Below, piece after piece: positions 1 through 64,000 of a DNA stretch of 64,000 nt (positions are counted from its first letter, which is position 1; the number at the start of each line of letters is the position of its first letter). The translations under genes were made by a program, and so were the position numbers. The stretch is taken from contig JAGVWT010000003.1 of assembly GCA_018304175.1 (NCBI GenBank), forward strand, positions 33,982 through 97,981, in the 5' to 3' direction. The DNA is from Candidatus Pacearchaeota archaeon. GTDB taxonomy: Archaea > Nanobdellota > Nanobdellia > Pacearchaeales > GW2011-AR1. The notes beneath the pieces are model-generated. The model saw only the letters and a list, made by a program, of their open reading frames with translations. It searched no databases and was not told the DNA's origin.

Positions 1-56
1 AACAGTTTTTCTTTTGTGTTCAAGTATCCGTGAATTTCCAAGCCTATTTTAGCCAT
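1..56 (-). CDS. gatB: Asp/Glu-tRNA amidotransferase subunit B (GatB), N-terminal 18 codons; gene runs off the window edge
   Basis: Minus-strand translation from ATG at 56 gives MAKIGLEIHGYLNTKEKL, the conserved GatB/GatE N-terminus (IGLEIH.QL.T..KLF). gatE is already present at 2305, so this is more likely gatB. Confidence 0.5.
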   Translation of the reverse strand, partial: MAKIGLEIHGYLNTKEKL

Positions 57-135
57 TTGAAAACAACCTGCTGGTTTTTTTCGATTTTCCTCAAAGCACT
101 GAACAGCGATTTCAAACTGCCTCCGAGGAAATCGC
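57..135 (-). repeat. R1 repeat copy A: 8-bp-stem hairpin (gcgatttc/gaaatcgc) plus conserved tail, ending 1-2 nt before the gatB ATG
   Basis: The reverse complement matches 36637-36707 almost exactly in the stem and the 40-nt tail (tttgaggaaaatcgaaaaaaaccagcaggtt). Confidence 0.7.
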
Positions 136-210
136 AATTTTATAAAATAAAATCAGTTTATTAAATTGTTGTTTGAGTACCACCATAAAATTTTTAAACC
201 TGCTCCTGTT

Positions 211-546
211 ATGAAAAAAATGGGATACCGATTCTTTGCATATAGGAGCAATCTTACTTTTAAAGATAGTAATAAACCATTATTTGGATATTTGCTGGCA
301 AAAGATAAAAAATCATTTGGAGATGTTCTCGATAATATGTCAGTTAATGATGTTAATTGTATTTCTAGAATTGTTGATCAAGCTAGTGAAAGTGCAAGGA
401 AAGGCGAATTACATGAAACTAAAATATCTTTAGATAAGCTGCTTGAATTGGCAAGAAGTAAAAATTTTGATGCAGATGAAGTTTACAAAGTCATATCCTT
501 AGAAGCATTCTATTATAATCAAAATCAGGCAATGTCAGTTCAATAA
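211..546 (+). CDS. hypothetical protein
   Basis: The ORF track starts at a TTG at 166; the first ATG is at 211. A TATA-like ttttataaaataaa lies at 139-152. No recognisable motifs. Confidence 0.4.
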   Translation: MKKMGYRFFAYRSNLTFKDSNKPLFGYLLAKDKKSFGDVLDNMSVNDVNCISRIVDQASESARKGELHETKISLDKLLELARSKNFDADEVYKVISLEAFYYNQNQAMSVQ

Positions 547-576
547 CTTTTTATATATGATTTGTTTTTTCTTTTG

Positions 577-1899
577 ATGAAAACTCAACAACTAGTACCA
601 AAGCCAGGAGACTATGTTGAAGTTCATTTAATCAAGAAAATTTATGAGGGAACTTTGCTTGAGTCGCCCAAAGATGATAAAGGAATTATCTTGCTAAAAC
701 TTGATTCTGGTTACAATATTGGTTTTAACAGAAAGGATATATTGGAAGTAAAACTTGTAAAGAAAGCTTTAAGCAAAAAAGAAGAAGTCGAAGTAAAAAC
801 TTCGAAAGAAAAGCCCAACATTGCTATGATTATTACAGGGGGAACAATTTCTGCGAGGATGAATCCGAGGAAAGGAGGTGTTGATTGGTTGGACAGTCCT
901 GAAAGTTTGTTTAAATTTTATCCGGAAATTTTTGATTTAGTGAACATTTCTAAAGTTGAAGTCCCATTCATGAAAGCTTCAGAAGACATGGATTTTAAAG
1001 ATTGGCAAAAACTTGCGAAAGTAACAGAGAGATTTTTGAACGATGGTAGTATTAAAGGTGTGATAATTACTCATGGAACAGATTTTCTGCACTACACAGC
1101 TGCCGCATTAAGTTTTTTTCTCGGAAATCTGAATAAACCCGTCGTTTTAACCTACAGCCAGCGCTCGATAGATCGTGCAAGTAGTGATGCTAATTTGAAT
1201 CTTCAATGCAGTGCTTTGGCTGCAATTTCAGATATTGCAGAAGTAATGCTTGTAGGGCATGCAACTAGCAATGATGATTTTTGTTATGCAATTCCTGGAA
1301 CAAAAGTAAGAAAAATGCACACATCTCGGAGAGATGCTTTCAAAGCTATAAACAGAAAACCTTTTGCGAAAATATTTCCAAATCAGATGGAAATTTTGAG
1401 TGATTTCAATAACAGAAATTCAGGCAAGAACAATAAAATAAAAATTGATGCTAAATTTGAGGAAAAAGTTGCATTAGTTAAATTTTACCCTGGGCAGGAA
1501 CCAGATATTTTAGATTATTACGTGAAGAAAAAATATAAAGGGATTGTTTTGGAGATGAGCGGATTAGGGCATGTTGCATCAAGTCGCGCACGACAAGGAA
1601 GATCATGGATAAAAAAACTCAGAAAAATTCAAAGTAAAGGAATTGTAGTTTGCGCGACGTCGCAAACAATTTATGGCAGAACTGATGCGTTAGTTTACTC
1701 AAACGGCAGGGAGATATTGAATACAGGAGTGATTTATCTTGAAGATATGCTTTCTGAAACAGCGCTTGTAAAATTATCTTGGGTTTTGGGACATAAAGAT
1801 TGGGCAAAAAACAAAGAAACTGTTAAAGAAAAAATGCTCCACAATTTTTCACATGAAATAAACAAAAGACTGGAATTTGAAAAAGATTTTAGCGAGTGA
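577..1899 (+). CDS. gatD: Glu-tRNA(Gln) amidotransferase subunit D (GatD, asparaginase-like)
   Basis: Asparaginase-domain motif IAMIITGGTI and HGTD; about 440 aa; immediately followed by gatE. The first ATG is at 577 (the track starts at a TTG at 562). Confidence 0.85.
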   Translation: MKTQQLVPKPGDYVEVHLIKKIYEGTLLESPKDDKGIILLKLDSGYNIGFNRKDILEVKLVKKALSKKEEVEVKTSKEKPNIAMIITGGTISARMNPRKGGVDWLDSPESLFKFYPEIFDLVNISKVEVPFMKASEDMDFKDWQKLAKVTERFLNDGSIKGVIITHGTDFLHYTAAALSFFLGNLNKPVVLTYSQRSIDRASSDANLNLQCSALAAISDIAEVMLVGHATSNDDFCYAIPGTKVRKMHTSRRDAFKAINRKPFAKIFPNQMEILSDFNNRNSGKNNKIKIDAKFEEKVALVKFYPGQEPDILDYYVKKKYKGIVLEMSGLGHVASSRARQGRSWIKKLRKIQSKGIVVCATSQTIYGRTDALVYSNGREILNTGVIYLEDMLSETALVKLSWVLGHKDWAKNKETVKEKMLHNFSHEINKRLEFEKDFSE

Positions 1900-1900
1900 A

Positions 1901-2242
1901 ATGGTTTTTGAAAATATCCTTGAGTTTACTCAAAAAATAGAGCCTGTTTGGACAATTATTTTAGTTCCAGTTTGGCAAGAACTTGTTTTTAGGTATTTGC
2001 CTTATAAATTTTGGTATTTGCCGTCGGGAAATATTTTATTAGTTGGAATTGTAAGCTCCATAGTTTTTGCTCTTATTCATTTGTATTTCGGCAAATGGTT
2101 TGTTTTGCTTGCTTTTTTTGCAGGGTTACTTTATTGGGTGATTATGGTAAAATTCGGGTTTATATACGCTATTTTAGCTCACTCTGCTATCAACATTATT
2201 GACTTATCATTTGGGATAAGATATTATGTAATGAACTTGTAG
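1901..2242 (+). CDS. CPBP-family intramembrane metalloprotease (CAAX protease/Abi-like), short
   Basis: All three CPBP motifs are present: QELVFRY (EExxxR-like), FALIHL (FxxxH) and HSAINI (HxxxN). Hydrophobic helices. Confidence 0.6.
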   Translation: MVFENILEFTQKIEPVWTIILVPVWQELVFRYLPYKFWYLPSGNILLVGIVSSIVFALIHLYFGKWFVLLAFFAGLLYWVIMVKFGFIYAILAHSAINIIDLSFGIRYYVMNL

Positions 2243-2304
2243 GTTTATTTCTGCCTAGTTTCTGGAATATTAAATTTAATAAACTGGTTTTTGCTTATTG
2301 TTAA

Positions 2305-3750
2305 ATGGAAATTGATTACAAAAAAATTGGTTTGAAATGCGGTTTGGAGATTCATCAACAGCTTAATACTAAGAAGCTTTTTTGTGATTGTCCGAGTGTT
2401 TTGAGAAATGAGGTGCATGATTTTTTTGTAAAAAGAAAACTTCATGCTGTTGCTGGAGAAAGCGGTGAGGTAGATGTTGCCGCGAAATATCAAACTTCTC
2501 TTGAGAAACAATTTATTTATGAAGGCTATAAAGATACAACATGCTTAGTTGAACTTGACGAGTCACCTCCGAAGGAAATAAATTCTAAAGCATTAGGAAT
2601 AGTATTACAGATTTCTTTGTTACTCAATGCGAAAATTTTTCCTGTTACACAAATAATGAGAAAAACGGTCGTTGATGGTTCAAACACTTCGGGGTTTCAG
2701 AGAACTGTTTTGATTGCTCACGACGGTTTCATAGAAACTCGGGAAGGAAAAATTGGTATTGATTCTATTTGTCTGGAAGAAGATTCCGCTAGAAAAATAT
2801 CTGAAACTGAGAATGGCTTGACTTACAGATTGGACAGGTTAGGGGTTCCTCTTGTTGAAATAGCAACTTCTGCAGAAATAAAATCACCAACACAGGCGAG
2901 AGAAGTTGCTTTGCATATCGGAAAAATTCTTCGAAGTTGTAATGTTAAAAGAGGAATTGGCACAATAAGGCAAGATGTAAATGTTTCTGTAAAAAAAGGG
3001 AGCAGGGTTGAAATAAAAGGTGTCCAGGATTTGAAGCTTATTGACAAGGCAGTTGAAAAGGAAGCCATAAGACAATCTAGTCTTATCAAACAAAACAAAA
3101 ATGTAATATCAGAAGTCAGAAAAGCCTTGCTTAACGGTGAGACAGAGTTTTTGAGACCAATGCCGGGAAGTGCAAGAATGTATCCTGAGACAGATTTACC
3201 TTTGTTGAAAATATCAAGAGATTTGATAAATGAAGTAAAGAAAACCTTACCTCGCTTGAGAGATGAAACTGAAAGAGAATTACAAGACACCGGATTGAAT
3301 TCAGAGATGATTAGGCTCTTATTTAAACGTAATAAAATAGATGAATTTAAAGAATTGCAGAAAACTCTTGATAACCCAAAACTTATAGCAAATATTCTTT
3401 TAGTTTACCCAAAAGAAATATCTAGTCATAGAAAAATTCCTCAAAAAAGAGTAGAAGAAATTCTAAATATTGATATTACAGAGTCTATTTTGAAAAACTT
3501 AAAGCAAAACAAAATTTCTGAGTCTCATGTGAAGCACGTTCTTGAAGAAATAGCTTCGGGAAAATCTATTGAAGAAGCGATTAAGCTGGAAACAGAAGAT
3601 GAAAATATTCTGGAAGAAAAAATTTTTAAGATAGTAAAAGAAAAACCAGGGCTTTCACATCACGCGTATATGGGAATTATTATGAAAGAGCTTAAAGGCA
3701 AGGTTTCAGGCAAAGAGGCAATGGAAATTATTAAAAAGTATGTTCAATAA
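2305..3750 (+). CDS. gatE: Glu-tRNA(Gln) amidotransferase subunit E (GatE)
   Basis: N-terminus KIGLKCGLEIHQQLNTKKLFCDC (GatB/E-fold signature); located directly after gatD. Confidence 0.85.
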   Translation: MEIDYKKIGLKCGLEIHQQLNTKKLFCDCPSVLRNEVHDFFVKRKLHAVAGESGEVDVAAKYQTSLEKQFIYEGYKDTTCLVELDESPPKEINSKALGIVLQISLLLNAKIFPVTQIMRKTVVDGSNTSGFQRTVLIAHDGFIETREGKIGIDSICLEEDSARKISETENGLTYRLDRLGVPLVEIATSAEIKSPTQAREVALHIGKILRSCNVKRGIGTIRQDVNVSVKKGSRVEIKGVQDLKLIDKAVEKEAIRQSSLIKQNKNVISEVRKALLNGETEFLRPMPGSARMYPETDLPLLKISRDLINEVKKTLPRLRDETERELQDTGLNSEMIRLLFKRNKIDEFKELQKTLDNPKLIANILLVYPKEISSHRKIPQKRVEEILNIDITESILKNLKQNKISESHVKHVLEEIASGKSIEEAIKLETEDENILEEKIFKIVKEKPGLSHHAYMGIIMKELKGKVSGKEAMEIIKKYVQ

Positions 3751-3758
3751 ATTTTATC

Positions 3759-5075
3759 ATGAAAAACCCAGAGTTAAAAAAACTAAATGAAAATAGAATT
3801 CTTGCTGAAGATGTTTTTAATGGTAAAGAAAAATATGCAGAAGTTTCAGGATGGGTTCATAATTCTAGAGAGCTTGGAAAAATAAGGTTCATAATCCTTA
3901 GAGATTTTTCAGGAGTTATCCAAATTACAGCTGTCAAAGGAAAAGTTACTGAAGAGATTTTTGACTTGATGAACAAATTAACAAGGGAGTCTGTAGTTTC
4001 AGTTAAGGGAAAAGTTGTTGATTCAAAACAAGCGCCTGGAGGAAAAGAGATTATTCCTGATGAAATTATCATTTTGAATTCCGCAGAAGACTTGCCGATT
4101 GACATCCCGTTTGACCCAAGCGGTGAGACAAAAACAGAATTACCTAAAAGACTTGATTACAGGTTTTTGGATTTTCACAGAAGAAAAATCCAGACAATTT
4201 TTAAAATTCAAACTACAATTGCGACGGCATTCAGGGAGTTTTTTCAAAATAAAAATTATATAGAGATGCAACCACCTTGCATCATTGGTTCTGCCAGCGA
4301 AGGAGGAACCGATTTGTTTGAAGTAAAATATTTTGACAAGAAAGCGTATTTAGCCCAAAGCCCTCAATTGTACAAGCAAATGATCGCATGTAGTATGGAA
4401 AAAACTTTTATGATAACACCTGTATGGCGTGCAGAAAAACATAACACAACGAGACACATAAACGAAATAAGGCAAATGGATATTGAAGTTGCATTTGCAG
4501 GGCAATTTGAAGTGATGAAAGAATTGGAAGAAGTTGTGAAGTTTATTGCTAAAAATGTGATTGAAAAAAACAAAAAAGAATTAGAAATGCTTGGCGTGAA
4601 ACTAAAAATCCCAAAAGCCGTTTATTTGAGTTACGAAGAAGCTATAAAAAAAGTTAATGGAAAACCTGGAGAGGATTTTACGCCTGAGCAAGAAAGAAAA
4701 CTTTGTGAAAAGTATGAAGGAGACATTGTTTTTGTGCATTCATGGCCATCTTCACTGAAGCCTTTTTATATTATGCCTCAAAACGAAAATAAAAATTCAG
4801 ATTTTAGCGAGGGTTTTGATGCTCTTTATGGAGGTATGGAAATTTCTTCTGGCGGACAGAGGATTCATCTCCCTGAATTGTTGATTGAAAGAATAAAATC
4901 AAAAAAACTAAATCCTAAAAATTTTAAAGATTATATTGATTCATTCCGTTACGGAGCTCCACCTCATGCAGGTTGGAGCTTGGGTTTGGAAAGACTAACT
5001 CAAGTAATTTGTAGCTTAAACAACATCAAAGAAGCTACGATGTTCCCGCGAGATAAAGATAGATTGAATCCTTAA
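3759..5075 (+). CDS. aspS: aspartyl-tRNA synthetase, archaeal type (likely non-discriminating)
   Basis: Class II motifs FRAEKHNTTRH, GGMEISSGGQRIH and GAPPHAGWSLGLERL; N-terminal OB anticodon-binding domain; 438 aa. Confidence 0.9.
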   Translation: MKNPELKKLNENRILAEDVFNGKEKYAEVSGWVHNSRELGKIRFIILRDFSGVIQITAVKGKVTEEIFDLMNKLTRESVVSVKGKVVDSKQAPGGKEIIPDEIIILNSAEDLPIDIPFDPSGETKTELPKRLDYRFLDFHRRKIQTIFKIQTTIATAFREFFQNKNYIEMQPPCIIGSASEGGTDLFEVKYFDKKAYLAQSPQLYKQMIACSMEKTFMITPVWRAEKHNTTRHINEIRQMDIEVAFAGQFEVMKELEEVVKFIAKNVIEKNKKELEMLGVKLKIPKAVYLSYEEAIKKVNGKPGEDFTPEQERKLCEKYEGDIVFVHSWPSSLKPFYIMPQNENKNSDFSEGFDALYGGMEISSGGQRIHLPELLIERIKSKKLNPKNFKDYIDSFRYGAPPHAGWSLGLERLTQVICSLNNIKEATMFPRDKDRLNP

Positions 5076-5076
5076 C

Positions 5077-5466
5077 ATGACAGATTTTTTATTTCATAAA
5101 GTTTCCGACGAAGAAAAAGCTGAAATTCAAAGACAGGCGAAAGAGATAATGGACAAATTTTCTGAAAGAATGTCTAAAGTAAAAGCAAAAATTTCAGAGT
5201 CACTTATTGAAAGAAAAGATTTTGAACGAGAAGAGAAAAAGGATATTGCTAATGCTTTTCCACCCAACTCGCGCCCTGACTTTGCTATAAATAACAAAAT
5301 TGCTAAAGTCAAAACACTCGCCCACCCTGAAAAAAATAGTCATTTAAAAGAAAGAAACCAAGCCATTCACTTAAAAGAAAAAGAAGATTTCAGGAGAAGA
5401 ATTCTAGAAAATGCTCCAAATAAAAACAAGGATTTTATCATCGCTGAGAAAAAATCCTGGAAATAA
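5077..5466 (+). CDS. small charged protein in the gatC position (possible GatC-like subunit); otherwise hypothetical
   Basis: Sits between aspS and gatA with a 1-nt gap from aspS and a stop 1 nt before the gatA ATG. Highly charged and helical, with no convincing GatC motif. Confidence 0.3.
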   Translation: MTDFLFHKVSDEEKAEIQRQAKEIMDKFSERMSKVKAKISESLIERKDFEREEKKDIANAFPPNSRPDFAINNKIAKVKTLAHPEKNSHLKERNQAIHLKEKEDFRRRILENAPNKNKDFIIAEKKSWK

Positions 5467-5467
5467 A

Positions 5468-6784
5468 ATGACAACTTTACAAAATCTTCAGAAATATCTT
5501 GATAAAATAAGAAGAGAAGACAAAAAAATAAATGCATTTTTGCAGTTGAGGGACGAAGAAGAGCTTATTGAAGAAGCGAAAAAAATTGATGAGAAAATTT
5601 CTAAAAAATCCGCTGGTAAATTAGCTGGAAAAGTAATTGCAGTTAAAGCCAATATTAATGTTAAAGGTTTAAACATCAGTTGTGCTTCGAAGACCTTGGA
5701 GAATTATAAAGGAACTTATGATGCTTCTGTTATCAAAAAAATAAAAGAAGAAGATGGATTAATTATTGGAATTACAAATATGGACGAGTTTGCTTGTGGA
5801 AGCAGTGGAGAAAATTCTGCCTTCGGACCGACGAGAAATCCAATTAATAATCAATTAATTACTGGGGGAAGCAGTAGCGGAAGTGCGGCTGCTGTAAGTG
5901 CAGGATTCTGCGACTTCACTCTTGGTTCTGATACAGGGGGAAGTATAAGAAACCCTGCAAGCCATTGTGGTGTAGTTGGAGTCAAGCCGAGTTACGGTTC
6001 TGTTAGCAGGTATGGTTTGATTGATTTATCAATGAGTTTAGATCAGATTGGTCCTTTTGCAAAAAATGTTGAAGACGCAGCGATTTTGCTTGATGTTATT
6101 TATGGAAAAGATGAGTATGATTCAATATCAGAAAGCGGAAAGATTAATCTAAAAGAAATAGAAAAAACCCCCAAAAATCTCACAATTGGAGTTGTGAATT
6201 TTAAAATTCAAGACAAAAGAATTCAGGAAATTGTTGACAGGAAGATACAAGAAGCAGTAAAAAAATATAAATGGGATGTTAAAAAAATAAATATGAAATA
6301 TGTCGACTTGATGGTTGAGACTTATTATCCTCTGGTTTACGTTGAATTTTTTTCAGGAACAAGGAAGTTTGATGGAAGGCGCTATGGAATGAAAATTGAA
6401 AATAGTGCAGGAGTTGAAGTTTTACGAAGAATTCTCGGAGGAAGCGAAATAACAAAAGCAGAGCATCATGGAAGATATTATAATAAATCATTGAAAGTTC
6501 GTAAACTCGTAACAGAAGAATTTACAAAAGCATTTAAGAAAGTTGATTGTATTATTATTCCAACAGTTCCAAAATTACCTCATAAAATCGGAGAGAAGAT
6601 TACCGTCGAGGAAATGTATTCTTACGACACTTTAACTATTCCCTCAAATTTGACAGGAAATTGTTCATTAAGCATTCCTGCCGGCAAAATTCAAGGAATT
6701 CCTGTTGGAATGCAGATAATCTGCGATAAATTTCAAGATACTAAGATGTTGCAGATTGCGCGAAGTTTTGAAAAGCTTAGTTGA
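5468..6784 (+). CDS. gatA: amidotransferase subunit A (GatA, amidase family)
   Basis: Amidase signature GGSSSGSAAAVSAG...GSDTGGSIR. The N-terminus MTTLQNLQ from ATG 5468 is typical of GatA; the track's 5411 start overlaps the previous ORF. Confidence 0.9.
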   Translation: MTTLQNLQKYLDKIRREDKKINAFLQLRDEEELIEEAKKIDEKISKKSAGKLAGKVIAVKANINVKGLNISCASKTLENYKGTYDASVIKKIKEEDGLIIGITNMDEFACGSSGENSAFGPTRNPINNQLITGGSSSGSAAAVSAGFCDFTLGSDTGGSIRNPASHCGVVGVKPSYGSVSRYGLIDLSMSLDQIGPFAKNVEDAAILLDVIYGKDEYDSISESGKINLKEIEKTPKNLTIGVVNFKIQDKRIQEIVDRKIQEAVKKYKWDVKKINMKYVDLMVETYYPLVYVEFFSGTRKFDGRRYGMKIENSAGVEVLRRILGGSEITKAEHHGRYYNKSLKVRKLVTEEFTKAFKKVDCIIIPTVPKLPHKIGEKITVEEMYSYDTLTIPSNLTGNCSLSIPAGKIQGIPVGMQIICDKFQDTKMLQIARSFEKLS

Positions 6785-6982
6785 TAATTCTCTCGTCGTT
6801 GCTCAATTACTTTCAATTTCCCCCTCATAAAATTATTAATACCAAAACAAAATTTACATTAACACTATCTCACCCACCATAAAAGCGAACGCAATGGGTG
6901 ATGAGATTTTAAACAGAGATTAATTGTTAGACAAAGCCTTAATCATCAAAAGTCTTTAAAACACTGGAATTTTCTTGCTTTT

Positions 6983-7648
6983 ATGAAAGTTGGTGATACA
7001 GAAATAAAGTGGTTGGGGCACGCTGGTTTTATGATTAAGAATTCGCATGTGATTTACATTGACCCTTATAATATAAAAGACAGGACTGAAAAAGCTGATT
7101 TGATTTTGCTGACTCATAGCCATTACGATCATTGCAGCATCGCAGATATAGAAAAAGTTGTGAAAGAGGGAACGAAAATAATTCTTCCTGCTGATTGCCA
7201 GAGTAAACTTGCGAGAATAAAAACACCGATAAAGATGGAGATTATTCAACCATCGCAGGAGTTTGTTTTTAAAAATGTGAGAATTACGACGCTGCCGGCA
7301 TATAATATTGACAAACCGTTTCATCCGAAAGAAGAAGCTTGGGTGGGGTATTTAATTAAGATGAACGATGTTTTAATTTATCATGCAGGCGATACTGATT
7401 TGATTCCTGAAATGCAAACACTCACAGGATTTAGACATGAAGGTCAGAAACTTGTTGCCTTGCTCCCTGTTGGGGGAAGGTTCACGATGAATGCAGAAGA
7501 AGCTGCAGAATCTGCGAAGTTGATAAAACCATTTATTGCAATTCCTATGCATTATGGAACAATCGTCGGAACAGAAGAAGACGCAAAAGAATTCAAAACT
7601 CTTTGTAGCGAGGAAAATCTCAACGCAGAAATTATGGAAAAAGAATGA
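6983..7648 (+). CDS. MBL-fold metallo-hydrolase
   Basis: HSHYDHCS (HxHxDH) metal-binding motif. Confidence 0.75.
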   Translation: MKVGDTEIKWLGHAGFMIKNSHVIYIDPYNIKDRTEKADLILLTHSHYDHCSIADIEKVVKEGTKIILPADCQSKLARIKTPIKMEIIQPSQEFVFKNVRITTLPAYNIDKPFHPKEEAWVGYLIKMNDVLIYHAGDTDLIPEMQTLTGFRHEGQKLVALLPVGGRFTMNAEEAAESAKLIKPFIAIPMHYGTIVGTEEDAKEFKTLCSEENLNAEIMEKE

Positions 7649-7698
7649 TATTATTTTCAAATATAAATCTATAAAAAGGATAAATCTTTTTGAATTAA

Positions 7699-8121
7699 AT
7701 GAATAAGATAGAATTGGTTTTGTTTGGTTCTATAGCTCTTTTGAGTGCTGGTATTGGATTTAAAACTGGATATCAAATGCACGAAAATACGGTGAAGCCA
7801 GCAAACTTAGAAGACAATCTTGTAACAGAAAGAAATCCTAATTCTCCTGTTTTTGAATTTCATGGTGTAAAAAATGTTGGGTTTAAAGATAATTTAGCTC
7901 CAGGAATGAAAGCATATGTTAGATATGAAAGCAGGTTAACTCAGCTAGAAGCATATTATGTTAACCAAGAAAGATCTGAGTTTAGAATGCCTGATGAAGT
8001 ATTTAACGGAAGTGAAAATTATTTTTTTATTTATGCTAAAGACAGGGATGGAAATTTTTCTGAGACAAAAAGGTTGTATGTTTTAGATGGTGTTGTTATT
8101 GATTCACTATCAGGAAGCTAA
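7699..8121 (+). CDS. hypothetical membrane-anchored/secreted protein
   Basis: N-terminal hydrophobic segment LVLFGSIALLSAGIGF. Confidence 0.4.
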   Translation: MNKIELVLFGSIALLSAGIGFKTGYQMHENTVKPANLEDNLVTERNPNSPVFEFHGVKNVGFKDNLAPGMKAYVRYESRLTQLEAYYVNQERSEFRMPDEVFNGSENYFFIYAKDRDGNFSETKRLYVLDGVVIDSLSGS

Positions 8122-8313
8122 TTTTTTAGTCCACAAAAATATTTTTAATCACTTAACACTCAAAAAAATATTTTCCTAGAGTATAGAAATATTTTTAAAG
8201 AACAAGTTCTTCAGTTTTTTATTACATTAGTTTATTCAATTGGGGGATTGAATAAATTAATCTTTGTATTGTCTGAATTCTATTTTAATAGTGTTAAGTA
8301 TGACACATATATA

Positions 8314-8332
8314 AATCTTTCGACGAAAGATT
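8314..8332. promoter_or_regulatory. 19-bp perfect palindrome (aatctttcg a cgaaagatt) abutting a TATA-like box upstream of ftsZ; putative operator
   Basis: Perfect inverted repeat with 9-bp arms, centred about 46 bp upstream of the ftsZ ATG. atatataaat lies at 8307-8316 and ggaggt (SD) at 8351-8356. Confidence 0.5.
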
Positions 8333-8368
8333 TTTTGGAAACAACTGAAAGGAGGTTAATGAAAAAAC

Positions 8369-9448
8369 ATGGTATTAGATTTTGCGAAAGAAGCTATACA
8401 GAATACAGCAACACATAGCATTAACTTTGATGAGTTGAAAGCTGGAAAGGCTAACATCAAGGTTGTTGGTTGTGGAGGAATGGGTGGCAATGCAGTCACA
8501 TGGCTTTATAATAAAGGAATAAACGGCGCAACTGTTTACGCAATAAATACTGATGCTCTTCACTTAAGTGTTACAAAGGCTGATGACAAAATCCTAATCG
8601 GAAAGGAATTAACTCGTGGTCTTGGAGCTGGTGGAAAGCCTCAGGTTGGAAGAGAAGCTACAAAAGAAACTATGGCTGAAATCAAAAAGATGGTTTCTGG
8701 TGCAGATATGGTTTGGGTTGTTGCAGGACTTGGAGGAGGAACAGGAACAGGCTCTGCTCCAGTTGTTGCTCAGATAGCAAAAGAATCAGGTGCTGTAGTC
8801 ATAGGTATTGTAACAATGCCTTTCGAGGCTGAAAAAGCAAGAATTGACAAGGCAGAATTTGGGCTTCAAGAATTGAGAGACCAAACAGACACTTGCATTG
8901 TTCTTGACAACAACAGACTTGTTGACATCGCAGGCCAATTGCCAATTGAGCAGGCATTCGCTGTTGCAAACGAACTTATCTCTACAATGATTAAAGGAAT
9001 TGTTGAGACAATTACATTGCCAAGTTTGATTAACTTGGATTATGCAGACGTTTCAGCAATAATGAAAGGTGGAGGAGTTGCTGTTATTGGAATCGGGGAA
9101 GCTGACACAACAGATAGAGTTAACGAAGCTGTAAAACAGGCTTTGACTCATCCTTTGCTTGATGTTGATTATAGAGGTGCAGATGGAGCTTTAATCCACG
9201 TTACTTGCGGTCCTGATATGAAGCTTGAAGAATTTGAGGCTGTCGGAAGATTAGTCTCTGAAAATTTAAGCCAGGATGCGAATGTTATCATCGGAGCAAG
9301 AATCAACAAAGAATTTCAAGGAAGAGTAAGGGTTATAACAATCATGACTGGTGTGAAGAGTCCATACATAATGGGTAGAGCAACAGAAGACAAAGCATTC
9401 CCTGTATCAAAAGAAATCTCTGATCTTGGTATAGAGGTCTGGAGATAA
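8369..9448 (+). CDS. ftsZ: cell division GTPase FtsZ
   Basis: Tubulin/FtsZ signature GGGTGTGSAPVVA; T7 loop region; 359 aa. Confidence 0.95.
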   Translation: MVLDFAKEAIQNTATHSINFDELKAGKANIKVVGCGGMGGNAVTWLYNKGINGATVYAINTDALHLSVTKADDKILIGKELTRGLGAGGKPQVGREATKETMAEIKKMVSGADMVWVVAGLGGGTGTGSAPVVAQIAKESGAVVIGIVTMPFEAEKARIDKAEFGLQELRDQTDTCIVLDNNRLVDIAGQLPIEQAFAVANELISTMIKGIVETITLPSLINLDYADVSAIMKGGGVAVIGIGEADTTDRVNEAVKQALTHPLLDVDYRGADGALIHVTCGPDMKLEEFEAVGRLVSENLSQDANVIIGARINKEFQGRVRVITIMTGVKSPYIMGRATEDKAFPVSKEISDLGIEVWR

Positions 9449-9601
9449 ATTCATTTTTCTGAAGCCGTCCAATTTTGGCCGGCTTTCTTATTATTTTTAT
9501 TTTTAGAACTATTTGGAAATCTGAAAAAATTCTCTTCGCCATGCTCAGTTATTTTTATAATAGATGGTTAGAGATGATTAAGCTGTCTTGTGTAAACTAA
9601 A

Positions 9602-9997
9602 TTATTCTTCTACCAATTCATCAAGGCTTTTTGGTTTTCTTTTTATCTCAAGAGTGGAAAATAATAAACTCAATGTTTCTTCCAAAGGAATATTTTTGCC
9701 ATGTATATATGACGAAACCGTCTGTCGTGTCACACCTATCTGTTCTGCAAGCCATGTTTGATTTTTTCCTAGTTTCTTCAAACTATATTTTATTAAGTCG
9801 CTTAACTCTTTATTCGTATGTCTTTGACTTCTTTTTACAGCAAGATGTTCTCGATATTTGCTAAGATTCTTGAAACCTTTTTGTACAGCAAGATGTTCTT
9901 GATATTCGCTACGATTCTTGAAACCTTTTTTTACAGCAAGATGTTCTTGATATTCGCTACGATTCTTGAAACCTTTTTTTACAGCAAGATGTTCCAT
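9602..9997 (-). CDS. XRE-family HTH protein with N-terminal 16-aa tandem repeats (EHLAVKKGFKNRSEYQ x3-4)
   Basis: C-terminal HTH_3 motif LAEQIGVTRQTVSSYIHGKNIP. The N-terminal region is encoded by the 48-bp tandem DNA repeat, and the frame stays open a further 30 codons or so upstream of the annotated Met. Confidence 0.6.
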   Translation of the reverse strand: MEHLAVKKGFKNRSEYQEHLAVKKGFKNRSEYQEHLAVQKGFKNLSKYREHLAVKRSQRHTNKELSDLIKYSLKKLGKNQTWLAEQIGVTRQTVSSYIHGKNIPLEETLSLLFSTLEIKRKPKSLDELVEE

Positions 9998-10028
9998 ATA
10001 TTCGTTTAAATTCTTGAAACCTTTTTGT
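9837..10028. repeat. 48-bp tandem repeat, 4 copies plus a degenerate fifth upstream (coding, in frame)
   Basis: Unit acagcaagatgttcttgatattcgctacgattcttgaaacctttttt. Copies 2 and 3 are identical; copies 1 and 4 are diverged. Confidence 0.9.
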
Positions 10029-10169
10029 ACCTTGTCTTCTGCCTTCTGTAAGACCCCATGCAGAAGTATAAGATATGTTTATAGATTTAGCAATATCAGT
10101 TATACTATCTCCTGTTTCATACATTTCCCATGCTCTTTCTCTCTGTCTGTCTTGTATTTTTCTTTGCAT
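9957..10169 (-). CDS. small HTH DNA-binding protein (resolvase/sigma-r4-like HTH); its C-terminus reads into the tandem repeat in a different frame
   Basis: ETGDSITDIAKSINISYTSAW resembles HTH_7/HTH_23 recognition helices. Overlaps ORF 9602-9997 by 41 nt in another frame. Confidence 0.4.
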   Translation of the reverse strand: MQRKIQDRQRERAWEMYETGDSITDIAKSINISYTSAWGLTEGRRQGTKRFQEFKRIYGTSCCKKRFQES

Positions 10170-10249
10170 AGAAAAAGAGATGAAAAACCACTTATAAAAG
10201 TATCTATAAGTATAAACTATGAAGTAGTTAATTATACCTCAATTTAACA

Positions 10250-10819
10250 TTAATCAACAAATCCTTTTGGACTTTTCATCTTTACATTTCCATATTGGTT
10301 GAAATAAAGGATATTGTCCAAATCTATTGGATTTTTCTTTTTTTGATTTCCAAAACCAAATCCTATTGGAAATATTGCTTCAACATTTGATGATTCAGGA
10401 ATTTTTAATTCCCTTTTGATTTGTTTTTCTGTAAAGAAACCTATCCAGCATGTTGAGAGATTTTTTTCAGTGATTTTCAGAAGAAAATTTTCTATCGCTG
10501 CTCCTGCCTGCTGCTTCCCGTATTTCTTTCCAAATTCATTACCGAATGAGTTTTTTAGTCTGGAATGGTCGGAAATTACAACTAAAACATAACTTGCATC
10601 CGCGATGAAATCCTGTTGACATGCTTCTGTAATTTTTTTGATTTTATTTTTATCATCAACTAGAATGAATTTTAATGTAAAGTTTTTTCCTGCTTTTGGA
10701 GAATAGCGTGTAGCGTCGATACACTCTATTATGTCTCTCCAATCTGGCTTTTTGCTCTTGAATTTCTTAACACTTGTTCTTGAGTGGATTGCTTTATCTA
10801 AGTCCATTTTTTCCTTCAC
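10250..10819 (-). CDS. nitroreductase-family protein
   Basis: AIHSRTSVKKF (the nitroreductase RxSxRxF motif) and overall about 190 aa FMN-reductase-like layout. Confidence 0.6.
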   Translation of the reverse strand: MKEKMDLDKAIHSRTSVKKFKSKKPDWRDIIECIDATRYSPKAGKNFTLKFILVDDKNKIKKITEACQQDFIADASYVLVVISDHSRLKNSFGNEFGKKYGKQQAGAAIENFLLKITEKNLSTCWIGFFTEKQIKRELKIPESSNVEAIFPIGFGFGNQKKKNPIDLDNILYFNQYGNVKMKSPKGFVD

Positions 10820-10914
10820 TATTTATTTCCCAACCCATCCGCCCGAAGGCAGCCGAGTTAATGTAAATATAAAACAAGGAAGGAAAAAAGAGATTAAAAA
10901 TGTTTTTAAGTTTT

Positions 10915-11175
10915 TTAGGCGGCATAATGGGTTAATGTTGGTCTTTTTTCGTTAAAATAAGTTCTCCGTGTAATTACTTTTCTTGTATCAATTTCTTTCT
11001 TACTTAAACCTTCAAGTAAATTTATTAAGTTTTTTCCATGACCTATTATTTTTCTATTATATATCGCGACCCATTCGTCAGGATATTCTATTCTTAAATT
11101 TTCATAATTTTCATCAAAGTATTCGAAATTATCACTAAACCCCTGTACTATTTTATCAGCTTTTCTAGATTTCAT
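10915..11175 (-). CDS. hypothetical small protein
   Basis: ORF only. Confidence 0.3.
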   Translation of the reverse strand: MKSRKADKIVQGFSDNFEYFDENYENLRIEYPDEWVAIYNRKIIGHGKNLINLLEGLSKKEIDTRKVITRRTYFNEKRPTLTHYAA

Positions 11176-11212
11176 GATAAAAATATTTATTTAAAGTTTA
11201 TAAAAATTATTG

Positions 11213-12439
11213 TTATTCAAAAGCAATTTCTTCGCCTCCGAGAACTTTTTCACCTTTGTAGAGAACAATTGCCTGCCCATTTGCTATTCCTATTACTGGT
11301 TTGTTAAGTGATACGCGGAATTTTCGTGCTGTTGGTGTTCGAAAAATCTTTACAGGGATTAGTTTTCCTAACTGGCGGATTCTTGCGCGGAGTTTAGAAT
11401 CTTTGAAGTTAGTCCCACCTTCCACAGCCCCGACCATCCACCCTTCTTTTTTATCACTATATACAATCGATTTTATTTTATTATTAACTTTTTTACCAAC
11501 TAACTTTTCAACCTCATCTTTATTTATCCAAAAGGGATTCTTTATGAAAATTTCTTTTCTGCAAAGTAGTTTGTGTCCTTCTGGAGCGGCGATTATTATA
11601 TTTTTTTTAGAATCTTTTTTTGCAACATACCATTTTTTGATACTTCCATTATCACTGTTTTTTAAAATTTTAATCCCATTTTTTTCACCTAATCTCTGAC
11701 CAATTGTATAGTAATAAATTCCGTCGTGTTCTCCAATCACTTTCCCTTCGTGATTAAGGATTTTTCCTGGTTTTGCCTTTATTTTCTTTTGAAGGAATTT
11801 TTTCATGTTGACTTTTCCAACAAAACAAATTCCTACTGTTGATTTCTTGTCAAAATTTGGAAAATTTTCTTTTTTTGCAATTTCTCTGACTTGCTTTTTT
11901 GTATAATCTCCTATTGGGAAAATAAGTTTTTTCAATTCATTCTGCTTTGTTCTATATAAGAAATAACTCTGGTCTTTTGATTCATCTTTAGCTCTGAAGA
12001 GTTCGAATTTACCTTTTTTATCTTTTCTTATTCTTGCGTAATGTCCTGTAACTAAATATTCAGCATTTAGTTTTTTTGCCGTCCTTAGCAAAAGTGGAAA
12101 TTTTATTTTGTAGTTGCAATCAATGTCTGGATTTGGGGTTTTTCCTGAATAGTAATCATGAAACATTTTTTCTATAACTTCCTTTTTGTATTGCTTTTCA
12201 AAATCCAATGTGATTAATGGAATTTTTAGTTTATGTGCTATTTGAATTGCATATTTTCTTTCATCTTTCCAATTACATTCTCCAATCTCATTTTTACTAT
12301 CACTCCAATTTTTCATGAAAACTCCAATTACATCAAACCCTTGTTTTTTCATTAATAATGCGGCGACACTTGAATCGACGCCTCCTGACATTGCGACGAT
12401 AACTTTCGTTTTTTTAATTGGTTTCATTTTCCAAAGCAT
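11213..12439 (-). CDS. mnmA: tRNA-specific 2-thiouridylase (MnmA-like PP-loop ATPase)
   Basis: PP-loop SGGVDSSV; about 400 aa; the C-terminal barrel region is conserved. Confidence 0.75.
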   Translation of the reverse strand: MLWKMKPIKKTKVIVAMSGGVDSSVAALLMKKQGFDVIGVFMKNWSDSKNEIGECNWKDERKYAIQIAHKLKIPLITLDFEKQYKKEVIEKMFHDYYSGKTPNPDIDCNYKIKFPLLLRTAKKLNAEYLVTGHYARIRKDKKGKFELFRAKDESKDQSYFLYRTKQNELKKLIFPIGDYTKKQVREIAKKENFPNFDKKSTVGICFVGKVNMKKFLQKKIKAKPGKILNHEGKVIGEHDGIYYYTIGQRLGEKNGIKILKNSDNGSIKKWYVAKKDSKKNIIIAAPEGHKLLCRKEIFIKNPFWINKDEVEKLVGKKVNNKIKSIVYSDKKEGWMVGAVEGGTNFKDSKLRARIRQLGKLIPVKIFRTPTARKFRVSLNKPVIGIANGQAIVLYKGEKVLGGEEIAFE

Positions 12440-12487
12440 ATACTATAATTTAATAATACTTATATACAAGTTTCTTATTTGAACTTT

Positions 12488-13183
12488 ATGGATGATTATC
12501 AAAAAATCTTTTTGGATTTATTATTCAATAAAGGAACTTTAAAAGTTGATGGAGAATATATGTTAAAAAATAAAAGAGTGTCTCCTTGGTTTTTTAATGT
12601 AGGTGATTTAAATGACGGACAAAGTTTAAATGTAATTGGAGAATCATTTGCAAAACAAGTTCCCCTAAATACTAATATTGTATTTGGTCCTGCATATAAA
12701 GGAATACCTCTTGCTGTTGCAACCGTTATAGCAATTCAGTCACCCGTATACGGGAAAGTTAGTTATTCAACTTATAGAAAGGAAGAAAAAGACCATGGCG
12801 AAGCCACAGGAGAAGATTTACAGAAAAAAGTTTTAATTGGCGCTAGAATAAAAGATGGAGACAAAATCACATTAGTTGACGATGTTTTTACCGACGGCGG
12901 TACAAAATATGATGCATTAAATCTCTTGAATAAAATGGCTGACAATTTAATATTTAATTCACTGCTTGTTGTTATAGACAGACAGGAAGTCAATTCCAAT
13001 GGAGAAAATGCAATTGCTAAATTTTCCAGGGAAACAGGAATTCCAGTTAAGCCTATGATTTCTGCATTGGATGTTTATGACTTCTTGATTGAAAAAAACA
13101 TGAATCCTCAGGCACATAGAATAAAAAAATATTTGCTTGATTATGGAACTGATGAAGTAAAAAAAGATTTTGAGAAGAGATAA
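12488..13183 (+). CDS. pyrE: orotate phosphoribosyltransferase
   Basis: N-terminal TLKVDGEYMLKNKRVSPWFFNVG (like FTLKSGR.SPYFFN) and PRTase motif ITLVDDVFTDGGT. The first ATG is at 12488 (the track uses a TTG at 12479). Confidence 0.75.
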   Translation: MDDYQKIFLDLLFNKGTLKVDGEYMLKNKRVSPWFFNVGDLNDGQSLNVIGESFAKQVPLNTNIVFGPAYKGIPLAVATVIAIQSPVYGKVSYSTYRKEEKDHGEATGEDLQKKVLIGARIKDGDKITLVDDVFTDGGTKYDALNLLNKMADNLIFNSLLVVIDRQEVNSNGENAIAKFSRETGIPVKPMISALDVYDFLIEKNMNPQAHRIKKYLLDYGTDEVKKDFEKR

Positions 13184-13897
13184 ATGATGCCTAAAGACTC
13201 TATTATTCCTATTGAAAGAAGTGTTATTCCCGCTTGCGATGTTTCAAGTCTGAAAGATTTGGAAAGAATTGTTAAAAATACTTCAAATATCGAAAAAATC
13301 GGCGGATATAAAATAGGATTTGAATTAGGTTTGAAATATGGTTTTTCTTCTGTTGTGGATGTAATAGGAAAATATTCTGACAAGCCGATAATTTACGATC
13401 ATCAAAAGGCAGGAACTGATATTCCTGATATAGGGGAAAATTTTGCACGAATATGTTGGGTTTCAGGAATTGATGCAGTTATTTTATTTCCGCAGTCAGG
13501 ACCTGAAACAGAAAAAGCATGGATTGAAGCTGCTTTTGAGAGGGGTTTAGGAGTAATCGTAGGAGGATTGATGACTCATCCTAAATATTTGAGGAGTGAA
13601 GGAGGATATATTGCTGACGAGGCAATAATGGAAATGTACTTGAATGCAGCTGATTTAGGTGTTAGGAATTTTGTTGTTCCAGGAAATAGGCCTAATGACA
13701 TAAAGAAAATCAGAAAAGCGATTGAACAAAAAGGAATCTCTCCAACATTTTATGCTCCTGGATTTATAGAGCAAGGTGGGAATCTTTCAGAAGCTGCAAA
13801 AGCTGCCGGAAAGAGATTTCATGGAATTGTCGGACGAACTTTGTGCAATGCAGAAAATATTGAAAAAGTTGCCAGAGATTTAACGAGCCAGATTTAA
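13184..13897 (+). CDS. pyrF: orotidine-5'-phosphate decarboxylase
   Basis: VIPACDV...YKIGFEL and DHQKAGTDIPDIG (K..DIP) motifs; adjacent to pyrE. Confidence 0.65.
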   Translation: MMPKDSIIPIERSVIPACDVSSLKDLERIVKNTSNIEKIGGYKIGFELGLKYGFSSVVDVIGKYSDKPIIYDHQKAGTDIPDIGENFARICWVSGIDAVILFPQSGPETEKAWIEAAFERGLGVIVGGLMTHPKYLRSEGGYIADEAIMEMYLNAADLGVRNFVVPGNRPNDIKKIRKAIEQKGISPTFYAPGFIEQGGNLSEAAKAAGKRFHGIVGRTLCNAENIEKVARDLTSQI

Positions 13898-13937
13898 CTA
13901 AAAACCTTTAAATACGTTTTTCTTTTTCTCAAATCAT

Positions 13938-14030
13938 GTCCCGGTAGCTCAGCAGGTAGAGCACATGACTGTTAGAATTTTGAAAATTGCAGCGATCATG
14001 GGGTCGTAGGTTCGAGTCCTACCCGGGACG
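13938..14030 (+). tRNA. tRNA-Asn (anticodon GTT) with a 20-nt intron (13975-13994) at the canonical 37/38 position
   Basis: Manual fold: acceptor GTCCCGG/CCGGGAC, D-arm GCTC-AGCAGGTA-GAGC, anticodon stem CATGA/TCATG, loop CTGTTA|intron|A, T-arm GTAGG-TTCGAGT-CCTAC, discriminator G. No CCA is encoded. Confidence 0.7.
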
Positions 14031-14032
14031 TT

Positions 14033-14536
14033 TCATTTTTTCTTCAGGCCCAAATCAAAAATAGGTTCTGGTTTATGTTTTTCAATTCTGTTGTAAACCT
14101 TTGAGTGTTTTGAGCCCTTTATTATAGAAACAACTGCTTCTCCGGCGTTTTTTATATTGTCAACATCTCCGATTATTCCAACTTGGCTGTCTTTAACTTG
14201 AAAATAACATTTTGTCAATTCACTTAAAACACGAAGAGTTTTGCCTTTTGTTCCTATTATCCGCGCCTTTATCATTCCTAAATCTTTTCTTTTTGTGTAA
14301 TCTTTTATGTTTAAAATTTCAAGTACAAATTCATCTTCTTTTAAGAGGAATGCTTTTTCTATTGGAAAACCTAAGTTTATTGCGTCAACAATTTTTTCAG
14401 CATAGTACTCATCTTCAGGCTTACCATCAATATGAATTTCTTTTTCCTTGATAGACACTTTTACCTTTAGTTCTTTCTCAAACTTTGCCTTTGCCTTTAG
14501 GACTTTCCTTGGATTTTCAGATATTAATCTTTTCAT
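14033..14536 (-). CDS. KH-domain RNA-binding protein (two KH domains)
   Basis: Two GxxG-containing KH-like segments (IIGTKGKTLRVL...; KHSKVYNRI); archaeal KH/Dim2-like size. Confidence 0.55.
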   Translation of the reverse strand: MKRLISENPRKVLKAKAKFEKELKVKVSIKEKEIHIDGKPEDEYYAEKIVDAINLGFPIEKAFLLKEDEFVLEILNIKDYTKRKDLGMIKARIIGTKGKTLRVLSELTKCYFQVKDSQVGIIGDVDNIKNAGEAVVSIIKGSKHSKVYNRIEKHKPEPIFDLGLKKK

Positions 14537-14583
14537 GATTGTAAATAGAATATCTTTTTAAAATACTTTTGCATTTTATTGTA

Positions 14584-15222
14584 ATGATAAAAGCTGTGAT
14601 TTTTGATTTGGGTGGTGTCTTGATTTTTTATAATCACATGATTGCTGCCAGAAAAATGTCCAGACTTATTAGAGTTCCAAAGGAAAAGATTTTTGCTTTT
14701 TTAAATGAAAACAAAGAGTTTAATGTTTCTTATGAATTAAAATCTTCTCCAAAAATATATTGGGGTATTGCTGAGAAAGAGTTAGGAAAGAAAATTCCAA
14801 TAAGTGATTTTGAGAATTTATGGAAAACAATTTTTTGGCCGAATAAAAAAATGATATTCTTCGCCAGAAAAATAAAGAAAAAATACAAAATCGCGCTGCT
14901 TTCAAATACGGGAAATCTACATGGTTCTTACCTATCAAAAAAATATCATCTTCAAGAGATTTTTTCTGTTATAATTTATTCTTACAAAGTTAAAACCAGA
15001 AAACCAAATCGAAAAATTTATGAAATTGCTCTGAAAAAATTACATGTAAAACCTAGAGAAGCAATTTTTATTGATGATAAAAAACCAAATGTCAAAGGTG
15101 CTGAAAAAGTTGGAATTCACGGAGTTTTATTCAGAAATTCAAAGCAGGCAATAAGAGATGTTGATAAAATAATTGAAAGAGAAAATAAAAATCAAAACTC
15201 AATTGTTTCTTTTTCGAGATAA
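14584..15222 (+). CDS. HAD-superfamily hydrolase
   Basis: Motif I IKAVIFDLGGVL (DxG) and motif III-IV KIALLSN...FIDDK. The first ATG is at 14584. Confidence 0.7.
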   Translation: MIKAVIFDLGGVLIFYNHMIAARKMSRLIRVPKEKIFAFLNENKEFNVSYELKSSPKIYWGIAEKELGKKIPISDFENLWKTIFWPNKKMIFFARKIKKKYKIALLSNTGNLHGSYLSKKYHLQEIFSVIIYSYKVKTRKPNRKIYEIALKKLHVKPREAIFIDDKKPNVKGAEKVGIHGVLFRNSKQAIRDVDKIIERENKNQNSIVSFSR

Positions 15223-15524
15223 TTATTTTTTTTGAGCCATTCAATTTGATTAGGTCGATATTTGAAAATAACATCTCCTTTTTCATAATCTAGCTCCCAC
15301 ATTTCTATAATAACCACATCACCCGGGCGTAACCAAAGTTTTCTTTTTAATCTTCCAGGAACACGGCAATTACGATTTTTGCCGTCGAGACAACGCACCA
15401 TCATTTTATTTCCTCCAAGTCTTTGTTCTATAATTCCTATAACTTCTCCTTTTCTAGGAAGTTTTACCCTTGTGATTTGCTGTTCCTCTTCATTTTCATT
15501 GTTACTTTTATTATTTTTATTCAT
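15192..15524 (-). CDS. eif1a: translation initiation factor 1A (aIF-1A)
   Basis: S1-like OB fold RVKLPRKGEVIGIIEQRLGGNKMMVRCLDGKNRNCRVPGRLKRKLWLRPGDVVII. Confidence 0.9.
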   Translation of the reverse strand: MNKNNKSNNENEEEQQITRVKLPRKGEVIGIIEQRLGGNKMMVRCLDGKNRNCRVPGRLKRKLWLRPGDVVIIEMWELDYEKGDVIFKYRPNQIEWLKKNNYLEKETIEF

Positions 15525-15573
15525 ATATACTTTGATTTCATAATGTTTATAAATTTAATCTCCAAATAAATAA

Positions 15574-15822
15574 ATGGGTTTTGAATTCTATTTTGAATTA
15601 CTATCTGGTGAAAGTCATTTTCATTGTGGTCTTGAAAATTTGGAAAGTGCAAATAAAGGACTTGAATCATTAGCTAATAATGGAATGCGGGTAGAAAGTG
15701 CGTATGGTGAAATAAAAGAAAATGGTAAAGTCATAAAAATGTATAATATTACTTATGAAATAATTGATGGGAAAAGAAAAGCAATACTTAAAGAATGGAA
15801 ACTCATAAAAGAACAATTGTGA
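15574..15822 (+). CDS. hypothetical protein
   Basis: ORF only. Confidence 0.3.
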   Translation: MGFEFYFELLSGESHFHCGLENLESANKGLESLANNGMRVESAYGEIKENGKVIKMYNITYEIIDGKRKAILKEWKLIKEQL

Positions 15823-16108
15823 ATGGAGTGCCTGAAATTTTTCTTACCTGATTTTCAGAAATAATTCCAGCTTTAATCGCCGATTTTATTGAGTTTTCTC
15901 CAACAATATTAAATGTCGCGTCTTCTACTGACATTTGTTTTAGAAATTCAACCAATTTTTCTTCATTTAATTCTAAAGAATCTTTTCCGTTGAAAAAACT
16001 CTCTTTTATGTCAAGCTGGAAATTTCCTTCGTAGAATTTTTTTCCGAGTAAATCTTCGTCGCAGACAGCGACTATATCTCGATAGGATTTTATAATCCTT
16101 GCAAACAT
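15803..16108 (-). CDS. hypothetical protein (DUF424-like archaeal small protein)
   Basis: ORF; weak resemblance to a family of small archaeal conserved proteins. Confidence 0.3.
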   Translation of the reverse strand: MFARIIKSYRDIVAVCDEDLLGKKFYEGNFQLDIKESFFNGKDSLELNEEKLVEFLKQMSVEDATFNIVGENSIKSAIKAGIISENQVRKISGTPFTIVLL

Positions 16109-16114
16109 TGTAAA

Positions 16115-16306
16115 TTAATAAGATTTTTTTGCTCCAGATTTGATTGCCTTTTCTGCGTTTTCTTGAGACATCATAGCACTCATTTTTGTACCACAAACAC
16201 TACATGGACCTTGAGCCATAAATCCGCCTCTTGAAGTCTTGACAATCTTTGGGTCTTTCATTTCTCTTCCTTTTGCTTTACATTTAACACAATATGCTTG
16301 AACCAT
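16115..16306 (-). CDS. small zinc-ribbon protein
   Basis: CVKC...CSVCG (two CxxC pairs), 63 aa. Confidence 0.45.
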   Translation of the reverse strand: MVQAYCVKCKAKGREMKDPKIVKTSRGGFMAQGPCSVCGTKMSAMMSQENAEKAIKSGAKKSY

Positions 16307-16430
16307 TTTTTACCTCCTAAAAAATTTAGTTTTTTTAGTTTATAAGGTTTATTGTTAATAACATTTAAAATTATTTTATAACAAAGATTTATAAAATATT
16401 TAAAAAAATCGAAAAACTTATGTAAGTCTG

Positions 16431-16841
16431 TTAAATCTTGCTTCTTACGCTGTGTTTTGCACCACATGCTAAACAATGAATAAATGCTAGTCTATCTTCT
16501 TTTAATAATTCTGTGTCTGGTTTTCCACATTGTTTGCAGGTGACAAATTCTTTGATATAGTCATTTATTTTTTGATTTATTTTCTCGCTTGGAACTTTTA
16601 TATTCAAAACTAACCTATCTCCTTCTTTTTGCCCCGAAGTTGCGAGTTCTTTAAGGATGAATTTTTGGAAGTGAGACTCGTCACGTCTGATATAACTTGC
16701 AATCTGGAAAAAGTTTGTGATAATCGTCTTTTTACCTTCAAAATAACCTTGAATTTTTGGGATTTCAAATCTATCACTATCTTTTTTAGATACTTGCTTT
16801 ACTTTCTTGTATGCTTCTTCAAGAAGTTTTTCGTATTCCAT
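16431..16841 (-). CDS. eif2b: translation initiation factor 2 beta subunit (aIF-2 beta)
   Basis: Conserved core plus C-terminal C4 zinc finger CKQCGKPDT...CLACGA. Confidence 0.85.
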   Translation of the reverse strand: MEYEKLLEEAYKKVKQVSKKDSDRFEIPKIQGYFEGKKTIITNFFQIASYIRRDESHFQKFILKELATSGQKEGDRLVLNIKVPSEKINQKINDYIKEFVTCKQCGKPDTELLKEDRLAFIHCLACGAKHSVRSKI

Positions 16842-16891
16842 AGAAATATTGCCACGGAATACTTTATAAATCTTTTACGCTTTACACTCCA

Positions 16892-17497
16892 ATGAATTTG
16901 AGGCACATTGTTATTGGAATTGGAATTTTTATTCTGACTTTATTTGTGACTATTTACGGAATCAGTGTGTTTTTTCCGCAGCCACAGTATGAAGATTTTT
17001 GTGGCTCTGAAAGATTCCCAAAAATGGTAAATGGGGAAGAGCAAATATGTCCTTCTATTTGTGTTGAACTTTATGAAATACAAGATGGTGAGTGTATTTT
17101 CAATGAGTGTGGTTCTGGTTGTGGTCCTGATGCTGTGACGAGTTTTGATAAACTAAATCAATGTGAAATTGCTTTGACAGGAAAGAATTGTTATGATCTT
17201 TATAATGATGCGATGGAAGAAAACAGTAAGAAAAGATTCTTGGCTTCAATTCCTCTTGGGGTTATTGTGATTATTTTGGGAAATGTAATATTTGCGCTTG
17301 AGAGTGTTGGAGTTGGATTAATGGCTGGTGGAGTTGGGACATTTATCTGGGGGGCAGGAGGTTACTGGAGTTATGCAAGCGATTTGTGGAGGTTTGCGAT
17401 TTCACTTTTAGGATTGGTGGTTTTGATATTGGCTGCATACTGGTTTGAGAAACAAAACAAAACCGGTTTCTTCAAAAGAATTTTTGGGAAGAAGTAA
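16892..17497 (+). CDS. membrane protein with a Cys-rich extracytoplasmic domain
   Basis: N-terminal TM, 10 Cys in the middle domain, 2-3 C-terminal TM helices. Confidence 0.4.
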   Translation: MNLRHIVIGIGIFILTLFVTIYGISVFFPQPQYEDFCGSERFPKMVNGEEQICPSICVELYEIQDGECIFNECGSGCGPDAVTSFDKLNQCEIALTGKNCYDLYNDAMEENSKKRFLASIPLGVIVIILGNVIFALESVGVGLMAGGVGTFIWGAGGYWSYASDLWRFAISLLGLVVLILAAYWFEKQNKTGFFKRIFGKK

Positions 17498-17548
17498 TGT
17501 CTAGGTTAATACAACAATTTTTAAAAACCCTTCAAAACTTTATTTTTA

Positions 17549-18010
17549 ATGGGTAAAAATAAATTAAGGGATAGACTTTATTCGGAAGTAAACAGAAATT
17601 CTAGTATAAAAAAAAGAGAAATAAATTATATTCTTGGATTGATTCAAGCAAATCCTATGATCACCAAATTACTTGGAGATAAAAATTTGGATAATGGGAA
17701 TTTAGAGAAGAGTGTTTTTGAAAACACAAGAAAAATTCTTGTTGAAATTGAGGACAGATATTCTTCTCCTGTTGGTATCACTTATACATATCAACCAGAA
17801 GAATTGTCTAACCCAAACTCTACGGGATACTCGCCGGTATTTATTCTTGGCTGGATTGAGAGTAGAAAAATGAACGGGATTGATGCATATCATTTATTTT
17901 CTTCTGAAGAAGGTTTGAGGATAGTCAATGATTTGAGAAAAATAAGGAAACAAATTTCTATTGAAGAAAGAAACAAACGAGTTCTTGGGAGGCTTTATTA
18001 TAGTCTCTAG
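17549..18010 (+). CDS. hypothetical protein
   Basis: ORF only. Confidence 0.3.
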   Translation: MGKNKLRDRLYSEVNRNSSIKKREINYILGLIQANPMITKLLGDKNLDNGNLEKSVFENTRKILVEIEDRYSSPVGITYTYQPEELSNPNSTGYSPVFILGWIESRKMNGIDAYHLFSSEEGLRIVNDLRKIRKQISIEERNKRVLGRLYYSL

Positions 18011-18095
18011 AGAAAGTCATCAAGGTTGACTCCAATTCTCTCATAATATTTCCCGAATTTTTCTTTTACTCTTAACAAATAATTTTCCGCGTTTT

Positions 18096-18731
18096 TCAAC
18101 CCAACCATCTTACAATTCCAGGACGTGGTTCAAATACAAGCCCTTCTTCAATTAATTTTAGGACTTCTTTGCTGACTTTTTCATTTGCCTCATTGATTTT
18201 TGGAGAAATTCCCGCGATTTCTATACCGCCGTTTTCTTCTGATTTTTTTATTATTTCAATTACTTTATTTTTTATTGAAAAATTTTGGTTTTGCTCCAAT
18301 GAATCTTTTTTAATTGTAGAAATGTTATTTTCCTGTTTTTCAGTTTCAAGTTTTCTTAATAATAGATATTTTGGATCCTGTTTTTTTATTATTTCTGGTG
18401 AGATGTAAACTTCATCGTTGAAATATCTTAAGGAACCAATTATGATTATCGTGTCTCCGAGCGACAGTTCTTTGAGCTTTTCAGCGTCGTCACCGAATAA
18501 TTTTAGGCTTATTTGTCCTGAGCCGTCGTCTATTTTTACAAAAACAAATTTTTTTTCTCCTTCGCTTTCGTATTTTTCAACTACACTGGCAATAACATTA
18601 ACTCTTCGAACTTTTAAATTCCCTAATTCAAGAAAACCAAACCTCTCATTTTCTATAACTGGCTTCTTGATTAGAATGCTGCCTATTCTTAACTTATACG
18701 CAATGTTTCGTTTGAATTTTTCATCTGGCAT
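18096..18731 (-). CDS. RPA2-like ssDNA-binding protein (OB-fold plus C-terminal winged helix)
   Basis: OB-fold core VRRVNVIASVV...FVFVKIDDGSGQISLKLFGD...IIIIGSL. The C-terminal EGLVFEPRPGIVRWLG mirrors the wH tail of the adjacent MCM (GIIFEPKKGYIQKMG). Confidence 0.4.
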   Translation of the reverse strand: MPDEKFKRNIAYKLRIGSILIKKPVIENERFGFLELGNLKVRRVNVIASVVEKYESEGEKKFVFVKIDDGSGQISLKLFGDDAEKLKELSLGDTIIIIGSLRYFNDEVYISPEIIKKQDPKYLLLRKLETEKQENNISTIKKDSLEQNQNFSIKNKVIEIIKKSEENGGIEIAGISPKINEANEKVSKEVLKLIEEGLVFEPRPGIVRWLG

Positions 18732-18737
18732 TTTAGA

Positions 18738-19091
18738 TTATCCTTCATATTTTTCAATTTTTCTTCTTAATATTTCCAATCTGTCTTTATACAATTCTTC
18801 TAAATCTTCATTAAGTAGATTTGATAATCTTAGTGAGTGCATCAGCAAATCAGGAATAGCTTCGTTTATTATTTGTGTTAAGTCATAGCTTACTCCATGC
18901 TCTTGTTGTTCACAATATGTTGAAAATTTTCCAATCATTTTTCCAATGTGTAAAGTTATATGCCTAATCTGTTCTGGGACTGGCAAATTTTTGTGTTCCA
19001 AATATTTCTTGTCAAATTCTCTCTGTATTTCTAAAAATTCTTTTATGTCCATTTTAACCCATTTTTTGAATGTAACCTTTTTTTGGTTCAA
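18738..19091 (-). CDS. MazG-like all-alpha nucleotide pyrophosphohydrolase
   Basis: About 115 aa helical protein with HITLHIGKMIG and DLLMHSLRL segments typical of the MazG/dCTPase-like fold. Confidence 0.4.
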   Translation of the reverse strand: MNQKKVTFKKWVKMDIKEFLEIQREFDKKYLEHKNLPVPEQIRHITLHIGKMIGKFSTYCEQQEHGVSYDLTQIINEAIPDLLMHSLRLSNLLNEDLEELYKDRLEILRRKIEKYEG

Positions 19092-21075
19092 ATATTATTC
19101 CGTTTTTTACTAATTCAATCAAAGCGTCGTCTATTTCGTCTTTTTTTAATCTTCCTTCAAGTTCTCTCTCCAATTCTTCTAATGGAATGAGCTTTCCCAT
19201 TCTTTCTTCCATCTCTGTTATTTTTGTCCTGAGCATAAAGACTTTGTTTCTTTTTGAACCAGTCATTGTTCCTCCTATTTTATCGATATCAAAAGCTTTT
19301 GATTCTTGGTCATAGCCGACTTGCATCATATATGAATTCATTATACCTACTGCAATTTTCGCGTCATTTTTTGTTATTGTGTTATCAAGACGGAGTTTTG
19401 CAGAAGCTTCACTCATACGAATCAGTGCTTCTAGCTGTCTAGGTGAAATTGGAATTGGTCTCAGCGATTCGGCTGAAACAGCGCTGCTACGCAATTCAAT
19501 GTAGAATTTTTCAATTTCTTCAATTGCTTCCTCGCTTAATTTTGGATTTATTTTTTGTTTTGAATACGCTACGTATTTTCTAAAAAGTTCTTTTGGAACA
19601 ATCATTGTTTTTCCTTCCTTGTTATGCTCGTCCAGAATGTGGCGCGCAATTTTTCTATCTTTTTCTTTATCTGGGATGTCTCTTAATGGAAATATTATAT
19701 CAAATCTGTTTATCAGAGTTACTGGAAGGTCAAATTGACTTGACAGTGATTCATCTGGGTTAAATCTTCCGAGTTTTGGATTTGCTGCTGCGAGCACAGA
19801 GGTTTCAGCTCTTAAAGTTGCCTGTACATTTGCTTTGCTAATTGTTATTGTTTGCTGCTCCATTGCTTCATGCATCGAACTTCTTTCCTGTGCGTCCATT
19901 TTTTCCAATTCATCTATGCAAACAAGTCCTTTGTTTGCCAGAACCATTGCGCCTGCTTCTAAGGACCAACCGCGGAGGTAATCATCTCTTACAACTGTCG
20001 CAGTTAAACCTGCTCCGCTTGCGCTTTTACCGACGACATAACGTCCTTTTGGAGAAATTTCCGCCATGAATTTTAAAGTACTAGATTTTGCAACTCCGGG
20101 ATCTCCGATTAAAAGAACGTGAATGTCTCCTCTTCTTTTTTGCCCATCTGCGTGAGTTTTTCTTACACCACCGAAAATCTGTAATACTAAAGCTTTTTTA
20201 ATTTCGTCGTAACCCCATACACTTGGAACAATGCTTTGCGAAAATTTGTTGAATAATTGAGGGTCTTTTGAAAGTTCAATAATTTTATTCTCATCTTCTT
20301 CACTTATTTCAAATTCTTCAAAGTTTTCTTCTAAAGGTATTATATTGTTTGCTTCAAGTGCAAGTTCGTATCTTGTTGATAAACCCCCTGTCGCTAAAGG
20401 AACAGGAACTTCTTTTAAAACACCGATGACTTTTATCCTACTTCCGGGAGTTGTTTTTTCTTCCATCTTTGGCTCGACTAAATCTTCTTTTACGAAAACA
20501 TTTATTCTTTTTGGCTGTTCGCCTCCTGAGAGCGATTCTGGAGATTCTTCAATTACAAGTCTTTGGGTGTCAACCATTATTTTTTTGATTAATTTAAAAC
20601 CACCTCTTCTTCCACACGAGCATCTTGAAGGTTCTATGAATTTTTTTTCCATCTGCAATAAAGAGATGTTTGTCCCACATGAAGGGCAATCAAATGTTGC
20701 GTTTACTACTTGGGGTCTTACATCACTTGATTGCCTGATGATTCCTTCAACTACGACGAATTCGTTAATGTGTTTTGACCTGATGTTCCTGATGTCTATT
20801 TGCTGGCTTTCAGGAAGATTGTAAAGACGGACCCTTATGTTTCCTATGATTAGCCCTGATTCTTCTATAGCAGCTTCTATTTCTGCGAGAGTTTCTTCGG
20901 GATTTGCGAGCACTTCTTCCGAGAGAGCGCTTGAAAATTCCGAGAGTTTCATGAAGTCAATGAATATTACATTATTTCCTTTTCTTAGATATTCCCCGAA
21001 ATCTGTTTTGTAAGAATCAAAAAAATTCTTCGCCTCTATTATAAATTCCTCTTTACTTCTTCCGCTCTTTTCCAT
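19054..21075 (-). CDS. mcm: replicative helicase MCM
   Basis: Zn finger CPSCG...CSCGRRG, Walker A GDPGVAKS, Walker B IDELEKM, arginine finger, C-terminal wH; 673 aa. Confidence 0.95.
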   Translation of the reverse strand: MEKSGRSKEEFIIEAKNFFDSYKTDFGEYLRKGNNVIFIDFMKLSEFSSALSEEVLANPEETLAEIEAAIEESGLIIGNIRVRLYNLPESQQIDIRNIRSKHINEFVVVEGIIRQSSDVRPQVVNATFDCPSCGTNISLLQMEKKFIEPSRCSCGRRGGFKLIKKIMVDTQRLVIEESPESLSGGEQPKRINVFVKEDLVEPKMEEKTTPGSRIKVIGVLKEVPVPLATGGLSTRYELALEANNIIPLEENFEEFEISEEDENKIIELSKDPQLFNKFSQSIVPSVWGYDEIKKALVLQIFGGVRKTHADGQKRRGDIHVLLIGDPGVAKSSTLKFMAEISPKGRYVVGKSASGAGLTATVVRDDYLRGWSLEAGAMVLANKGLVCIDELEKMDAQERSSMHEAMEQQTITISKANVQATLRAETSVLAAANPKLGRFNPDESLSSQFDLPVTLINRFDIIFPLRDIPDKEKDRKIARHILDEHNKEGKTMIVPKELFRKYVAYSKQKINPKLSEEAIEEIEKFYIELRSSAVSAESLRPIPISPRQLEALIRMSEASAKLRLDNTITKNDAKIAVGIMNSYMMQVGYDQESKAFDIDKIGGTMTGSKRNKVFMLRTKITEMEERMGKLIPLEELERELEGRLKKDEIDDALIELVKNGIIFEPKKGYIQKMG

Positions 21076-21177
21076 GATAAGGGTAAAAAGTACTGATTTT
21101 TATAGTTTGTTGTGGGAAAAAGATTGTTTTTGAAATGTTATAGAAATCTTTATAAATTAATGGATTAAACTAAAGTT

Positions 21178-21564
21178 ATGAATTCGCTTAGATTTGCCGT
21201 ATTGAGGCATACTAATCATCCAGAAAGTCCAGATCATTATGATATTGTTTTAGAAGAATCTCTAGGTCAAGATCCAGAACAAGTTGTATTAATGAAGTTT
21301 GAAACAATCGCAGAACTTAATCAATCTGGATTGGCTATAAAATATGGGGGTAAGGTTAAAAGGAGATATTTGCAATATGAAGGGCCAATGAATGGGAATA
21401 TGGGTGATGTGAGAAGAGTTGACGAAGGAACTTATAGAATTAATGAATCTTATGTAGAGTTTAATGGAAATATACTCAATGGAATTTATTTATATCAAAC
21501 TGAAGAAAAAATAAATTTAACTGATATTGAGCGGGCTTCTATTTTAAGAAAAGAATCCAAATAA
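21178..21564 (+). CDS. hypothetical protein
   Basis: ORF only. Confidence 0.3.
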   Translation: MNSLRFAVLRHTNHPESPDHYDIVLEESLGQDPEQVVLMKFETIAELNQSGLAIKYGGKVKRRYLQYEGPMNGNMGDVRRVDEGTYRINESYVEFNGNILNGIYLYQTEEKINLTDIERASILRKESK

Positions 21565-21568
21565 AAAA

Positions 21569-22126
<558 letters not shown>

Positions 22127-22178
22127 TTTAATAACTGGTATTTATAAAGGAAGTGGCTTTATAAAGGCTTCGAGAGAT

Positions 22179-22682
22179 TTATTTTTTCTTCTTCACACGT
22201 TTGAATAAATGAGATAATTCTTTTCCCATCTTGAATGTGATGTTATAATTTAAGACAAACAAGACGAGCCCCACAAAAATAGATACAAACCATCTTCCAA
22301 GTAAATAATTAAGTTCAAGTTTCTCAACAGCAACCGCTAGCAAAGATACTGTCAAAAAAATTCCCAAAATGCCAAAAAAGATGAAATACACATATCCTTT
22401 AAACACATGCGATTTTGATTCTTTAAACCCCCAATTTCTTTGAATAAAGTAGTTTGTTGAATGTGCTATTACGTATGTAGTTCCAGCAGCTAAGAGATAA
22501 TATATTCCTAAAAATTCCACTAAAATGAATAACAAAACTATGTCAAGAACAAGAGTAAGCCCACCAGCTACCCCATATCTTGTCAAGCGAGTTATGTAAA
22601 TGGGCGACCTTCCTCCTAAAGAAGTAATTAAATTTACTGGTTCCATAAATTTTTTCATTAGTAAATTAAATATGAATGTCAT
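22179..22682 (-). CDS. GtrA-family membrane protein
   Basis: Four TM helices with a YxxVG-like N-terminal segment RYGVAGGLTLVLD; GtrA size. Confidence 0.5.
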   Translation of the reverse strand: MTFIFNLLMKKFMEPVNLITSLGGRSPIYITRLTRYGVAGGLTLVLDIVLLFILVEFLGIYYLLAAGTTYVIAHSTNYFIQRNWGFKESKSHVFKGYVYFIFFGILGIFLTVSLLAVAVEKLELNYLLGRWFVSIFVGLVLFVLNYNITFKMGKELSHLFKRVKKKK

Positions 22683-22690
22683 GAGAAGTT

Positions 22691-24412
22691 TTAACTATAT
22701 TTGAAATCCTTCTTTTGATTTTCATAATCTTTTTTGATTTCATTCAGCGTTGTAATTTCTGAAAGAGGTTTGTCTTCTCTTAAAGCTGTGAATCTTGGAA
22801 ACCTTAATGCAAAACCAGAATTGTAGTTTGGAGATTTCTGAACTTCTTGGTAAGTCACAGCGACGACTACTTTTGGCTTTACTTCAACAGTTTTTCCGTG
22901 TTCTTTTGTAATTAAAGGCTTAAGCATTTCCGTTAACTCATGGAAAGAAGTTCCTATTTTTTCCTCTTGCTCTTCAAATTTTTCTTTTATTCCTGTTCCT
23001 ACTTTTCCGATTTCTAGAAACTCACCATCTTTTTCTCCCAAGCATGAAAGGATGAAGCTCGACATCCATCCACTTCTCTTTCCAGTTCCATATTCAGCGC
23101 CGGTTATAACTAAATCATAATCTCTCAATTCTTCTTTTAACTTCAGCATGAAACCGACACGACTTCCTGGTTTGTAAGGAGCTTTCAAATTTTTTAGAAT
23201 CAAACCTTCCTGGTTGTCTTTTATTGCTTTATTGTAAAAATCTCTGACTTCTTTTTCACTGTCTGTTATTTTCTGGTCAGCAGTTGTTATTTTATATCTT
23301 TCATTTTTTACGATCTTTTTTAATATCTCTGTTCTTTTTTCAAAAGGTTCTTTAATAATATTTTTTCCATTCAAATATACAATGTCAAAAGCTTTCACTT
23401 CAACAGGAAGTTCTTTTACAAGCCTTTCTACATGATATTTTCTTTTTATTCTCTGTGAAATTGCCTGGAATGGAACATATTTTTTTGTCTTGGGATTGTA
23501 ACCAATTACTTCAGCGTCAACAATGAATGAATTCCCATTTATGTGTTTTTTTATTACATCAACAATGTCTGGAAATTGATTAGTTACATTTTCCAGTCTT
23601 CTAGTGTATAAAGTTATATTTCCGTCTTTTTTATTTATCATCATTCTAAATCCGTCGTATTTGAACTCAGCAGCGAGAGGTTTTCCTGCTTTTTCAAATG
23701 CATCTTTTATTGTGTTTGCTTTCTGAGCCAACATGACTTTTATCGGCTTGCCTGCTTTTAGTTCTATAGAAAATCTTTTTCCTTTTTTTGCAAGTTCAAA
23801 TACTAATGCTAAATCAGGATTCATGTCATAAGCATTTTGAATTTCCTCTATAGCATTTTTCTTTTCTTCTTCCTTGAAAAATGCTTTTGCAATAGCGTTT
23901 CTAACGGTGCTCGACTTCAATCCGATTCTTAAATCTCCAATTACAATTCTAATCAAGTAGAGTGCTTCTAGAGGCGAAGCAGAAGTCAGCAATTCAGTTA
24001 TAAGCGAGATTTTTTTTTCAACAGTTCCTTTTCCTTCCATCTCGGGGAGTTTTCTCAAATTTGAAATAACTTTTTCAGTTGTCAAGTTACTTTGAGAAAG
24101 AGTTGATTGCCTTTTTTGTTTTTTTAATTTTTCAGCTACTTTTCCCAAATCACCTAAAGATTTCCATTCATTCACAACTTCGCTGTTTGTTACTCCGGTT
24201 GATTTGGCAATCGCCTTTATTGCTAGCTGACTTGAAATTCCAATTTTCTTTTCATCATGTTCAGGGTAAATATCTCCGAGCAACAAATATAAAATATCTC
24301 TATCTGATTCGCCAATTTCTTTTAGGAATTTTGATAGAATTTCAATTTTTTCCAAACGTTTGGTAGTTGAAGATAATTCATCATAAATTTCAGCGAGCTT
24401 TTTGTATTTCAT
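22691..24412 (-). CDS. lig: ATP-dependent DNA ligase
   Basis: Motif I EFKYDGFR (KxDG), OB domain and DNA-binding domain; 573 aa. Confidence 0.9.
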   Translation of the reverse strand: MKYKKLAEIYDELSSTTKRLEKIEILSKFLKEIGESDRDILYLLLGDIYPEHDEKKIGISSQLAIKAIAKSTGVTNSEVVNEWKSLGDLGKVAEKLKKQKRQSTLSQSNLTTEKVISNLRKLPEMEGKGTVEKKISLITELLTSASPLEALYLIRIVIGDLRIGLKSSTVRNAIAKAFFKEEEKKNAIEEIQNAYDMNPDLALVFELAKKGKRFSIELKAGKPIKVMLAQKANTIKDAFEKAGKPLAAEFKYDGFRMMINKKDGNITLYTRRLENVTNQFPDIVDVIKKHINGNSFIVDAEVIGYNPKTKKYVPFQAISQRIKRKYHVERLVKELPVEVKAFDIVYLNGKNIIKEPFEKRTEILKKIVKNERYKITTADQKITDSEKEVRDFYNKAIKDNQEGLILKNLKAPYKPGSRVGFMLKLKEELRDYDLVITGAEYGTGKRSGWMSSFILSCLGEKDGEFLEIGKVGTGIKEKFEEQEEKIGTSFHELTEMLKPLITKEHGKTVEVKPKVVVAVTYQEVQKSPNYNSGFALRFPRFTALREDKPLSEITTLNEIKKDYENQKKDFKYS

Positions 24413-24413
24413 G

Positions 24414-24674
24414 TTAAGACATCCGTGGTTTTTTTACACTTACTTTTCCTTTATTCATTTGTAATATTAAATCGTATACAGCAACTAACACAAAAACTAT
24501 CTGTAGGGTTATGAATATGGCATCTTTTATGTAGAAACTGTATGCTATTAATGATGTTCCCCCAATAATGTATAATATGTCTCTTATTTTCCTGTCTTTC
24601 TTTTTTATTAAAACACCAGCGATAATTAACAATAATCCAACAATTCCTGAGAAGTAAAAAATATTTATGGCCAT
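24414..24674 (-). CDS. small membrane protein
   Basis: Two or three hydrophobic helices. Confidence 0.35.
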   Translation of the reverse strand: MAINIFYFSGIVGLLLIIAGVLIKKKDRKIRDILYIIGGTSLIAYSFYIKDAIFITLQIVFVLVAVYDLILQMNKGKVSVKKPRMS

Positions 24675-24708
24675 CTACTTCCTAAGAAGAAGATATTTTT
24701 AAGTTTGT

Positions 24709-25281
24709 TTATTTTCCTTTGTTCTTGTTTGCTCTTGCGCTTGGACGGACTTTCAAGTTTGGAGATTTGCTTCTTAATCCACGGGATTTTTTTCCTGCGC
24801 TAGTCAAACCTCTGAAAACACGCCCTTTGTTTCTGGGTTTTGAAATCCATGAAATTGTAGAATCGTTTTTTATTTCCGGAGCATTTGGATTTACAAGAAT
24901 CACTTCGTAGAAATAATGAAATCCATCTTTTCCAATTAAGTATGAGTTTAGGACTTCGAAGTCCATGAATTTTTGGGCTGCTCTTTGTTCTGCAATCCAG
25001 CGGTAATTCATCTTTAGATTTTTTCTAGTGTGCAATCTTTTACCTCTGCGTCCTTTATTTGGTCTGGAACGCTTGTGGCCTCCGCGTCTTAAACGGACTC
25101 TTACAACTACAAATCCTGTTTTGTCTTTGTAGCCGAGGTTTCTAGCACGGTCAATTCTTAATGGCTTGTCAATTTCTTTCACTGCATTGTCTTTACGCCA
25201 TTGAATCATTCTTTCCCTCAAGACTTTTCTATCTGGAGATTTCCATGCTTCTTTCATATAGTGATACATTCCGTGTGCCAT
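24709..25281 (-). CDS. rpl15e: 50S ribosomal protein L15e
   Basis: MAHGMYHYMKEAW...KDKTGFVVVRVRLRRGG, the conserved L15e N-terminus. Confidence 0.9.
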   Translation of the reverse strand: MAHGMYHYMKEAWKSPDRKVLRERMIQWRKDNAVKEIDKPLRIDRARNLGYKDKTGFVVVRVRLRRGGHKRSRPNKGRRGKRLHTRKNLKMNYRWIAEQRAAQKFMDFEVLNSYLIGKDGFHYFYEVILVNPNAPEIKNDSTISWISKPRNKGRVFRGLTSAGKKSRGLRSKSPNLKVRPSARANKNKGK

Positions 25282-25365
25282 GTTAAGAATAGAAAAAATT
25301 CATTTTTAAACTTTCTTAATTTTATTTTTGGATAATTATTTATACCTAAACTTACAAATATTTAA

Positions 25366-26058
25366 ATGCAGCCAAAAAAAAGGTTGGACGATACGGTCTC
25401 TTATCTGAAGAAAAAGAGAAATGTTTTGCTTTTAACAACTTCTAATAGGTGGGCTGGAAATCATGAAATTCCAAAAAGTTCCCAACTTGCCTATTACATA
25501 AACAAAAAACTTGGAAAAAAATCAAAAATTATTGAAGTTGCGACATTAAAAATTTATATGTGTGAGGGTAATGTTTCTACTTCTAAAGGTAATAATTGTG
25601 GTGTTAAAGACGCTGTTTTGAAAGATAAGAAAAAAAATCCGTCTGGTTGTCATCGGTGTTATGCATCAATAAATAATAAAGATGATGAACTCTGGAAAAT
25701 TTCTAAAGAGTTATTGTCTTCTGATGCTGTTTTGTTTTTTGGTTCTATAAGGTGGGGTCAGGCGAATGCGATTTATCAAAAACTTATAGAAAGACTTACA
25801 TGGCTTGAGAATAGGCACTCAACACTTAAAGAAGATAATATTTTGGGAAATATTGACGCCGGTGTTATTTTTGTTGGTCAAAATTGGAATGGAGTAAATG
25901 TGGTTAAAATACAGAGGAAAGTGCTTGATTTTTTCGGCTTTAAAACTCCTAAAGTTTTGTCTTGGAATTGGCAGTACACAAAAAATGCGTATGATGAAAG
26001 CCAAGATTCTTACATGAATTCAATAAAGAAATTCAAGAAAGATTTTAAATTTAATTAG
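25366..26058 (+). CDS. flavodoxin-fold protein with a Cys cluster (iron-sulfur flavoprotein/NADPH-FMN reductase-like)
   Basis: N-terminal VLLLTTSNRW (flavodoxin-like beta1 loop); Cys at YMCEG, NNCG and CHRC. Confidence 0.3.
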   Translation: MQPKKRLDDTVSYLKKKRNVLLLTTSNRWAGNHEIPKSSQLAYYINKKLGKKSKIIEVATLKIYMCEGNVSTSKGNNCGVKDAVLKDKKKNPSGCHRCYASINNKDDELWKISKELLSSDAVLFFGSIRWGQANAIYQKLIERLTWLENRHSTLKEDNILGNIDAGVIFVGQNWNGVNVVKIQRKVLDFFGFKTPKVLSWNWQYTKNAYDESQDSYMNSIKKFKKDFKFN

Positions 26059-26090
26059 ACAATTTTATAAATGGATTTGGTTTTGATTTT

Positions 26091-26186
26091 AAGCGAGCCT
26101 GTAGCTCATGAGGGGCATATCCCCTTACAATAACCCCTATCGTTAAAACCGATTGGTCGCTACAGTCTTGAACAGAAAAATGAAGC
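26091..26186 (+). repeat. insert-like segment bounded by 18-bp direct repeats of tRNA-Ile positions -4..+14 (first repeat copy plus about 75-bp insert)
   Basis: aagcgagcctgtagctca occurs at 26091-26108 and again at 26184-26201, where it is the real tRNA 5' end. The insert contains hairpins (ggggcatatcccc) and a ggtcgctacag motif. Confidence 0.6.
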
Positions 26187-26261
26187 GAGCCTGTAGCTCA
26201 GCCCGGTTAGAGCACTGCTCTGATAAGGCAGGGGTCCGAGGTTCAAATCCTCGCAGGCTCA
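26187..26261 (+). tRNA. tRNA-Ile (anticodon GAT)
   Basis: Manual fold: acceptor GAGCCTG/CAGGCTC, D-arm GCTC-(10 nt)-GAGC, anticodon stem CTGCT/GGCAG, loop CTGATAA, T-arm CGAGG-TTCAAAT-CCTCG, discriminator A. Confidence 0.8.
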
Positions 26262-26267
26262 TTTACC

Positions 26268-26918
26268 TTATTCCTTGCTATCAAGTTCAAGAACAAGTTT
26301 TCCCTCTGAAAGTTCGTAATCAATTACGGGAAGGTTGATTGGAATTATTTTGTAATATGCTTTGCCTTTCGTCACGGCTTTTATTTCAAGACTGTTTTCT
26401 AATTGAATAATAGATATATCTTCTATTGATTTTACACCAGGAACAACTACTTCATAAACAATTTTATCTGAAAATCTTCTTACGTTAGTTTTTGGTTCTT
26501 TTCTTGGAAGCGCCGAAAAGTTTTTCAAGATGTTGTTAGGAAGGTCTTTTATTTCTTTTTCTTCTATTTGATTTTTGTTGTTTGATAGCTCTCTTGGTTC
26601 TATTTTTCTTCCATTTATGTAAAGTCTGTATTCTGTTTTTGGACCTTTGTTTACGGGGTTTTTTTTAATTTCTTTTCTCATTTCTTTTTCCAGAATTTTC
26701 ATTGCACTTTCAAACATTTTGTTTATCATCCTCCCGCTAATTCCTCCTAATATTGGAGAATTATAATCCTCAAATTCATTCAAGAAATCATCATCTCCTA
26801 AAAGGCCATCGTTTTTTGATTTTTTCTTCTCTTTCAAATACTCTCCGCAAGTAGGGCAGAAGCTATATTTTCTATCAAGTTTCTCACCACAGTTTTTGCA
26901 TTCATTTCTTTTGAACAT
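26268..26918 (-). CDS. zinc-ribbon protein with a C-terminal sHSP/alpha-crystallin-like domain
   Basis: N-terminal CKNCG...CPTCG; the C-terminal segment YEVVVPGVKSIEDISI...LEIKA resembles an ACD beta-sandwich. Confidence 0.35.
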   Translation of the reverse strand: MFKRNECKNCGEKLDRKYSFCPTCGEYLKEKKKSKNDGLLGDDDFLNEFEDYNSPILGGISGRMINKMFESAMKILEKEMRKEIKKNPVNKGPKTEYRLYINGRKIEPRELSNNKNQIEEKEIKDLPNNILKNFSALPRKEPKTNVRRFSDKIVYEVVVPGVKSIEDISIIQLENSLEIKAVTKGKAYYKIIPINLPVIDYELSEGKLVLELDSKE

Positions 26919-26997
26919 TATTAATAAAAATCATTTTTATTTAAATAGTTTGTTGTGCTACCATTAAGTTTTTATATACTATATATTCAATAAAAAT

Positions 26998-27480
26998 ATG
27001 AAGCTGAACCTGAAAGATTACGCTGTTAATATAATCACTCATAAATTCCTAACAAGTGTTACGGGAAAAATAAGTGACAGAGCAAAAAGAAAGTTTGAAA
27101 AATATGGGCAGGAAGCTGCCGAAAGGTTGAAGGTTAAAGAGGCTTTGAAAGATTCTAATTTAATTCTGAGATTGGGTTGGAGTGATGAGGCTGTATCTTA
27201 TGTTAGAAAAATAACTTTAGCATTAGAAGAATTTAAGCAAGTGAATCCTAAAGCTTATACACAATTTGAAAGGATAAGGGGGAAGCATAAAGATGTTAGG
27301 AGGGCTTATATTGAATTCGGAGGAGAAGTTCCTGATTCTTATTACATAAAAGTCATTAAAGATATCATTCCGGGGATTAATGATAAAGATGCCGTTGTTT
27401 TTTATAACAGGCTAAAATCTGCTGACAAAATTCTAACGAAGAAAGGCAGAGGGATTCAGAGACTTCTGCTTCCAGAATGA
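26998..27480 (+). CDS. hypothetical protein
   Basis: ORF only. Confidence 0.3.
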   Translation: MKLNLKDYAVNIITHKFLTSVTGKISDRAKRKFEKYGQEAAERLKVKEALKDSNLILRLGWSDEAVSYVRKITLALEEFKQVNPKAYTQFERIRGKHKDVRRAYIEFGGEVPDSYYIKVIKDIIPGINDKDAVVFYNRLKSADKILTKKGRGIQRLLLPE

Positions 27481-27513
27481 TAGTTTTTTATATCTAATTT
27501 CTTAATTTTTTAC

Positions 27514-29049
27514 ATGACAAAAAATTTTTATGTTACGACGGCGATAGACTATGTTAATGCGAGACCTCATATAGGGCATGCATTCGAGAAAGTTTTAGCT
27601 GACGCTCTAGTTCGATGGCACAAGGCAAAAGGAGAAAAGACTTGGTTTTTAACTGGCACTGATGAAAACGCTCAAAAAAATGCACGAGCCGCGAAAGAAC
27701 AAGGTATTCCTGTGAAAAAATTTGTTGACTCTAATTCCAAGATTTTTGTAGAATTGTGTAAAAAACTTAATGTTGATTATGACAGATTTATCAAGACGAC
27801 TGAAAAAGAACATAAATTGAATTCACAGAAAATTTTCAAGGAAATTTATGACAATGGGGATATATACAAAGGAGAATATGAGGGGCTTTATTGTGTTGGT
27901 TGTGAAGCCTTCAAAACAGAGAAAGATTTAATTGATGGAAAGTGTCCTGAGCATGATATAAAACCCGAGTGGATATCTGAGGAAGCTTATTTTTTTAAGT
28001 TGAGCAAATACAAAGATAAATTGCTGAAGTTTATTGATTCTTACATAATTCCTGAGCAGAGAAAAAATGAAATTGTTTCGAGACTGAAAAACGAACCTTT
28101 GAAGGATTTGTGTGTTTCAAGAACAAATTTGGACTGGGGAATTGATTCTCCAATAGACAAAAATTTCAAAATTTATGTTTGGTTTGATGCTTTAATTAAT
28201 TACATTTCTGGCGCTGAAGGAAATTGGCCTGTTGATGTTCATGTTATTGGGAAGGGAATAAACTGGTTTCATTCTGTGATTTGGCCTTCAATCCTAATTT
28301 CTGCTGATTATGATTTGCCAAAAAAACTTTTAGTTCATGGTTATTTGAATTTTCAGGGAAAAAAGATTTCAAAATCACTTGGAAATGTGATAGACCCGAT
28401 TGAACTTGTGAATAAATATGGGAGCGATAGTGTGAGATATTCATTGCTAAGATGCAGTGTTTTTGATGATTCAGATTTTTCAGAAGAGCTCTTGAAGAAA
28501 AGAAATAATGAACTTGCGGACAAGTTGGGAAATTTAATCTTAAGAATAAGTGCGCTGGCGGAAAAATATGGAATTACAAAGCCGGTTATTACACTGACTT
28601 TGGATGATGAACGAAAAAGATTATTAAGAGGAAGTAAGTTAAAGATAGAGGTTTTAGATAAGAAAAAAAATGAGTATATTCTAAGACCAAAAGAAGGGGA
28701 GGGGTTAAAAATAGAATTTGGAGAAGTATTCCCTCTTATTTTATCATATCCTTCACAATTTCTTGAAGCTACTATATCACTTATTGAAAAATATTTAGAT
28801 AATTACGAGTTTGATAAGGCATTAGACGAAATTTTTAAATTTATTGATTTCTGTAATGGTTATACCCAAGAAATAAGGGTTTGGGAACATACTGAGGCGG
28901 ATAGAAAGATATTATATCAATTAATTGAATCAATCAGAAAAATAAATCCTTATCTGGGAATTTTCATTCCTGAAACGGCGAAAAAAATTGAGAGAATTTT
29001 CAAAACAGACAAAATTAAAAAATCAGAAGTTTTGTTTAAGAAAATATGA
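27514..29049 (+). CDS. metG: methionyl-tRNA synthetase (catalytic core plus anticodon-binding domain; lacks the C-terminal tRNA-binding domain)
   Basis: HIGH (PHIGHAFE), KMSKS (KISKSLGN) and the CP-domain zinc knuckle CVGCE...CPEH; 511 aa. Confidence 0.9.
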   Translation: MTKNFYVTTAIDYVNARPHIGHAFEKVLADALVRWHKAKGEKTWFLTGTDENAQKNARAAKEQGIPVKKFVDSNSKIFVELCKKLNVDYDRFIKTTEKEHKLNSQKIFKEIYDNGDIYKGEYEGLYCVGCEAFKTEKDLIDGKCPEHDIKPEWISEEAYFFKLSKYKDKLLKFIDSYIIPEQRKNEIVSRLKNEPLKDLCVSRTNLDWGIDSPIDKNFKIYVWFDALINYISGAEGNWPVDVHVIGKGINWFHSVIWPSILISADYDLPKKLLVHGYLNFQGKKISKSLGNVIDPIELVNKYGSDSVRYSLLRCSVFDDSDFSEELLKKRNNELADKLGNLILRISALAEKYGITKPVITLTLDDERKRLLRGSKLKIEVLDKKKNEYILRPKEGEGLKIEFGEVFPLILSYPSQFLEATISLIEKYLDNYEFDKALDEIFKFIDFCNGYTQEIRVWEHTEADRKILYQLIESIRKINPYLGIFIPETAKKIERIFKTDKIKKSEVLFKKI

Positions 29050-29146
29050 AACCTCCAATAAATTTTTCAGATTGGGAAAAGCTTGATGTTAGAGTTGGTA
29101 AAATTGTAAAAGTTGAAGATATTGAAATTGGAAGCAGGGTTAATTG
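29046..29146 (+). pseudogene. remnant of the MetRS C-terminal EMAPII/Trbp111-like tRNA-binding domain (33 codons, then stop)
   Basis: MKPPINFSDWEKLDVRVGKIVKVEDIEIGSRVN* matches the start of the OB-fold tRNA-binding domain normally fused to MetRS. It is in a different frame from metG and truncated. Confidence 0.6.
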
Positions 29147-29301
29147 AATTGCTTCACTAACATTTGATTATTCCCACCCAAAAATTCGCTTCGCGAAAAG
29201 CCCATCCAAAGATTATTAACATAAAAGAAAATTTTTTTGTTATCTATTAAAAAAGACTTGAGTGACTTTGGAGCGAAAACAAATACCTACAACGAAAAAA
29301 G

Positions 29302-30078
29302 TTAAACAATCAAACCCAATTTTCTGAGAAGTCTCCGGAGCATTCTTTCTTTGTCTTTTTCAGAATCATAGTTTTCATCTATTATTCTTGCTGCGATTTC
29401 CTTGTAAGCGCGCGCCGCATTGCTTTTTGGATGACTGTAAACCACTGGATTTTTTAAGTTCAACGCGCGTGAAACATCCAAATCATGCGGAATCATTCCT
29501 AATATAGGGACTTCAAGCATTTCTTTGACTGCTTCAGGACTCATCTCTATATTATCTTTACGAACCTTTGTTATTATCACACCGAGAATTTTCTTTTTCT
29601 TTTTTTCCGCGATTTTTATTGCTTTCAAAGCATCTGTTATTGCAGGAATTTCTGGATTTGTTACAATAATTAATTCATCAGCAAGATCAAATACAGACAA
29701 TACTTCATTTCCCAATCCTGCAGCGCTATCAATTATTACAAAATCAGATATTTTTCTGAAATCTTTTCTGAAATCTTTAATTTTTTCAGGTCTTAATTTT
29801 TTAAGTTCATTTATAGAAAGTGAAGACGGAAGTATTTTCATTCCTGATTCATGCTCGTAAACTGCTTCTTCTAAATCTGCTTTTTCCGCTAAAACATGAT
29901 TTAAATTTACAGGAACTTCTGAAGAGCCAAGGTAAACGCCGATGTTCGGTGTGGACAAATTTCCATCGACGACAAGAACATTTTTTTTAAAATAATTCAT
30001 TGCAGCACCTAGATTTATCGCAGTGGTAGTTTTTCCAACTCCTCCTTTTCCTGACGTAATAACAATTAATCTGCTCAT
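29302..30078 (-). CDS. minD: MinD/ParA-family ATPase (archaeal MinD-like)
   Basis: Deviant Walker A SGKGGVGKTTTAINLG; 258 aa. Confidence 0.85.
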   Translation of the reverse strand: MSRLIVITSGKGGVGKTTTAINLGAAMNYFKKNVLVVDGNLSTPNIGVYLGSSEVPVNLNHVLAEKADLEEAVYEHESGMKILPSSLSINELKKLRPEKIKDFRKDFRKISDFVIIDSAAGLGNEVLSVFDLADELIIVTNPEIPAITDALKAIKIAEKKKKKILGVIITKVRKDNIEMSPEAVKEMLEVPILGMIPHDLDVSRALNLKNPVVYSHPKSNAARAYKEIAARIIDENYDSEKDKERMLRRLLRKLGLIV

Positions 30079-30096
30079 TTTAACAAAAACTAAAAT

Positions 30097-30573
30097 CTAT
30101 TTCTGTAGAAGGAATTGTTTTATTGTGCTTATAAACTTTTCTAACTTGTCAGCGTATTCTTTGAGTTTTTCCAAATTAATATTAACTTCCTCTCCTTTGT
30201 AGAAAACTTTTAATGTCACATTTTTCCTGAATTCTCCGATGCGTTCTTTTTTTAACTCGTCGATTTTCCTGAACATTTCATACATTTCAATGACTTCCTG
30301 AAAGTTTTTGTCTTTTTTGAAAAGTTTTTTAGCTTCTTCTATTTTCATTGCAGGGTTTCCAGGAATTGAAGAAATCTTTTTTTTACTTTTTGCTTTAACT
30401 AGTGTCTCATCAATGCTTACTTCAATCATCCTGCGCCAACGAAGAATCAAATTTAGTATAACATCGCAAGTTTTTGTGTACTTCAGGCTGACATATAACA
30501 AATGGTCAGCACTTATTTTCTCTTGAATTATATCTTCCATAACTTTCCCAAAAATTACTTTTAGAAGCGACAA
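30097..30573 (-). CDS. hypothetical protein (coiled-coil C-terminus), co-oriented immediately upstream of minD
   Basis: ORF only. Confidence 0.3.
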   Translation of the reverse strand: MSLLKVIFGKVMEDIIQEKISADHLLYVSLKYTKTCDVILNLILRWRRMIEVSIDETLVKAKSKKKISSIPGNPAMKIEEAKKLFKKDKNFQEVIEMYEMFRKIDELKKERIGEFRKNVTLKVFYKGEEVNINLEKLKEYADKLEKFISTIKQFLLQK

Positions 30574-30641
30574 TTACAAGGATTTTAGGCTTTTTATACT
30601 TTTGGTTTCCTTTTTAAGCTTTGTGATGTTTTTTTAAGTGA

Positions 30642-30968
30642 TTAATCACTTAGTTCTAAGATTGTTTCAGCCAAATCACCATTATTTTTTTCAAGAGCCT
30701 TCTTTGCTTTTTCCTTGGATACACCAGTTTTTTCCATGACTGTTTTTATATCTCCTTCGGAAATGAAATCTTCTTCTTTAACGTCTCCTGTTATTTGAAA
30801 TGTTTCTTGTCCCTGGATTTTCATTTTTGTTACGGAAGGATTTTCAATAATTATTTTTTTCCCATCTATTTGATTTATAATAACTTGCGATGAGCCAATA
30901 TTTTCTTGAGATATTCCCATTTGCTTCATCAATTCCTGCATTTTTTTTGGGTTTAATCCTGGGAACAT
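30642..30968 (-). CDS. nac: nascent polypeptide-associated complex protein (NAC alpha, with C-terminal UBA)
   Basis: NAC domain (QVIINQIDGKKIIIENPSVTKMKIQGQETFQITG) plus C-terminal UBA-like EKAKKALEKNNGDLAETILEL. Confidence 0.85.
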   Translation of the reverse strand: MFPGLNPKKMQELMKQMGISQENIGSSQVIINQIDGKKIIIENPSVTKMKIQGQETFQITGDVKEEDFISEGDIKTVMEKTGVSKEKAKKALEKNNGDLAETILELSD

Positions 30969-30969
30969 T

Positions 30970-31128
30970 TTAATAAAAAAACTCTAGAAATATTCTGAAT
31001 GCTACTATCAAAACAACGAAGACAACTACGTGGGTTGGTTTTAAACTGAAAACGCTGTTATATTCCTCGTTGAATCTCATTAATCCGCCGAATGCTCCTG
31101 TTGGAATACTTATACCTTCTTGTGCCAT
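30970..31128 (-). CDS. secG: preprotein translocase subunit Sec61 beta (SecG), 52 aa; absent from the ORF track (under 60 aa)
   Basis: Manual translation MAQEGISIPTGAFGGLMRFNEEYNSVFSLKPTHVVVFVVLIVAFRIFLEFFY*. Contains the Sec61beta motif GLMRF....L.P..V followed by a single TM. Confidence 0.65.
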   Translation of the reverse strand: MAQEGISIPTGAFGGLMRFNEEYNSVFSLKPTHVVVFVVLIVAFRIFLEFFY

Positions 31129-31237
31129 GTATTTCAGATAGAGGGATAGTTTTTAAAAGTTTCTTGGTATAAAATAAGTTATTGGTTTTAAGAAAAATAA
31201 TAGAAATATTTAAATATCATAATTCGTTTTAAGAATT

Positions 31238-31762
31238 ATGCCTCAAACATTAATTGAGCCCATAAATTTACATAAAAAGAATTTCTCCGAAGGGGTTGGC
31301 TTTTTTAAAGATGATAGTCTAACAACTCAACAAAAAAATTTACTCAAAAAATTGAATGGATTTGATGCACCTTATTTACAAGAAAAGCTTATTGAAAAAG
31401 GAGAATTTTCTTCTGTTGAAGAATATCAAGAAGCTTTTATAGAATTTAAAAGATATGTTTTTTTAACACAAATTTTTGGGAATAATCTTGCAATGATGAG
31501 CACTAAAGTAGATGCAATATGGCATCAATTTATACTTTTCACAAAAGCTTATCATGATTTTTGTGAGGATAACTTACAATATTTTTTACACCATACCCCC
31601 TATATTAATGGTACGCCTAAATCTAAGAGAATTGAAGGATTTATGAATTTTAAAAAATATTACAAAATGATTTTTGGAGAAATTCCAAAAATATGGGATC
31701 TTGATAAAAAAGATCTTAATGAGAATTCTGTTTGTAATTGTGATGGATGTGATCCTAGCTAA
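31238..31762 (+). CDS. hypothetical protein with a conserved DAIWHQFIL..Y..FC motif and a C-terminal CNCDGCD
   Basis: ORF; motif noted but the family is not confidently recognised. Confidence 0.3.
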   Translation: MPQTLIEPINLHKKNFSEGVGFFKDDSLTTQQKNLLKKLNGFDAPYLQEKLIEKGEFSSVEEYQEAFIEFKRYVFLTQIFGNNLAMMSTKVDAIWHQFILFTKAYHDFCEDNLQYFLHHTPYINGTPKSKRIEGFMNFKKYYKMIFGEIPKIWDLDKKDLNENSVCNCDGCDPS

Positions 31763-31815
31763 TAATAAGCCAATTTTTTAATTAGTTTTAAAAACTTCTT
31801 CTAGTTAATGTATTT

Positions 31816-34194
31816 ATGTTTGATAATTTTAAGTTTAGTGAAGAAAGAATAAGGAAGTTTTGGGAAAAGGAAAAAATTTACAAGTTTGATTTTAAAAAGA
31901 AAGGGAAAGTTTACAGCATTGATACACCACCGCCAACTGTATCTGGGAAAATACACATCGGTCATGCTTTTTCTTACTCCCAGCAGGATTTTATTGCCCG
32001 TTTTCAAAGAATGTACTTAGCCGAAAAAGGTCAGGTTTTTTACCCCTTTGGAACAGACGACAACGGTTTGCCAACAGAAAGACTTGTGGAAAAAATTAAG
32101 GGAGTTAAAAGCAAGGAAATGTCCAGAGCAGATTTTATTAAAATTTGTCTAAAAACCCTTAAAGAAATAACTCCCGACTTTATTCAAGATTGGAAAGACA
32201 TTGGAATATCTTCTGATTTTGATGTTTTTTATTCAACAATCGATGTAAACTCAAGAAAAATTTCTCAGCAGTCTTTTATTGAGCTTTATAAAAAAGGAGA
32301 AGTTTATGAAAAAGAATTTCCTACAATTTGGTGTCCTGAATGCCAGACTTCAATAGCTCAAGCAGAACTTGAAGACAAGGAATTGCAGAGTCAGTTTTCT
32401 GTAATAAAATTTGAAGCTGGGGGAAAAGATTTGCCTATTGCAACAACAAGACCAGAGCTTATTTCTGCGTGTGTTGCTGTTTTTGTTCATCCTGAAGATA
32501 AAAAGTATAAGAGTTTTATCGGAAAAAAAGCAAAAGTTCCTTTGTTTAATTTTGAAGTTCCAATCATTGCAGATAAGTCAGCGAATCCTGAAAAAGGAAC
32601 AGGCGCGTTGATGGTTTGCAGTTATGGAGACAAGTATGATGTTGATGCTGTTCAAAGACATAAGCTAAAACCTAAAATAATTTTGAATAGAAATGGAACT
32701 CTTGACGTTAGAGATTACAAGGGGCTTAAGATTAAAGACGCTAGGAAAAAGATTTTGAAAGATTTGGAAGAAAAAGGATTTGTTATTGAAAAAAAACAAA
32801 TTTTTCATGTTGTCAATGTTCATGATAAGTGTGGTACAGAAATTGAGTTTATTCCAACGAAGCAATGGTTTGTTAAAATAATGGACAAGAAAAAAAAGTT
32901 GATTGAGCAAGGCAGAAAAGTTAAATGGCATCCAGAGTATATGAGAAAAAGATATGAAAACTGGATTAATGGTTTGGATTGGGACTGGAATATTTCAAGA
33001 GACAGGCATTTTGGAATTCCTATTCCTGTCTGGCGTTGTGAAAAATGCAAAGAAGTAATTTTTCCTAAAGAAAAAGAACTTCCGATTGACCCTTTTGAAA
33101 TAAAAAGAAAATGTCTTAAATGTAATGAATATGCTGCTCCAGAATCTAAAGTTCTTGACACTTGGGCGACTTCGAGCTTAACACCGCAGATAACTTCTTC
33201 TTTAGTTAAAAATATGGTAAAAATCCCATACTCTCTAAGACCTAATGGACATGATATAATCAGGACATGGGCGTTTTATACAATCGTTAAATCATATCTA
33301 CATGAAAATAAAATCCCTTGGAGATATATTGTTATTTCAGGAATGGTTTCTCTGAAAGGAGAAAAAATGTCAAAGTCAAAAGGCAATGTTATCGAGCCTC
33401 AAAAGGTTCTTGGAGAATTTGGTGCAGATGCTTTAAGGTTTTGGGCAGCAGGAAGTAAGCTTGGTGAAGACATGGACTATCAGGAAAAAGAGTTGGTTAC
33501 AGGAAAAAAATTTGTAAATAAACTACGAAACGCAGCAAAATTTGTCTTTATGAATCTTAAAGACTACAAAGGACAGAAACCAAAGAAGTTGGAGAAAATT
33601 GATGAATATTTTTTGAAAGATTTAAATCGTCTTGTTTATATAGTAACTGATTATTTTCAAAAGTATGAATATTCAAGAGTAAAGTTCAATGTCGAGGATT
33701 TTTTTTGGAGAAATTTTTGTGATGATTATCTTGAAACAGTTAAAAAAAGAATTTACAATGAAAAAGGAGACAAGAAAATTTCAGCACAATATACACTATA
33801 CAATTCACTATTGACAATCTTGAAATTGTTGGCTCCGATTATGCCTTTTGTTACAGAAGAAATTTATCAAGAACATTTCAAAAAAACTGAAAAAAATAAG
33901 AGCATTCATGTTTCTGTTTGGCCGAAATTTTATGATATGCATAAAGGAAAATGGCAATGGGATGAAGAAGATTGGAGAGAATTAGGTTGGGTAAATAGGT
34001 GGTATGTATATAGGGATACCCTTTCTAAGATTAGAAGTAAAAAAACACAGAATAAAAAGTCAATGAATTCAGAGATAATTTTAACTTTAGACAAAAAAAC
34101 ATATAATGCCTTAAAAGAGTTTTTAGAGGACCTAAAAAACGTCACAAATGCAAAAGAAATAAAAGAGGGTGAGTTCAAGGTAGAGTTTGTTTAA
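31816..34194 (+). CDS. valS: class I aminoacyl-tRNA synthetase, most likely valyl-tRNA synthetase
   Basis: HIGH PPPTVSGKIHIGHA (ValRS-like PPPNVTG..H.GH), KMSKS KMSKSKGN, editing-domain-sized insertion, WNISRDRHFGIPIPVW; 792 aa (short for IleRS/LeuRS). Confidence 0.55.
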   Translation: MFDNFKFSEERIRKFWEKEKIYKFDFKKKGKVYSIDTPPPTVSGKIHIGHAFSYSQQDFIARFQRMYLAEKGQVFYPFGTDDNGLPTERLVEKIKGVKSKEMSRADFIKICLKTLKEITPDFIQDWKDIGISSDFDVFYSTIDVNSRKISQQSFIELYKKGEVYEKEFPTIWCPECQTSIAQAELEDKELQSQFSVIKFEAGGKDLPIATTRPELISACVAVFVHPEDKKYKSFIGKKAKVPLFNFEVPIIADKSANPEKGTGALMVCSYGDKYDVDAVQRHKLKPKIILNRNGTLDVRDYKGLKIKDARKKILKDLEEKGFVIEKKQIFHVVNVHDKCGTEIEFIPTKQWFVKIMDKKKKLIEQGRKVKWHPEYMRKRYENWINGLDWDWNISRDRHFGIPIPVWRCEKCKEVIFPKEKELPIDPFEIKRKCLKCNEYAAPESKVLDTWATSSLTPQITSSLVKNMVKIPYSLRPNGHDIIRTWAFYTIVKSYLHENKIPWRYIVISGMVSLKGEKMSKSKGNVIEPQKVLGEFGADALRFWAAGSKLGEDMDYQEKELVTGKKFVNKLRNAAKFVFMNLKDYKGQKPKKLEKIDEYFLKDLNRLVYIVTDYFQKYEYSRVKFNVEDFFWRNFCDDYLETVKKRIYNEKGDKKISAQYTLYNSLLTILKLLAPIMPFVTEEIYQEHFKKTEKNKSIHVSVWPKFYDMHKGKWQWDEEDWRELGWVNRWYVYRDTLSKIRSKKTQNKKSMNSEIILTLDKKTYNALKEFLEDLKNVTNAKEIKEGEFKVEFV

Positions 34195-34195
34195 A

Positions 34196-35284
34196 ATGAA
34201 ATTAACTAAAGAAGAACTTGAGGAAACTTTGGAAGAACTTGGGTCTTACAAAGGAAGACAGACAGAGCTGGTTAGCGTGTACATTCCTATTGGTTATGAT
34301 GTGAACGCTGTTCAGAGGCAACTTGAGGCTGAAAAATCAACTGCGAAAAACATAAAATCAACATCTACGAAAAAAAATGTTTCAGATGCTCTTGATAAAA
34401 TAGTAAGAGCTTTGAAAGATTATAAAAAAACTCCAGATAATGGAATGGCTATTTTTTCAGGCAACATCTCAAAAATTGAAGGGCAAACAGATTTGAGGAT
34501 TTGGGAAATTGAAACTCCTATGCCCTTAAAAAACCGGCTTTATAGATGTGACAAAGAATTTATTCTTGAGCCGCTGAAAGAAATGCTGGAAGTTGATGAA
34601 GTTTTTGCCCTTTTGGTTATGGACAGAAAAGAAGCTGCGATTGGATTGCTTGAGGGAAAAAGTATAGAACTCCTGCAAAAAATGACTTCTGGAATTCCTT
34701 CCAAAGTTAGGGCTGGAGGACAATCGTCTCAGAGGTTTCATAGAATTACAGAAGGCTTGACAAAAGAATTTTACAAAAGAATTGCAGATGAAATGAAAAA
34801 AATATTTTTCGAAATGCCAAAGCTTAAGGGAATTTTAGTAGGAGGACCAATACCCACAAAAGATGAATTTTTGGAAGGAGATTACTTGGTTACAAAATTA
34901 AAGGATAAGGTTATTGGTGTGAGGGACATTGGAGATGCTGATGAATCTGGACTGAAAGAACTTGTGAAAAAATCAGAGGACATACTTGCTAGTCAAGAAA
35001 TAACGAAAGAGAAAAAACTACTTGAAAACTTCTTTGAGAAACTTGGAGAAAAACCAGATATGGTTTTGTATAATGAAGAGAAAATCAGAAAGGCTTTGGA
35101 ATACGGAGCTGTTGACAAACTTATTTTATCTAAAGCAATAGATAAAAAACTCTTTAGTGAATTAAAAAAACTAGCCCAAAATATCTCGGCAGAAGTCCAC
35201 ATTGTTTCAACAGAGACAATTGAAGGAGAGCAGTTCTTGAACCTTTCTGGTATGGGTGCAATATTGAGATTTAAGATTGGTTGA
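34196..35284 (+). CDS. prf1: peptide chain release factor aRF1
   Basis: NIKS (TAKNIKSTS) and GGQ (RAGGQSSQRF) motifs. The ATG at 34196 overlaps the valS stop. Confidence 0.9.
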   Translation: MKLTKEELEETLEELGSYKGRQTELVSVYIPIGYDVNAVQRQLEAEKSTAKNIKSTSTKKNVSDALDKIVRALKDYKKTPDNGMAIFSGNISKIEGQTDLRIWEIETPMPLKNRLYRCDKEFILEPLKEMLEVDEVFALLVMDRKEAAIGLLEGKSIELLQKMTSGIPSKVRAGGQSSQRFHRITEGLTKEFYKRIADEMKKIFFEMPKLKGILVGGPIPTKDEFLEGDYLVTKLKDKVIGVRDIGDADESGLKELVKKSEDILASQEITKEKKLLENFFEKLGEKPDMVLYNEEKIRKALEYGAVDKLILSKAIDKKLFSELKKLAQNISAEVHIVSTETIEGEQFLNLSGMGAILRFKIG

Positions 35285-36035
35285 GTTAAAATACCATAAA
35301 TGTTTTAAACCTATTATTTATCGGTTTTTAATGATAGATGTAATTGTAAAATCAAGAGAAGCGCCTCAAGAAATTCTTAATGCTAAAAGAATTGGTCCTG
35401 GAAAGTTTAGTCATTTGAGAGATAACATCAGTTATAAGAAAGGAACTAGGATGCCGACAATGCCTGAACTTGTTCAATTAGTTTATATTTCTCTAGGAAA
35501 TTTAGAAAATGATACAGCGAGGGACGTAATTCATAAAATGAAGAGATCTTGGCTTGTAGCAGATACGGCTGTTCATTATTATCCGGAAGTTAATAGTAAT
35601 TTTTCTCAGGTAAGAATGGTTTTTGAAGATCATCCTAAAATCCAAAATGAAAAGATAGTTACTCCTGAATTTAGCGAGCTTGAAAAAAGCCTGACTATTA
35701 GAGAAAATGGTATTAAACACAATAAAGACAGGACGATAAGGATGCCTTATATTTTTGATATTAAAAAAAGAGATAGGGATGATTTATTAGAAGGTTTTGG
35801 AATGAGTATATTAACTGGACTAACAAAAAACATGGAAAATGTAAACAAATTAACGTGGATTTTAAATTATTTTAATGAAGAGCCGTATTTCTGTGCTTTG
35901 CCAAAAATTAATGAACCAATTTCGAGAGTTGCTGGTTTGGATTATACAGACAAGAAAGAACATGGAAGGTTTATTGTAGTTACTTCTCATGTAGAAGACA
36001 GCAAGGATGGTTATACTTTTAGCGTGAAAAAATAG
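35277..36035 (+). CDS. hypothetical protein
   Basis: ORF overlapping the aRF1 end; the true start may be ATG 35330. Confidence 0.3.
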   Translation: MVELKYHKCFKPIIYRFLMIDVIVKSREAPQEILNAKRIGPGKFSHLRDNISYKKGTRMPTMPELVQLVYISLGNLENDTARDVIHKMKRSWLVADTAVHYYPEVNSNFSQVRMVFEDHPKIQNEKIVTPEFSELEKSLTIRENGIKHNKDRTIRMPYIFDIKKRDRDDLLEGFGMSILTGLTKNMENVNKLTWILNYFNEEPYFCALPKINEPISRVAGLDYTDKKEHGRFIVVTSHVEDSKDGYTFSVKK

Positions 36036-36074
36036 ACAATAACATTTTTTAAACTTTGGCTCTTTCTTTAACTT

Positions 36075-36596
36075 ATGGTTTCGAGCGAGACATTCAACGA
36101 GATTGATGAATTCAGAGAAAAGGAGGACATAAAGAAACTTGAAGCAGTTTTTTTCATTTCTGGAAGGTTTTTGTCAATGCAGGAACTTGTTTCGTTGAGT
36201 GATTTGAATCCTATAATCATAAGGGAAATTATAGGGAAATTAAAGGAAAAATATAACAATGATTCTTCTGCAATTGAAATTGTCGAGAAAAATAATTTAT
36301 GGAAAATGGATGTCAAATCACAGTATCATGAGATTGTCAATAAACTAGCGACTGGAAACAGTGAATTTTCAAAAGCTGAACAGGAAACTTTGGCGATAAT
36401 TGCATATAAGCAGCCGATGAAACAAAGTGTTTTGGTTAAGATTAGGAGCAACAAAGCATACGAACACATAAAAAAATTTTATGAACTTGGATTGATAAAA
36501 AAGAAAAAAATAGGGCATACTTACGAACTCACCTTAAGCGACGAATTTTACGATTATTTCAACATCTCTGAAAATGATAAGCTTGAATTAAAATGA
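36075..36596 (+). CDS. scpB: ScpB-like segregation/condensation protein (tandem winged helix)
   Basis: LEAVFFISGRFLSMQEL...ETLAIIAYKQPMKQSVLVKIR pattern typical of ScpB. Confidence 0.5.
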   Translation: MVSSETFNEIDEFREKEDIKKLEAVFFISGRFLSMQELVSLSDLNPIIIREIIGKLKEKYNNDSSAIEIVEKNNLWKMDVKSQYHEIVNKLATGNSEFSKAEQETLAIIAYKQPMKQSVLVKIRSNKAYEHIKKFYELGLIKKKKIGHTYELTLSDEFYDYFNISENDKLELK

Positions 36597-36636
36597 AAAT
36601 AGAATTAAATAAAGCTGGTTATTTTGAGATAGGTCT

Positions 36637-36707
36637 GCGATTTCATTTTGGGCAATTAGAAATCGCCTTTCAGTGTTTTGAGGAAAATCGAAAAAAACCA
36701 GCAGGTT
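36637..36707 (+). repeat. R1 repeat copy B (hairpin gcgatttc-N15-gaaatcgc plus conserved tail), ending 6 nt before the GT2 ATG
   Basis: Nearly identical to the reverse complement of 57-135. The tail tttgaggaaaatcgaaaaaaaccagcaggtt is followed by a T7 run and the ATG at 36714. Confidence 0.7.
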
Positions 36708-36713
36708 TTTTTC

Positions 36714-37943
36714 ATGCCTGAAGCACTAACTGTTATTTATCTTGTGTATATGTTTTTGGCCCTTTATTTTTTGATGCTTTTCACAGTTCTTTTTGCCCAA
36801 AACAGAAAAGAGATTTTTTCTTTCCCAAAAGCGAAAAATAAATATTCTGTTTCTGTTTTGATTCCTGCATTCAACGAAGAAGACAGCATAGAAGGAACTG
36901 TTAAAAGTGTTTTGAATTCTGATTATAAATATATTGGGGAAGTTATAGTCATTAATGATGGTTCTACTGATAACACCTTGAAGATTGTCCGAGAATTAGA
37001 AAAAAAATATTCAAAAGTGAAAGTTCTAGATAAAGTAAATGAAGGAAATAAAGGAGCAGCCTTAAATTATGCAATTCCTTACGTAAAAGGAGATTTGATT
37101 GCTGTTGTCGATGCTGATTCTTATCCTGACAAAAATGCCTTAAGTACAATGACTGGATATTTTGATGATAAAGATGTTGGTGTTGTGACAACGAGTATTC
37201 TTGTAAGAGACAGAAATAACTTTCTCAGAAAAATGCAAGCAATTGAATACAAAGTTATTGCGTTCACAAGAAAGCTTCTTGATTTTGTAGATTCAATTTA
37301 TGTAACGCCTGGACCTCTGGCTCTTTACAACAAAAAGATTCTGAAAAAAATTGGGGGGTTTGACACTAAAAATTTGACAGAAGACATTGAGGCGACTTGG
37401 CATATGCTTCACGACGGATACAAAGTAAGAATGTCTTTTATTTCAAAGTCTACCACTGTTGCTCCGAATACTATAAAGAAATGGATAAAACAAAGAATTC
37501 GCTGGACTATTGGAGGAATTCAATGTATAATAAAATACAAAAACGTTTTGTTCAGGAAAGGAATGCTTGGTTATTTTATAATCCCTTTTTTTGCATTTTC
37601 ACTTGTCCTTGGAGTTTTTGGTTTGGGAATTTTCTTTTATAGAATTCTTAGGGGATTTTTGTCTTACTACCTGACCACAAACTACTCACTCGCTTCACAG
37701 ACAGCAATTATTGTCTTACAAGATATAAATCTAAATCCATCAATACTTAACTTCTTGGGAATAATCTTATTTTTGTTAGGGGTTGGTTTCACTTACTTTT
37801 CAATTTCCTTTATAAACAGCCATATAAAGGAAAAGGAAAACTTTTTTAGTGTTGTTTTTTATCTTCTAGTATATATTTTGCTAACACCTTTGGTGCTTAT
37901 AGTGGCAGTATACAAACTTTCGAGGAAAAAATATTCATGGTAA
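36714..37943 (+). CDS. family-2 processive beta-glycosyltransferase (PgaC/IcaA/cellulose-synthase-like)
   Basis: VLIPAFNEE, DGSTD, DADS and QRIRW (QxxRW) motifs with C-terminal multi-TM; the N-terminal TM starts at ATG 36714. Confidence 0.75.
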   Translation: MPEALTVIYLVYMFLALYFLMLFTVLFAQNRKEIFSFPKAKNKYSVSVLIPAFNEEDSIEGTVKSVLNSDYKYIGEVIVINDGSTDNTLKIVRELEKKYSKVKVLDKVNEGNKGAALNYAIPYVKGDLIAVVDADSYPDKNALSTMTGYFDDKDVGVVTTSILVRDRNNFLRKMQAIEYKVIAFTRKLLDFVDSIYVTPGPLALYNKKILKKIGGFDTKNLTEDIEATWHMLHDGYKVRMSFISKSTTVAPNTIKKWIKQRIRWTIGGIQCIIKYKNVLFRKGMLGYFIIPFFAFSLVLGVFGLGIFFYRILRGFLSYYLTTNYSLASQTAIIVLQDINLNPSILNFLGIILFLLGVGFTYFSISFINSHIKEKENFFSVVFYLLVYILLTPLVLIVAVYKLSRKKYSW

Positions 37944-37944
37944 A

Positions 37945-38457
37945 ATGAAAATTGAAATAAGACGAGCAAAGCCGGGAGATGAGAAAAAAACTGCAGCAAT
38001 GATAAATGAAGGAATTAAAAGAAAAACTTGGATTTATACAAATCAAGATAAAATCATATCTGAAAGAGAGGTAAGAAAATGGAGAAAGAAATATAAAAAA
38101 AACTCTAATTTTATTTTATTTATTGCTTTAGATAAAAATACTGGAGATGTTGTTGGTACTGGATCTTTTAATCTTAATAAGAGAAAAAGAGTAAGACATA
38201 TAACTAGTTTAGGATGGGGTATTCGTCCTGGTTATGAAAAAAAAGGGATTGCTTCAAAGTTAATAAAAAAAGTTTTAAGTGAAGCAAAGAAAAGAGGAAT
38301 AAAAAAAACAGAAGCAGAAATTGTTGAGAAAAATATACCTTCGTTGAAATTAGCAAAGAAACTAGGTTTTAAAATAGAGGGAAAAAAGGAGAAAGCATTT
38401 ATGACTGACGATGGAAAATTAAATGATGTGTATGTTGTGGGAAAGGTGTTAAAGTAA
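37945..38457 (+). CDS. GNAT-family N-acetyltransferase
   Basis: Acetyl-CoA binding segment GWGIRPGYEKKGIASKLIKKV (R/QxxGxG/A). Confidence 0.7.
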   Translation: MKIEIRRAKPGDEKKTAAMINEGIKRKTWIYTNQDKIISEREVRKWRKKYKKNSNFILFIALDKNTGDVVGTGSFNLNKRKRVRHITSLGWGIRPGYEKKGIASKLIKKVLSEAKKRGIKKTEAEIVEKNIPSLKLAKKLGFKIEGKKEKAFMTDDGKLNDVYVVGKVLK

Positions 38458-38458
38458 A

Positions 38459-39118
38459 ATGTTAAGTAGCAAAAAACATGTGTTTTGGCAGGCACTGTTC
38501 CTAACAATTTTGTTTTTTGCACTTGGTTTCGTGATGGGAATTTATCTTGAGCAGCTTAGAGTAAACAATGTGAATTATCTCTTTTATCAATCAGAGACAT
38601 CTCTTTATGATTCATTTGCATTGGGAAAACTTCCAGAAAACCCAAGCATTTCATGCGATGAACTAAAAAATGCAAATGTAGATTTTGCGAACCAAATTTA
38701 TGACGAAGCAAAACAATTGGAACAATTCGATGAATCAAGTAAGTTGACGGAATCACTCAATACAATACACAGAAAATATGACTTGTTGAGAACTTTGCTG
38801 TGGATGAATGTAATAAACATGAAACAAAAATGTCAAAACACTAGTGTGAATACAGTTGTTTATCTTTATGAGTATAATACAAATGAGATACAGAAAAAAT
38901 CAGAACAGATTGTTTGGAGTAGGATTCTTCAGGATTTGAAGAAAGAGAAAGGAGATGATGTGATTTTGATTCCTATTGCAGTAGACCAGGAAATTGTCTC
39001 TCTTGACTATCTTATTAAGACATATGATGTTGGGGAATATCCTGCGGTTGTTATAAATGAGAAATATGTTTTGTATGAACTTAAAACAACTGAAGAGTTA
39101 AGTAATTTATTTGGTTAA
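38459..39118 (+). CDS. hypothetical membrane-anchored protein
   Basis: N-terminal TM (FWQALFLTILFFALGFVMGIYL). Confidence 0.3.
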   Translation: MLSSKKHVFWQALFLTILFFALGFVMGIYLEQLRVNNVNYLFYQSETSLYDSFALGKLPENPSISCDELKNANVDFANQIYDEAKQLEQFDESSKLTESLNTIHRKYDLLRTLLWMNVINMKQKCQNTSVNTVVYLYEYNTNEIQKKSEQIVWSRILQDLKKEKGDDVILIPIAVDQEIVSLDYLIKTYDVGEYPAVVINEKYVLYELKTTEELSNLFG

Positions 39119-39156
39119 TCAAGCATAAGTTTTAAAAGGCAATTAAAAATATTTAT

Positions 39157-39480
39157 TTGATGGAAACTAAAATAATTCACCTAGAAAACAAAGTTCCTGA
39201 AAGATTGGAAAAAGCTCTTGTTAAAGCCGCAGATGAGTTTGGCTGGGAAGCAAGAATTGAAGAAAAAAGCAAAAGGGGATACAGGAATGGTTTTGTTAGA
39301 GAAACAGAAGATTACAGTCATACAATGATACATTTAAATGGTAGATTTCTCCCGGCTTTGAAAATTACTTTTAATAAAAATAATCCTCGTGAATTTCACA
39401 TCTTGAAAGGTTTTCCAACAGGATTTGCTTTAGCAAGGAATGTGCAAAGGTATGTAGAAACAGTTTCAAGTTATTTGTAA
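39157..39480 (+). CDS. hypothetical protein
   Basis: ORF only. Confidence 0.3.
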   Translation: MMETKIIHLENKVPERLEKALVKAADEFGWEARIEEKSKRGYRNGFVRETEDYSHTMIHLNGRFLPALKITFNKNNPREFHILKGFPTGFALARNVQRYVETVSSYL

Positions 39481-39535
39481 GAACCTTATTCTGCATTACA
39501 CAAATATTAAAAAATACCCTTTTTTTAAAACTCTA

Positions 39536-40159
39536 ATGAACGAATGTTACAAATGCGGTATTACTGAAGATAAGGCTGTACTATATGACACAATACTACC
39601 TAGCGGAGTTATGAAGGTGTGCAGAAAGTGTTCTTTTAAAGAAGACTATCCTGTGATGAAAAGTGTTGCGTCTAATGTTAATCTTGAAAAACAAAATACG
39701 AGTGTTTACGAAACATTAAAAAAAGTTTCAGGAGTAAATCCAGATATAAAGCCAAAATCTTTTGTGAGTGATAGGTTAAAGGGTAATGAATCTCTGAAAA
39801 ATATAATAAACACAAGTGCACAGAGAAATTTCAGGCATAGTCCTGATTTGAAAAAATCACTTTTAGATAATTTTCATTGGATTATCTTAAGAGCCAGGAG
39901 ATTGAAGCATTTGACTCAGGAAGAATTCGCCAGGGAAATCCAAGAGCCAGAGTTTATTGTGAAATCCCTTGAAGAGGGAAAAATAAGCGACCAAAAAGTT
40001 ATAGGCAAAGTGGAGAAATATCTTGGAGTAACGTTAAGGAAAGAAGAAAAGAAAAGTGATACAGATGAAGCAAATAAAGATTTTGATGTTAAAGGGATGA
40101 AGGAATTTACAATAGCTGATTTACATGAATTGAAAAAGAAGATAGAAGAGAACAATTAA
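39536..40159 (+). CDS. MBF1-like protein (N-terminal zinc ribbon plus HTH_XRE)
   Basis: CYKCG...CRKC ribbon; HTH LKHLTQEEFAREIQEPEFIVKSLEEGK. Confidence 0.45.
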   Translation: MNECYKCGITEDKAVLYDTILPSGVMKVCRKCSFKEDYPVMKSVASNVNLEKQNTSVYETLKKVSGVNPDIKPKSFVSDRLKGNESLKNIINTSAQRNFRHSPDLKKSLLDNFHWIILRARRLKHLTQEEFAREIQEPEFIVKSLEEGKISDQKVIGKVEKYLGVTLRKEEKKSDTDEANKDFDVKGMKEFTIADLHELKKKIEENN

Positions 40160-40186
40160 TCCAAAAGAAAGCTTTATAAAACATTT

Positions 40187-40465
40187 TTGGATATTTTCAT
40201 TATGGAAGTCAATGTTTTGAAGAGTTCTAAAGAAGAAATTGAATTGGAGCTTGGAAATATCACAGTTGCTGAAATTTTAAGAGTTTATTTGAATAAGGAT
40301 GATTCTGTTGAATTTGTAGCTTGGAGGAGAGAACATCCAACGAAGAAACCAGTTCTTGTAGTTAAGACAAAGGGTAAGGCAGCGAAGAAAGCTGTGAACG
40401 ACGCAATTCAGGATATTGTCAAAGAGCTTGACAAAATTGAATCTGATTTCAAAAGGATGAAGTAA
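40187..40465 (+). CDS. rpoL: DNA-directed RNA polymerase subunit L (Rpo11)
   Basis: ELGNITVAEILRVYLNKDDSVEFVAWRREHP (HTLGNLLR/FA.YK.EHP pattern), 92 aa. Confidence 0.65.
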   Translation: MDIFIMEVNVLKSSKEEIELELGNITVAEILRVYLNKDDSVEFVAWRREHPTKKPVLVVKTKGKAAKKAVNDAIQDIVKELDKIESDFKRMK

Positions 40466-40505
40466 TTACAATAATCCTTATTAACTTTTTATTGTTAGTT
40501 TTTTT

Positions 40506-40877
40506 ATGAATAAGGCAATTAGGTTAGTCGTTATAGAAGATAAAAAATTGTTGCTTGTTAGAAAAAGAGATTCATGGATTTTGCCTGGAGGAAAGCCAAA
40601 TGAAGATGAAGGAGGTTTAGAGTGTTTATTAAGAGAAATAAAGGAAGAGCTTCAAGCGGAAGCGATTATCGGAAATTTTTACGATTCATTTACAGGTACT
40701 ATATCTCATAAAAAAAATCCATGGACAGAAGTAATTTATTTTGGAAAAATAAAAGGCATTATTTACCCGTCAGCAGAAATTAATGATGCAAGACTTATTT
40801 CATATTTTGAATGTTATAACTTGTCTAACTTAACTAAGAACATAATTAAAGCTCTTAAGAATGATAAATATTTATAA
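40506..40877 (+). CDS. NUDIX hydrolase
   Basis: Nudix box GGKPNEDEGGLECLLREIKEELQ. Confidence 0.8.
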   Translation: MNKAIRLVVIEDKKLLLVRKRDSWILPGGKPNEDEGGLECLLREIKEELQAEAIIGNFYDSFTGTISHKKNPWTEVIYFGKIKGIIYPSAEINDARLISYFECYNLSNLTKNIIKALKNDKYL

Positions 40878-40880
40878 AAA

Positions 40881-41627
40881 ATGCAAAAAACAGAGAAAAT
40901 CTCAACAGGAAGTTATGATTTGAACAAGTGGCTTTTTGGGGGCTATGAGAAAGATGTAGTCACAATGATTGCAGGGCCTCCTGGAAGTGGAAAAACCAAC
41001 TTTTGTATTCTAGCTGCTTGCAGTCAGGCTAAAAAAGGAAACAAAGTAATTTTCATTGATACAGAAGGAGGTTTTAGTGTTGAAAGAGTAAAACAGTTGC
41101 TTTCTGATGACAAAGATGATTTATATGAAAAAGTTTTGAATAATATCTTGCTTCTTTCCCCTTCAAGTTTCGAAGAACATCAAAAAAGCTTTCAACAATT
41201 GCTAAAAGAATTAAAAAAACAGCATGTCGGTTTAATTGTTGTTGATGGAATGGCTACACTTTATCGCTTGGAATTGGGAGAAGCAGTAAAAAACAGAAGT
41301 GATTCTGGGATAAAAGAAATAAATTATAACATGGCTCGACAAATGAAATTGCTCTCTGAGATTTCGAGAAAACAAAACATTCCTGTAATTATAACAAATC
41401 AAGTTTACAGTGGTTTTTTATCAGATGAAGACATAAAAAAAGGAATAAAAAGGGAAACCAACCTTGTCGGAGGTGATTTGATGAAGTACTGGAGCAAGTG
41501 CATAATTGAGTTGAAAGTTGAAGGTAAAAAAAGAAAGGCGATAGTTCTAAAACATAGAAACATACCTCAAAAAGAAATGAGTTTTGAGATAAGAAATAAT
41601 GGGATTTTCAAGAAAGGATGGATTTAA
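40881..41627 (+). CDS. radB: RadB (RecA/Rad51 paralog lacking the N-terminal HhH domain)
   Basis: LNKWLFGGYEKDVVTMIAGPPGSGKTNFC Walker A; 248 aa. Confidence 0.6.
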   Translation: MQKTEKISTGSYDLNKWLFGGYEKDVVTMIAGPPGSGKTNFCILAACSQAKKGNKVIFIDTEGGFSVERVKQLLSDDKDDLYEKVLNNILLLSPSSFEEHQKSFQQLLKELKKQHVGLIVVDGMATLYRLELGEAVKNRSDSGIKEINYNMARQMKLLSEISRKQNIPVIITNQVYSGFLSDEDIKKGIKRETNLVGGDLMKYWSKCIIELKVEGKKRKAIVLKHRNIPQKEMSFEIRNNGIFKKGWI

Positions 41628-42864
41628 CAAAAAATATAAACTCTCTCCCATTTATTTTCTGATGCAGGACATAAAATTTGAAGTTATAAAAAAGATTGGT
41701 GATACAAATTTCAAGATAAAGAATATTTCAAACATCTATAAACTAGATAGCAATTCTCCTCCGAGCGTTTTTGTTGGTTCAATGTTAAAATATCCTAATG
41801 TGAATGTTGGAATTTTAAGTCCTTTGGAAAGAGATGAAAATGCATGGCTTTACGACGATGCGAAATTCTGGGCAGAAAATAATTTTAATGTCAACGACGT
41901 CATAAAAATAAGAGAGAGTTTGCTTAATTCTCGTTTTACAGCAGGTGTTAAGGATTTTAATTTGAATAAAAAGTTTGTTCAAATAGCACAGGAAATTGCC
42001 CTTGCTTCTAAACCCGTTGATGTTGAGATTGAATTAAAAAGGGGATTGAGTTTTGGAAACAAAAGAGACAGAATTTTAACTCCTCATGGACTTAGTGCTG
42101 GTCTGAAAAAGGCGAAAATAGTTTCTAATGTAAAAATCCACAGAAAAGTTGAGAAAGTTATGTCTGGGGAGTATAAAGCAAATGAGGGAATAGATTATTT
42201 ATACAAAAATAACTTTAATGAATATACTTTGAGTAAAATTTTAAGTGTTGGTGTTTTGGGAATGCGAAACAGCAAAAAACTCGTTCCCACGCGTTGGTCT
42301 ATAACAGCTACCGATGATATCATTGCAAAAACTCTTATTGAAAATGTAAAAAACTATAAACAAATAGAAAATTATGAATTATTCTTTGGAGATTTTATGG
42401 GAAATGAATATTTGATTCTGCTTTTTCCGGACATTTTCAGTTTCGAGCTTTTTGAGCTTTACCTTCCTGGAAGTTCTTGGAATCCTTCGCAGGAAATAAA
42501 AGCGTCGACGGATTTCGAGAGTTATTTTGGTAGAAAGAAATATGCGAGCAACACTGCGGGAGGGTATTATGCAACGCGGCTTCCTATTCTTGAATACTTA
42601 AACGGCATAAAAAGGCAAGCGTCAATTCTTGCAATCAGAATTGAAACTCCAAGTTACTGGGCTGCACTCGGTGTTTGGGTTGTAAGAGAAAGTGTCAGAA
42701 AATCAATGAAGAAAAAAATACATTTTTCAACCAGGGAAGAATTAATAAAAGCGGCCAAGCAAATAGGACAAGTAAAATTTAACTTCAATCCTGAAATGAT
42801 TCTAAAAAAAAGCAAAATACTGAATGAAGTTTTGACCCAGAGAAAATTATTTGAATGGGTTTGA
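41599..42864 (+). CDS. hypothetical protein, possibly NreA-like DNA repair protein; C-terminus TQRKLFEWV resembles a PIP box
   Basis: Overlaps the radB end (operon); about 420 aa; C-terminal Qxx(L)xx(F/W) motif. Confidence 0.3.
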   Translation: MGFSRKDGFNKKYKLSPIYFLMQDIKFEVIKKIGDTNFKIKNISNIYKLDSNSPPSVFVGSMLKYPNVNVGILSPLERDENAWLYDDAKFWAENNFNVNDVIKIRESLLNSRFTAGVKDFNLNKKFVQIAQEIALASKPVDVEIELKRGLSFGNKRDRILTPHGLSAGLKKAKIVSNVKIHRKVEKVMSGEYKANEGIDYLYKNNFNEYTLSKILSVGVLGMRNSKKLVPTRWSITATDDIIAKTLIENVKNYKQIENYELFFGDFMGNEYLILLFPDIFSFELFELYLPGSSWNPSQEIKASTDFESYFGRKKYASNTAGGYYATRLPILEYLNGIKRQASILAIRIETPSYWAALGVWVVRESVRKSMKKKIHFSTREELIKAAKQIGQVKFNFNPEMILKKSKILNEVLTQRKLFEWV

Positions 42865-43222
42865 TTACAAACCTTTATTAAAGGAGAATCTTTATATTGG
42901 TTGGTAAAAGGAGGTAAAAATGAAGTGCAATTGGGGGTGGGTTGAAATTATTCTCTCAGCTTTGATTTTGATATTTGTAATTTTCCCGACACAGATTTTC
43001 TCAACTATAGTATCTTTTTGGATAGTGGTGGTTGCTGCAGCTATTTTGCTGATACATGCTCTTAAACCCCACAAAGAACATTATCACTCTTTTGGGTCAA
43101 CGAGTGGTGTAAGTAAGGGTAAAAGAAAAAGATAATTTATTTATTTTCTTCTTGTTTTTCTTTCTCTTTTCTGTAGGCCTCAATTCTTTCTTTATTTTTT
43201 ATACATTCCGGATTAAAGAAAA

Positions 43223-45556
43223 TCAAAGATTTTCATTAATATTTCTTTCATGTTTTTTTCTGTATTCTTCAATTCTCTTTTTATTAGATGGACAAGAAAC
43301 ATTAAAGCAGAAAATCCAAGGTCGTTTTCCTCTTGCAATTCTCATTAGCATCGGGAAATTACAATCTTCACAGTTTTTCTCCGCCTTTTTTATGAATCCT
43401 TGCGGAAGTGAATAAGTATTTTTACATTCGGGGTAAGCATTGCAGGCGACAAAGTGTTTCTTGTTTTTTTTCGAGTAGGAAATTATTAGATTTCCTTTTT
43501 TACAAATCGGACAAATGTTTAGTGTGTTTTCTATCTTTCTTTCCTCATTAAGCTTGATATTTGCATCTAAAAGTTCTTTTCCTATATCTTTCTCATTTTT
43601 TTTGAATTGGGAGATAATCTTTGTTATTGATTCTTCTGCCTTACTTATTATCTCTTTTTCTTTTTCCTGAAATCTTTTTTTCAACGTTTGTATCAAATTC
43701 ATTTCTTTTTCAAAGTTTTTCGTCAATTTTTCATCGATTATTATGGGAGAATATTTATTTAACGTATCAATAAGAGAAATTCCTAAAGGGGTTGCTTCAA
43801 TGCTTTTTTCTTTGATGTAGTTTCTATTGTAAAGTGTTTCTAAAATCATTGATCTTGTTGCCTTTGTGCCTAGGTTTCTTTTTTCAAGCTCAGCAATTAT
43901 TGAAGCTGGCGAATAGCGTTTTGGCGGTTGTGTTTGCTTCTCCTCAATTTTTACATCTAGTATTTCTCCTTTTTCATTAAAGTCAGGAATTTCTTTTTCC
44001 TGTAATTTTGCAGGATAAATTTCCATCCATCCTTTTTTTCTTATTGCAGAGCCACTTAGGGAAAAATGTAAGCTATTTATTTCTGTTCTTATTTTTTTGT
44101 TTTCTATTATAGCGTCGTCGCAGAAAAGCGACAGAAACCTTTTTACTATAAGATTGTAGATTTTTTCATCATCTCCAGAAACTATTTGGAAATTTCCTGT
44201 AGGGTAGATTGAAGGGTGTGCAGGATCTGTTTTGTTTCCTTCCACTGGCTTGTTTTTTGTAATAAGTTTTTCAACTTTGTATTTTTTTGCAAGATTATTT
44301 AATATTTCTTCGTAGTTTATTGACGCTGGGAGTTTTTGACTTGAAGTTCTTGGATATGATATTAATCCTGAAAGGTAAAGGGATTGCGCAATTTGAAGAG
44401 TTTTTGAAGGAGTCATTCCATAAAGCTTGTAAGCTTCTATTTGCAAAAGCGTAAGATTAAATGGAACCCCTGGAGGAAGAATCTGAGATTTTTTTTCAGT
44501 TGTTACATCAATTTCTTTGTCCTTCAAATTATCAAACTTTTTTAATTCCGTTTTTTTTGAAATATCTTTTGTGTGTTTTAACTCAATAATTTCCTGGGTT
44601 TTTTTGTTTTTGACTTTAATAAAAACTTGCCAGTATGGTTCTGATTTGAAACTTTGAATTTGCTTTTCCTTTTCAACTATCAGTTTCAGCGACGGTCCTT
44701 GGACTCTTCCTATGGACATTATCCTAAAACTTCCTGTTGATTTTATAGCATTCATTAAAGCTCTTGAGAGGTTTATTCCATAAAGCCAATCTAAATAATG
44801 TCTGGTTTCTCCCGCGATTGCCTGCCCCCAGTCTATGCTACTTGATTTTTTTTCATATGAGTCATTCAATTCTTTTTCGGTCAGCGTCGAGAATTTCATC
44901 CTGTTTGCGTCTTTTTGGCTGCAGATAAATCTCATAATATTGTAGCCAATTACTTCTCCTTCAATGTCATAGTCTGTTGCAATTGTTATTTCTCCGGCGT
45001 TTTTTACTAGTTTTAGAATTGTATTATAATACCTTTCTGTAAAATCATTTTTTCTGACTGTAAAATTTGGAACCCATGAAATATCAAATGTCGGAATTCC
45101 CCTGCTTTTTGCGTTTTGGGTTAAACTGAACAAATGTCCGACGGCGCATGCAACAAAAATTCTTTTTCCATTTCTGTTTACTTCGTAGTATGGAACTTTT
45201 TGGTAATTTCTCTTCTCGTATTTTCCCAAAACAGAAGCGATTTTTAATGCAGCCTGCGGTTTTTCAGTTATGATTAATTCATAACCTTCTTTTTTAAGAC
45301 TTATCTTTGGAATTTTTACTTCTTTTTCTTTTTTGATAATTTCTTGAGGCCTAGTTCGTTTCAGCTTCCTTGAGAATTTTTTTCTCCCACTTCTCTGTTT
45401 TCTCTGAGTTTCTTTTATCGGTGCTTCCTCAAATCCTGTGAATGAAAGTGGTTTTTTTTGTTCTTTTTCAATTCCATACTTTGTGTCGCTTTCATCTACA
45501 GGAAAAAAACTTTCCGCTAGTTTTTCTTCTTTAGTTTTCTCAATTTTTTTCTGCAT
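43223..45556 (-). CDS. topA: DNA topoisomerase, type IA (Topo I/III-like) with C-terminal zinc ribbons
   Basis: Toprim ELIITEKPQAALKIA, active-site GLISYPRTSSQ, two C-terminal Cys4 ribbons; Lys-rich N-terminal extension. Confidence 0.85.
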   Translation of the reverse strand: MQKKIEKTKEEKLAESFFPVDESDTKYGIEKEQKKPLSFTGFEEAPIKETQRKQRSGRKKFSRKLKRTRPQEIIKKEKEVKIPKISLKKEGYELIITEKPQAALKIASVLGKYEKRNYQKVPYYEVNRNGKRIFVACAVGHLFSLTQNAKSRGIPTFDISWVPNFTVRKNDFTERYYNTILKLVKNAGEITIATDYDIEGEVIGYNIMRFICSQKDANRMKFSTLTEKELNDSYEKKSSSIDWGQAIAGETRHYLDWLYGINLSRALMNAIKSTGSFRIMSIGRVQGPSLKLIVEKEKQIQSFKSEPYWQVFIKVKNKKTQEIIELKHTKDISKKTELKKFDNLKDKEIDVTTEKKSQILPPGVPFNLTLLQIEAYKLYGMTPSKTLQIAQSLYLSGLISYPRTSSQKLPASINYEEILNNLAKKYKVEKLITKNKPVEGNKTDPAHPSIYPTGNFQIVSGDDEKIYNLIVKRFLSLFCDDAIIENKKIRTEINSLHFSLSGSAIRKKGWMEIYPAKLQEKEIPDFNEKGEILDVKIEEKQTQPPKRYSPASIIAELEKRNLGTKATRSMILETLYNRNYIKEKSIEATPLGISLIDTLNKYSPIIIDEKLTKNFEKEMNLIQTLKKRFQEKEKEIISKAEESITKIISQFKKNEKDIGKELLDANIKLNEERKIENTLNICPICKKGNLIISYSKKNKKHFVACNAYPECKNTYSLPQGFIKKAEKNCEDCNFPMLMRIARGKRPWIFCFNVSCPSNKKRIEEYRKKHERNINENL

Positions 45557-45645
45557 TTTTCTAATATTCTACTCAAGAACAAGCTTTTAAGTTTTTAGTT
45601 TTTGTGAATGCTTAGTTTTTTAAATGCCTAAATTCATAGCAGATT

Positions 45646-46170
45646 ATGGAAGATATATTTAATGACGCTGCTTTTGACAGGTGGCTTTATGGAGGAGTTC
45701 ATGATTTGGACGAGGATGTTGGAAAGTTGATATATAATATGTACAATTTAAAAAAGAGATTTGGATTTATAAAGACGAATTGGAGTTGTTCAGGACATGT
45801 TGGTAAATGGTTAATAGAAGGAAGGAGTAGCATGGAAGGATTTTGGATATATAATCTTGGACTATTAGGTTTTGAAATATTAAACAATAATCCAAATTCT
45901 GAAAATTTTATGAAAAATCTAAGTGCAATCGTGGAGAAATATAAATTTGCTGAATTAAAACATTTACCAATCAATCTTAGTGATTATTGGATTCGTCTTG
46001 AAATGAAAGATATTGCAGATAATCCAAAAGCAAAAAGAGATACAAAGCAATTTGATTTTTATTGGGCAGAAAACAGGGAAATCATACTAGAACTTACTCA
46101 AGAAAGATATGAAGTGTTTAAAAAATTCTGGAACGAAATGGATGGAATGGTTTTGAGTTATTTAAGTTAA
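45646..46170 (+). CDS. hypothetical protein
   Basis: ORF only. Confidence 0.3.
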   Translation: MEDIFNDAAFDRWLYGGVHDLDEDVGKLIYNMYNLKKRFGFIKTNWSCSGHVGKWLIEGRSSMEGFWIYNLGLLGFEILNNNPNSENFMKNLSAIVEKYKFAELKHLPINLSDYWIRLEMKDIADNPKAKRDTKQFDFYWAENREIILELTQERYEVFKKFWNEMDGMVLSYLS

Positions 46171-46392
46171 TTATCTACTTGGTAAAACTACTTGGGGGAA
46201 TCCCTGCTTGTTCATTATCATTTCTAATTGTTGGCAGTCTCCATTATTATAAAAATACCCAATTACTGTTTCATATTTTCCTTCGCTGTCTAAATCTTTG
46301 TTTTTTAGAAATGCTTGTCCATAGACACATTCAAATCTGTCTCCCCAGGCCCAAAATGCGCTTTCTAATTTATAAATATTTATGTAATTTTT

Positions 46393-47013
46393 TCACACTT
46401 CAAAAACTTTTCCTTTTCTGCTGACATTTATCGCGCGGGTTTTTCCGATTATGTCTTCTGTTCCTGCAGCTTCGTGTATATGTGAGAAAACAGCGACGTT
46501 TGGTTGGAATTTCTCAATCGCGTCCCTTATGGCTTTTGAACCTTTGAATCCTGAGAATTCTGATTTTGTTCCTTTGGGATGCATGTGGGTTACCATTATT
46601 CTTTTTTCCAGATTTTTTGTTTTGTCATTTCCTTTCTTTAGCAACTCAAAAATTTCAGAGTCATTTAGTCTATGAATCCCTATATCTGCGCCACCGGCCC
46701 CGAAAACTCCAAAATTCTCCTTTATGAAATATTTTCCATGAATGTTTTTAGTGTTTTGATAAAAATCTGCGAGAAAGTCAACCGTTTCAACTGATTCGTG
46801 ATTTCCAGGAATTATCAGGACTTGCTTTTTTGCATCTACGAATGGTTTTATTATATTTTTCATTGGCATTTCCATAAAAGTTATATCTCCTGTCAAAATT
46901 ACCAAGTCAACATTTTCTTCTTCTGCTTGCTTTACTAGTTTTTTCACAATTCTTTCGTCGCCGTGTAAGTCCCCAACTGCAAGAATTTTTATTTTACCTT
47001 TTTCTTTTGTCAT
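46393..47013 (-). CDS. calcineurin-like metallophosphoesterase
   Basis: AVGDLHGD, GDITF, GNHE, HMHP motifs. Confidence 0.75.
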   Translation of the reverse strand: MTKEKGKIKILAVGDLHGDERIVKKLVKQAEEENVDLVILTGDITFMEMPMKNIIKPFVDAKKQVLIIPGNHESVETVDFLADFYQNTKNIHGKYFIKENFGVFGAGGADIGIHRLNDSEIFELLKKGNDKTKNLEKRIMVTHMHPKGTKSEFSGFKGSKAIRDAIEKFQPNVAVFSHIHEAAGTEDIIGKTRAINVSRKGKVFEV

Positions 47014-47225
47014 TAAAACAGGATAAATAGTTAGTTAATAAATATTTTCAAATGAAATATATTTTTGTCACTCCCTAAGGATAATACTTAATTGAGTTCC
47101 AAAAGATTTAAAAGTAATATATTTGCTGATATAATTGTTATAGTATATATTTTACATAATACTTAAACAAAATGAAAGTAAATTTAAAATTTACATTCAT
47201 CCAAAATAAACAAAAAACATTTTAA

Positions 47226-47492
47226 ATGAAAGAAAATTTTGATTTGTTCTTCAGGCGAAAACCAGCAATGATGCTAGTATCGTTGAAAAAAAATTCTAGG
47301 ATGAGATATGGAAGCATTCTGGCGAAGGAAGTAGATTGCACTTACAGCCATGCTGTGAAGATTCTTCAGACACTTGAGGTCTTGGAGTTGGTTGTATTTG
47401 AGAAGAGAGGAAGAATAAAAGTTATACAGCTGACTAAGAAAGGAAAAGAAGTTGCAGATGCAATTGAAAACATCCAAAAAGTTATAAGGTGA
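47226..47492 (+). CDS. small winged-helix transcriptional regulator
   Basis: 88 aa; ArsR/MarR-like wH segment (SHAVKILQTLEVLELVVFEKRGRIKVIQLT). Confidence 0.45.
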   Translation: MKENFDLFFRRKPAMMLVSLKKNSRMRYGSILAKEVDCTYSHAVKILQTLEVLELVVFEKRGRIKVIQLTKKGKEVADAIENIQKVIR

Positions 47493-47801
47493 ATTTAGTT
47501 CTTTAAGTATAGAAGTTGATTGCCTCGCTCCAAAGTCGCTCGGTTATTGATATAAATTGTTAATACAAAAAACAAACTTTTTCGTTAAAATTTCACATCA
47601 AACTTTCGCGATAGCGAACAATTAAAGTGAGCAACTTGTCGTGAACAGGTATTTTCATTTTCTAAAAATGGCCCCGATTACTCGCGACCCCGCTCGGATT
47701 TTTTATTTTTCGTTTCACGATTAATTTCCGCGAAATCGCTCGTGATTTGATACTGAAGTTCAAATCAACATTTGTAAATGCTGTTTAACAACAGCATGAA
47801 A

Positions 47802-47924
47802 TGGCCCCGATGGGATTTGAACCCACGACACCTGGATCTCTCCAACATTGTTTTTTTCGAACTTCCACGAATTAAAATTCGCGTTGTAAGAGTCCAGTGC
47901 TCTACCAGGCTGAGCTACGGAGCC
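47802..47924 (-). tRNA. tRNA-Lys (anticodon CTT) with a 49-nt intron (47838-47886) in the anticodon loop
   Basis: Manual fold of the reverse complement: acceptor GGCTCCG/CGGGGCC (one GU), D-arm GCTC-AGCCTGGTA-GAGC, anticodon stem CTGGA/TCCAG enclosing CTCTTA|49 nt|A, T-arm GTGGG-TTCAAAT-CCCAT, discriminator A. Confidence 0.6.
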
Positions 47925-48047
47925 TTTTCTGTTTTTGGCGATGTAGCGACTTGCGATTTCGTCGGAGGCAATTGGAAATCGCCTTTCCTAACGAAAAGGA
48001 AGGTGTGTGAGAGGAAACCTTGGTTTCCTTCATGAGCTACGGAGCCT
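47925..48047 (-). repeat. insert-like segment upstream of tRNA-Lys, bounded by 18-bp direct repeats of tRNA positions -4..+14; contains R1 hairpin copy C (47953-47982)
   Basis: aaaaggctccgtagctca (minus-strand reading) occurs at the real tRNA 5' end and again about 105 bp upstream (plus strand 48030-48047). The interior shares tga-Rgg-hairpin, gtcgctaca and acag(aaaa) with the tRNA-Ile insert. Confidence 0.6.
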
Positions 48048-48088
48048 TTTTCTAATTATATTGGTTAGTTAAACACTTAAATATTTTT

Positions 48089-48352
48089 TTAATTATTTAT
48101 GGTAATTAAATATACCGGCCAGAATGCAATTATTGCAACACCTGTCCAAAAAACATAATAAAGAGCCGCAGCAATTGGGCTGTTATTGTAAGTAGTTGTT
48201 TCGCCTAAAATTGGAAGCAAAACATAATATCCTACATATGAAACAATCCACACAATTGCAATCTGCACTAAAACCCAAAGATGCTGACGCGTTTGAGGAT
48301 TTATTTTTTTTAAGTCGAGAATATTCAAGATATTAAGATTAGGCAAGTCCAT
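48089..48352 (-). CDS. small membrane protein
   Basis: Two TM helices. Confidence 0.35.
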   Translation of the reverse strand: MDLPNLNILNILDLKKINPQTRQHLWVLVQIAIVWIVSYVGYYVLLPILGETTTYNNSPIAAALYYVFWTGVAIIAFWPVYLITINN

Positions 48353-48387
48353 TAACTAGCTTATCAAAATATTTTTATAAAGTTTTA

Positions 48388-48726
48388 CTAAACAAACTTC
48401 TTGAGTTTTTTCTCGAAGTCTTCTTCAGAAGAAGAACCTATAAACTGCTCTACTTTTTCTCCATTTTTGAACAATATGAAATTTGGAATTGAAACTATGT
48501 TGAATTTCTGAGCTAACTCCCCATGGTCTTCAATGTTGATCTTAGCGAATTTTATTTTTGCTTTGAATTTTTCCGAAAGCTCGTCTATTATTGGTTCCAT
48601 CATGATGCACGGCATGCACCAGTCGGCGTAGAAATCAATTAAAGATATACCTTCCTTAATAAAACTTGTAAATTCCTTTCCAGACAATTCAGGTACTTTG
48701 TCTTTGTTAGCCATTTTTAACTCCAT
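48388..48726 (-). CDS. trx: thioredoxin
   Basis: Active site WCMPC; about 110 aa. Confidence 0.85.
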   Translation of the reverse strand: MELKMANKDKVPELSGKEFTSFIKEGISLIDFYADWCMPCIMMEPIIDELSEKFKAKIKFAKINIEDHGELAQKFNIVSIPNFILFKNGEKVEQFIGSSSEEDFEKKLKKFV

Positions 48727-48770
48727 AACTAAGAGAATACAAAATCAAGTTTTATAAAAGTTTCTTTGAA

Positions 48771-50705
48771 TTAATTATCTAAAGAACTATTAATATGGTG
48801 CAAGTGAGGAATCAACAAATCTGTCCATGTTTCTATTTCTGTGTTAGGGTATGTTTCAATTATGTTGTCTATGTGAATCATTCCTGCTTCTTTTATAGAA
48901 GCTTCTTTTGGTTTGACATAGCCGTCTGTTTCCATTGCATAAATTAACCCAAAATGAACTGCGTCTACGGGCTTTTTCGTTGAGAATAAAGTTCCAATAA
49001 ATTTTGGCTTTGTATAATTCCCATCAACAGTAACTTCTTCAAATAATTCTCTTTCAAGACAATTTTTTATGTAATCAGGACCATCGTTTTTTCTTATGTG
49101 GCCCCCTAATCCTAGAGATAATTTTCCGAAAAGTCTTCTGTCTCCATATTCAACCGGGTCTGATGACCTTACATAAGCAAAAACTTTTTCATTTGGTCCA
49201 AAGAATAAAACATAAGGAATCGGTTGCAAAACTAATGTGTCATCTTCACATTCATATCTTGATTTGAAAAATCCTCTTTTTTGGATATCTATGATTAATT
49301 CTTTTGATAAATCGCCTTCAATAAATTCAAATCCTTCGCGTTTTTTTCTATGGTTCAAAAGAATTTTTGCATCTTGAACGATAACAAGTGTGTCAAGTTT
49401 AGAATAATTTTTTGCGGCCATTGCAAAATCAAAGGGTTTGAAATGTTTTGAAATTTTTGGGCCTGTCTGGCCTTGATAATTTGATGCTGCATCTTTGTCA
49501 CCATATAGTTTGTCAGGGATTTCAGAAGTTCTGAATAAATCCATTTTACTTAAAGGCATCCCGTTTTCCAGGACAACTTCTGTTTCTTCATCAGGGCTTA
49601 TCTCAAAAACCATGTCTCCATTAAATCCTGGGTCTACAAATCCAGCGTCGTGAGATCTTCCTTCAATACCTTCATGAGAGTGCCTTCTTAATTCGGCAGC
49701 AAGGTGTGGTGGAATCGAAAGGACTTCTCTTGAAGGAAATAAGTAATGTTCCCCTCTTTTAACAATAACTTGCTTCTCAGAAGATAAAGATGAAGGTATT
49801 ATAGCCTCGAAATATCTTTCAGGATCATTTTCTCCTTTTTTTGATAAGTCTATTGGAACAGGATTATTTCTTGCGCGCAGTCCTACTATGCCATGAGTTG
49901 AAGCTCCTTCTAAATCAAGAGTTATCTGAAGTCCGTCGTTGACCATACTTCCAATTAAAGGAAGAGATTCTGCTTTTTTTCCTTTGGAGTTTTTGCTAAA
50001 CAAAATTGGATTTTTTTCGTATTCTTCCCTTATTTCTTTAGAACTTAGTTTAGCATCTCCTAAAAAAAATCTCAACTGATTAAGAGTCAAATCTGGACGA
50101 ATAATTAAATTAAAAGGAAGTGATTGAATCAGTAACCACATATCTCTTAATTGAGTTACCTTTTGATTATCATTTCCGCTAACTTCATCGAATGAAGAAT
50201 TGTAATCGCACAAGAAACGTGTTTTTGGGAAAACTCTTCCTGTGCTGCTTTTTGGTGAAGACCTTACAAAGTCAAAATGTTCTTCGACATGCGACAAGTC
50301 AATTTGCTCGTTCAAACGCACTAAAGCAGTGTTGCCTCTTTTTATTTCAAAACCATCTGATATATCAAACCTCATTCTGTTTCCGGCAGGCAATTGTAAA
50401 AGGGTCCTGTAAATACTCTCATTCTTTCTTGGTCTGAATAAACCTCCTCTTTCAGAGTCGATAACAAATAATTCTTCGCCTAATGTCGGTTCAAAAGAAC
50501 CTGGTTGAATCCTGCTTTCCAAGTTACCATCTTTAAACATCCCATTATCTTTAGTAGATAATGATTGATTTTTGACAATCAATGCTCCGTCATGAATAAG
50601 TTTCCTTATCTGCTGAGAGACCAAAGAATAACCTCTTTCTTTCATCCTTTTTTTTGTTTTGCATAGTTTATAATTATTATTGTAATAAAAATTATACTTC
50701 TCCAA
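48771..50705 (-). CDS. two-domain protein: N-terminal long-form dCTP-deaminase-like (dUTPase-fold, DCD family) domain fused to a C-terminal Nudix hydrolase domain
   Basis: N-terminus LVSQQIRKLIHDGALIV...IQPGSFEPTLGEE and HDAGFVDPGFNGDMVFE (dCTP deaminase/dUTPase signature). The C-terminus GLGGHIRKNDGPDYIKNCLERELFEEV fits the Nudix box. An alternative start MKERGY is at 50645. Confidence 0.55.
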   Translation of the reverse strand: MEKYNFYYNNNYKLCKTKKRMKERGYSLVSQQIRKLIHDGALIVKNQSLSTKDNGMFKDGNLESRIQPGSFEPTLGEELFVIDSERGGLFRPRKNESIYRTLLQLPAGNRMRFDISDGFEIKRGNTALVRLNEQIDLSHVEEHFDFVRSSPKSSTGRVFPKTRFLCDYNSSFDEVSGNDNQKVTQLRDMWLLIQSLPFNLIIRPDLTLNQLRFFLGDAKLSSKEIREEYEKNPILFSKNSKGKKAESLPLIGSMVNDGLQITLDLEGASTHGIVGLRARNNPVPIDLSKKGENDPERYFEAIIPSSLSSEKQVIVKRGEHYLFPSREVLSIPPHLAAELRRHSHEGIEGRSHDAGFVDPGFNGDMVFEISPDEETEVVLENGMPLSKMDLFRTSEIPDKLYGDKDAASNYQGQTGPKISKHFKPFDFAMAAKNYSKLDTLVIVQDAKILLNHRKKREGFEFIEGDLSKELIIDIQKRGFFKSRYECEDDTLVLQPIPYVLFFGPNEKVFAYVRSSDPVEYGDRRLFGKLSLGLGGHIRKNDGPDYIKNCLERELFEEVTVDGNYTKPKFIGTLFSTKKPVDAVHFGLIYAMETDGYVKPKEASIKEAGMIHIDNIIETYPNTEIETWTDLLIPHLHHINSSLDN

Positions 50706-50973
50706 CTAAAACAAAAATCAGTTTGTACAAAAACCAAAACAATATTACTAAATAAATCAGTGTTATGTTTATTCCTAAAATCATCAGGAAAATGTAAAAA
50801 GCGACGAGTATGTCAATTATACTCATCGGCTCTCCGAAAAACATTATTCCTTTTAACAAGAGGTAGAATATTGAAAAGAGCATAAGCTGTATTGGAAAAA
50901 TTGAGCTGAATTGTGCAAGACTTATTGTTACGAGAGTTAAAATATCAAGAACCATGAAAATCCAGATTAACAT
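50692..50973 (-). CDS. small membrane protein
   Basis: Three hydrophobic helices. Confidence 0.35.
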   Translation of the reverse strand: MLIWIFMVLDILTLVTISLAQFSSIFPIQLMLFSIFYLLLKGIMFFGEPMSIIDILVAFYIFLMILGINITLIYLVILFWFLYKLIFVLVGEV

Positions 50974-51252
50974 TTCTCAGAAAATAATTGTGGGTTTATA
51001 TTAATTGTTGAGGGAGAAAATATGAATTATTTCTCTTAAAAACTCTCGCTCCGAAGTCGTTCGATATTTTCTTTAACTATTAATGTAAAAAATTTGTGAT
51101 TCTACACATTAAAAGTACAAAATAATAACTAAGTCTCGCGAAGACTTATTTAAGCGAGGCAAAGCCGAGCGTTTGCACTCGGCGAAATTACAATGTGTTG
51201 GATAAAATAATATCGAAGGCAAGCGTGAGCCGAGCGTTGAACAATTATCTTT

Positions 51253-51807
51253 TCAATATTCAATACCTTTTCTTGCTAAAATTCCTGAATCGTAAGGGTG
51301 TTTGATTTTTTTTACTTCTGTTACAAGATGTGCTTTCTCGAAAATTTTTGGAAATGGTTCGTGACTTCCAGTTAAAATAAGTTCTTTTTTACTTGGTTTT
51401 GAATCAATTAATTCAATAACATCGCCTTCTGTTAACAGTCCGAGTTGTACAGCGTAAAGTATTTCGTCAGCGATTATTATGTCTCTATCCTCATCATTTA
51501 GGGATTCTTTGACATGATTCAATGCTTCTTTGCAGGATTTTATTTGATTTTCCGTCGGTTTTTCTATTACCCAGCCATCAATTCCAAAACGTTTGTATGT
51601 AAAATTCGGAAATTTTTTCAGTGCTTTTATTTCTCCAGGAATTTGCTCTTCCAAAGAATCCGCGCCGTTTTTTATGAACTGGACTAAATGGACGTGATAA
51701 TTATTTCCACAGGCTCTTAAAGCAGTGCCTAATGAACTTGTTGTCTTGCCTTTTCCATTTCCCCAAAATACCTGAACTAAACCGAGTTTTGATTTATCTG
51801 GATTCAT
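51253..51807 (-). CDS. cobA: cob(I)alamin adenosyltransferase (CobA/CobO/BtuR family)
   Basis: P-loop GNGKGKTT and VQFIKNG (QF.KG) motif; 184 aa. Confidence 0.65.
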   Translation of the reverse strand: MNPDKSKLGLVQVFWGNGKGKTTSSLGTALRACGNNYHVHLVQFIKNGADSLEEQIPGEIKALKKFPNFTYKRFGIDGWVIEKPTENQIKSCKEALNHVKESLNDEDRDIIIADEILYAVQLGLLTEGDVIELIDSKPSKKELILTGSHEPFPKIFEKAHLVTEVKKIKHPYDSGILARKGIEY

Positions 51808-51849
51808 TTTAGTTTGAAAGAAAACTTCTATTTAATTTTTGTTGTTGTT

Positions 51850-54375
51850 TTAACTACACTTGCTATAACCACAATCGAAGCATGTAGGTTCTTCGCAGCC
51901 TGAAACCATGCCTACGTTTGCACTGAAACATTTTGGGCAATGAAGCTTATTGCCATTTTGATTTTCTTCACCAACATTATCTTTTTCTAAAACTTTTGCA
52001 TCAATACTCAAGTCAACTGTTTTTATCTTACCTGTTTTTATTAAATGTGTTCTTAACGCTACGGCGATTCCGTGGGATATAGAATCAATTCTTTTCTTTC
52101 CAAATCCGTAAGGCCTCTCCGATTTTATAGAGTTGAGATGTTTCAAAATTCTTATAGGGTCACCGCCAAGACCTAAATATTTAGAGAGAACAATTCCTAA
52201 AGCACTTGTTAATCCTGAAATTTCTGTTCCTATCGGGGTCATGCTTGTGAAGATTTTTGTAGGCCCTTCGTTGTCGTAATTAATATGAATATGTAATGGT
52301 CCTTGACCTGTTTCAACTCTGTAATAATCTGAATTTTCGTGCAATTTTTTCATTTCTCTTATCACAACTTTCCCTTCTGCATCTTTCTTTTCTTTTTTGT
52401 CGCTTATATTTAAAATTTGTAATTGCTTTGAACCATCACGATAAATTGTGACTCCTTTTGCGCCATTTTCGTAAGCAAGCATGTATACCTCTTCTACTTC
52501 TTTTTCTGTTGCAGAGTTTTTCATATTCACTGTTTTTGAAACAGCATTGTCTGTGTATTTCTGGAAAGCACATTGCATCATTACATGCTCTTTTGGAGTT
52601 AAGTCGTGAGAAGTTAAGAATAAATCTTGAATTTCTTTTGGAATTTCATTTATTCCCACAAGTGACTTGTGATTATCGTTAATTTTCTTGTATAATCCCT
52701 CTTTTTTCAAACCAAAATAATCGTTTTCTATAGCTATTTTTTCAAATAAAGGATTTATCTCGAGGAAAGTGTCTTTTTCCAGGGGTTTTTCTCCTTTTTT
52801 TAAAGCATCAATTCCTGCGGCGTTGTAACGCACATATGCTACTGCGAAAAATGGTTCTATTCCAGCTCCTTGTAAACCTGCAGCTAATCCAATTGTTCCT
52901 GTTGGTGCTATTGTTGTGCGAGCAGAGTGTCTTGGAGAATATTCCTGTCCTCGGAAGTAAGAGCTGTTTTTATCGAAGATTGAACCCTTCCATGCAGGAA
53001 AAATTCCTCTCTTTTCTGCTAACTCTTCAGAAGCTTTCAAACATGAAACATTTATGAATTTCATCACTTCTTCTGCTTTTTTTAATGCATCGTGAGAATT
53101 GTATGGAATTCCTAACATAACAAGAGCTTCAGCCCAGCCCATAATACCTAATCCAATTCTTCTTGTTTTTTTCGCCATTTCTTCTATTTCTGAAATTGGA
53201 TAGTTGTTTATGTCTATAACATTGTCTAAGAAATGAGTGCATGTGTAAACACATTCTCTTAATTTTTCATAATCAAAATCCGCTTGATTTGTAAAAGATT
53301 CTTTCACGAATTTTGCAAGGTTTATTGAACCAAGATTGCATGGCTCGTAAGGCAGCAAAGGTTGTTCACCACAAGGGTTTGTTGATTCAATTTGTCCGAG
53401 ATGTGGGGTCGCGTTGCTTCCTGTGTTGTTTATCCTGTCAATTATTATGATTCCTGGGTCCCCTGTTTCCCAAGCACCCTTTATCAATTTTGTCCAGACA
53501 TCTTTTGCATTAAGCTTTCCGACGATTTGTTTGTTTCTTGGATTTATCAAGGGATAGTCTTCGTTGTTCTTCACTGCTTGCATGAAAGCATCATCTATTG
53601 TTACAGAGACGTTGAAATTTTCCATAACTCCAGGGGTTTTTTTCATGTCGATAAAATCAAGGATGTTTGGATGTGTGTAATGAAGAATCCCCATGTTTGC
53701 ACCTCTGCGAGTTCCGCCTTGTTTGACAACGTCTGTTGATTTGTCAAAAATTTGCATAAATGTTACTGGTCCTGATGAAATTCCACTAGTGCTTTTAACA
53801 AAGTCACCGCTTGGCCTTAATCTTGAGAAACTAAAACCTGTTCCGCCTCCGCTTTGATGAATCAGAGCCATGTTTTTAACACTTGTGTAAATTCCGTCGA
53901 TTGAGTCATCAACAGGGAGAACATAGCAAGCGCTTAACTGCTGCAAGTCCCTGCTGGCGTTCATCAGTGTCGGAGAATTTGGGAGAAATTTGAAGTTTGA
54001 AAGCAAGTCGTAAAATTTTCCTTCTGTGTCAGAAATAATCTCGGGATTTTTTGCATTTATATCTTCTAAATTTTCGAGGAACCTTCCAAAATTTTTGTGT
54101 CTATCTTCGCTTTTTACAAGCCCATGGTGTAGTAGAAACATCTTCGCTATTTTTCCTTTTGAACTGTACTCAACAATTCTTACATTCACACCATCAAAAA
54201 TTTCTTCTGTTGAAACTTTGTCTGAATGCAAAATATCCGAGAGTGCAATGTTGTGACAAACATTTCTCAGCCAGTGTTCAACTGTTGGCGAGTTCCTGAG
54301 GTATTTGTCTTTTATTACTTTAATCTGATTTATCGTTAAATTAAGTTTTGTAAGTTGTTTCAGTTCTGTTTCCAT
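51850..54375 (-). CDS. nrdJ: adenosylcobalamin-dependent ribonucleotide reductase (class II, NrdJ) with a C-terminal zinc ribbon
   Basis: Ten-stranded barrel RNR core with active-site Cys/Asn/Glu region (NPCGEQPL), C-terminal CPKC...CFDCG; 841 aa. Confidence 0.8.
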   Translation of the reverse strand: METELKQLTKLNLTINQIKVIKDKYLRNSPTVEHWLRNVCHNIALSDILHSDKVSTEEIFDGVNVRIVEYSSKGKIAKMFLLHHGLVKSEDRHKNFGRFLENLEDINAKNPEIISDTEGKFYDLLSNFKFLPNSPTLMNASRDLQQLSACYVLPVDDSIDGIYTSVKNMALIHQSGGGTGFSFSRLRPSGDFVKSTSGISSGPVTFMQIFDKSTDVVKQGGTRRGANMGILHYTHPNILDFIDMKKTPGVMENFNVSVTIDDAFMQAVKNNEDYPLINPRNKQIVGKLNAKDVWTKLIKGAWETGDPGIIIIDRINNTGSNATPHLGQIESTNPCGEQPLLPYEPCNLGSINLAKFVKESFTNQADFDYEKLRECVYTCTHFLDNVIDINNYPISEIEEMAKKTRRIGLGIMGWAEALVMLGIPYNSHDALKKAEEVMKFINVSCLKASEELAEKRGIFPAWKGSIFDKNSSYFRGQEYSPRHSARTTIAPTGTIGLAAGLQGAGIEPFFAVAYVRYNAAGIDALKKGEKPLEKDTFLEINPLFEKIAIENDYFGLKKEGLYKKINDNHKSLVGINEIPKEIQDLFLTSHDLTPKEHVMMQCAFQKYTDNAVSKTVNMKNSATEKEVEEVYMLAYENGAKGVTIYRDGSKQLQILNISDKKEKKDAEGKVVIREMKKLHENSDYYRVETGQGPLHIHINYDNEGPTKIFTSMTPIGTEISGLTSALGIVLSKYLGLGGDPIRILKHLNSIKSERPYGFGKKRIDSISHGIAVALRTHLIKTGKIKTVDLSIDAKVLEKDNVGEENQNGNKLHCPKCFSANVGMVSGCEEPTCFDCGYSKCS

Positions 54376-54376
54376 T

Positions 54377-54823
54377 TTATAGGTTTTTAAGTTCCTTCAT
54401 TTCTTTTTTGAAGTCGTTGACATCTTGGAAGTTTCTGTAGACAGATGCGAATCTTATGTATGCTACATTGTCGAGTTTTTTTATTTTTTTCATCGCTATT
54501 TCACCTATTGTCGAAGTTTTGACTTCTTTTTTGCCTTTTTTCCTTAATTGTTCTTCTATTTCGTTAACAATTTCTGTTATCTTTTCTTTGTTTACAGGGC
54601 GTTTTTCAAACGCCTTTTCAATGCCTCTCTCGAGTTTTTCTCTGCTGAACTTTTCCCTTGATTTGTCTTTTTTTATGACGTAAAAGTCACTGCTGTCAAT
54701 CCTTTCATACGTTGTGAATCTTTTTCTACACTTCAAACATTCTCTCCTCCTTCTTATTCCCTGAGAAGATTCTCTTTTGTTTGTTACCTTTATGCTTGTG
54801 CATGAACAGTATGGACATTTCAT
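54377..54823 (-). CDS. nrdR: transcriptional repressor NrdR (zinc ribbon plus ATP-cone)
   Basis: MKCPYCS...RRRECLKCRKRFTTYE and an ATP-cone. The likely start is MKCPYC at 54823 (the track's 54844 start adds 7 residues). Confidence 0.85.
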   Translation of the reverse strand: MKCPYCSCTSIKVTNKRESSQGIRRRRECLKCRKRFTTYERIDSSDFYVIKKDKSREKFSREKLERGIEKAFEKRPVNKEKITEIVNEIEEQLRKKGKKEVKTSTIGEIAMKKIKKLDNVAYIRFASVYRNFQDVNDFKKEMKELKNL

Positions 54824-54838
54824 TATAATATTAAGGAC

Positions 54839-54885
54839 ATACAATATCTTGTATGCTTAACCTTCGCTTGTTACAATAAATTGTA
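54839..54885 (-). promoter_or_regulatory. two NrdR-box-like palindromes (atacaatatcttgtat and tacaataaattgta) centred 32 bp apart, just upstream of nrdR-nrdJ
   Basis: Each matches the NrdR-box consensus acacwAtATaTwgtgt at 12-13 of 16 positions. Spacing is three helical turns, as in bacterial nrd operators. Confidence 0.5.
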
Positions 54886-54967
54886 CCAAAACCAATTCTT
54901 TTGGTAGAAATTGTTTTTAAACATTTATAAACATCACAATGTGGTAACAGAATTTAGCTTGAAAAAA

Positions 54968-55786
54968 TTACCTAACTTTAACTTTTCTTATTTTACGCGC
55001 TTCATCAATGATTTTTTTTAACTGGCTTTCTGGGATTTTTGTTTTGACTTTCAATTCACCCATGCTGTGCTCAGAAAGATTTTCTACGAGAAAGATGCCT
55101 GCTTGAGTCAATTTCATTTTTGTGTTGTTGTCAATTGATTTTAGAATGGTAATTGGATAAAGTTTTTTTCTTTCTATCAACTCTCTCAGAGATTTTTTTC
55201 CTGGATAATTCCAAGAAGTAATTCTCATGTTTACTCTTTCTGCATAAATGACGGCTTTCTGCGAGAGTTTAGTGTTTGTTGCAATCCAAGGACGGTCAAA
55301 GTGTTTGCTTAAATCAAGAAATCTAGCGTAGACATAGAGGACGACTTTGAGATTTGTGTAAACTCCCGGCGAATTGTGGTATTTGCATTCAATCATGTAT
55401 CTATATTTCTTTCTTGCTATTATATCGACTTCGTGGCTTGTGATTCTTCCGCGTACATTTTGGCCGACTTCTGTTTTATAACCATAATTTTCAAGAACCT
55501 TTGCAAAAAATCTTTCAAACGGAAATCCGGTAGGACCAAGATTCATTATGGCGTTTTTCAAGTCATAAATTGAAGCGATTTCTGGTTTTTGACTTTTAAG
55601 AAGTTGCATCGCGGTGTCAAAAATTTCCCTCGTCGTTATGCCATCGTAAACTTTTCTCTCAACTTCGTTTACAATTTCATCAATAAGTTTATTAGAAGCC
55701 CCGGCACGGAATAATGTCCCCCTTATTTTATTCGGGTTAAATTCCTCTTTTTTTCCTGACGCTTTTATAACATAAACCATTTTCAT
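54968..55786 (-). CDS. ATP-cone domain fused to an Mrr-like (PD-(D/E)xK) restriction-endonuclease domain
   Basis: N-terminus VIKASGKKEEFNPNKIRGTLFRAG...ITTREIFD (ATP-cone). Middle FERFFAKVLENYGYKTEV...HEVDIIARKK..YMIECKYH (Mrr_cat core). Confidence 0.6.
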   Translation of the reverse strand: MKMVYVIKASGKKEEFNPNKIRGTLFRAGASNKLIDEIVNEVERKVYDGITTREIFDTAMQLLKSQKPEIASIYDLKNAIMNLGPTGFPFERFFAKVLENYGYKTEVGQNVRGRITSHEVDIIARKKYRYMIECKYHNSPGVYTNLKVVLYVYARFLDLSKHFDRPWIATNTKLSQKAVIYAERVNMRITSWNYPGKKSLRELIERKKLYPITILKSIDNNTKMKLTQAGIFLVENLSEHSMGELKVKTKIPESQLKKIIDEARKIRKVKVR

Positions 55787-55827
55787 TTAAGTGAATAATT
55801 TTTTATAAAGATATTGTTTTGAAAAAC

Positions 55828-56202
55828 TTATCTATCTTTCTTTATGTTTTCTGTTAACTTAGAAATAAGCATATATGCTCCAATTCCAAACCCTATTCTC
55901 CCACAGAATATTCCAGATGATAATCCAAAAATCACATCCCCAGTATATTTTATTGTGGTTGGAGCATCTAACCAATTCATCACCTCATTTGTTAAATAAG
56001 CCCCACCAATACCTCCAACTAAAACTCCAGTCAAACCCCCTAATAGGGGATAATTTATTATTGATTTCTTCTCTAAATTTGATTCTCCAGTCTTTCTTTT
56101 CTGCTCGTTTATTTTTGTTTTACTTGTATCTGCTCCACATTCTTTTAATAACTTAATGTATCGTAATGCTTCTTCTTTCTTAGATTCATTATAATTTCCC
56201 AT
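55828..56202 (-). CDS. small membrane protein with a glycine-zipper TM
   Basis: LLGGLTGVLVGGIGGAYL. Confidence 0.35.
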   Translation of the reverse strand: MGNYNESKKEEALRYIKLLKECGADTSKTKINEQKRKTGESNLEKKSIINYPLLGGLTGVLVGGIGGAYLTNEVMNWLDAPTTIKYTGDVIFGLSSGIFCGRIGFGIGAYMLISKLTENIKKDR

Positions 56203-56354
56203 TTTATTCTTCTACGTTTATTTTTCAGACGTTTTTTTAACACCAGCATAAACTTGAAAATCTTGAATTCCAAATTTTCTTAGCATCTTTTTTAGGGGTA
56301 AAAGAGTTTTTAAATAAATTTATATCCTTCATTATATAGGGGGATTCTTAAAAA

Positions 56355-58946
56355 ATGACAAAAGTAATTGAAGTAAAAAAACATAGTGGTAATCAAATTG
56401 AGTCAATCTTACACCCATTAGTCAAGGAATGGTTTTTTTCTAAGTTTGAGGATTTCTCGCTGACGCAGAAATATGGTGTAATGAACATATGGGAAAGAAA
56501 AAATATCTTGATTTCAGCGCCGACAGGAGGAACAAAAACGCTTACAGCTTTTCTTTCAGTTTTGAATTATTTAGTAATTCTTGCCGAGAAAAATGAATTG
56601 GAAGACAGAATTTATGCAGTTTACACTTCTCCATTAAAAGCGTTGAGCAACGATATTCATAAAAATTTAATTGAACCTCTTTGGGAAATAAAAGAACTGG
56701 CGAAAAAAAAGGAAGTTAAATTGCAAGATATAAGGGTTGGTTTGAGAACTGGAGATACATCTGTGAGTGAAAGAGCAAAAATGATGAAAAAATCACCACA
56801 TATTTTTGTTACAACACCTGAATCTCTTGCGATAGTTTTGACTAGCAAAAAATTTGTTGAAAAACTAAAGGCTGTAGAATTTTGTATTGTCGACGAAATT
56901 CATGCGATGGATAATAAGAGGGGAACTTATTTGAGTATCACTCTTGAAAGACTTAACGAGATTTCTTCTGTTTTTCCTGTGAAAATTGGATTGAGTGCGA
57001 CTGTGGAACCAATGGAAGAAGTTGCGAAGTACCTTGTTGGCGAAGATGAAAAAAGGGAAGTAAATTTTGTGCGGGTTCCTCTAGATAAAAAAATAAACAT
57101 TGAGGTCTTGACTCCTGTAGATGATTTTATATCTGACAAAAATATCTCAACAAACATGTACTCTTTGATTGATAGATTGATAAAAGAACACAAAACGACT
57201 TTAATTTTTACGAATACAAGGAGTGCTACTGAAAGGGTTGTGAGTCACTTAAAAGATAAGTTTCCAACAGAGTATGGCGATGATAACATTGCCGCGCACC
57301 ATTCTTCATTGAGTAAAAGCCATAGGTTTGACATTGAAGAACGCTTGAGGCAGGGAAAATTAAAAGTAGTAGTCTGCTCTACTTCCTTGGAATTGGGGAT
57401 TGATATTGGATATATTGATTTGGTAATAATGCTGTCTTCTCCAAAGTCATCTTCGAGGGCTTTGCAACGTTTAGGAAGGGCAGGGCATAAACTTCATGAA
57501 ACAGCGAAAGGAAGATTCATAGTTCTTGACAGAGACGATTTAGTTGAATGTAGCGTAATCCAAAAAGAAATGATTGAAAGAAAAATAAACAAAATAAATT
57601 TCCCTCAGAATTGTCTTGATGTTTTGTCGCAGCAGATTTTTGGAATGGCAATTTATAAAATCTGGGACCTAAATGAAATTTTTTCTGTGATTAGGAAAAG
57701 TCATTGTTACAAAAATCTTCCTAGAAAAGATTTTTTAGATGTTATAAGCTACCTTTCTGGAGAGTATGAACTTGAAAAAAACAATATTTACAGCAAAATC
57801 TGGTACGACCAAAAAACAAATCAAATCGGCAAAAAAGGGAAGATGGCTAGAGTTTTGTATTTGACAAATATAGGAACAATTCCTGATGAATCTTTTGTTA
57901 CTGTGAAATTTGCGAGCGGAGAGCAGATTGGTTTTATCGATGAGGGTTTCATGGAAAGGATGAAAAAAGGAGATGTTTTTGTATTGGGCGGGAAGAAATA
58001 TATTTATAGATACACAAGAGGAATGAATCTTTATGTGAATAGTGCTGAACATCTTTCTCCGACAATCCCTTCGTGGTTTTCTGAAATGCTACCATTGAGT
58101 TTTGATACTGCTTTGGAAGTTAACCTCTTCAGAAAAATAATGAGAAATAAACTTGAGTCAAAAACAAAAAAACAAGAAATATTGAAACACATAATGGAAT
58201 ACCTATATGTAAAAAAAGAAACAGCAGAATCGATATACAATTATTTTAACGAGCAGCACAAATTTTTAGAGATACCAAACGAAAATCTTATAATTGTTGA
58301 GAAATACAAGACAGAGAAAAGTTATTTTTTGTTTCATAGCATGTATGGTCGAAGAGTCAATGATGTCTTGTCAAGGGCTTTTGGGTTTTTGATAGGAAGA
58401 ACAGGGAAGAGGGATGTAGAAATTGGAATAAATGATAATGGGTTTTACATTGCCGGAGAAGCTACAATTCAAAATTCTTTAGGGAAGGCAATCAAATTTC
58501 TCGACGAGAAAAACATTGAGGAAGTCTTGAAAGAAGCGATTGAAAAAACAGATGTTTTAATGAGAAGGTTTAGACATTGTGCAGCAAGAAGCTTGATGAT
58601 TCTCAGAAATTATAAAGGAAGGAACAAAACAGTTGGGAAACAGCAGTTAAAAAGTCATTTCCTTCTTCACGCAGTAAGGAAGATAACAAAAGAATTTCCA
58701 ATACTTAGAGAAGCACGAAGGGAAGTAATTGAAGATTTAATGGATTTAGAAAGCGCGAAAAAAGTTTTGAAGTGGATAAAAGAAAAAAAAGTTAAAATTG
58801 TAATTCTTGATACAAATGTTCCGAGTCCTTTCGCAATGAATTTAATACTTCAAGGTTACAGTGATTTAATTAAAATTGAAGATAGGCAGGAATTTTTGAA
58901 GAGAATGCATGAAGAACATTTAAAAGTAATTGGGGGTGAAGAATGA
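56355..58946 (+). CDS. lhr: Lhr-like large superfamily-2 helicase (Lhr core)
   Basis: Motif I SAPTGGTKT, motif II DEIH, motif VI QRLGRAGH, Lhr-type winged-helix and domain 4; 863 aa. Confidence 0.85.
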   Translation: MTKVIEVKKHSGNQIESILHPLVKEWFFSKFEDFSLTQKYGVMNIWERKNILISAPTGGTKTLTAFLSVLNYLVILAEKNELEDRIYAVYTSPLKALSNDIHKNLIEPLWEIKELAKKKEVKLQDIRVGLRTGDTSVSERAKMMKKSPHIFVTTPESLAIVLTSKKFVEKLKAVEFCIVDEIHAMDNKRGTYLSITLERLNEISSVFPVKIGLSATVEPMEEVAKYLVGEDEKREVNFVRVPLDKKINIEVLTPVDDFISDKNISTNMYSLIDRLIKEHKTTLIFTNTRSATERVVSHLKDKFPTEYGDDNIAAHHSSLSKSHRFDIEERLRQGKLKVVVCSTSLELGIDIGYIDLVIMLSSPKSSSRALQRLGRAGHKLHETAKGRFIVLDRDDLVECSVIQKEMIERKINKINFPQNCLDVLSQQIFGMAIYKIWDLNEIFSVIRKSHCYKNLPRKDFLDVISYLSGEYELEKNNIYSKIWYDQKTNQIGKKGKMARVLYLTNIGTIPDESFVTVKFASGEQIGFIDEGFMERMKKGDVFVLGGKKYIYRYTRGMNLYVNSAEHLSPTIPSWFSEMLPLSFDTALEVNLFRKIMRNKLESKTKKQEILKHIMEYLYVKKETAESIYNYFNEQHKFLEIPNENLIIVEKYKTEKSYFLFHSMYGRRVNDVLSRAFGFLIGRTGKRDVEIGINDNGFYIAGEATIQNSLGKAIKFLDEKNIEEVLKEAIEKTDVLMRRFRHCAARSLMILRNYKGRNKTVGKQQLKSHFLLHAVRKITKEFPILREARREVIEDLMDLESAKKVLKWIKEKKVKIVILDTNVPSPFAMNLILQGYSDLIKIEDRQEFLKRMHEEHLKVIGGEE

Positions 58947-59458
58947 TTAATAATTTAATAAAATCCCTTACTGAAAGTGAAAGAAAACTTTTGGTTGAAA
59001 ACAATAGAGTTGAGGGAGAGGATTTTTTTGAAGCTCATGAAGATGCTGCTTTGGCCTGGTGTTACGCGAAAGCAGAAAGACTTAGACCTGCTACTCTAAA
59101 CTATGTAAAAAATATTCATTATGCTTTAATGAGAAGACTTAATCCTGAAATAGCTGGAAGATTCAGGGAAAAAAAAGTTTATGTCGGAAACAGGGATGAT
59201 TGTTCTCTTCCAGGAAAAGTTAAATCAGATATGGAGAAATGGTGTAAAGAATTTAATCTAGCAAAAAAAGATGAGGATGAAATAATAAAGGAATATATAA
59301 GGTTCATGAAAATTCATCCTTTTGAAGATGGAAACGGCAGGACAGGAAGAATATTAATGAACATTCAGAGAATTAATAATGGATATGGTTTGCACATAAT
59401 AATGAGGTCTGATAAAATTGTTCAAGGAGAAGATGATTATTACGGTTTGTTTAGATAA
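58943..59458 (+). CDS. fic: Fic/Doc-family (Fido) protein
   Basis: Canonical Fic motif HPFEDGNGRTGR; start ATGA overlaps the lhr stop; 171 aa. Confidence 0.8.
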   Translation: MINNLIKSLTESERKLLVENNRVEGEDFFEAHEDAALAWCYAKAERLRPATLNYVKNIHYALMRRLNPEIAGRFREKKVYVGNRDDCSLPGKVKSDMEKWCKEFNLAKKDEDEIIKEYIRFMKIHPFEDGNGRTGRILMNIQRINNGYGLHIIMRSDKIVQGEDDYYGLFR

Positions 59459-59459
59459 A

Positions 59460-59855
59460 ATGAAAACAAAAACAGAAAAGGATTTTGCGAAAACTGTGCT
59501 TGATCTAACAAAAACAAAAGAAGAGAGAATTCAGGCTGCGTTTCATTTGGAGAATGCACTGAATGATGAATCTATAAGAAAACTTGGAAAAGCGCTTTTG
59601 ACAGAACCTTCACCAATTGTGAGGCATGAATTTGCGTTTTCCCTCGGTGAAAATGCTAAACCTAAAATAGCAAGTCCTTACTTAATGAAAGCTGTTGAAG
59701 AAGATGAAAATATTTTCGTGAGACATGAAGCGTTGCTCGCCTTAGCAACATTAAACGATAAGTCAGTAATTCCTTTTATAGAAAAATTTCTTAATTCTCC
59801 TGAAGAAGAAATCAGGGAAAGTGCTGAGATTGCACTTCAGAGGTTGAGAAATTAA
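59460..59855 (+). CDS. HEAT/PBS-lyase-repeat protein
   Basis: Repeated ...VRHEFAFSLGE... and ...VRHEALLALATL... HEAT-like units. The ATG at 59460 directly follows the fic stop. Confidence 0.55.
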   Translation: MKTKTEKDFAKTVLDLTKTKEERIQAAFHLENALNDESIRKLGKALLTEPSPIVRHEFAFSLGENAKPKIASPYLMKAVEEDENIFVRHEALLALATLNDKSVIPFIEKFLNSPEEEIRESAEIALQRLRN

Positions 59856-60168
59856 ATAAATTAGGCAATCGGAATTCCTTGAAATTTTTTTTTAATATTT
59901 CACCTATTGTCGAAGTTTTGACTTCTTTTTTGCCTTTTTTCCTAAATTGTTCTTCTATCGATTTATCTATCTTCTCTCTTACGATATTTCTTCCATATAA
60001 AGTTAATCCCTGAACCAAAGCACCATTGCCATTTCTCCTAATCTCGTTTATCGCTTCGTCCACATAATTATTAATTTCGTTTGCGTTCCAGTTTGGAAAT
60101 CCAGCCAATATATTACTCCTTAAATCATTTTCAGTCCAGTCAAAAGTATATGGTAAATCTCTTCCCAT
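59812..60168 (-). CDS. small chimeric ORF carrying a 62-bp near-identical copy of an nrdR ATP-cone segment; possibly a gene fragment
   Basis: Encodes IEEQFRKKGKKEVKTSTIGEI. DNA 59897-59958 is about 95% identical to 54498-54559 inside nrdR. Confidence 0.4.
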   Translation of the reverse strand: MGRDLPYTFDWTENDLRSNILAGFPNWNANEINNYVDEAINEIRRNGNGALVQGLTLYGRNIVREKIDKSIEEQFRKKGKKEVKTSTIGEILKKNFKEFRLPNLFNFSTSEVQSQHFP

Positions 60169-60218
60169 TTTTAAATAAAATTACTAAGCTTTTTAAGCAT
60201 TTATCTTCTTGAAAATAT

Positions 60219-60950
60219 ATGGAACAGAAATTCGTTTTTATAGACAAAACCGTGTTTTTTCCTGAGTATGGGATTTTAGTAATCGGAGATTTGCATGTTG
60301 GTTACGAGCATTCGTTGAGGGATTCTGGTGTTATGATTCCTGAAAGTCAGACTGATGATACAATAAAAAATTTACAAGAAATAATAAATGAAATAAAAAG
60401 ACAAAATTGGAATATCAAAAAAATTGTTTTTCTTGGAGACATAAAGCACTATTTTGGTTATGAGTGGAAGGAGAGGGTTTATTTTAACAAAATACTTGAC
60501 TTTTTAAGAAAATATGTAAAAGATTCAGGAATTGTTTTGATAAAAGGAAATCATGACAAGTTCGACTTTTCCGGAAAGAAAATGAAAAATTATTTTATAA
60601 AGGATGGAATCGCATTTTTCCATGGTCATATGTCTTATAATCAAGTCAGTGACGAAAAAATAAAAATTTGGGTTATTGGGCATTTGCATCCTTCAATAAT
60701 GTTAAGCGACAAGCAAAACATAAAGCGAGAAAAATACAAGTGTTTTCTCGTCGGAGAATTTAATAGTAGAGAAGTTATAATTGTCCCAAGTTTTTTGGGA
60801 ATAATTGAGGGGACTTCTGTAAATGAAGAAGGATACGAAAATGAAAAAGAATTCTCAATTATTCCTCACGATGCGATAAAAAGTTTTAATGCTTATGTTG
60901 TTGATGAGAAAGGAAAAGTTCTTGATTTTGGAAAAGTAAGAAAGTTATGA
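60219..60950 (+). CDS. metallophosphoesterase (possibly Lhr-associated MPE-type)
   Basis: IGDLHVG, FLGDIKHYF, GNHDKF, GHMS, GHLHP motifs. Confidence 0.7.
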   Translation: MEQKFVFIDKTVFFPEYGILVIGDLHVGYEHSLRDSGVMIPESQTDDTIKNLQEIINEIKRQNWNIKKIVFLGDIKHYFGYEWKERVYFNKILDFLRKYVKDSGIVLIKGNHDKFDFSGKKMKNYFIKDGIAFFHGHMSYNQVSDEKIKIWVIGHLHPSIMLSDKQNIKREKYKCFLVGEFNSREVIIVPSFLGIIEGTSVNEEGYENEKEFSIIPHDAIKSFNAYVVDEKGKVLDFGKVRKL

Positions 60951-60994
60951 TTTTTATTTGAAAAGTTATTTAAACTACAACAATATATTATTTT

Positions 60995-61426
60995 ATGCTC
61001 GGAAGCCTTTCTATAAATCATACGGCTGTAATTGTTAGCGCTGTTATATCTTTTTTAATAGGTTGGATTTGGTATTCTCCACTTCTTTTTGGTAATCTTT
61101 GGATAAAAATGAGTAAATTCACAAAAGCTCAGATTAATGCTGGAAAGAAAAGAGGTATGAAGGGAATGTTACCTCAAATGCTCTTTGGATTCTTGAGTAC
61201 GTTGGTAATGATTTACACTCTCGTGATACTTATTGAAATTTTTGAAGCAATAACAATTGTTGCAGGAATTTTCGTGGCTTTTTTGGTTTGGGTTGGTTTC
61301 ATAGCGACGACGATGCTTGGAATGATTCTTTGGGAAGGAAAACCTTTCGCTTTATATTTGATTAATTCAGTGCATTATCTTGTAGTTTTGCTAATTTCTA
61401 GTGTGATTCTTGTTTTGTGGTGGTAA
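60995..61426 (+). CDS. integral membrane protein
   Basis: Four TM helices. Confidence 0.35.
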   Translation: MLGSLSINHTAVIVSAVISFLIGWIWYSPLLFGNLWIKMSKFTKAQINAGKKRGMKGMLPQMLFGFLSTLVMIYTLVILIEIFEAITIVAGIFVAFLVWVGFIATTMLGMILWEGKPFALYLINSVHYLVVLLISSVILVLWW

Positions 61427-61491
61427 GTCTAAATTTTCAGTTTCTTACTTAATAGAAAGACATTAAAATAAATAATTCTCTGAAATGATAA

Positions 61492-61562
61492 GGGTGCGTA
61501 GGCTAGTGGTAGACTACCTGGCTCCAGCCCAGGAGATGGGGGTTCGATTCCCTCCGCGCCCA
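61492..61562 (+). tRNA. tRNA-Trp (anticodon CCA)
   Basis: Manual fold: acceptor GGGTGCG/CGCGCCC (one GU), anticodon stem CCTGG/CCAGG with loop CTCCAGC, T-arm GGGGG-TTCGATT-CCCTC, discriminator A. The D-arm pairing is weak. Confidence 0.55.
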
Positions 61563-61605
61563 TTTTCTATGTAAACTTTTTATACGTCAATTCGTATTTC
61601 TTTTT

Positions 61606-61989
61606 ATGGAAGTAATACTTGACACGAATTTTATCATGACTTGCGTGAAGCAGAAGATTGATTTTTTTAGTGACATAGAAACACTCGGCTTTAAAATTAT
61701 AATTCCAAAACAAGTTCTTAATGAATTAAAACTTGTAATCAGGTCGCGAAAAAAGCATCATTTCAGACAGGATGCTGAGCTGTCTTTAAAAATTATAGAA
61801 AGTGAGAAAGGAAACTGGAAAACTGTTGACTTGAAGAAGTATGGTAAAAACACTGACACTGGAATAAAGAACTTCGCGGAGGTTCACGAAAGAGTCTTGG
61901 TTGCGACAATGGATCAAGAATTGAAAAGAAAAATAAAAAACAACAAAATAGTAATCAGGGGAATGAGAAAACTTGATGTTGTGAAATAA
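61606..61989 (+). CDS. PIN-domain ribonuclease (Fcf1/Nob1-like)
   Basis: N-terminus ILDTNFI and the C-terminal acidic VATMDQELKRKI. Confidence 0.6.
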   Translation: MEVILDTNFIMTCVKQKIDFFSDIETLGFKIIIPKQVLNELKLVIRSRKKHHFRQDAELSLKIIESEKGNWKTVDLKKYGKNTDTGIKNFAEVHERVLVATMDQELKRKIKNNKIVIRGMRKLDVVK

Positions 61990-62028
61990 CCCAGTAATAT
62001 TTATAAATATTGAAGTTTAATATTTTTT

Positions 62029-62454
62029 ATGAGTTTTTTAGACAGATTATTCAAAGATGATTCTACAATAAATTTTCCTAGAGGGGTAGATGGTAATGAA
62101 GCTAAAAAATTTTTTGAGTTTATCAGGGAAAAGATAGGTAATGACTGTAGAATAAGTTTGAATTACTCAGGTGAATTAGAATTAGCGAGTTACAGTGATA
62201 GAGACAATGTGAAAACAATGTATGGAGACATAACTGTTTCACGCGAAGACAGGTATTCATCGACAAGTTTTTCTTTGGTAAAACCACAAAAAAAACCGAA
62301 TGGAGTTTTTTCTGGATTAAAGTTCAGGGTACCAGTAGGATTTGATTTGGAGGGATTGCATCCTTTTGAAAGAGATTTATGTGGTAGAGTAAGAGAGATA
62401 ACAAAAGAATATTTTACAGTTAATAATTCTCGTTCTGGAAATTCTGCGAGTTAA
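62029..62454 (+). CDS. hypothetical protein
   Basis: ORF only. Confidence 0.3.
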   Translation: MSFLDRLFKDDSTINFPRGVDGNEAKKFFEFIREKIGNDCRISLNYSGELELASYSDRDNVKTMYGDITVSREDRYSSTSFSLVKPQKKPNGVFSGLKFRVPVGFDLEGLHPFERDLCGRVREITKEYFTVNNSRSGNSAS

Positions 62455-62492
62455 TACAGAAATTTTTATAAAAGTAAAAAATAAGGTTCTTT

Positions 62493-62924
62493 ATGGATGT
62501 TATAACAGAATTGGAAAAGAAAACATATATTGAGTTTCCAAAACAAGTAGATGTAGAACAAGTAAAAGAAATTCTCAAATTTGTTTCCAAGGAACTTAGT
62601 GCTGATATTGATGGATTTTTCCCTTTTGGTTACCTTAATATATCAAGCGGAAAAATAAAAAGATTTCAAGAAACTGATGGAAGAAAAAAGGAAGCATGGT
62701 TGGGATATTTTGATGATAGAAATATCTGTGTCGGAGCAAATTTTGAGTTAGTTGAAGTTTTTTATCGTGGAAATATTCCTAAATATTACGCTGGAATATG
62801 GTTTAAACCCCGATTGTCTTGGAAAAGCCATAACGAAAGCAACGAAAGTAAAGTTAGAGTTTATGATAATGTAAGAAGAGTTATAACATCAAATTCTTCA
62901 AAGTTGGTGAATTTTGTAAGTTAG
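62493..62924 (+). CDS. hypothetical protein
   Basis: ORF only. Confidence 0.3.
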   Translation: MDVITELEKKTYIEFPKQVDVEQVKEILKFVSKELSADIDGFFPFGYLNISSGKIKRFQETDGRKKEAWLGYFDDRNICVGANFELVEVFYRGNIPKYYAGIWFKPRLSWKSHNESNESKVRVYDNVRRVITSNSSKLVNFVS

Positions 62925-62973
62925 TACAATCAAAAAGCTTTTTAAACAAAATTTCGCTCTTATTTTTGCTAAA

Positions 62974-63573
62974 ATGTTCTATCTAAATGAAATTGAAGAC
63001 TATGTAAGAGTTGAGCCTCGTCTTTTCAAACTGGAAACTTTTGAGGCAGTTGAAAAGCAGCTTAGAGAAACTTATGAGGATTATTACGATAAAGAACTTG
63101 GAAAAGTTGTCGCTGTCGTCGAGGTTTTGGAAGTCGGTAGAGGAGTTATAATTCCTGGAGACGGTGCAGCTTATTACAAATCAACATTCAGACTTGTTTC
63201 ATGGAAACCAGAACTTCACGAGATGGTTTATGGAGTAGTTTCTGAAATTGCAAATTTCGGCGCTTTCATAGACATGGGTATTATGAAGGGAATGATTCAC
63301 ATCAGCCAGACAATGGATGACTTTGTAAGCTTCAGCAAGGCAAACTCACTTTTAGGAAAGGCTTCAAAAAGAACATTGAAGCAAGGAGATATATGCCTTG
63401 CAAGAATTGTTGCGATAAGCCATAAAGGAGACAGCCCAAAAATTGGCTTGACAATGCGACAGCCTGGTCTGGGAAAACTTGAGTGGATTAAAGAAGAAAA
63501 AATAAAAAGAAACAAGGAAGCACAAAAAGCAATGAAAGTTGAAGCAAAAGTGAAAACTAAAAAAATAAAATGA
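62974..63573 (+). CDS. rpoE: DNA-directed RNA polymerase subunit E (Rpo7) with S1 domain
   Basis: N-terminal Rpo7 fold plus S1 domain (GVVSEIANFGAFIDMG...GDICLARIV). Confidence 0.85.
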   Translation: MFYLNEIEDYVRVEPRLFKLETFEAVEKQLRETYEDYYDKELGKVVAVVEVLEVGRGVIIPGDGAAYYKSTFRLVSWKPELHEMVYGVVSEIANFGAFIDMGIMKGMIHISQTMDDFVSFSKANSLLGKASKRTLKQGDICLARIVAISHKGDSPKIGLTMRQPGLGKLEWIKEEKIKRNKEAQKAMKVEAKVKTKKIK

Positions 63574-63842
63574 CAATAGAAACAAAAATTGATAGAGAAA
63601 CTACTGAAGTTATGAACATAATTTTAAGAGTTTTAAGAACTGAAGAAATTCAAGAAAGTAATGGATTTGTAGCTCCAGGAATATTCTATGCAGAAGCTCA
63701 AAGATTTGGATATAATGGAAGTCAGGAAAAACTGAATCAGATAGCACAAAAAATGGGAGAAGTAGAATGTTTTCAGCGAGGACAAACACAAAATTATCAT
63801 TATAAATTAAGAAAGGGGTTTAAAGGAATAGTAGAGGATTGA
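63570..63842 (+). CDS. hypothetical small protein inserted between rpoE and spt4
   Basis: ORF with start overlapping the rpoE stop. Confidence 0.35.
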   Translation: MTIETKIDRETTEVMNIILRVLRTEEIQESNGFVAPGIFYAEAQRFGYNGSQEKLNQIAQKMGEVECFQRGQTQNYHYKLRKGFKGIVED

Positions 63843-63843
63843 A

Positions 63844-64000
63844 ATGAAACAAAAAGCATGCAAGAGATGCAACAGAATATTTGAAGAAGAGAAATGTCCT
63901 GGCTGTGGCTCTACTGAATTTACAGACAGTTTCAAAGGAAGGGTAATGGTAATAAATCCTGAGAAATCTGAGATTGCAAACAAACTGAAATTAAAGGACA
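63844..64000 (+). CDS. spt4: transcription elongation factor Spt4 (RpoE''), partial at the window edge
   Basis: MKQKACKRCNRIFEEEKCPGCGSTEFTDSFKGRVMVINPEKSEIA, the Spt4 zinc ribbon. Confidence 0.75.
   Translation, partial: MKQKACKRCNRIFEEEKCPGCGSTEFTDSFKGRVMVINPEKSEIANKLKLKD

Follow-up and report, generated by a model that had tools for sequence, protein, structure and literature searches.

A probable intron-related repeat element between promoter and tRNA gene in DPANN archaea

Two of the four tRNA genes in a 64,000-nucleotide stretch of DNA from a Candidatus Pacearchaeota archaeon (hereafter the window) are separated from their TATA box by a short insert that lies between two direct copies of the tRNA 5' end, the second of which begins the intact gene. 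On balance, the probable explanation is that this insert is an intron-related repeat element of DPANN archaea, the arm of which sequesters the orphan tRNA fragment left upstream, and that the tRNA is released from a leader of about 92 nt. The inserts belong to a family that is large, widespread among Pace-, Woese- and Nanoarchaeota (DPANN), and apparently not previously described. A first-pass annotation of the window had already regarded the element as undescribed, which agrees with the outcome of the searches: Rfam 15 gave no match at E<=10 for 26085-26190 and only noise (12-14 bits) for 47920-48055, and no description of this architecture was found in the literature searched. The nearest reports concern the tRNA-Thr gene of Caldiarchaeum (PMC3293823), DPANN genomes, which are stated to contain unidentified disrupted tRNA genes (PMC5829648), and, as a general claim, direct repeats near intron borders (PMC11782384). 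The window has a GC content of 33% and encodes archaeal DNA ligase, L15e, MetRS and topoisomerase, and the proteins flanking the inserts have their best matches in Candidatus Pacearchaeota and Nanoarchaeia, which places the organism among the DPANN archaea.

At the tRNA-Ile locus (plus strand), a repeat search of the window identified an exact 18-nt direct repeat, AAGCGAGCCTGTAGCTCA, at 26091-26108 and 26183-26200, with a spacing of 92. The first-pass annotation had located the first copy correctly and the second one position too far downstream (26184-26201), and its insert of 75 bp measures 74 bp (26109-26182). Its assignment of the repeat to positions -4 to +14 of the intact tRNA-Ile holds, with ARAGORN and Rfam both placing the gene at 26187-26261. 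This tRNA-Ile(GAT) (Rfam RF00005, 69.8 bits) has all 71 model positions present 3' of the insert. Upstream, residues 26095-26108 of the orphan copy correspond to tRNA-Ile positions 1-14, and the TATA box TTTATAAA (26064-26071), read from the sequence as the original tRNA-Ile promoter, starts 31 nt before the orphan +1. The insert itself contains, from 5' to 3', a hairpin P1 predicted by folding (TGAGGGG / CATAT / CCCCTTA; 26109-26127), the conserved module core CCCCTTACAATAACCCC of type A defined by pattern scan of metagenomes (26121-26137), a second small hairpin in the fold (TCG TTAAAAC CGA; 26140-26152), an arm X' (GCTACAGTCTT; 26159-26169) that emerged from the inverted repeats as complementary to tRNA positions 1-11 of either copy, and an A-rich single-stranded linker (26170-26186), unpaired in the fold. 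This linker reaches the tRNA 5' end, and its last 4 nt are part of the second repeat copy (26183-26200), which forms the functional tRNA start. The opening of the insert had been described as TGA followed by a GGGG hairpin; both are present, with the correction that the TGA belongs to the stem itself and pairs within TGAGGGG-CATAT-CCCCTTA. The complementarity to the D-stem region was recovered by the inverted-repeat search as GCTACAG versus CTGTAGC. The loop of hairpin 2 is TATA-like (TTAAAA begins at -44 from the tRNA-Ile +1), and the same sub-type of hairpin 2 is found before other tRNAs in L131 and L151. C/D-box, H/ACA and K-turn readings of the insert were considered by eye and rejected, as the TGA pairs with TTA/TCA in a stem and there is neither a D box nor a pseudouridylation pocket.

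A like architecture had been noticed at tRNA-Lys and is borne out on the minus strand, where an exact repeat, AAAAGGCTCCGTAGCTCA, occurs at 48050-48033 and 47928-47911 (spacing 122) on either side of a 104-bp insert (47929-48032) that by sequence and fold belongs to the same family as the Ile insert. The orphan copy detected by the repeat search (48033-48050) corresponds to positions -4 to +14 of tRNA-Lys. The insert contains a P1 hairpin (TGAAGGAAACC..GGTTTCCTCTCA, 48032-48008) followed by CACAC and an X' arm (GCTACATCGCC, 47947-47937), and the second repeat copy enters the intact tRNA-Lys(CTT) assigned by Rfam to 47924-47802 (47802-47928 including the repeat). This gene is complete apart from a separate 49-nt canonical intron with a strict bulge-helix-bulge (BHB), the sequence of which is unrelated to the Lys 5' insert. 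The insert does share ..TGCCTCCGACGAAATCGCA.. with the anticodon-loop intron of a tRNA-Lys in L029, with likeness along its length. The window tRNAs Asn and Trp have no insert, and their TATA boxes end 21-23 nt before +1; tRNA-Asn(GTT) (13938-14030, plus strand) is interrupted at 37/38 by a 20-nt intron, the strict BHB of which has its 5' splice site after nt 37 and flanks of 3/3. Such genes matter for annotation, as tRNA finders miss or mis-call them: ARAGORN in default mode missed tRNA-Lys(CTT), which was detected by Rfam only, and labelled tRNA-Asn as a suppressor, tRNA-Stop(tta). Moreover, orphan fragments can seed assembly chimeras.

To what extent the inserts recur was addressed with a pattern consisting of GTAGCTCATGA, an 81-111 nt gap and GTAGCTCAG, scanned against one genome per species, which returned 32 loci. 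Nine of these, three of them in a single Pacearchaeota genome, come from seven genomes of Pace-, Woese- or Nanoarchaeota and combine repeats of 10-109 nt with inserts homologous to those of the window; the other 23 are bacterial and have in common merely the 8-9 nt forced by the pattern. Since the pattern fixes only GTAGCTCATGA and GTAGCTCAG, the homology of the inserts in the nine DPANN loci excludes chance. Members of the family share one layout, in which tRNA positions 1-14 are followed by the TGAGG hairpin module, the complementary arm, an A-rich linker (about 1-31 nt) and a second copy of positions 1-14 entering the whole tRNA, the element being about 55-120 nt in size. Modules are of type A (TGAGGGG, loop, CCCCTTACANTAACCCC), as in the Ile insert, or of type B (TGAGGACAACC..GGTTTTCCCTCACACC), to which the Lys insert is close. 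The type A pattern TGAGGGGN{3,20}CCCCTTACANTAACCCC, which is present once in the 64-kb window, was found in 112 metagenome stretches at 113 unique sites. About 40 of these 113 sites lie directly after tRNA position 14, with the second fragment copy 72-135 nt downstream, and in this type A metagenome scan the 5' inserts precede intact Phe, Lys, Ile, Thr, Ser, Ala, Arg, Met and Tyr tRNAs. A tRNA-Ile(GAT) with a 5' insert was found in three organisms, i.e., those of the window, L094 and L101. Short repeats in an AT-rich region might suggest local slippage or a chance duplication in which no element is involved, but the recurrence of the insert in many genomes before different tRNAs, set against bacterial chance matches that share so few nucleotides, refutes this reading and makes it hardly conceivable.

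The module is not confined to the 5' part of tRNA genes. Approximately 14-15 of the type A sites are ordinary introns at 37/38, without duplication, and in L029 and L035 the anticodon-loop intron begins with the same kind of module as the 5' insert of that tRNA. A few sites lie directly after tRNA 3' ends. In L066, L070, L072, L081 and L148 the module abuts the T-loop of a tRNA gene in antisense orientation; the final ~20 nt of that tRNA are present twice, and the arm is complementary to T-loop/stem sequence. Two such antisense units follow each other in tandem in L070. The remaining type A sites are in spacers, at ORF ends and in tandem arrays. By what route introns spread among archaeal tRNA genes, and what causes such genes to be disrupted or split, are unsettled matters, and here one family exists in four states within one organism group, namely BHB intron, 5' insertion, 3'/antisense insertion (both insertions with exon duplication) and spacer repeat arrays. 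This four-state series represents a natural test set for models of intron gain and tRNA disruption.

With regard to the origin of the 5' inserts, sequence comparison supports the view that something entered a pre-existing tRNA gene after position 14, with the intact tRNA ending up downstream and the promoter in front of the orphan copy. An empty syntenic locus is present in L176-L179, in which the gene order is MetRS / Zn-ribbon protein / tRNA-Ile(GAT) / L15e and the tRNA-Ile(GAT) has no insert and directly follows the TATA box CTTATAAAT, which ends ~23 nt before +1. Synteny was established through the downstream neighbor, a Zn-ribbon/Hsp20-like protein with orthologs of ~54% identity; the upstream flavodoxin-like ORF has relatives at 70-74% identity without an adjoining tRNA. 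Because in L176-L179 the TATA box adjoins a tRNA-Ile without insert, the Ile element is an insertion. The first-pass annotation had proposed an insertion after position 14 with a target duplication of 18 bp, and had named the empty-site comparison as a check. The insertion withstands that comparison; a target duplication of fixed length is not borne out by the family. In 38 tRNA cases the repeat is 10-54 nt long, with a mode of 14 and a median of 15 (lengths seen were 10, 13, 14 in ten cases, 15, 16, 17, 18, 19, 21 and 54 nt). Its 3' boundary is position 14 in every tRNA case, and its 5' boundary is mostly +1 or a few A-rich bases further 5'. Occasionally the whole promoter lies inside the repeat, as in L042 and, imperfectly, L031 and L022. 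Given the family mode of 14 (+1 to +14), the 4 extra nt of the Ile 18-mer are probably a chance extension in A-rich sequence. Among the loci compared there was no pair of filled and empty alleles at one and the same locus, and where other samples contain contigs of this organism, these do not differ from the window.

Which of the two copies belongs to the functional gene can be judged from their differences. In all eight pairs that differ within the tRNA part, it is the upstream copy that deviates from the canonical tRNA, e.g., by an A7 opposite C66 in L091, by GGTCCTG versus GGCTCTG in L022, by loss of G1 in L050, L130 and L055, or by a C13 to T change in L094 and L152. This identifies the downstream tRNA as the gene and marks the upstream fragment as a relic. 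A split or permuted tRNA gene was considered as well and rejected, since nothing is missing from the downstream gene and, in diverged pairs, it is the orphan copy that decays. Two contigs are also of note. L168 (about 2630-2860, minus strand of the locus) has an identical downstream gene and a different upstream gene, and at the same place in it a tRNA-Ile(TAT)-like 5' part with intron (GAGCCCATAGCTCAGCC..) is fused to the 3' end of the window's tRNA-Ile(GAT); positions 6-7 are unpaired with 66-67, so that the fusion stems either from a chimeric assembly or from recombination within the tRNA. In L175, a relative (203-1186, minus strand), a 327-aa ORF with faint LAGLIDADG_3 matches lies between the MetRS and Zn-ribbon genes.

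Perfect tandem repeats of the whole unit (L050, L130, L101), repeats that sometimes include the promoter and antisense insertions point to an origin by a DNA-level process, e.g., recombination or templated repair. A staggered-cut transposase is argued against by the variable perfect repeats with one fixed boundary and by the strand-independent insertion. As with att-type repeats, the direct repeats belong to the tRNA gene, and the insert could then be what remains of a site-specific integrative element (virus or plasmid) after most of it was deleted, with the attL/attR repeats left behind. Integration into archaeal tRNA genes does duplicate part of the tRNA: in the Caldiarchaeum tRNA-Thr model of SSV/pNOB8-type integration (Sugahara et al., 2012, PMC3293823), a 5' tRNA-Thr fragment is reported 1.8 kb upstream of the intact gene with a recombinase-encoding element between them, which resembles the present loci in having the 5' fragment upstream and foreign DNA in between. 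A repeat that varies in length with one boundary fixed also fits. However, the DNA in between is here 74-104 bp long, gene-free and part of a hairpin-repeat/intron family, it always abuts position 14 and its arm is complementary to the fragment. No integrase lies between or beside the repeats of the window (the 74- and 104-bp inserts contain no element genes, and neighboring genes encode flavodoxin-like, Zn-ribbon, thioredoxin and similar proteins), and of two pattern scans of viral contigs one was empty and the other gave 12 chance matches without duplication, mostly phage tRNA promoters or coding sequence, and thus no real match. This reading would moreover require ~40 independent loci all to have been trimmed to 55-120 nt with one and the same module, which also exists as an ordinary intron and as a spacer repeat, and we consider it very unlikely. 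A further comparison is with MITE/REP-like elements, which are likewise short, hairpin-bearing, multi-copy and non-coding and occur in intergenic or transcribed spacers and in tandem arrays. Copies of the present element are dispersed as those of a MITE or transposon would be (113 metagenome sites, nine loci in seven genomes, two copies in the window), but it differs in having a target-matched internal arm and a duplication of 10-54 nt that is not fixed. No terminal inverted repeats link the ends of the inserts; the inverted repeats join the arm with the tRNA fragment.

The kinship with archaeal BHB introns of tRNA genes, which include families that have moved between tRNA positions, is close. 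In sequence, the insert is homologous to genuine introns in the anticodon loops of related genomes. It also shares their order, in which the exon end is followed by the module and then by a 3' segment that pairs back to this end; the arm's GCTA pairs with positions 8-11, where the central helix of a BHB would be. A strict BHB scanner, for which the Asn and Lys introns of the window served as positive control (both with 3/3 flanks), recognized a BHB in 12 of 14 module copies located in anticodon loops; here the 5' splice site immediately precedes TGAGGGG, and nothing is duplicated. This relationship could suggest that the 5' insert is a non-canonical intron, an alternative already raised in the first-pass annotation, in which the upstream copy would be a leaderless 5' exon and the endonuclease would remove the insert plus the second copy, with the ligase joining positions 14 and 15. 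Such a pathway would not need RNase P, and it would account for the promoter lying at leaderless distance from the upstream copy. In addition, the only 4-nt palindrome of the repeat, AGCU at 9-12, would put the BHB cut at 14/15, i.e., at the repeat boundary, and DPANN endonucleases with an L3 loop have been linked to more tRNA gene disruption (PMC5829648). However, the BHB check named in the same annotation speaks against it. For the Ile and Lys precursors the scanner that recovers the real introns finds no BHB that would produce a tRNA. In the family, 29 of 38 cases have no BHB of any kind starting in copy 1, and in 22 of 38 a central AGCU:AGCU helix is left with flanking helices of just 1/0 or 1/1 bp. 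On these grounds, a BHB made of the AGCU palindromes of the two copies was rejected. The helix between copy 1 and arm X', which covaries, is incompatible with an AGCU BHB. In the 5' inserts the GCTA helix continues where the second bulge belongs; this bulge and the flanking helices are lacking. Splicing is furthermore unneeded, as the insert precedes an intact tRNA, and exon 1-14 is duplicated, which is never the case for module copies at the canonical position. Finally, the upstream copy is the defective one in every differing pair, and in L022, L031 and L042 the second copy has its own promoter. Removal as an intron is thus quite unlikely.

The preferred reading, in which the arm sequesters the orphan fragment, rests on the pairing of the arm X' with the tRNA 5' sequence, with which it also covaries at positions 6-7. 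In an alignment anchored on the GCTA of the arm and tRNA positions 8-11, position 7 is paired with the arm in 28 of 30 members (pair types G-C, A-T and T-A) and position 6 in 24 of 30, again with three pair types. Over positions 3-7, 96 of 150 cells are paired versus 68.9 +/- 4.6 upon permutation (maximum 83 in 1000 permutations). Modules can be near-identical and still have arms that fit three different tRNAs, as seen in the window, L131 and L151. Folding each leader alone pairs the orphan fragment with the arm and closes the leader domain (z = -3.3 and -4.5). In MFE folds of the whole precursors, the orphan copy pairs instead with the 3' acceptor strand of the tRNA, and an unshielded fragment could thus do harm. 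A consensus fold of 27 leaders yields P1 as the sole helix, all 7 pairs of which are invariant and without covariation, an invariance that is partly set by the exact search pattern. MAFFT misaligned the variable 3' halves of these leaders, so that the arm was analyzed with the anchored script. Antisense insertions at tRNA 3' ends carry matching arms as well, and the arm may therefore be a product of the insertion mechanism rather than a selected tRNA shield.

Promoter positions agree with a displaced gene. In 37 loci, a TATA-like hexamer starting at -36 to -27, with a peak at -31/-32, was present before copy 1 in 27 and before copy 2 in 8. TATA boxes end 20-24 nt before tRNA +1, both in the window (13907-13937, 61463-61491 and 26064-26094) and in L176 (about 1956-1990, minus strand), a spacing that places the transcription start at about tRNA +1. 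It had been remarked that TTTATAAA at 26064-26071 precedes the orphan copy, and indeed neither window insert has a TATA box suitably spaced from the second copy. The simplest assumption is therefore that the tRNA is produced by read-through from the old promoter. From the sequence we infer that the tRNA would be transcribed in this manner through the element. At some loci (L022, L031, L042) the second copy has a promoter of its own, and T5-T6 runs in some inserts (L050, L069, L164) could terminate archaeal transcription before the tRNA.

Each element combines a 5' hairpin module (TGAGG...) with a 3' arm that is the complement of the sequence immediately preceding the insertion point, a layout that gives a normal BHB intron in the anticodon loop. 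After tRNA position 14 no BHB arises, and the element occurs there only with a second 1-14 copy and hence with a complete tRNA downstream. In the mechanism that we propose, transcription would begin at the orphan copy and pass through the element, and the arm would pair with the orphan fragment once made, locking fragment and module in a closed domain from which the fragment could not compete for the acceptor and D stems of the tRNA. The tRNA would then be cut at its 5' end from a leader of ~92 nt (Ile) or 122 nt (Lys), with RNase P as the simplest candidate. Like transcription through the element, the protection of the fragment by the arm and the 5' cleavage by RNase P are steps that we infer, and in a lineage without RNase P the proposed maturation would fail. 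The RNase P ribonucleoprotein is reported to be near-universal in archaea (PMC6380272). The RNase P-free Nanoarchaeum equitans is reported to have leaderless tRNA genes (PMC10941002), to which the window and its relatives are similar in that the TATA spacing sets the start at about +1; by analogy, this resemblance would count against the RNase P step. Unlike in Nanoarchaeum, the element displaces the promoter by 92-122 nt from the functional 5' end, so that 5' processing is needed again. If the tRNAs are leaderless, as the promoter spacing suggests, these loci reveal which 5' processing activity remains.

The unit formed by orphan copy, module, arm and linker begins exactly at the transcription start and stops at the 5' processing site of the tRNA. 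Such a span would be expected if the unit were a functional leader or a small RNA that selection maintains for its own role, either in the control of tRNA maturation or folding or as a released small RNA; in the latter variant, it could ride on tRNA promoters, introns and trailers and be freed by the tRNA processing enzymes. Consistent with a selected unit, the whole of it is repeated in arrays (L050, L101, L130), the module core is strongly conserved across many genomes and transcript contexts, and tRNA-Ile(GAT) bears the insert in the window, L094 and L101 alike. Inserts are also frequent per genome, and their number, two of four tRNAs here and at least three in one other genome, is above the expectation for merely tolerated junk, which to this extent weighs against the preferred reading. 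Nonetheless, there is no Rfam family match, the P1 pairs are without covariation in a sample picked by exact pattern, and the syntenic ortholog functions without the element. The module moreover lies on either strand relative to tRNAs and rRNA and leaves degenerate tandem fragments, as a selfish repeat does. A selected leader or small RNA is therefore unlikely. Less improbable, although still doubtful, is that the same unit is a self-propagating intron-derived element, copied into tRNA genes through RNA or small circles with the arm built from the target, which in these reduced genomes has now become routine in tRNA expression and perhaps gates maturation. The arm would in that case be made, e.g., by snap-back or templated synthesis. 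If true, this would add a further mode of mobility to those known for archaeal introns or repeats.

Outside tRNA genes, several locations of the type A module deserve mention. In 16S-tRNA-23S spacers (L060 1120-1154, minus strand; L056 226-260, plus strand; L119 593-627, plus strand), the module is antisense to the 23S gene, ~80-120 nt upstream of its 5' end, and several contigs have a conserved flank, ..TTTCATCGAGTA|TGAGGGG. At many other non-tRNA sites (e.g., L062 5166, L073 3626, L099 1815 and L059 6789) the module follows closely behind the end of an ORF, where its TGA could serve as stop codon and T-runs follow the core (CCTCCTTTTT), and it may additionally act there as a terminator or 3'-end element. 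Modules, either whole or truncated, form tandem arrays of up to at least 4 units in L063 (about 5900, minus strand), L067, L137, L104 and L100; the identical spacers of arrays suggest ongoing amplification, by unequal recombination or in a rolling-circle-like manner. Lastly, in the Pacearchaeota tRNA-Met of L042 (about 1863-1990, plus strand), where the 5' duplication comprises 54 nt including the promoter, the tRNA 3' end is duplicated too: GAGTTAAAATCTCTCCAGAGTCAT occurs again ~100 nt downstream, and the sequence between the 3' copies contains CTCGACC, which is complementary to tRNA positions 45-51.

Follow-up and report, generated by a model that had tools for sequence, protein, structure and literature searches.

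Within the window, the 64,000-nucleotide stretch of Pacearchaeota DNA analysed here, a hairpin-rich element of 77 nt (78 nt, or 26 codons, if the A that usually follows is counted), here called E, occurs in three copies. E is quite probably a non-autonomous, hairpin-forming insertion element that is specific to Pacearchaeota-like DPANN archaea and tolerated by its hosts, and not a switch shared between genes. The family is previously undescribed, and our literature searches turned up no DPANN element of its kind. The suggestion in an earlier note on this DNA that the repeat is a portable, MITE-like element is strongly supported by the existence of a multi-copy family whose members are present or absent at orthologous sites.

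The three repeat copies reported earlier are real. The window contains exactly three matches to the pattern GCGATTTC-N14-GAAATCGC, at the hairpin 1 positions of Table 1, against an expectation of 0.01 in shuffled sequence, and a covariance model built on 71 family members recovered the same three copies and no others. Its best remaining match (18.6 bits) was rejected as a fourth copy, being merely the palindromic 3′ hairpin on the opposite strand. Copies A and B lie in the arms (58-136 and 36636-36714) of a 79-nt inverted repeat with 86% complementarity, and the region of copy A is found with identical sequence in three more independent assemblies. Several details of the first description have changed. 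The 8-bp stem was borne out, but all loops are 14 nt and not 14-16 nt; copy C, thought to be partial, is a complete, diverged copy with the three-hairpin layout of A and B; the end of the 40-nt "tail" placed behind the hairpin is itself another hairpin, GAAAAAAACC-agca-GGTTTTTTTC; and the adjacency to start codons stands, with distances of 2 nt to the gatB ATG (56-54) and 0 nt to the GT2 ATG (36714) in place of 1-6 nt. The identities of both genes were confirmed.

Table 1. Features of the three copies of E and their surroundings (positions in the window).
Feature	Position	Strand	Basis or remark
gatB start codon	54..56	-	sequence; orthologues use same ATG; GatB_N/GatB_Yqey on full contig
Copy A of E	59..135	-	77 nt; covariance model 92.4 bits, pattern match, fold
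Copy A, hairpin 1	106-135	-	fold
Copy A, hairpin 3	59-82	-	fold
Native gatB promoter box CAATTTAATAAAC	156..168	-	empty-site comparison, window promoter consensus
Spacer from ScpB stop codon (36594-36596) to E	36597..36636	+	40 nt
Promoter-like box AATTAAATAAA	36603-36613	+	within ScpB-E spacer; predicted start at about first base of E
Copy B of E	36637..36713	+	77 nt; covariance model 90.1 bits, fold
Copy B, hairpin 1	36637-36666	+	fold
Copy B, hairpin 3	36690-36713	+	fold
tRNA-Lys(CUU) gene	47802..47924	-	51-nt intron at canonical position; Rfam tRNA 56.1 bits
Direct repeat T, copy 1 (TGAGCTACGGAGCCTTTT)	47911..47928	.	tRNA-Lys 5′ end and 4 upstream bases, plus-strand reading
Segment X′ (GGCGATGTAGC)	47937..47947	+	5 nt upstream of E; complements repeat T except for a 3-nt internal mismatch
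Copy C of E	47953..48031	+	full length, diverged; covariance model 65.0 bits, fold
Copy C, hairpin 1	47953-47982	+	fold
Copy C, hairpin 2	47983-48003	+	fold
Copy C, hairpin 3	~48013-48028	+	fold
Direct repeat T, copy 2	48033..48050	.	second tRNA 5′ end beside upstream promoter region

A scan of public genomes recovered at least 100 matching loci, of which 97 are in metagenome-assembled genomes (MAGs) of Pacearchaeota, Woesearchaeota and Nanoarchaeota, with many copies per genome. On the scanned loci the covariance model gave at least 127 matches, or 126 copies once one chance bacterial match was removed; these 126 are counted among the matches listed and come from 97 DPANN loci in several dozen MAGs. 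The viral contigs scanned held no copies. Nested and tandem copies exist, and E is present in some genomes and absent from others at the orthologous sites of gatB, the ScpB-GT2 junction, S10 and GINS.

Two hairpins of E are supported by compensatory changes in the family alignment. In hairpin 1, whose stem differs in about 25 of the copies listed, the loop is kept while the stem covaries, and hairpin 3 shows compensatory changes in seven of its ten pairs with 93.6% of cells paired. Since the stem substitutions are compensatory, hairpin 1 appears to act as a folded single strand and not as the fixed double-stranded operator or binding site that had been proposed. The stems hold 27 G-U pairs against 8 A-C mismatches, which favours the forward strand as the folding strand; the conserved fold of this strand is probably a recognition feature for a trans-acting enzyme that we postulate. 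The loop of hairpin 1 comes in the variants GGAGGC and AAGGTG, a GAGGA box at positions 44-48 is nearly invariant, and the 3′ end is a T run, mostly of only T4-T5 across copies and of T7 in copy B just before the ATG.

The folding strand, the terminal T run and the TATA-like boxes that precede copies A and B by 20-35 nt would also suit an independent small RNA gene consisting of hairpin and tail, an alternative raised in the earlier note that we regard as extremely unlikely. Empty sites show these boxes to be the host genes' own promoters, and no consistent promoter belonging to E was found; copies inside ORFs and tRNA introns leave no room for one, and the T runs are mostly short. Nor does any Rfam family match: searches of the window and 13 loci against Rfam 15 at gathering and permissive thresholds returned only tRNAs and RNase P RNA, and in the window the gathering score was reached by tRNAs only; below this threshold no match had an E-value under 0.1. 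Inspection by eye for C/D box, H/ACA and hammerhead motifs gave no match, and these identities were likewise rejected.

The ends of E (GCGATTTC... and ...GGTTTCTTTT) are not inverted copies of each other, so that terminal inverted repeats are lacking and the inverted repeats within the element are its internal hairpins. In the flanks only a T|A preference is seen, with T at −1 in 70% and A at +1 in 79% of copies, and the PolB copies show a possible duplication of a TAT codon. Pairing of guide and cleavage site of the IS200/IS605 type was considered and discarded, since the covarying 4 nt are located in the loop of hairpin 3 and not at the ends of E.

The abutment of gene starts, which the earlier note proposed to examine genome-wide, holds for about one third of the copies: they share the orientation of the gene, and 0-4 nt separate their 3′ end from a real start codon. 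Among the remaining copies, some are in-frame inserts in genes, some are found antisense within tRNA introns, and some follow a stop codon. In 30 of 93 copies, the start of an ORF of 60 aa or more falls −3 to +8 nt from the 3′ end of E, compared with 3.2% of random positions. GC skew, by which the orientation of E might have been tied to the direction of replication, tracks gene orientation only. Nine copies lie within the genes of PolB, Ogt, an RsmB/NOP2-type methylase and ERCC4/Hef/XPF, and all nine are in frame, stop-free and in sense orientation. Compared with solved homologues they would form insertions of 26-27 residues, in Ogt directly before the PCHRV active-site strand, and two of them (L032, with 30 additional nt, and L033) are still open despite extra nested insertions. 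Translated insertions like those of the Rickettsia palindromic elements (RPEs) are predicted from these copies. In tRNAs, E is found within the ordinary intron and is antisense to the tRNA in ten of ten cases.

E has no internal ATG, its length is a multiple of three, and two of its forward frames are stop-free in about half or more of the copies. Where it lies antisense, at the seven GINS loci, a frame of the reverse strand is open. Conservation as a micro-ORF was nevertheless rejected, since internal stops occur in about 40% and the peptide is not kept when the length of hairpin 1 changes; a protein-database search with a 52-residue query, joined from the consensus and Ogt-copy peptides, returned one match.

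The presence of E within essential genes and tRNA introns, and directly before the active-site strand of Ogt, could also be read as that of a spliced, intron-like RNA element that is removed from mRNAs and tRNAs and whose fold is kept for splicing. Conservation at the nucleotide level at orthologous loci, PolB differences that are not biased to third positions and the apparently purified gene-end duplicates that flank some copies (see below) agree with this. Splicing would, however, render the keeping of a frame unnecessary, and the nine open in-frame copies, L032 and L033 included, argue against it, as do the antisense orientation in tRNA introns and the lack of a match to known ribozyme or intron families. 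The archaeal bulge-helix-bulge helix with two 3-nt bulges was sought at the boundaries of E and was not found overall, flank complementarity averaging 4.8 nt against 4.5 nt in controls; a closing helix of this type around E was seen at tRNA, GINS and CPSF1 loci only and was dismissed as a general feature. Removal of E by splicing is therefore highly unlikely.

Orthologous copies of E are 0.78-0.95 identical while their coding flanks reach 0.70-0.80, which suggests nucleotide-level constraint on E at each locus, and the differences among PolB copies show no third-codon-position bias. Between paralogous copies of the same genome, identity in the variable part is no higher than 0.71. As they are not closer to each other than orthologues are, concerted evolution and a recent burst of copying were both rejected, and the sequences indicate that the copies are old and not recently active. 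The constraint at individual loci is an observation that a purely selfish element does not account for. It acts irrespective of context or orientation to the host transcript and, together with the density in the window (three copies in 64 kb, or roughly one every 20 kb) and the hairpin pairing maintained through covariation, would agree with a DNA-level signal kept by the host and dispersed by chance, for instance a cruciform or single-strand hairpin at which a protein of replication, recombination or chromatin acts. Yet presence and absence at orthologous sites imply that no single copy is required, the polarity relative to genes is strong, with the 3′ end of E abutting start codons exactly, and no candidate binding protein was found; we consider such a signal very unlikely.

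At gatB the effect of the insertion can be read from empty sites. The native promoter box lies 20 nt upstream of copy A and is perfectly conserved, at a distance that predicts transcription to start at the 5′ end of E, and in the gatB orthologues L108-L111 the same box is followed by 20 nt and the ATG without E. From this box and its 20-nt spacer directly upstream of E it follows that the insertion took place at the start codon, behind the promoter. The earlier note had itself named transcription starting upstream of the whole element as evidence against its own proposal of a promoter/operator cassette, and the position of the gatB promoter comes close to this.

That proposal held that an A-rich stretch in E serves as TATA box for a leaderless transcript. 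A portable promoter of this kind, with BRE/TATA in the 3′ half of E giving rise to a leaderless mRNA of the next gene, is in line with the one third of copies that end at real start codons, with a promoter profile trained on the window that matches inside E with a predicted start 2-4 nt past its end (E+79 to E+81), and with the initiator-like setting of a T run followed by A in 79%. Members of the A7 subfamily lie at gene starts more often than other copies do (14/26 versus 18/83, p=0.003), the genome is overwhelmingly leaderless, and the T7 run of copy B before the ATG could end read-through transcription. The internal match is weak, however: it scores 3.6-4.8 bits where genes have a median of 6.3, and a score of 4.3 bits is reached at about 7% of random positions. 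Start-abutting copies do no better than those in ORFs or tRNA introns, having a median of 3.6 against 4.7 in the others. A canonical promoter is kept near the 5′ end of E at many start-abutting loci, as with the conserved gatB box. The promoter/operator cassette is not well supported by these observations, and a promoter function that explains the family is possible but rather doubtful. That gatB and GT2 share an insertion does not entail the common control once suggested for them.

The arrangement at copy B is similar. The gene upstream is ScpB, and E is absent from all four orthologous ScpB-GT2 junctions examined. In L102-L104 the ScpB stop codon overlaps the GT2 ATG or precedes it by 1-4 nt, and in L101 there is a promoter spacer without E, in which a box AAAGAATTAAATTT similar to that of the window lies 35 nt ahead of the GT2 ATG. 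In the window, insertion thus took place exactly at the ATG of gatB and at that of GT2, behind a native promoter or operon junction. At both genes E most likely forms a 77-79-nt leader transcribed from the native promoter upstream. According to our reading of E as a tolerated insertion, it would persist because host expression is disturbed little, given a length divisible by three, open frames, the lack of ATG and landing at transcript boundaries. The weak promoter-like box and two Shine-Dalgarno-like boxes in E may aid expression of the downstream gene.

One may speculate further that E, transcribed from the promoter ahead of it, has been domesticated as a translation cassette or 5′ leader in which folding of hairpin 3 brings GAGGA to 5-9 nt from the ATG or, failing this, ribosomes traverse E and re-initiate. 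The near invariance of GAGGA, its spacing to the ATG once hairpin 3 has folded (5 nt, to which the 0-4 nt after E are added), and the Shine-Dalgarno-like character of both the GGAGGC and AAGGTG loops are compatible with this, as is the GGAG/GGTG that the spacer of the seven antisense GINS loci has evolved 7-13 nt before the ATG. An NTG start is found at position −2 of E in 65% of copies, and the frame-1 ORF often runs from there to stop at the ATG or fuse with the gene; that of copy A is fused in frame with gatB, and that of copy B stops 8 nt into GT2. Against a role in translation, Shine-Dalgarno-like motifs are rare in the genome (5/68 genes), copies at gene starts show no enrichment of an open frame 1 (23/32 versus 44/77), with internal stops in 9 of 32 start-abutting copies, and conservation of the motifs is just as strong where they are unusable, for example in tRNA-intron and in-ORF copies. 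Translational coupling through a bridging upstream ORF was rejected as a general rule for the same lack of enrichment, and domestication as a leader cassette is on balance unlikely.

Copy C lies in the 5′ leader of the tRNA-Lys gene, antisense to the tRNA, and is bracketed by two direct repeats, each an 18-nt copy of the tRNA 5′ end, the second of which begins 2 nt past the 3′ end of E. The same duplicated arrangement is found in L014 and L043, and target-complementary segments like X′ are also found at GINS, CPSF1 and tRNA loci. About 20% of E copies have flanking duplications of the end of the host gene, of variable length (15-60 nt), in which codon differences are 55 synonymous against 5 nonsynonymous; the duplicates on both sides of E thus appear to be under purifying selection. 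Stop-codon read-through linking the two gene-end copies was rejected because they are in different frames, and mutagenic repeats of the DGR type because the differences are not adenine-specific. These almost exclusively synonymous duplicates are not accounted for by the mobile-element reading. Flanking duplications that begin at transcription start sites, together with an exact 3′ junction and a short inverted copy of the target beside the 5′ end, would point to spread through an RNA intermediate; E would then be more than tolerated selfish DNA, a long-lived module under nucleotide constraint, and may later have been co-opted as a boundary or translation cassette at housekeeping gene starts; we hold this combined scenario to be quite unlikely.

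Several features of E would resemble target-primed reverse transcription of the SINE type. The 3′ junction is exact and the 5′ junction untidy, the flanking duplications vary between 15 and 60 nt, the folding strand would be the strand of the putative RNA, and the short inverted target copy at the 5′ end is as might be expected from snap-back synthesis. Unlike such elements, E has no A-rich tail, and most copies lack a long duplication.

Small dispersed repeats are known from other prokaryotes. RPEs are described in a review (PMC10969869) as small dispersed hairpin repeats of a reduced genome that lie in frame inside unrelated housekeeping genes, and also in RNA genes and intergenic DNA, and that are old and common to several species. 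E has in common with them the dispersed hairpins in a reduced genome, the open in-frame insertions in housekeeping genes, the copies in RNA genes and intergenic DNA, the age and the occurrence in more than one species. RPEs are, however, about 100-150 nt long, whereas E has 78 nt and a host from another domain of life, so that no kinship in sequence is expected; E also targets start codons and transcript boundaries with exact precision, and is conserved at the level of nucleotides and structure and not of the peptide. To our knowledge, long flanking gene-end duplications are not a feature of RPEs. The Correia elements of Neisseria, SPRITE and BOX are portrayed in the same review as multi-copy repeats located mostly immediately upstream of genes, which can carry promoter- or terminator-like modules and insert into one another. 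Multiple copies, a position upstream of genes, nesting and a promoter-like module, which in E is predicted, are shared with Correia elements; their terminal inverted repeats are absent in E, where no TA duplication was seen either, and their promoters have been shown experimentally while E has a weak predicted promoter-like box. Archaeal MITEs of Sulfolobus, Halobacterium and Haloquadratum are small non-autonomous repeats (PMC10969869). E is likewise small and non-autonomous, but these MITEs derive from known IS families and have matching inverted ends and short target duplications, and neither inverted ends nor a fixed duplication was found in E. Our best reading is that E would work like RPEs or Correia elements; membership of either family is not claimed.

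The genomes of DPANN archaea are among the smallest and most compact of any cells, and a conserved 78-nt insert in PolB, Ogt, Hef, tRNAs and the start codons of ribosomal protein genes is therefore unexpected. E would be an archaeal counterpart of the RPEs. It is also an annotation hazard, giving rise to spurious N-terminal extensions, to proteins that are split or lengthened and to unusual tRNA leaders, and a natural experiment in which 78 nt are placed between promoter and start codon in organisms with mostly leaderless mRNA. The duplicated gene ends and the target-complementary segment beside E may be traces of a mode of mobility not yet described. If spread through an RNA intermediate is true, E would represent a SINE-like retroelement system in DPANN archaea, with a postulated polymerase.

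The motif GCGATTTC-N14-GAAATCGC is matched three times in the window (shuffled sequence gives 0.01 matches), and a covariance model built from 71 family members (R1) finds only the same three copies of the hairpin-forming insertion element, E, over the 64 kb (Table). Folding gave three hairpins in each copy, namely hairpin 1 with an 8-bp stem and a 14-nt loop, a weak and variable hairpin 2, and hairpin 3 with an A-run/T-run stem that reads GAAAAAAACC-agca-GGTTTTTTTC in copy B. The earlier note had allowed loops of 14-16 nt and had taken the copy at tRNA-Lys as partial; the hairpin-1 loop is 14 nt in every window copy, and since copy C shows all three hairpins it is a complete, diverged member and no fragment. 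Copies A and B together form a 79-nt inverted repeat that is 86% complementary. The consensus of E is GCGATTTC-ACCGGAGGCAATTA-GAAATCGC-CGTTCAGTGCTTTGAGGAAGTTC-AAAAGAAACC-AGCG-GGTTTCTTTT, preceded by the base T in 70% and followed by A in 79%, and no match to E was found among the Rfam families.

Coordinates of E copies, associated features and other repeats
Feature	Sequence	Position	Remark
E copy A, at gatB	window	59-135 (-)	hairpin 1 at 106-135; 92.4 bits
E copy B, at GT2	window	36637-36713 (+)	hairpin 1 at 36637-36666; 90.1 bits
E copy C, at tRNA-Lys	window	47953-48031 (+)	hairpin 1 at 47953-47982; 65.0 bits
Inverted repeat of copies A and B	window	58-136 / 36636-36714
Direct repeats T of copy C	window	47911-47928 and 48033-48050
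Segment X' of copy C	window	47937-47947
Promoter box of gatB	window	156-168 (-)
Promoter-like box before GT2	window	36603-36613
Divergent gene, then GatD and GatB-like gene	window	211-546 / 562-1899	gene table of L105
tRNA-Lys intron	window	47837-47887 (-)
tRNA-Stop (tta) call	window	13937-14031
Tandem 48-nt repeats	window	9827-10066
Overlapping ORFs	window	9602-9997 (-), 9966-10247 (+)
87-nt direct repeat	window	54473-54559, 59872-59958
aCPSF1 gene ends with E	L085; L065	3363-3640 (-); 2450-2780
Four tandem E copies	L068	3391-3702
~30-nt mini-element	L032; L038; L074	2592-2700; 3200-3310; 892-1000	nested in E
Third hairpin insertion	L015; L094	2033-2114; 4350-4444
eRF1 with intein	L101	1-837	upstream of ScpB
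G+C-richer sequence	L070	near 2519	also in L068

A genome-wide search for the hairpin and a covariation analysis had been proposed in the earlier note, and both bore out E as a structured, dispersed DPANN family. The search of public genomes, with one genome per species and the hairpin with a GGCA loop core as query, returned at least 100 loci; among those listed 97 belong to MAGs of Pacearchaeota, Woesearchaeota or Nanoarchaeota, often with several loci per MAG, and the remaining 3 are chance matches in GC-rich bacteria. R1 gives 127 matches on the listed loci, or 126 E copies when the bacterial chance match L100 is subtracted, and in about 25 of the 126 the hairpin-1 stem is of different sequence. 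The viral contigs scanned held zero E copies.

The stems of both hairpin 1 and hairpin 3 covary across the family. Hairpin 3 displays compensatory A:T to G:C changes at 7 of its 10 pairs with 93.6% of cells paired, which is above every shuffle and every slid register. Stem variants of hairpin 1 stay paired (for example GTGGTATC/GATGCCAC, AGGATATC/GATATCCT and GCAGTTTC/GAAACTGC), and its loop retains GGAGGCAAT or AAGGTGTTT while the stem sequence changes. Covariation also links the two bases 3' of hairpin 1 to the hairpin-3 loop (CG/CG, CT/AG, CC/GG, CA/TG, TG/CA); this pairing is incompatible with hairpin 3 itself. The excess of G-U over A-C in the paired columns (27 versus 8) indicates that the folding strand is the forward one, either RNA or single-stranded DNA.

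The position at gene starts, by which the element was originally characterised, holds for about one third of the copies: in 30 of 93 an ORF of at least 60 aa begins -3 to +8 nt from the 3' end of E and in its orientation (3.2% at random positions). Other copies lie in genes, tRNA introns or tandem arrays. Start-abutting copies were found, among others, at S3Ae in five genomes, with a diverged copy in a sixth, at S10 (three), Mre11 (two), L10e, PheRS-beta, EF-1beta and RFC, and in the window at gatB and GT2. Nine copies lie inside conserved genes in sense orientation, frame-preserving and stop-free: in PolB between Exo I and Exo II (four genomes), in Ogt between NP and PCHRV (two), in ERCC4/Hef (two) and in an RsmB/NOP2-type methylase. 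Seven of the nine are in phase 0, E and one base making 78 nt or 26 codons, and they appear as 26-27-residue insertions relative to solved homologues (Pfu residues 175-177 align to query residues 241-270 in PolB, and SsOGT residues 112-115 to query residues 49-77 in Ogt). The in-gene copies of L032 and L033 carry nested insertions, which make them longer, and the one in L033 is read in frame 1. All ten copies in tRNA introns are antisense to the tRNA, further copies adjoin tRNA 5' or 3' ends, and one locus carries four in direct tandem.

The window belongs to a Pacearchaeote: its GT2 and GatB have 100% identity to NCBI proteins assigned to Candidatus Pacearchaeota. At gatB and GT2 the corresponding sites without E could be compared. 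Four E-less gatB orthologues (70-75% protein identity) carry the box CAATTTAATAAAC 20 nt before the ATG; in the window the same box is followed by 20 nt, E, AA and the ATG, and the copy A region is identical in three other assemblies of the same strain. Three GT2 orthologues have only 4 nt, only 1 nt or an overlap between the ScpB stop and the GT2 ATG. In a fourth, L101, the spacer measures 103 nt and lacks E, and a canonical promoter box stands 35 nt ahead of the ATG. The corresponding spacer of the window is 40 nt long and includes a similar box, AATTAAATAAA; E comes next, and then the ATG. Comparison with the E-less sites identifies copies A and B as lineage-specific insertions, each sited exactly at the start codon, 3' of the native promoter or operon junction. 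Among the neighbouring genes, eRF1 in L101 contains an intein (Intein_splicing and LAGLIDADG_3 matches), and none is recorded in L102 and L103, the other relatives with eRF1 in view. Near gatB a divergent 111-aa gene is followed by GatD and a second GatB-like gene, probably GatE, so that the locus holds both amidotransferase systems.

The earlier note had proposed the A-rich stretch of E as a possible TATA box for a leaderless transcript. Window genes are overwhelmingly leaderless (A at -33/-32, T at -29 to -25, A at -24 to -22), and the refined promoter profile, with consensus AAAAGCTTTATAAA beginning 35 nt before the ATG, has a median score of 6.3. E does contain a match with a predicted start 2-4 nt after its end, but this scores only 3.6-4.8 (7% of random positions reach 4.3) and is equally present away from gene starts, with medians of 3.6 at starts versus 4.7 elsewhere. 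Moreover, many start-abutting loci retain a canonical promoter with a predicted start 0-30 nt upstream of E, and the gatB box is perfectly conserved. Donation of a promoter by E to the downstream gene is thus rather unlikely, although the enrichment of its A7 subfamily at gene starts (p=0.003) keeps the idea alive. On balance we favour the reading in which the native promoter transcribes E as a leader, at about even odds.

E holds two Shine-Dalgarno-like boxes, and the near-invariant GAGGA box, which would lie 5-9 nt from the ATG with hairpin 3 folded, may aid expression; such motifs occur in only 5 of 68 window genes. Bridging by a frame-1 ORF could be another route to expression of the downstream gene. 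This ORF, opened by an NTG at the 5' edge of E, often either terminates right at the ATG of the gene or continues into the gene. Copy A gives an in-frame fusion with gatB, and at copy B the ORF spans 42 codons, beginning at the ScpB stop codon and reaching 8 nt into GT2. Such bridging showed no enrichment at gene starts. The seven GINS loci have E in antisense orientation; there a short ORF that begins at the duplicated start continues across E, and a GGAG or GGTG in the spacer precedes the real ATG, which might likewise permit expression.

About 20 of 93 copies are bracketed by direct repeats (T), in which 15-60 nt of host sequence are duplicated; the downstream T begins 0-3 nt after E and the upstream T ends 0-24 nt before it. 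At 5'-end loci (GINS, tRNA-Lys, L067) T starts 0-10 nt ahead of the start codon or tRNA position +1; at 3'-end loci (aCPSF1 and a gene ending FDKxKFIxKLGL) it comprises the final 13-16 codons. A segment just upstream of E (X') complements the start of T in several loci, and the T/X' layout of copy C recurs in L014 and L043. In L085 and L065 the last 15 codons and stop of aCPSF1 occur three times with E copies between and synonymous differences only, and in L065 a 138-nt unit of gene end and E is repeated exactly.

Orthologous E copies are 0.78-0.95 identical across species and their coding flanks 0.70-0.80, part of this excess being due to the hairpin-1 stem required by the scan. In the variable part of E, paralogues within one genome are only 0.71 identical and copies between genomes 0.67. 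By these figures the E copies are old, vertically inherited, not homogenised and each constrained at the nucleotide level. Among the PolB copies, third codon positions show no concentration of the differences. Duplicated gene ends carry 55 synonymous versus 5 nonsynonymous codon changes. Candidate explanations for the constraint on E and gene ends are that E came in from other lineages along with a neighbouring gene end, that the two gene-end copies are both expressed, or that E has a host function.

Other small elements were seen in these genomes. Three loci have a ~30-nt mini-element (GGCCCCAAAWWCAAAGGGGTCYCC..GGRG) nested in E, always at one position immediately ahead of hairpin 3; in the PolB copy of L032 it adds 10 open, in-frame codons, and in L025 and L030 it is found upstream of E. 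A further small hairpin insertion, the third kind, ATGCCCTTT(TT)GAGGGTAT, occurs within or just after hairpin 1 of E. Several families of such tiny, nested hairpin insertions seem to be present in these genomes. The 51-nt tRNA-Lys intron (GCGAATTTTAATTCG then GGAAGTTCGAAAAAAAC) resembles a degenerate sense-orientation E, and this segment received no covariance-model score. L068 and L070 share a similar, G+C-richer sequence 3' of E (TAGACCCAGAAGCCAGCTCAAAGAT...) with no ORF and no Rfam match, which therefore may be an unrecognised RNA gene. In the window, the 95-nt ARAGORN 'tRNA-Stop (tta)' (Rfam tRNA, 61.8 bits) is probably an intron-containing tRNA with a misread anticodon. A region where opposite-strand ORFs overlap holds four to five 48-nt repeats in tandem, with 66-93% identity to the reference copy when compared over a 96-nt reading window, and the copies of an 87-nt direct repeat (86% identical, 5.4 kb apart) both lie near predicted minus-strand gene starts.

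E resembles Rickettsia palindromic elements in its in-frame insertion in housekeeping genes, and Correia-type MITEs in its location just upstream of genes, as these are described in the review PMC10969869, and is a member of neither. E departs from the MITE reading of the earlier note in having no terminal inverted repeats. At its flanks T usually precedes it and A usually follows, and duplications of variable length surround about a fifth of the copies. The literature searched, most subscription journals being outside its coverage, describes no such element in DPANN archaea.

E is an insertion, polymorphic from lineage to lineage and tolerated in coding, leader, intron and intergenic contexts. 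Its 78-nt length, open frames, lack of an internal ATG and landing at transcript boundaries would account for this tolerance; two forward frames are stop-free in about half or more of the copies, and the GINS loci have one open reverse-strand frame. The forward-strand fold would be the recognition feature for a putative enzyme. One may speculate that E RNA is copied at a nick, the new strand snapping back briefly on the target, which would yield the X'-NN-E-T geometry; the same route would give the exact 3' junction, the variable-length duplications and duplications from transcription start sites. Copies A and B are mutually inverted, 36.5 kb apart, with their gene-abutting ends outward. Recombination between them is predicted to invert the segment and to exchange the upstream regions of gatB and GT2.

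Follow-up and report, generated by a model that had tools for sequence, protein, structure and literature searches.

Why would a tRNA gene be preceded by a copy of its own first nucleotides, and why would two different tRNA genes on one stretch of archaeal DNA carry such copies ending at the same nucleotide, each followed by related sequence? These questions are raised by tRNA-Lys(CUU) and tRNA-Ile(GAU) in the window, the 64,000-nucleotide stretch analysed here of a contig from a tiny groundwater archaeon, Candidatus Pacearchaeota. A sequence-only reading left the choice between a site-specific process targeting the D-loop junction and an unrecognised conserved leader architecture, and both seem to be partly true. 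Our main reading, to which we give a probability of roughly 0.55, is that a structured module lies in the tRNA leader behind a sequestered decoy copy of the tRNA start, and that the complete tRNA downstream is the functional one. The module in this long 5' leader is best read as intron-derived, and as mobile or converting. The tRNA-Lys locus comprises the following features.

48051..48090, minus strand: A/T-rich TATA-like region upstream of copy 1, presumed from direct reading to be the tRNA-Lys promoter
48033..48050, minus strand: copy 1 (putative decoy), exact duplicate of tRNA-Lys -4..+14, ending after A14
48032..47929, minus strand: 5' insert of 104 nt, an intron-related structured module (CM, fold)
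48032..48008, minus strand: P2 hairpin of the 5' insert
47982..47953, minus strand: R1 hairpin of the 5' insert, GCGATTTC-N14-GAAATCGC
47949..47937, minus strand: 3' motif UCGCUACAUCGCC of the 5' insert, the 3' strand of P1
47936..47929, minus strand: A-rich tail AAAAACAG of the 5' insert
47911..47928, minus strand: copy 2, -4..+14 of the functional tRNA-Lys
47924..47802, minus strand: tRNA-Lys(CUU) (ARAGORN with intron mode; Rfam tRNA 56.1 bits)
47886..47838, minus strand: canonical (37/38) intron of tRNA-Lys(CUU), 49 nt (ARAGORN with intron mode)
47799..47811, minus strand: 3' repeat copy A, the last 10 nt of tRNA-Lys plus ttt
47798..47679, minus strand: 3' insert in the tRNA-Lys trailer, 120 nt (direct reading)
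47666..47678, minus strand: 3' repeat copy B

The window contains exactly two copies of the 18-bp sequence AAAAGGCTCCGTAGCTCA, both on the minus strand (48033-48050 and 47911-47928), and none of 100 shuffled sequences contained any match to it; ATCGGGGCCATTT likewise occurs twice (47799-47811 and 47666-47678), and two matches were found in none of 100 shuffles. These shuffles exclude a chance origin of the 5' and 3' repeats. An assembly artefact is excluded by seven metagenome contigs that are 100% identical to the locus across all overlapping bases, of which L001 and L002 cover it completely and L003-L005 stop within it. Both duplications described in the sequence-only reading are real, with the outer copies at 48033-48050 (given there as 48030-48047) and 47666-47678 (given as 47667-47679), and the insert lengths of about 105 and 120 bp measure 104 nt on the 5' side and 120 nt on the 3' side. 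The tga-hairpin start, R1-type hairpin, gtcgctaca motif and acag end reported for the 5' insert are all present. The intergenic region, 47493-48088, is indeed long and GC-rich (596 bp, GC up to 47.5% against 32.8% for the window), but the R1 hairpin in it belongs to a conserved composite module and is not debris. The 5' insert also includes a P3 region, and a BHB can be read by eye at the tRNA-Lys intron.

At the opposite end of the gene, the T5 run at 47668..47664 that follows 3' repeat copy B looks like the original terminator. The 120-nt 3' insert opens with a CAUG-hairpin-UUACAAAU stretch (direct reading), which tentatively resembles the start of the module, and ends in a degenerate T-arm-like stretch, GAGCGGGGTCGCGAGTA; neither nhmmer nor the module CM reached this insert. 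Comparable 3' repeats and inserts are found at tRNA-Lys of the relatives L075-L077, and at L029.

The second locus is organised in the same manner.

26064..26071, plus strand: tRNA-Ile TATA box TTTATAAA, 23 nt upstream of the +1 of copy 1 (direct reading)
26091..26108, plus strand: copy 1 (putative decoy), tRNA-Ile -4..+14
26109..26182, plus strand: insert of 74 nt, of the same family as the tRNA-Lys insert
26183..26261, plus strand: copy 2 (-4..+14), continuing into the functional tRNA-Ile(GAU)
26187-26261, plus strand: functional tRNA-Ile(GAU)

Here AAGCGAGCCTGTAGCTCA stands on either side of the insert (26091-26108 and 26183-26200), so that the 5' repeats of tRNA-Lys and tRNA-Ile are each 18 bp long, span -4..+14 and break after GTAGCTCA, as the sequence-only reading had stated. 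The TATA-to-copy-1 spacing of tRNA-Ile recurs in many related loci and equals the TATA-to-+1 spacing of the insert-free tRNA-Asn gene (13907-13914 to 13938). Canonical TATA-to-+1 spacing thus precedes copy 1, as it does the +1 of insert-free genes and of the empty tRNA-Lys(UUU) allele, which is without the insert in L074/L075. At tRNA-Lys, no A/T-rich TATA-like stretch similar to that at 48051..48090 is seen between copy 1 and copy 2 by direct reading. TATA spacing at tRNA-Lys is less canonical than at tRNA-Ile.

The proposed homology of the two inserts is borne out by a CM built without the tRNA-Lys insert, which scores that insert at 44.6 bits (E ~1e-10); the tRNA-Ile insert scores 60 bits, with its own sequence in the training alignment. 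By these sequence scores the two belong to one family. The sequence-only reading had treated the common break point and homologous inserts as more than coincidence, and had made the absence of further copies its refutation. About 27 further true members were found, 9 loci in GTDB genomes and ~18 in metagenomes, all of them breaking after A14. They come exclusively from Pacearchaeota, Woesearchaeota and Nanoarchaeota and involve at least 8 tRNA types, with inserts of ~60-125 nt and direct repeats of 13-21 bp (up to 54 bp). The search patterns demanded GTAGCTCA, and the apparent limitation to tRNAs with this sequence is therefore biased. The metagenome pattern fixed the left junction only, and every true metagenome match nevertheless has its second copy within ~160 nt, whereas all 23 matches in non-archaeal genomes consist of just the 8-10 bp repeat set by the search pattern. 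In Rfam, four tRNAs alone pass the gathering score in the window, with no family for the insert, and a search at E up to 10 across 47600-48100 gave nothing credible over it. We found no description of this arrangement of a tRNA leader/intron module in the literature. The arrangement is conserved and apparently mobile.

The family is made up of structured RNA modules of roughly 60-120 nt with a common fold. The unit consists of tRNA nt 1-14, UGA, the P2 hairpin, an ACA-containing junction, P3/P4 and a UC-GCUACnn segment complementary to tRNA nt 5-11 (model R1), and the module's 3' end can pair with nt 1-11 of the upstream tRNA copy. The gtcgctaca motif is therefore the complement of the duplicated tRNA 5' segment, a relation missed in the sequence-only reading. 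At tRNA-Lys, the GCUAC of the 3' motif pairs with G7-C11 and its GCC with G1-G2-C3 of the duplicated segment, and this P1 pairing is present in the predicted MFE fold of the leader (z = -4.4). The tRNA-Ile insert is made of P2, an UUACAAUAA junction, P3/P4, the 3' motif UCGCUACAGUCUU and a tail, and its leader folds into a three-way junction. For five loci, the leader folded by itself gave one and the same Y-shaped three-way junction (z between -2.6 and -4.7).

P1 covaries with the tRNA to which it belongs. At position 6 the pair is U-A nine times, C-G five times and A-U and G-C once each, and twice no pair forms; positions 3 and 5 also switch between loci. The covariation score was reached by none of 500 shuffles, and pairing is 86% in the true register against ~42-49% when the register is slid. 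In the 'type b' cores, which are closely related to one another, the base in the motif follows the C6, U6 or G6 of the host tRNA. P2 also covaries, with one pair being GC in 10 cases and AU in 7, while support for P3/P4 is lower (56-67% of cells paired); loop lengths vary (2-4 nt) while the stems covary. RNAalifold on the MAFFT alignment recovered P1 alone, and P2-P4 were therefore specified by hand.

Which of the two copies builds the tRNA can be read from loci in which they differ. In L009, L064, L061 and the first copy of L037, it is copy 2 that matches the acceptor 3' strand and copy 1 that has drifted, which on comparative grounds identifies copy 2 as the functional exon. The unit may work as follows. 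Its order is promoter, a 14-nt (+0-6 nt) copy of the tRNA 5' end, the module, a short A-rich tail and the full tRNA. Transcription would start from the original promoter, so that the decoy fragment is made first; the 3' end of the module (UC-GCUACnn...) would then pair with decoy nt 1-11 and close the three-way junction of P1, P2 and P3/P4 before the real tRNA 5' end is made. Sequestered in this way, the decoy would not compete for the acceptor and D-stem partners, and the downstream full copy would fold as the tRNA. An RNase P-type cut at the +1 of copy 2 would finally release a structured leader RNA of ~90-135 nt.

Two observations sit less comfortably with this order of events. The energies of whole pre-tRNAs slightly favour another fold, in which copy 1 becomes part of the tRNA body while copy 2 is paired with the motif, and this preference counts against the leader reading. 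Nanoarchaeum equitans, which belongs to the same lineage, is without RNase P (PMC10100707), and this counts against RNase P-type cleavage. In the window, ~60 small ORFs compared with Pfam (10 also with NCBIfam; ~20 longer ORFs excluded) yielded no RNase P component, and an Fcf1/Utp24-like PIN protein encoded beside tRNA-Trp gave no match to a solved RNase P protein; a negative result over 64 kb carries no weight for the genome as a whole.

The module is also found outside leaders. It constitutes canonical 37/38 introns in Lys, Gly, Cys and Arg tRNA genes of related archaea (nhmmer and CM matches for Lys, Cys and Gly; Arg by eye), and it is also present in a tRNA trailer and, with two copies on the transcribed strand, in the rpoH-rpoB mRNA spacer. 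In introns and in the mRNA spacer the module is without repeats. The tRNA-Lys 5' insert and the canonical tRNA-Gly(GCC) intron of L044 share 78% identity across 110 aligned columns, and the Met insert of L029 equals the Lys intron of L016, from the same MAG, at 36 of 37 positions. The identity of the insert with a canonical tRNA intron module had also escaped the sequence-only reading. Each of the 41 nhmmer core matches has the orientation of its adjacent tRNA gene (one of them, L058, is at a contig end without a called tRNA); in the wider CM search, the weakest matches include some that are not in sense orientation. Cores are genome-specific, near-identical within a genome and different between genomes for the same tRNA, as in the single MAG holding L016, L026 and L029, where cores in the Lys, Tyr and Met loci and an intron are 94-97% identical. 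Tails, by contrast, are tRNA-specific across genomes, and the right end of the module is weakly conserved (an AAACA-like tail).

The core seems to act as a mobile or converting module, within an architecture that is itself conserved and structured. At the DNA level, a duplicative insertion after nt 14 would have created the arrangement, and movement or conversion within genomes would later have carried cores among leaders, introns, trailers and spacers. The 13-bp 3' repeat and 120-nt insert at tRNA-Lys may record a mirror-image event at the opposite end of the transcription unit. Identity between copies of the untranscribed or unconstrained positions -4..-1 requires recent insertion or gene conversion. 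Both a fixed-length target duplication and simple att identity fit poorly, given the variable repeat length and lack of terminal inverted repeats.

In archaea, partial tRNA duplications at the borders of integrated elements are an established pattern, and the repeats could be att-type scars of integrase-driven elements, which carried a part-copy of the tRNA, entered at the 5' and 3' ends and decayed to ~100 bp, leaving the conserved hairpins as element ends without a current role. Direct repeats of tRNA parts do stand at both borders (18 bp 5' and 13 bp 3', 13-54 bp at other loci), both in the window and at L029 the 3' repeats come together with additional, degenerate pieces of tRNA 3' end, and tRNA-Met tails bear a promoter of their own, as an element-borne 5' part would require. 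In Caldiarchaeum, moreover, a 1.8-kb recombinase element displaced the 5' fragment of tRNA-Thr and supplied a new 5' part and an intron (PMC3293823). However, a large element or integrase lies between the repeats in none of the ~27 loci, viral contigs gave no match to an integrated form or attP-like junction, and no integrase, transposase, RT or Cas1 was found by Pfam among ~60 small window ORFs (~20 longer ORFs excluded). Since the repeats consist of host sequence, positions -4..-1 among them, every tRNA would require an attP of its own. The covarying stems, the confinement of copies to the transcribed strand and the presence of the module in introns and an mRNA spacer without repeats also speak against decayed scars, an origin that we consider unlikely.

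A further possibility, in our view improbable, is that the module is a mobile element within archaeal tRNA processing that is guided by base pairing. The 3' motif may act as a guide that pairs with tRNA nt 5-11 and sets insertion 3 nt downstream, and in introns it may pair with anticodon-loop bases. Moves between leader, intron and trailer may employ the splicing endonuclease, a ligase and a copying step, or some other DNA enzyme. As a variant, the insert and copy 2 may together form a D-loop intron of a new class, with a 3' end that imitates the 5' exon; this would let the lineage form its tRNA 5' ends without RNase P.

Considered independently of mobility, a D-loop intron would make the insert plus copy 2 a non-canonical 14/15 intron and copy 1 the true 5' exon, leaderless from its promoter as in the RNase P-free Nanoarchaeum; the endonuclease would cut after A14 in both copies and RtcB would ligate A14 to G15. 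Nucleotides 9-12 (AGCU) are self-complementary, so that a 4-bp central helix could form between this stretch in copy 1 and its counterpart in copy 2; the 3-nt bulges on either side, CA|U and CA|G, would place both cuts exactly at the observed boundary. By direct reading, AGCU is the sole position within -4..+14 that allows such a helix, and it is present in both copies of all 23 units. Consistent with this are the use of the module as an intron at other loci, the full-precursor MFE fold, which places copy 1 in the tRNA body, the signs of near-leaderless tRNA genes in TATA spacing and T(-1)G(+1), and the loop of DPANN endonucleases that has been linked to a broad substrate range (PMC5829648). 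The flanking helices, however, are poor: the exon-side pair next to the central helix forms in only 1 of 23 units, the intron side always presents G.U followed by an A x G mismatch, contiguous flanking helices occur in none of the 23, and a strict BHB at 14/15 fails, although a relaxed motif might still be cut. The central helix is also mutually exclusive with the covariation-supported P1. Copy 1 as the functional 5' part is contradicted by its drift from the acceptor 3' strand described above, by a second promoter immediately before copy 2 in the tRNA-Met loci L009, L018 and L029, and by L037, where the promoter is too distant from the first copy. Removing the insert with one repeat copy does restore an intact tRNA, but this is trivially true because of the duplication. 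A D-loop intron is therefore, in our estimation, rather improbable.

The same three tRNA-Met loci, which keep the unit even though unit and tRNA each have a promoter, would be expected if tRNA nt 1-14, the module and the 3' motif formed a small-RNA gene that captured a tRNA promoter. The Y-shaped RNA would act in trans, for example as decoy or regulator for a recogniser of tRNA 5'/acceptor features, and its link to the downstream tRNA would serve mainly biogenesis. Processing of tRNA would free the same RNA from introns, leaders and trailers, its structure is kept across orders, and P1 at the Lys loci copies G1-C, G2-C and C3-G pairs, then A. We regard such a gene as quite unlikely, as no conserved single-stranded guide is evident except the ACA/UUACAGUAA junction, L055 tRNA-Met has lost the unit with the motif alone left, no Rfam match was found, and the unit is missing from tRNA-Lys(UUU) of close relatives and hence dispensable.

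Very unlikely is the proposal that the P1 'covariation' reflects DNA-level templated correction of a quasi-palindrome, with strand switching between GTAGC/GCTAC arms of a MITE-like insertion tolerated in the leader: sense-compatible G.U and antisense-only C.A/A.C mismatches are similarly frequent in P1, so that strand-specific RNA selection is not evident, but arms of 5-11 bp some 70 nt apart would prime weakly, P2 and P3/P4 hairpin potential is kept despite sequence change, and orientation is always sense in the nhmmer matches. Other candidates fit poorly or were rejected. Dispersed near-identical copies, as expected of a MITE, do occur in the MAG of L016, L026 and L029, but cut-and-paste transposition fails on its fixed-length duplication (repeats are 13-21 bp, and 54 bp, with one end fixed) and on the sole inverted repeat, that of target versus 3' motif, which changes with the target; for casposon or Cas1-type integration, in which duplications at tRNA genes have a fixed 14-15 bp, there are no terminal inverted repeats, repeat length is variable and no Cas1 was found in the scanned window ORFs. 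That the upstream unit is a tandem tRNA copy which decayed by losing nt 15-37 is rejected because the same precise junction occurs in tRNAs without an intron. By eye, the module is not a C/D box RNA (no CUGA beside the closing stem, AUGAGGG not being a C box), an H/ACA RNA (P2 without a pocket, no ACA-terminated pocket hairpin), a hammerhead (CUCAUGAG without G5, no GAAA after stem II) or a K-turn (3' strand UC, not GA).

The leader module bears on how archaeal tRNA genes gain introns, split and become permuted. It is an unusually tractable system: a single recognisable folded module recurs within the same genomes as part of introns, leaders, trailers and an mRNA spacer, relatives offer both filled and empty sites, and the complementary segment varies with the host tRNA. 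It suggests that a single-copy essential tRNA gene can bear an insertion in its coding start through duplication and decoy sequestration, and it raises the question of how tRNA 5' ends mature in archaea related to Nanoarchaeum, which has no RNase P. On these DPANN MAGs, standard tools report the downstream tRNA alone and leave the upstream fragment and module unannotated.

Several known systems share parts of this arrangement. Small RNAs are carried on tRNA transcripts as the C/D box sRNA in the tRNA-Trp intron and as dicistronic tRNA-sRNA units; like these, the module would be a structured RNA inside a tRNA precursor, released by tRNA processing enzymes, but it has no C/D or H/ACA boxes. In the split tRNAs of Nanoarchaeum equitans, the 5' piece is essential and trans-spliced through a BHB. 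Such split genes share a promoter-driven 5' tRNA piece followed by non-tRNA sequence whose pairing governs processing; here, however, a complete tRNA lies downstream, and the 5' piece drifts and appears dispensable. SSV-type and pNOB8-type integration into archaeal tRNA genes leaves att repeats usually in the 3' half, and the element encodes an integrase. Part-tRNA direct repeats around foreign DNA and an intact tRNA are common to both, but no integrase and no viral contig match were found here. The 'transposition' of archaeal tRNA introns is at present an inferred process.

In Caldiarchaeum subterraneum, tRNA-Thr(GGU) is disrupted by a mobile element (Sugahara et al. 2012, PMC3293823). As at the loci described here, a tRNA 5' fragment is displaced together with the native upstream region, the insert side supplies a new 5' part, and intron gain is tied to the same event. 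The Caldiarchaeum insert, however, is 1.8 kb long with a putative recombinase and duplicated nt 1-27, whereas the present inserts are geneless, ~60-125 nt long, break after nt 14 and have a 3' end complementary to the displaced fragment. In Thermoproteales, near-identical intervening sequences are found in different tRNA genes and positions (Fujishima et al. 2010, as presented in PMC4090602), implying movement between tRNA genes, presumably at the DNA level. Recurrence of near-identical sequences across tRNA genes and positions within a lineage is shared with the module. In that account, the Thermoproteales copies are all BHB introns inside the mature tRNA, with no exon duplication reported; the module described here also occupies trailers, an mRNA spacer and leaders, where it follows a duplicated fragment of the 5' exon, has a conserved fold, and belongs to DPANN and not to Crenarchaeota.

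Partial copies of tRNA gene ends were located at the tRNA-Lys and tRNA-Ile genes of the window, the latter with its promoter element:

48033-48050 and 47911-47928, minus strand: 18-mer AAAAGGCTCCGTAGCTCA, tRNA-Lys 5' repeat
47799-47811 and 47666-47678: 13-mer ATCGGGGCCATTT, tRNA-Lys 3' repeat
26091-26108 and 26183-26200: AAGCGAGCCTGTAGCTCA, tRNA-Ile repeat flanking a 74-nt insert
26064-26071: TTTATAAA, tRNA-Ile TATA box, 23 nt from +1

None of 100 shuffles gave even one copy of the tRNA-Lys 18-mer. Both 5' repeats span positions -4 to +14, as the sequence-only reading had claimed; it was also right that the tRNA-Lys repeats exist, although its coordinates were wrong by 3 for the 5' repeat and by 1 for the 3' repeat. 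The tRNA-Lys inserts measure 104 nt (5') and 120 nt (3') and lie in an intergenic region (47493-48088) of 596 bp with a GC maximum of 47.5%, the GC content of the window being 32.8%. The arrangement does not stem from faulty assembly, since seven contigs drawn from different metagenome assemblies match this locus with 100% identity at every overlapping base and two of them span it completely. Three of the seven, from independent assemblies (L003, L004 and L005; L-numbers denote loci or contigs from GTDB genomes and metagenomes), break off within the tRNA-Lys repeats, near window positions 48000, 47781 and 47808 respectively, and the relatives L073, L074 and L076 have N-runs (masked or unresolved) exactly at the tRNA-Lys flanks, which suggests that these repeats are hard to assemble and possibly under-reported in MAGs.

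The insert family suspected from the two loci extends to other genomes and metagenomes. Scanning one genome per GTDB species with the pattern GTAGCTCATGA-N81-111-GTAGCTCAG gave 32 matches, nine of which, in Nanoarchaeota, Woesearchaeota and Pacearchaeota, are true loci, in which the inserts are homologous and the repeats measure 10-54 bp; the other 23 (22 bacterial, plus the archaeal Woesearchaeota match L010) were rejected, their shared sequence being only the 8-10 bp imposed by the pattern. A metagenome scan constrained at the left junction and first hairpin only added approximately 18 true loci, and GC-rich matches were discarded as an antitoxin gene start and coding sequence. Each unit consists of an upstream duplicate of the tRNA 5' segment (copy 1, the decoy), a folded RNA module (the core) and a 3' motif, and is followed by the duplicate that runs into the complete tRNA (copy 2). 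The repeat invariably ends after A14 and begins between about -6 and +2; the promoter is co-duplicated at three tRNA-Met loci (L009, L018, L029), units are in tandem at L037, L042 and L057, and cores are doubled at L053 and L056. All compared sequences are MAGs or metagenomes, and the host tRNAs (Lys, Ile, Met, Thr, Tyr, Arg, Phe and genes labelled Ser, SeC or Glu by ARAGORN) form a biased range, since GTAGCTCA was obligatory in both scans.

The conserved motif at the insert 3' end, UC-GCUACnn, is complementary to tRNA nucleotides 5-11, and in many loci the pairing reaches nucleotides 1-3 (GCC with G1 G2 C3 in Lys). Among the closely related 'type b' cores, the base 3' of GCUAC matches the host tRNA.

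Covariation in the module and its pairing with the tRNA 5' segment
Position 6 and its partner, 18 sequences: U-A 9, C-G 5, A-U 1, G-C 1, unpaired 2
Covariation score: reached by 0 of 500 shuffles
Paired cells: 86% in the true register, about 42-49% in slid registers
One P2 pair: GC 10, AU 7
'Type b' base after GCUAC: G for C6 (Lys, Tyr); A for U6 (Met); C for G6 (Arg); GC for C6 G5 (Thr, Tyr)

Isolated leader RNAs of five loci share a predicted fold (z-scores -2.6 to -4.7), in which nucleotides 1-11 pair with the 3' motif (P1), UCA is single-stranded, P2 runs from UGAGGGG through CCCCUUA and is followed by a short ACA-containing junction, and P3 is enclosed by P4 (AACC with GGUU). A second count, of 11 'type a' sequences, gave good support for P1 and P2 and moderate support for P3/P4. 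The covariance model (CM) of 18 sequences, from which the Lys insert was left out, detects that insert at 44.6 bits (E-values being rough) and takes its 30-nt GCGATTTC...GAAATCGC hairpin as an insertion.

Wherever copy 1 and copy 2 diverge, the acceptor 3' strand is matched by the second and not by the first: copy 1 has a C4 x A69 mismatch in L009, two G.U pairs in L064 (where copy 2 pairs perfectly) and U1 in L061, and the first copy of L037 is without G1. At the tRNA-Met loci an additional promoter lies immediately 5' of copy 2. Together, these observations argue that copy 2 is the functional 5' end and that a cut at its +1 would be required. A TATA box with standard spacing precedes copy 1, the 23-nt distance to +1 being common to tRNA-Asn and many other loci, as judged from promoters and start sites read from sequence. 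An empty site is seen in tRNA-Lys(UUU) of the relatives L074/L075, whose promoter directly adjoins GGCTCC.

We propose that the native promoter drives transcription and that the decoy would be made first, the 3' motif locking it into P1 ahead of transcription of the real 5' end; the tRNA would then fold with copy 2 as its 5' end, its structured leader being freed by an RNase P-type cut. A weak point is that, in the most stable predicted fold of the full precursor, the tRNA body is built with copy 1 and the motif binds copy 2; since this fold and the decoy fold are nearly equivalent, it is only kinetics and comparative data that would favour the latter. Alternatively, the insert plus copy 2 may be a BHB-like intron at the 14/15 boundary. 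As AGCU (nucleotides 9-12) is self-complementary, a 4-bp helix could arise between the two copies, and its bulges, CA|U and CA|G, would fall precisely on the boundary that is seen, so that BHB geometry is matched strikingly well. Yet the helices to either side are contiguous in 0 of 23 units, the AGCU helix and P1 are mutually exclusive, and copy 1 drifts, so that we regard an intron as improbable.

Module cores in introns, a trailer and a spacer
Canonical 37/38 introns: tRNA-Lys (L016, L022, L051, L053), tRNA-Cys (L072), tRNA-Gly (L044), tRNA-Arg (L009)
tRNA trailer: tRNA-Phe (L050), two copies
rpoH-rpoB intergenic spacer, transcribed strand: L076, 4201-4285; L077, 4003-4087

The rpoH-rpoB core is missing in the relative L073, a presence/absence polymorphism outside tRNA genes. 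All 41 nhmmer core matches lie on the strand of the neighbouring tRNA gene; in the wider CM search, matches at the low end of the scores are not always oriented with the transcribed strand. Over 110 aligned columns, the window Lys insert together with its R1 hairpin shares 78% identity with an intron in the tRNA-Gly(GCC) gene of a different Pacearchaeota MAG. Within a single MAG, the Met insert of L029 and the Lys intron of L016 agree at 36 of 37 positions; the Lys insert of L016 is 94% identical to the Tyr insert of L026. For one and the same tRNA the core type differs between genomes, but the tail and the 3' motif are specific to the tRNA whichever the genome: three Lys genes have GCTAC[A/G]TCGCC, and the window and L042 Ile units are 70% identical over their whole length. 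This indicates that cores are probably homogenised or mobile within genomes and flanks inherited with the locus. The bases at -4 to -1 are identical between copies within a genome and differ between genomes (aagc in the window tRNA-Ile, caat in L042), which suggests that conversion, or the expansion and contraction of tandem units, is still going on; indeed, such tRNA genes have arrays at both ends (L037, L042, L076). At L055 (about 11120-11175), the motif GCTACAGAG, a perfect complement of nucleotides 3-11, stands just 5' of a tRNA-Met promoter and directly behind a protein gene; as decoy and core are both missing, it looks like the relic of a lost unit.

Partial tRNA repeats are classically integrase scars, and a close precedent for reading the present ones in this way comes from Caldiarchaeum (PMC3293823). 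Against this, cargo is found at none of the loci, there are no viral contig matches, every repeat consists of sequence native to the host, and covariation is seen in the hairpins. Fixed-length target duplication does not fit well, given the variable repeat length, the lack of terminal inverted repeats and a weakly conserved right end (AAACA-like tail).

On the 3' side of tRNA-Lys, copy B of the window repeat retains its T5 run and directly follows a degenerate T-arm-like piece. In relatives, a further copy of AATCCCTCCGGGGCCA follows inserts of 82 nt that open with AGGGATT, a stretch complementary to this repeat, and in L076 the arrangement is in tandem; L029 has a 24-bp 3' repeat. The 3' arrangement is the mirror image of the 5' one, and the 120-nt window insert may tentatively be related to the module.

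The R1 hairpins form a family in which the loop, UGCCUCCGA, is conserved and the stems covary (GCGAUUUC/GAAAUCGC vs GGUGGUAUC/GAUACCACC):

106-135, 36637-36666 and 47953-47982: R1 hairpins in the window
About 2790-2825 and about 6920-6955: R1 hairpins in L016
About 3385-3560: R1 in L026
About 11895-11930: R1 in L044

Some lie within introns of tRNA genes and one within the Lys leader; L026 has them in tandem units of 78 nt, and others stand beside start codons. A second element of ~78 nt, TGAAAAYAACCTGCTGGTTTTTTTCGATTTTCCTCAAARCACTGAA plus R1 (window 58-135, plus strand; 36636-36716, minus strand), adjoins the ATG in each of two genes that are unrelated and point in divergent directions, one GatB-like and extending past the start of the window, the other GT2-like and located at 36714. 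The A-rich hairpin of this element is also found within the tRNA-Lys 3' inserts of L075-L077.

The window encodes the archaeal markers L15e (read from translation), TBP, aIF1A, aIF2-beta, Rpb7 and an Rpb11-like protein, as well as a thioredoxin identical to one listed by NCBI under Candidatus Pacearchaeota and, under intron-aware settings, four tRNAs: Asn (20-nt intron), Ile, Lys(CUU) (49-nt intron) and Trp. The tRNA-Asn(GUU) gene (13937-14031), labelled 'tRNA-Stop (tta)' by default (bacterial) ARAGORN, has a canonical intron and contains GTAGCTCA without a 5' unit. Four to five 48-nt tandem repeats (9827-10066, 93-66% identity) lie inside or beside an HTH_3 ORF (9602-9997, minus strand), and an 87-nt direct repeat (54473-54559 and 59872-59958, 86% identity, 5.4 kb apart) overlaps the 5' ends of an NrdR-like gene (54377-54823, minus) and an unannotated ORF (59812-60168, minus). 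A PIN_9 domain protein (61606-61989) begins 44 nt downstream of tRNA-Trp; its closest solved structures are the rRNA-processing nucleases Fcf1/Utp24, and it matched none of the solved RNase P proteins.

Two further weak points bear on the proposed RNase P-type cut: RNase P components were not seen within the window, which at 64 kb is uninformative, and the lineage includes the RNase P-free Nanoarchaeum (PMC10100707). In many loci of these archaea, tRNA genes have a very regular TATA 8-mer followed by 23 nt to +1 (20 nt in tRNA-Met genes), with T at -1 and G at +1, and this regularity suggests that the leaders of insert-free tRNA genes would be very short or absent, as in Nanoarchaeum.
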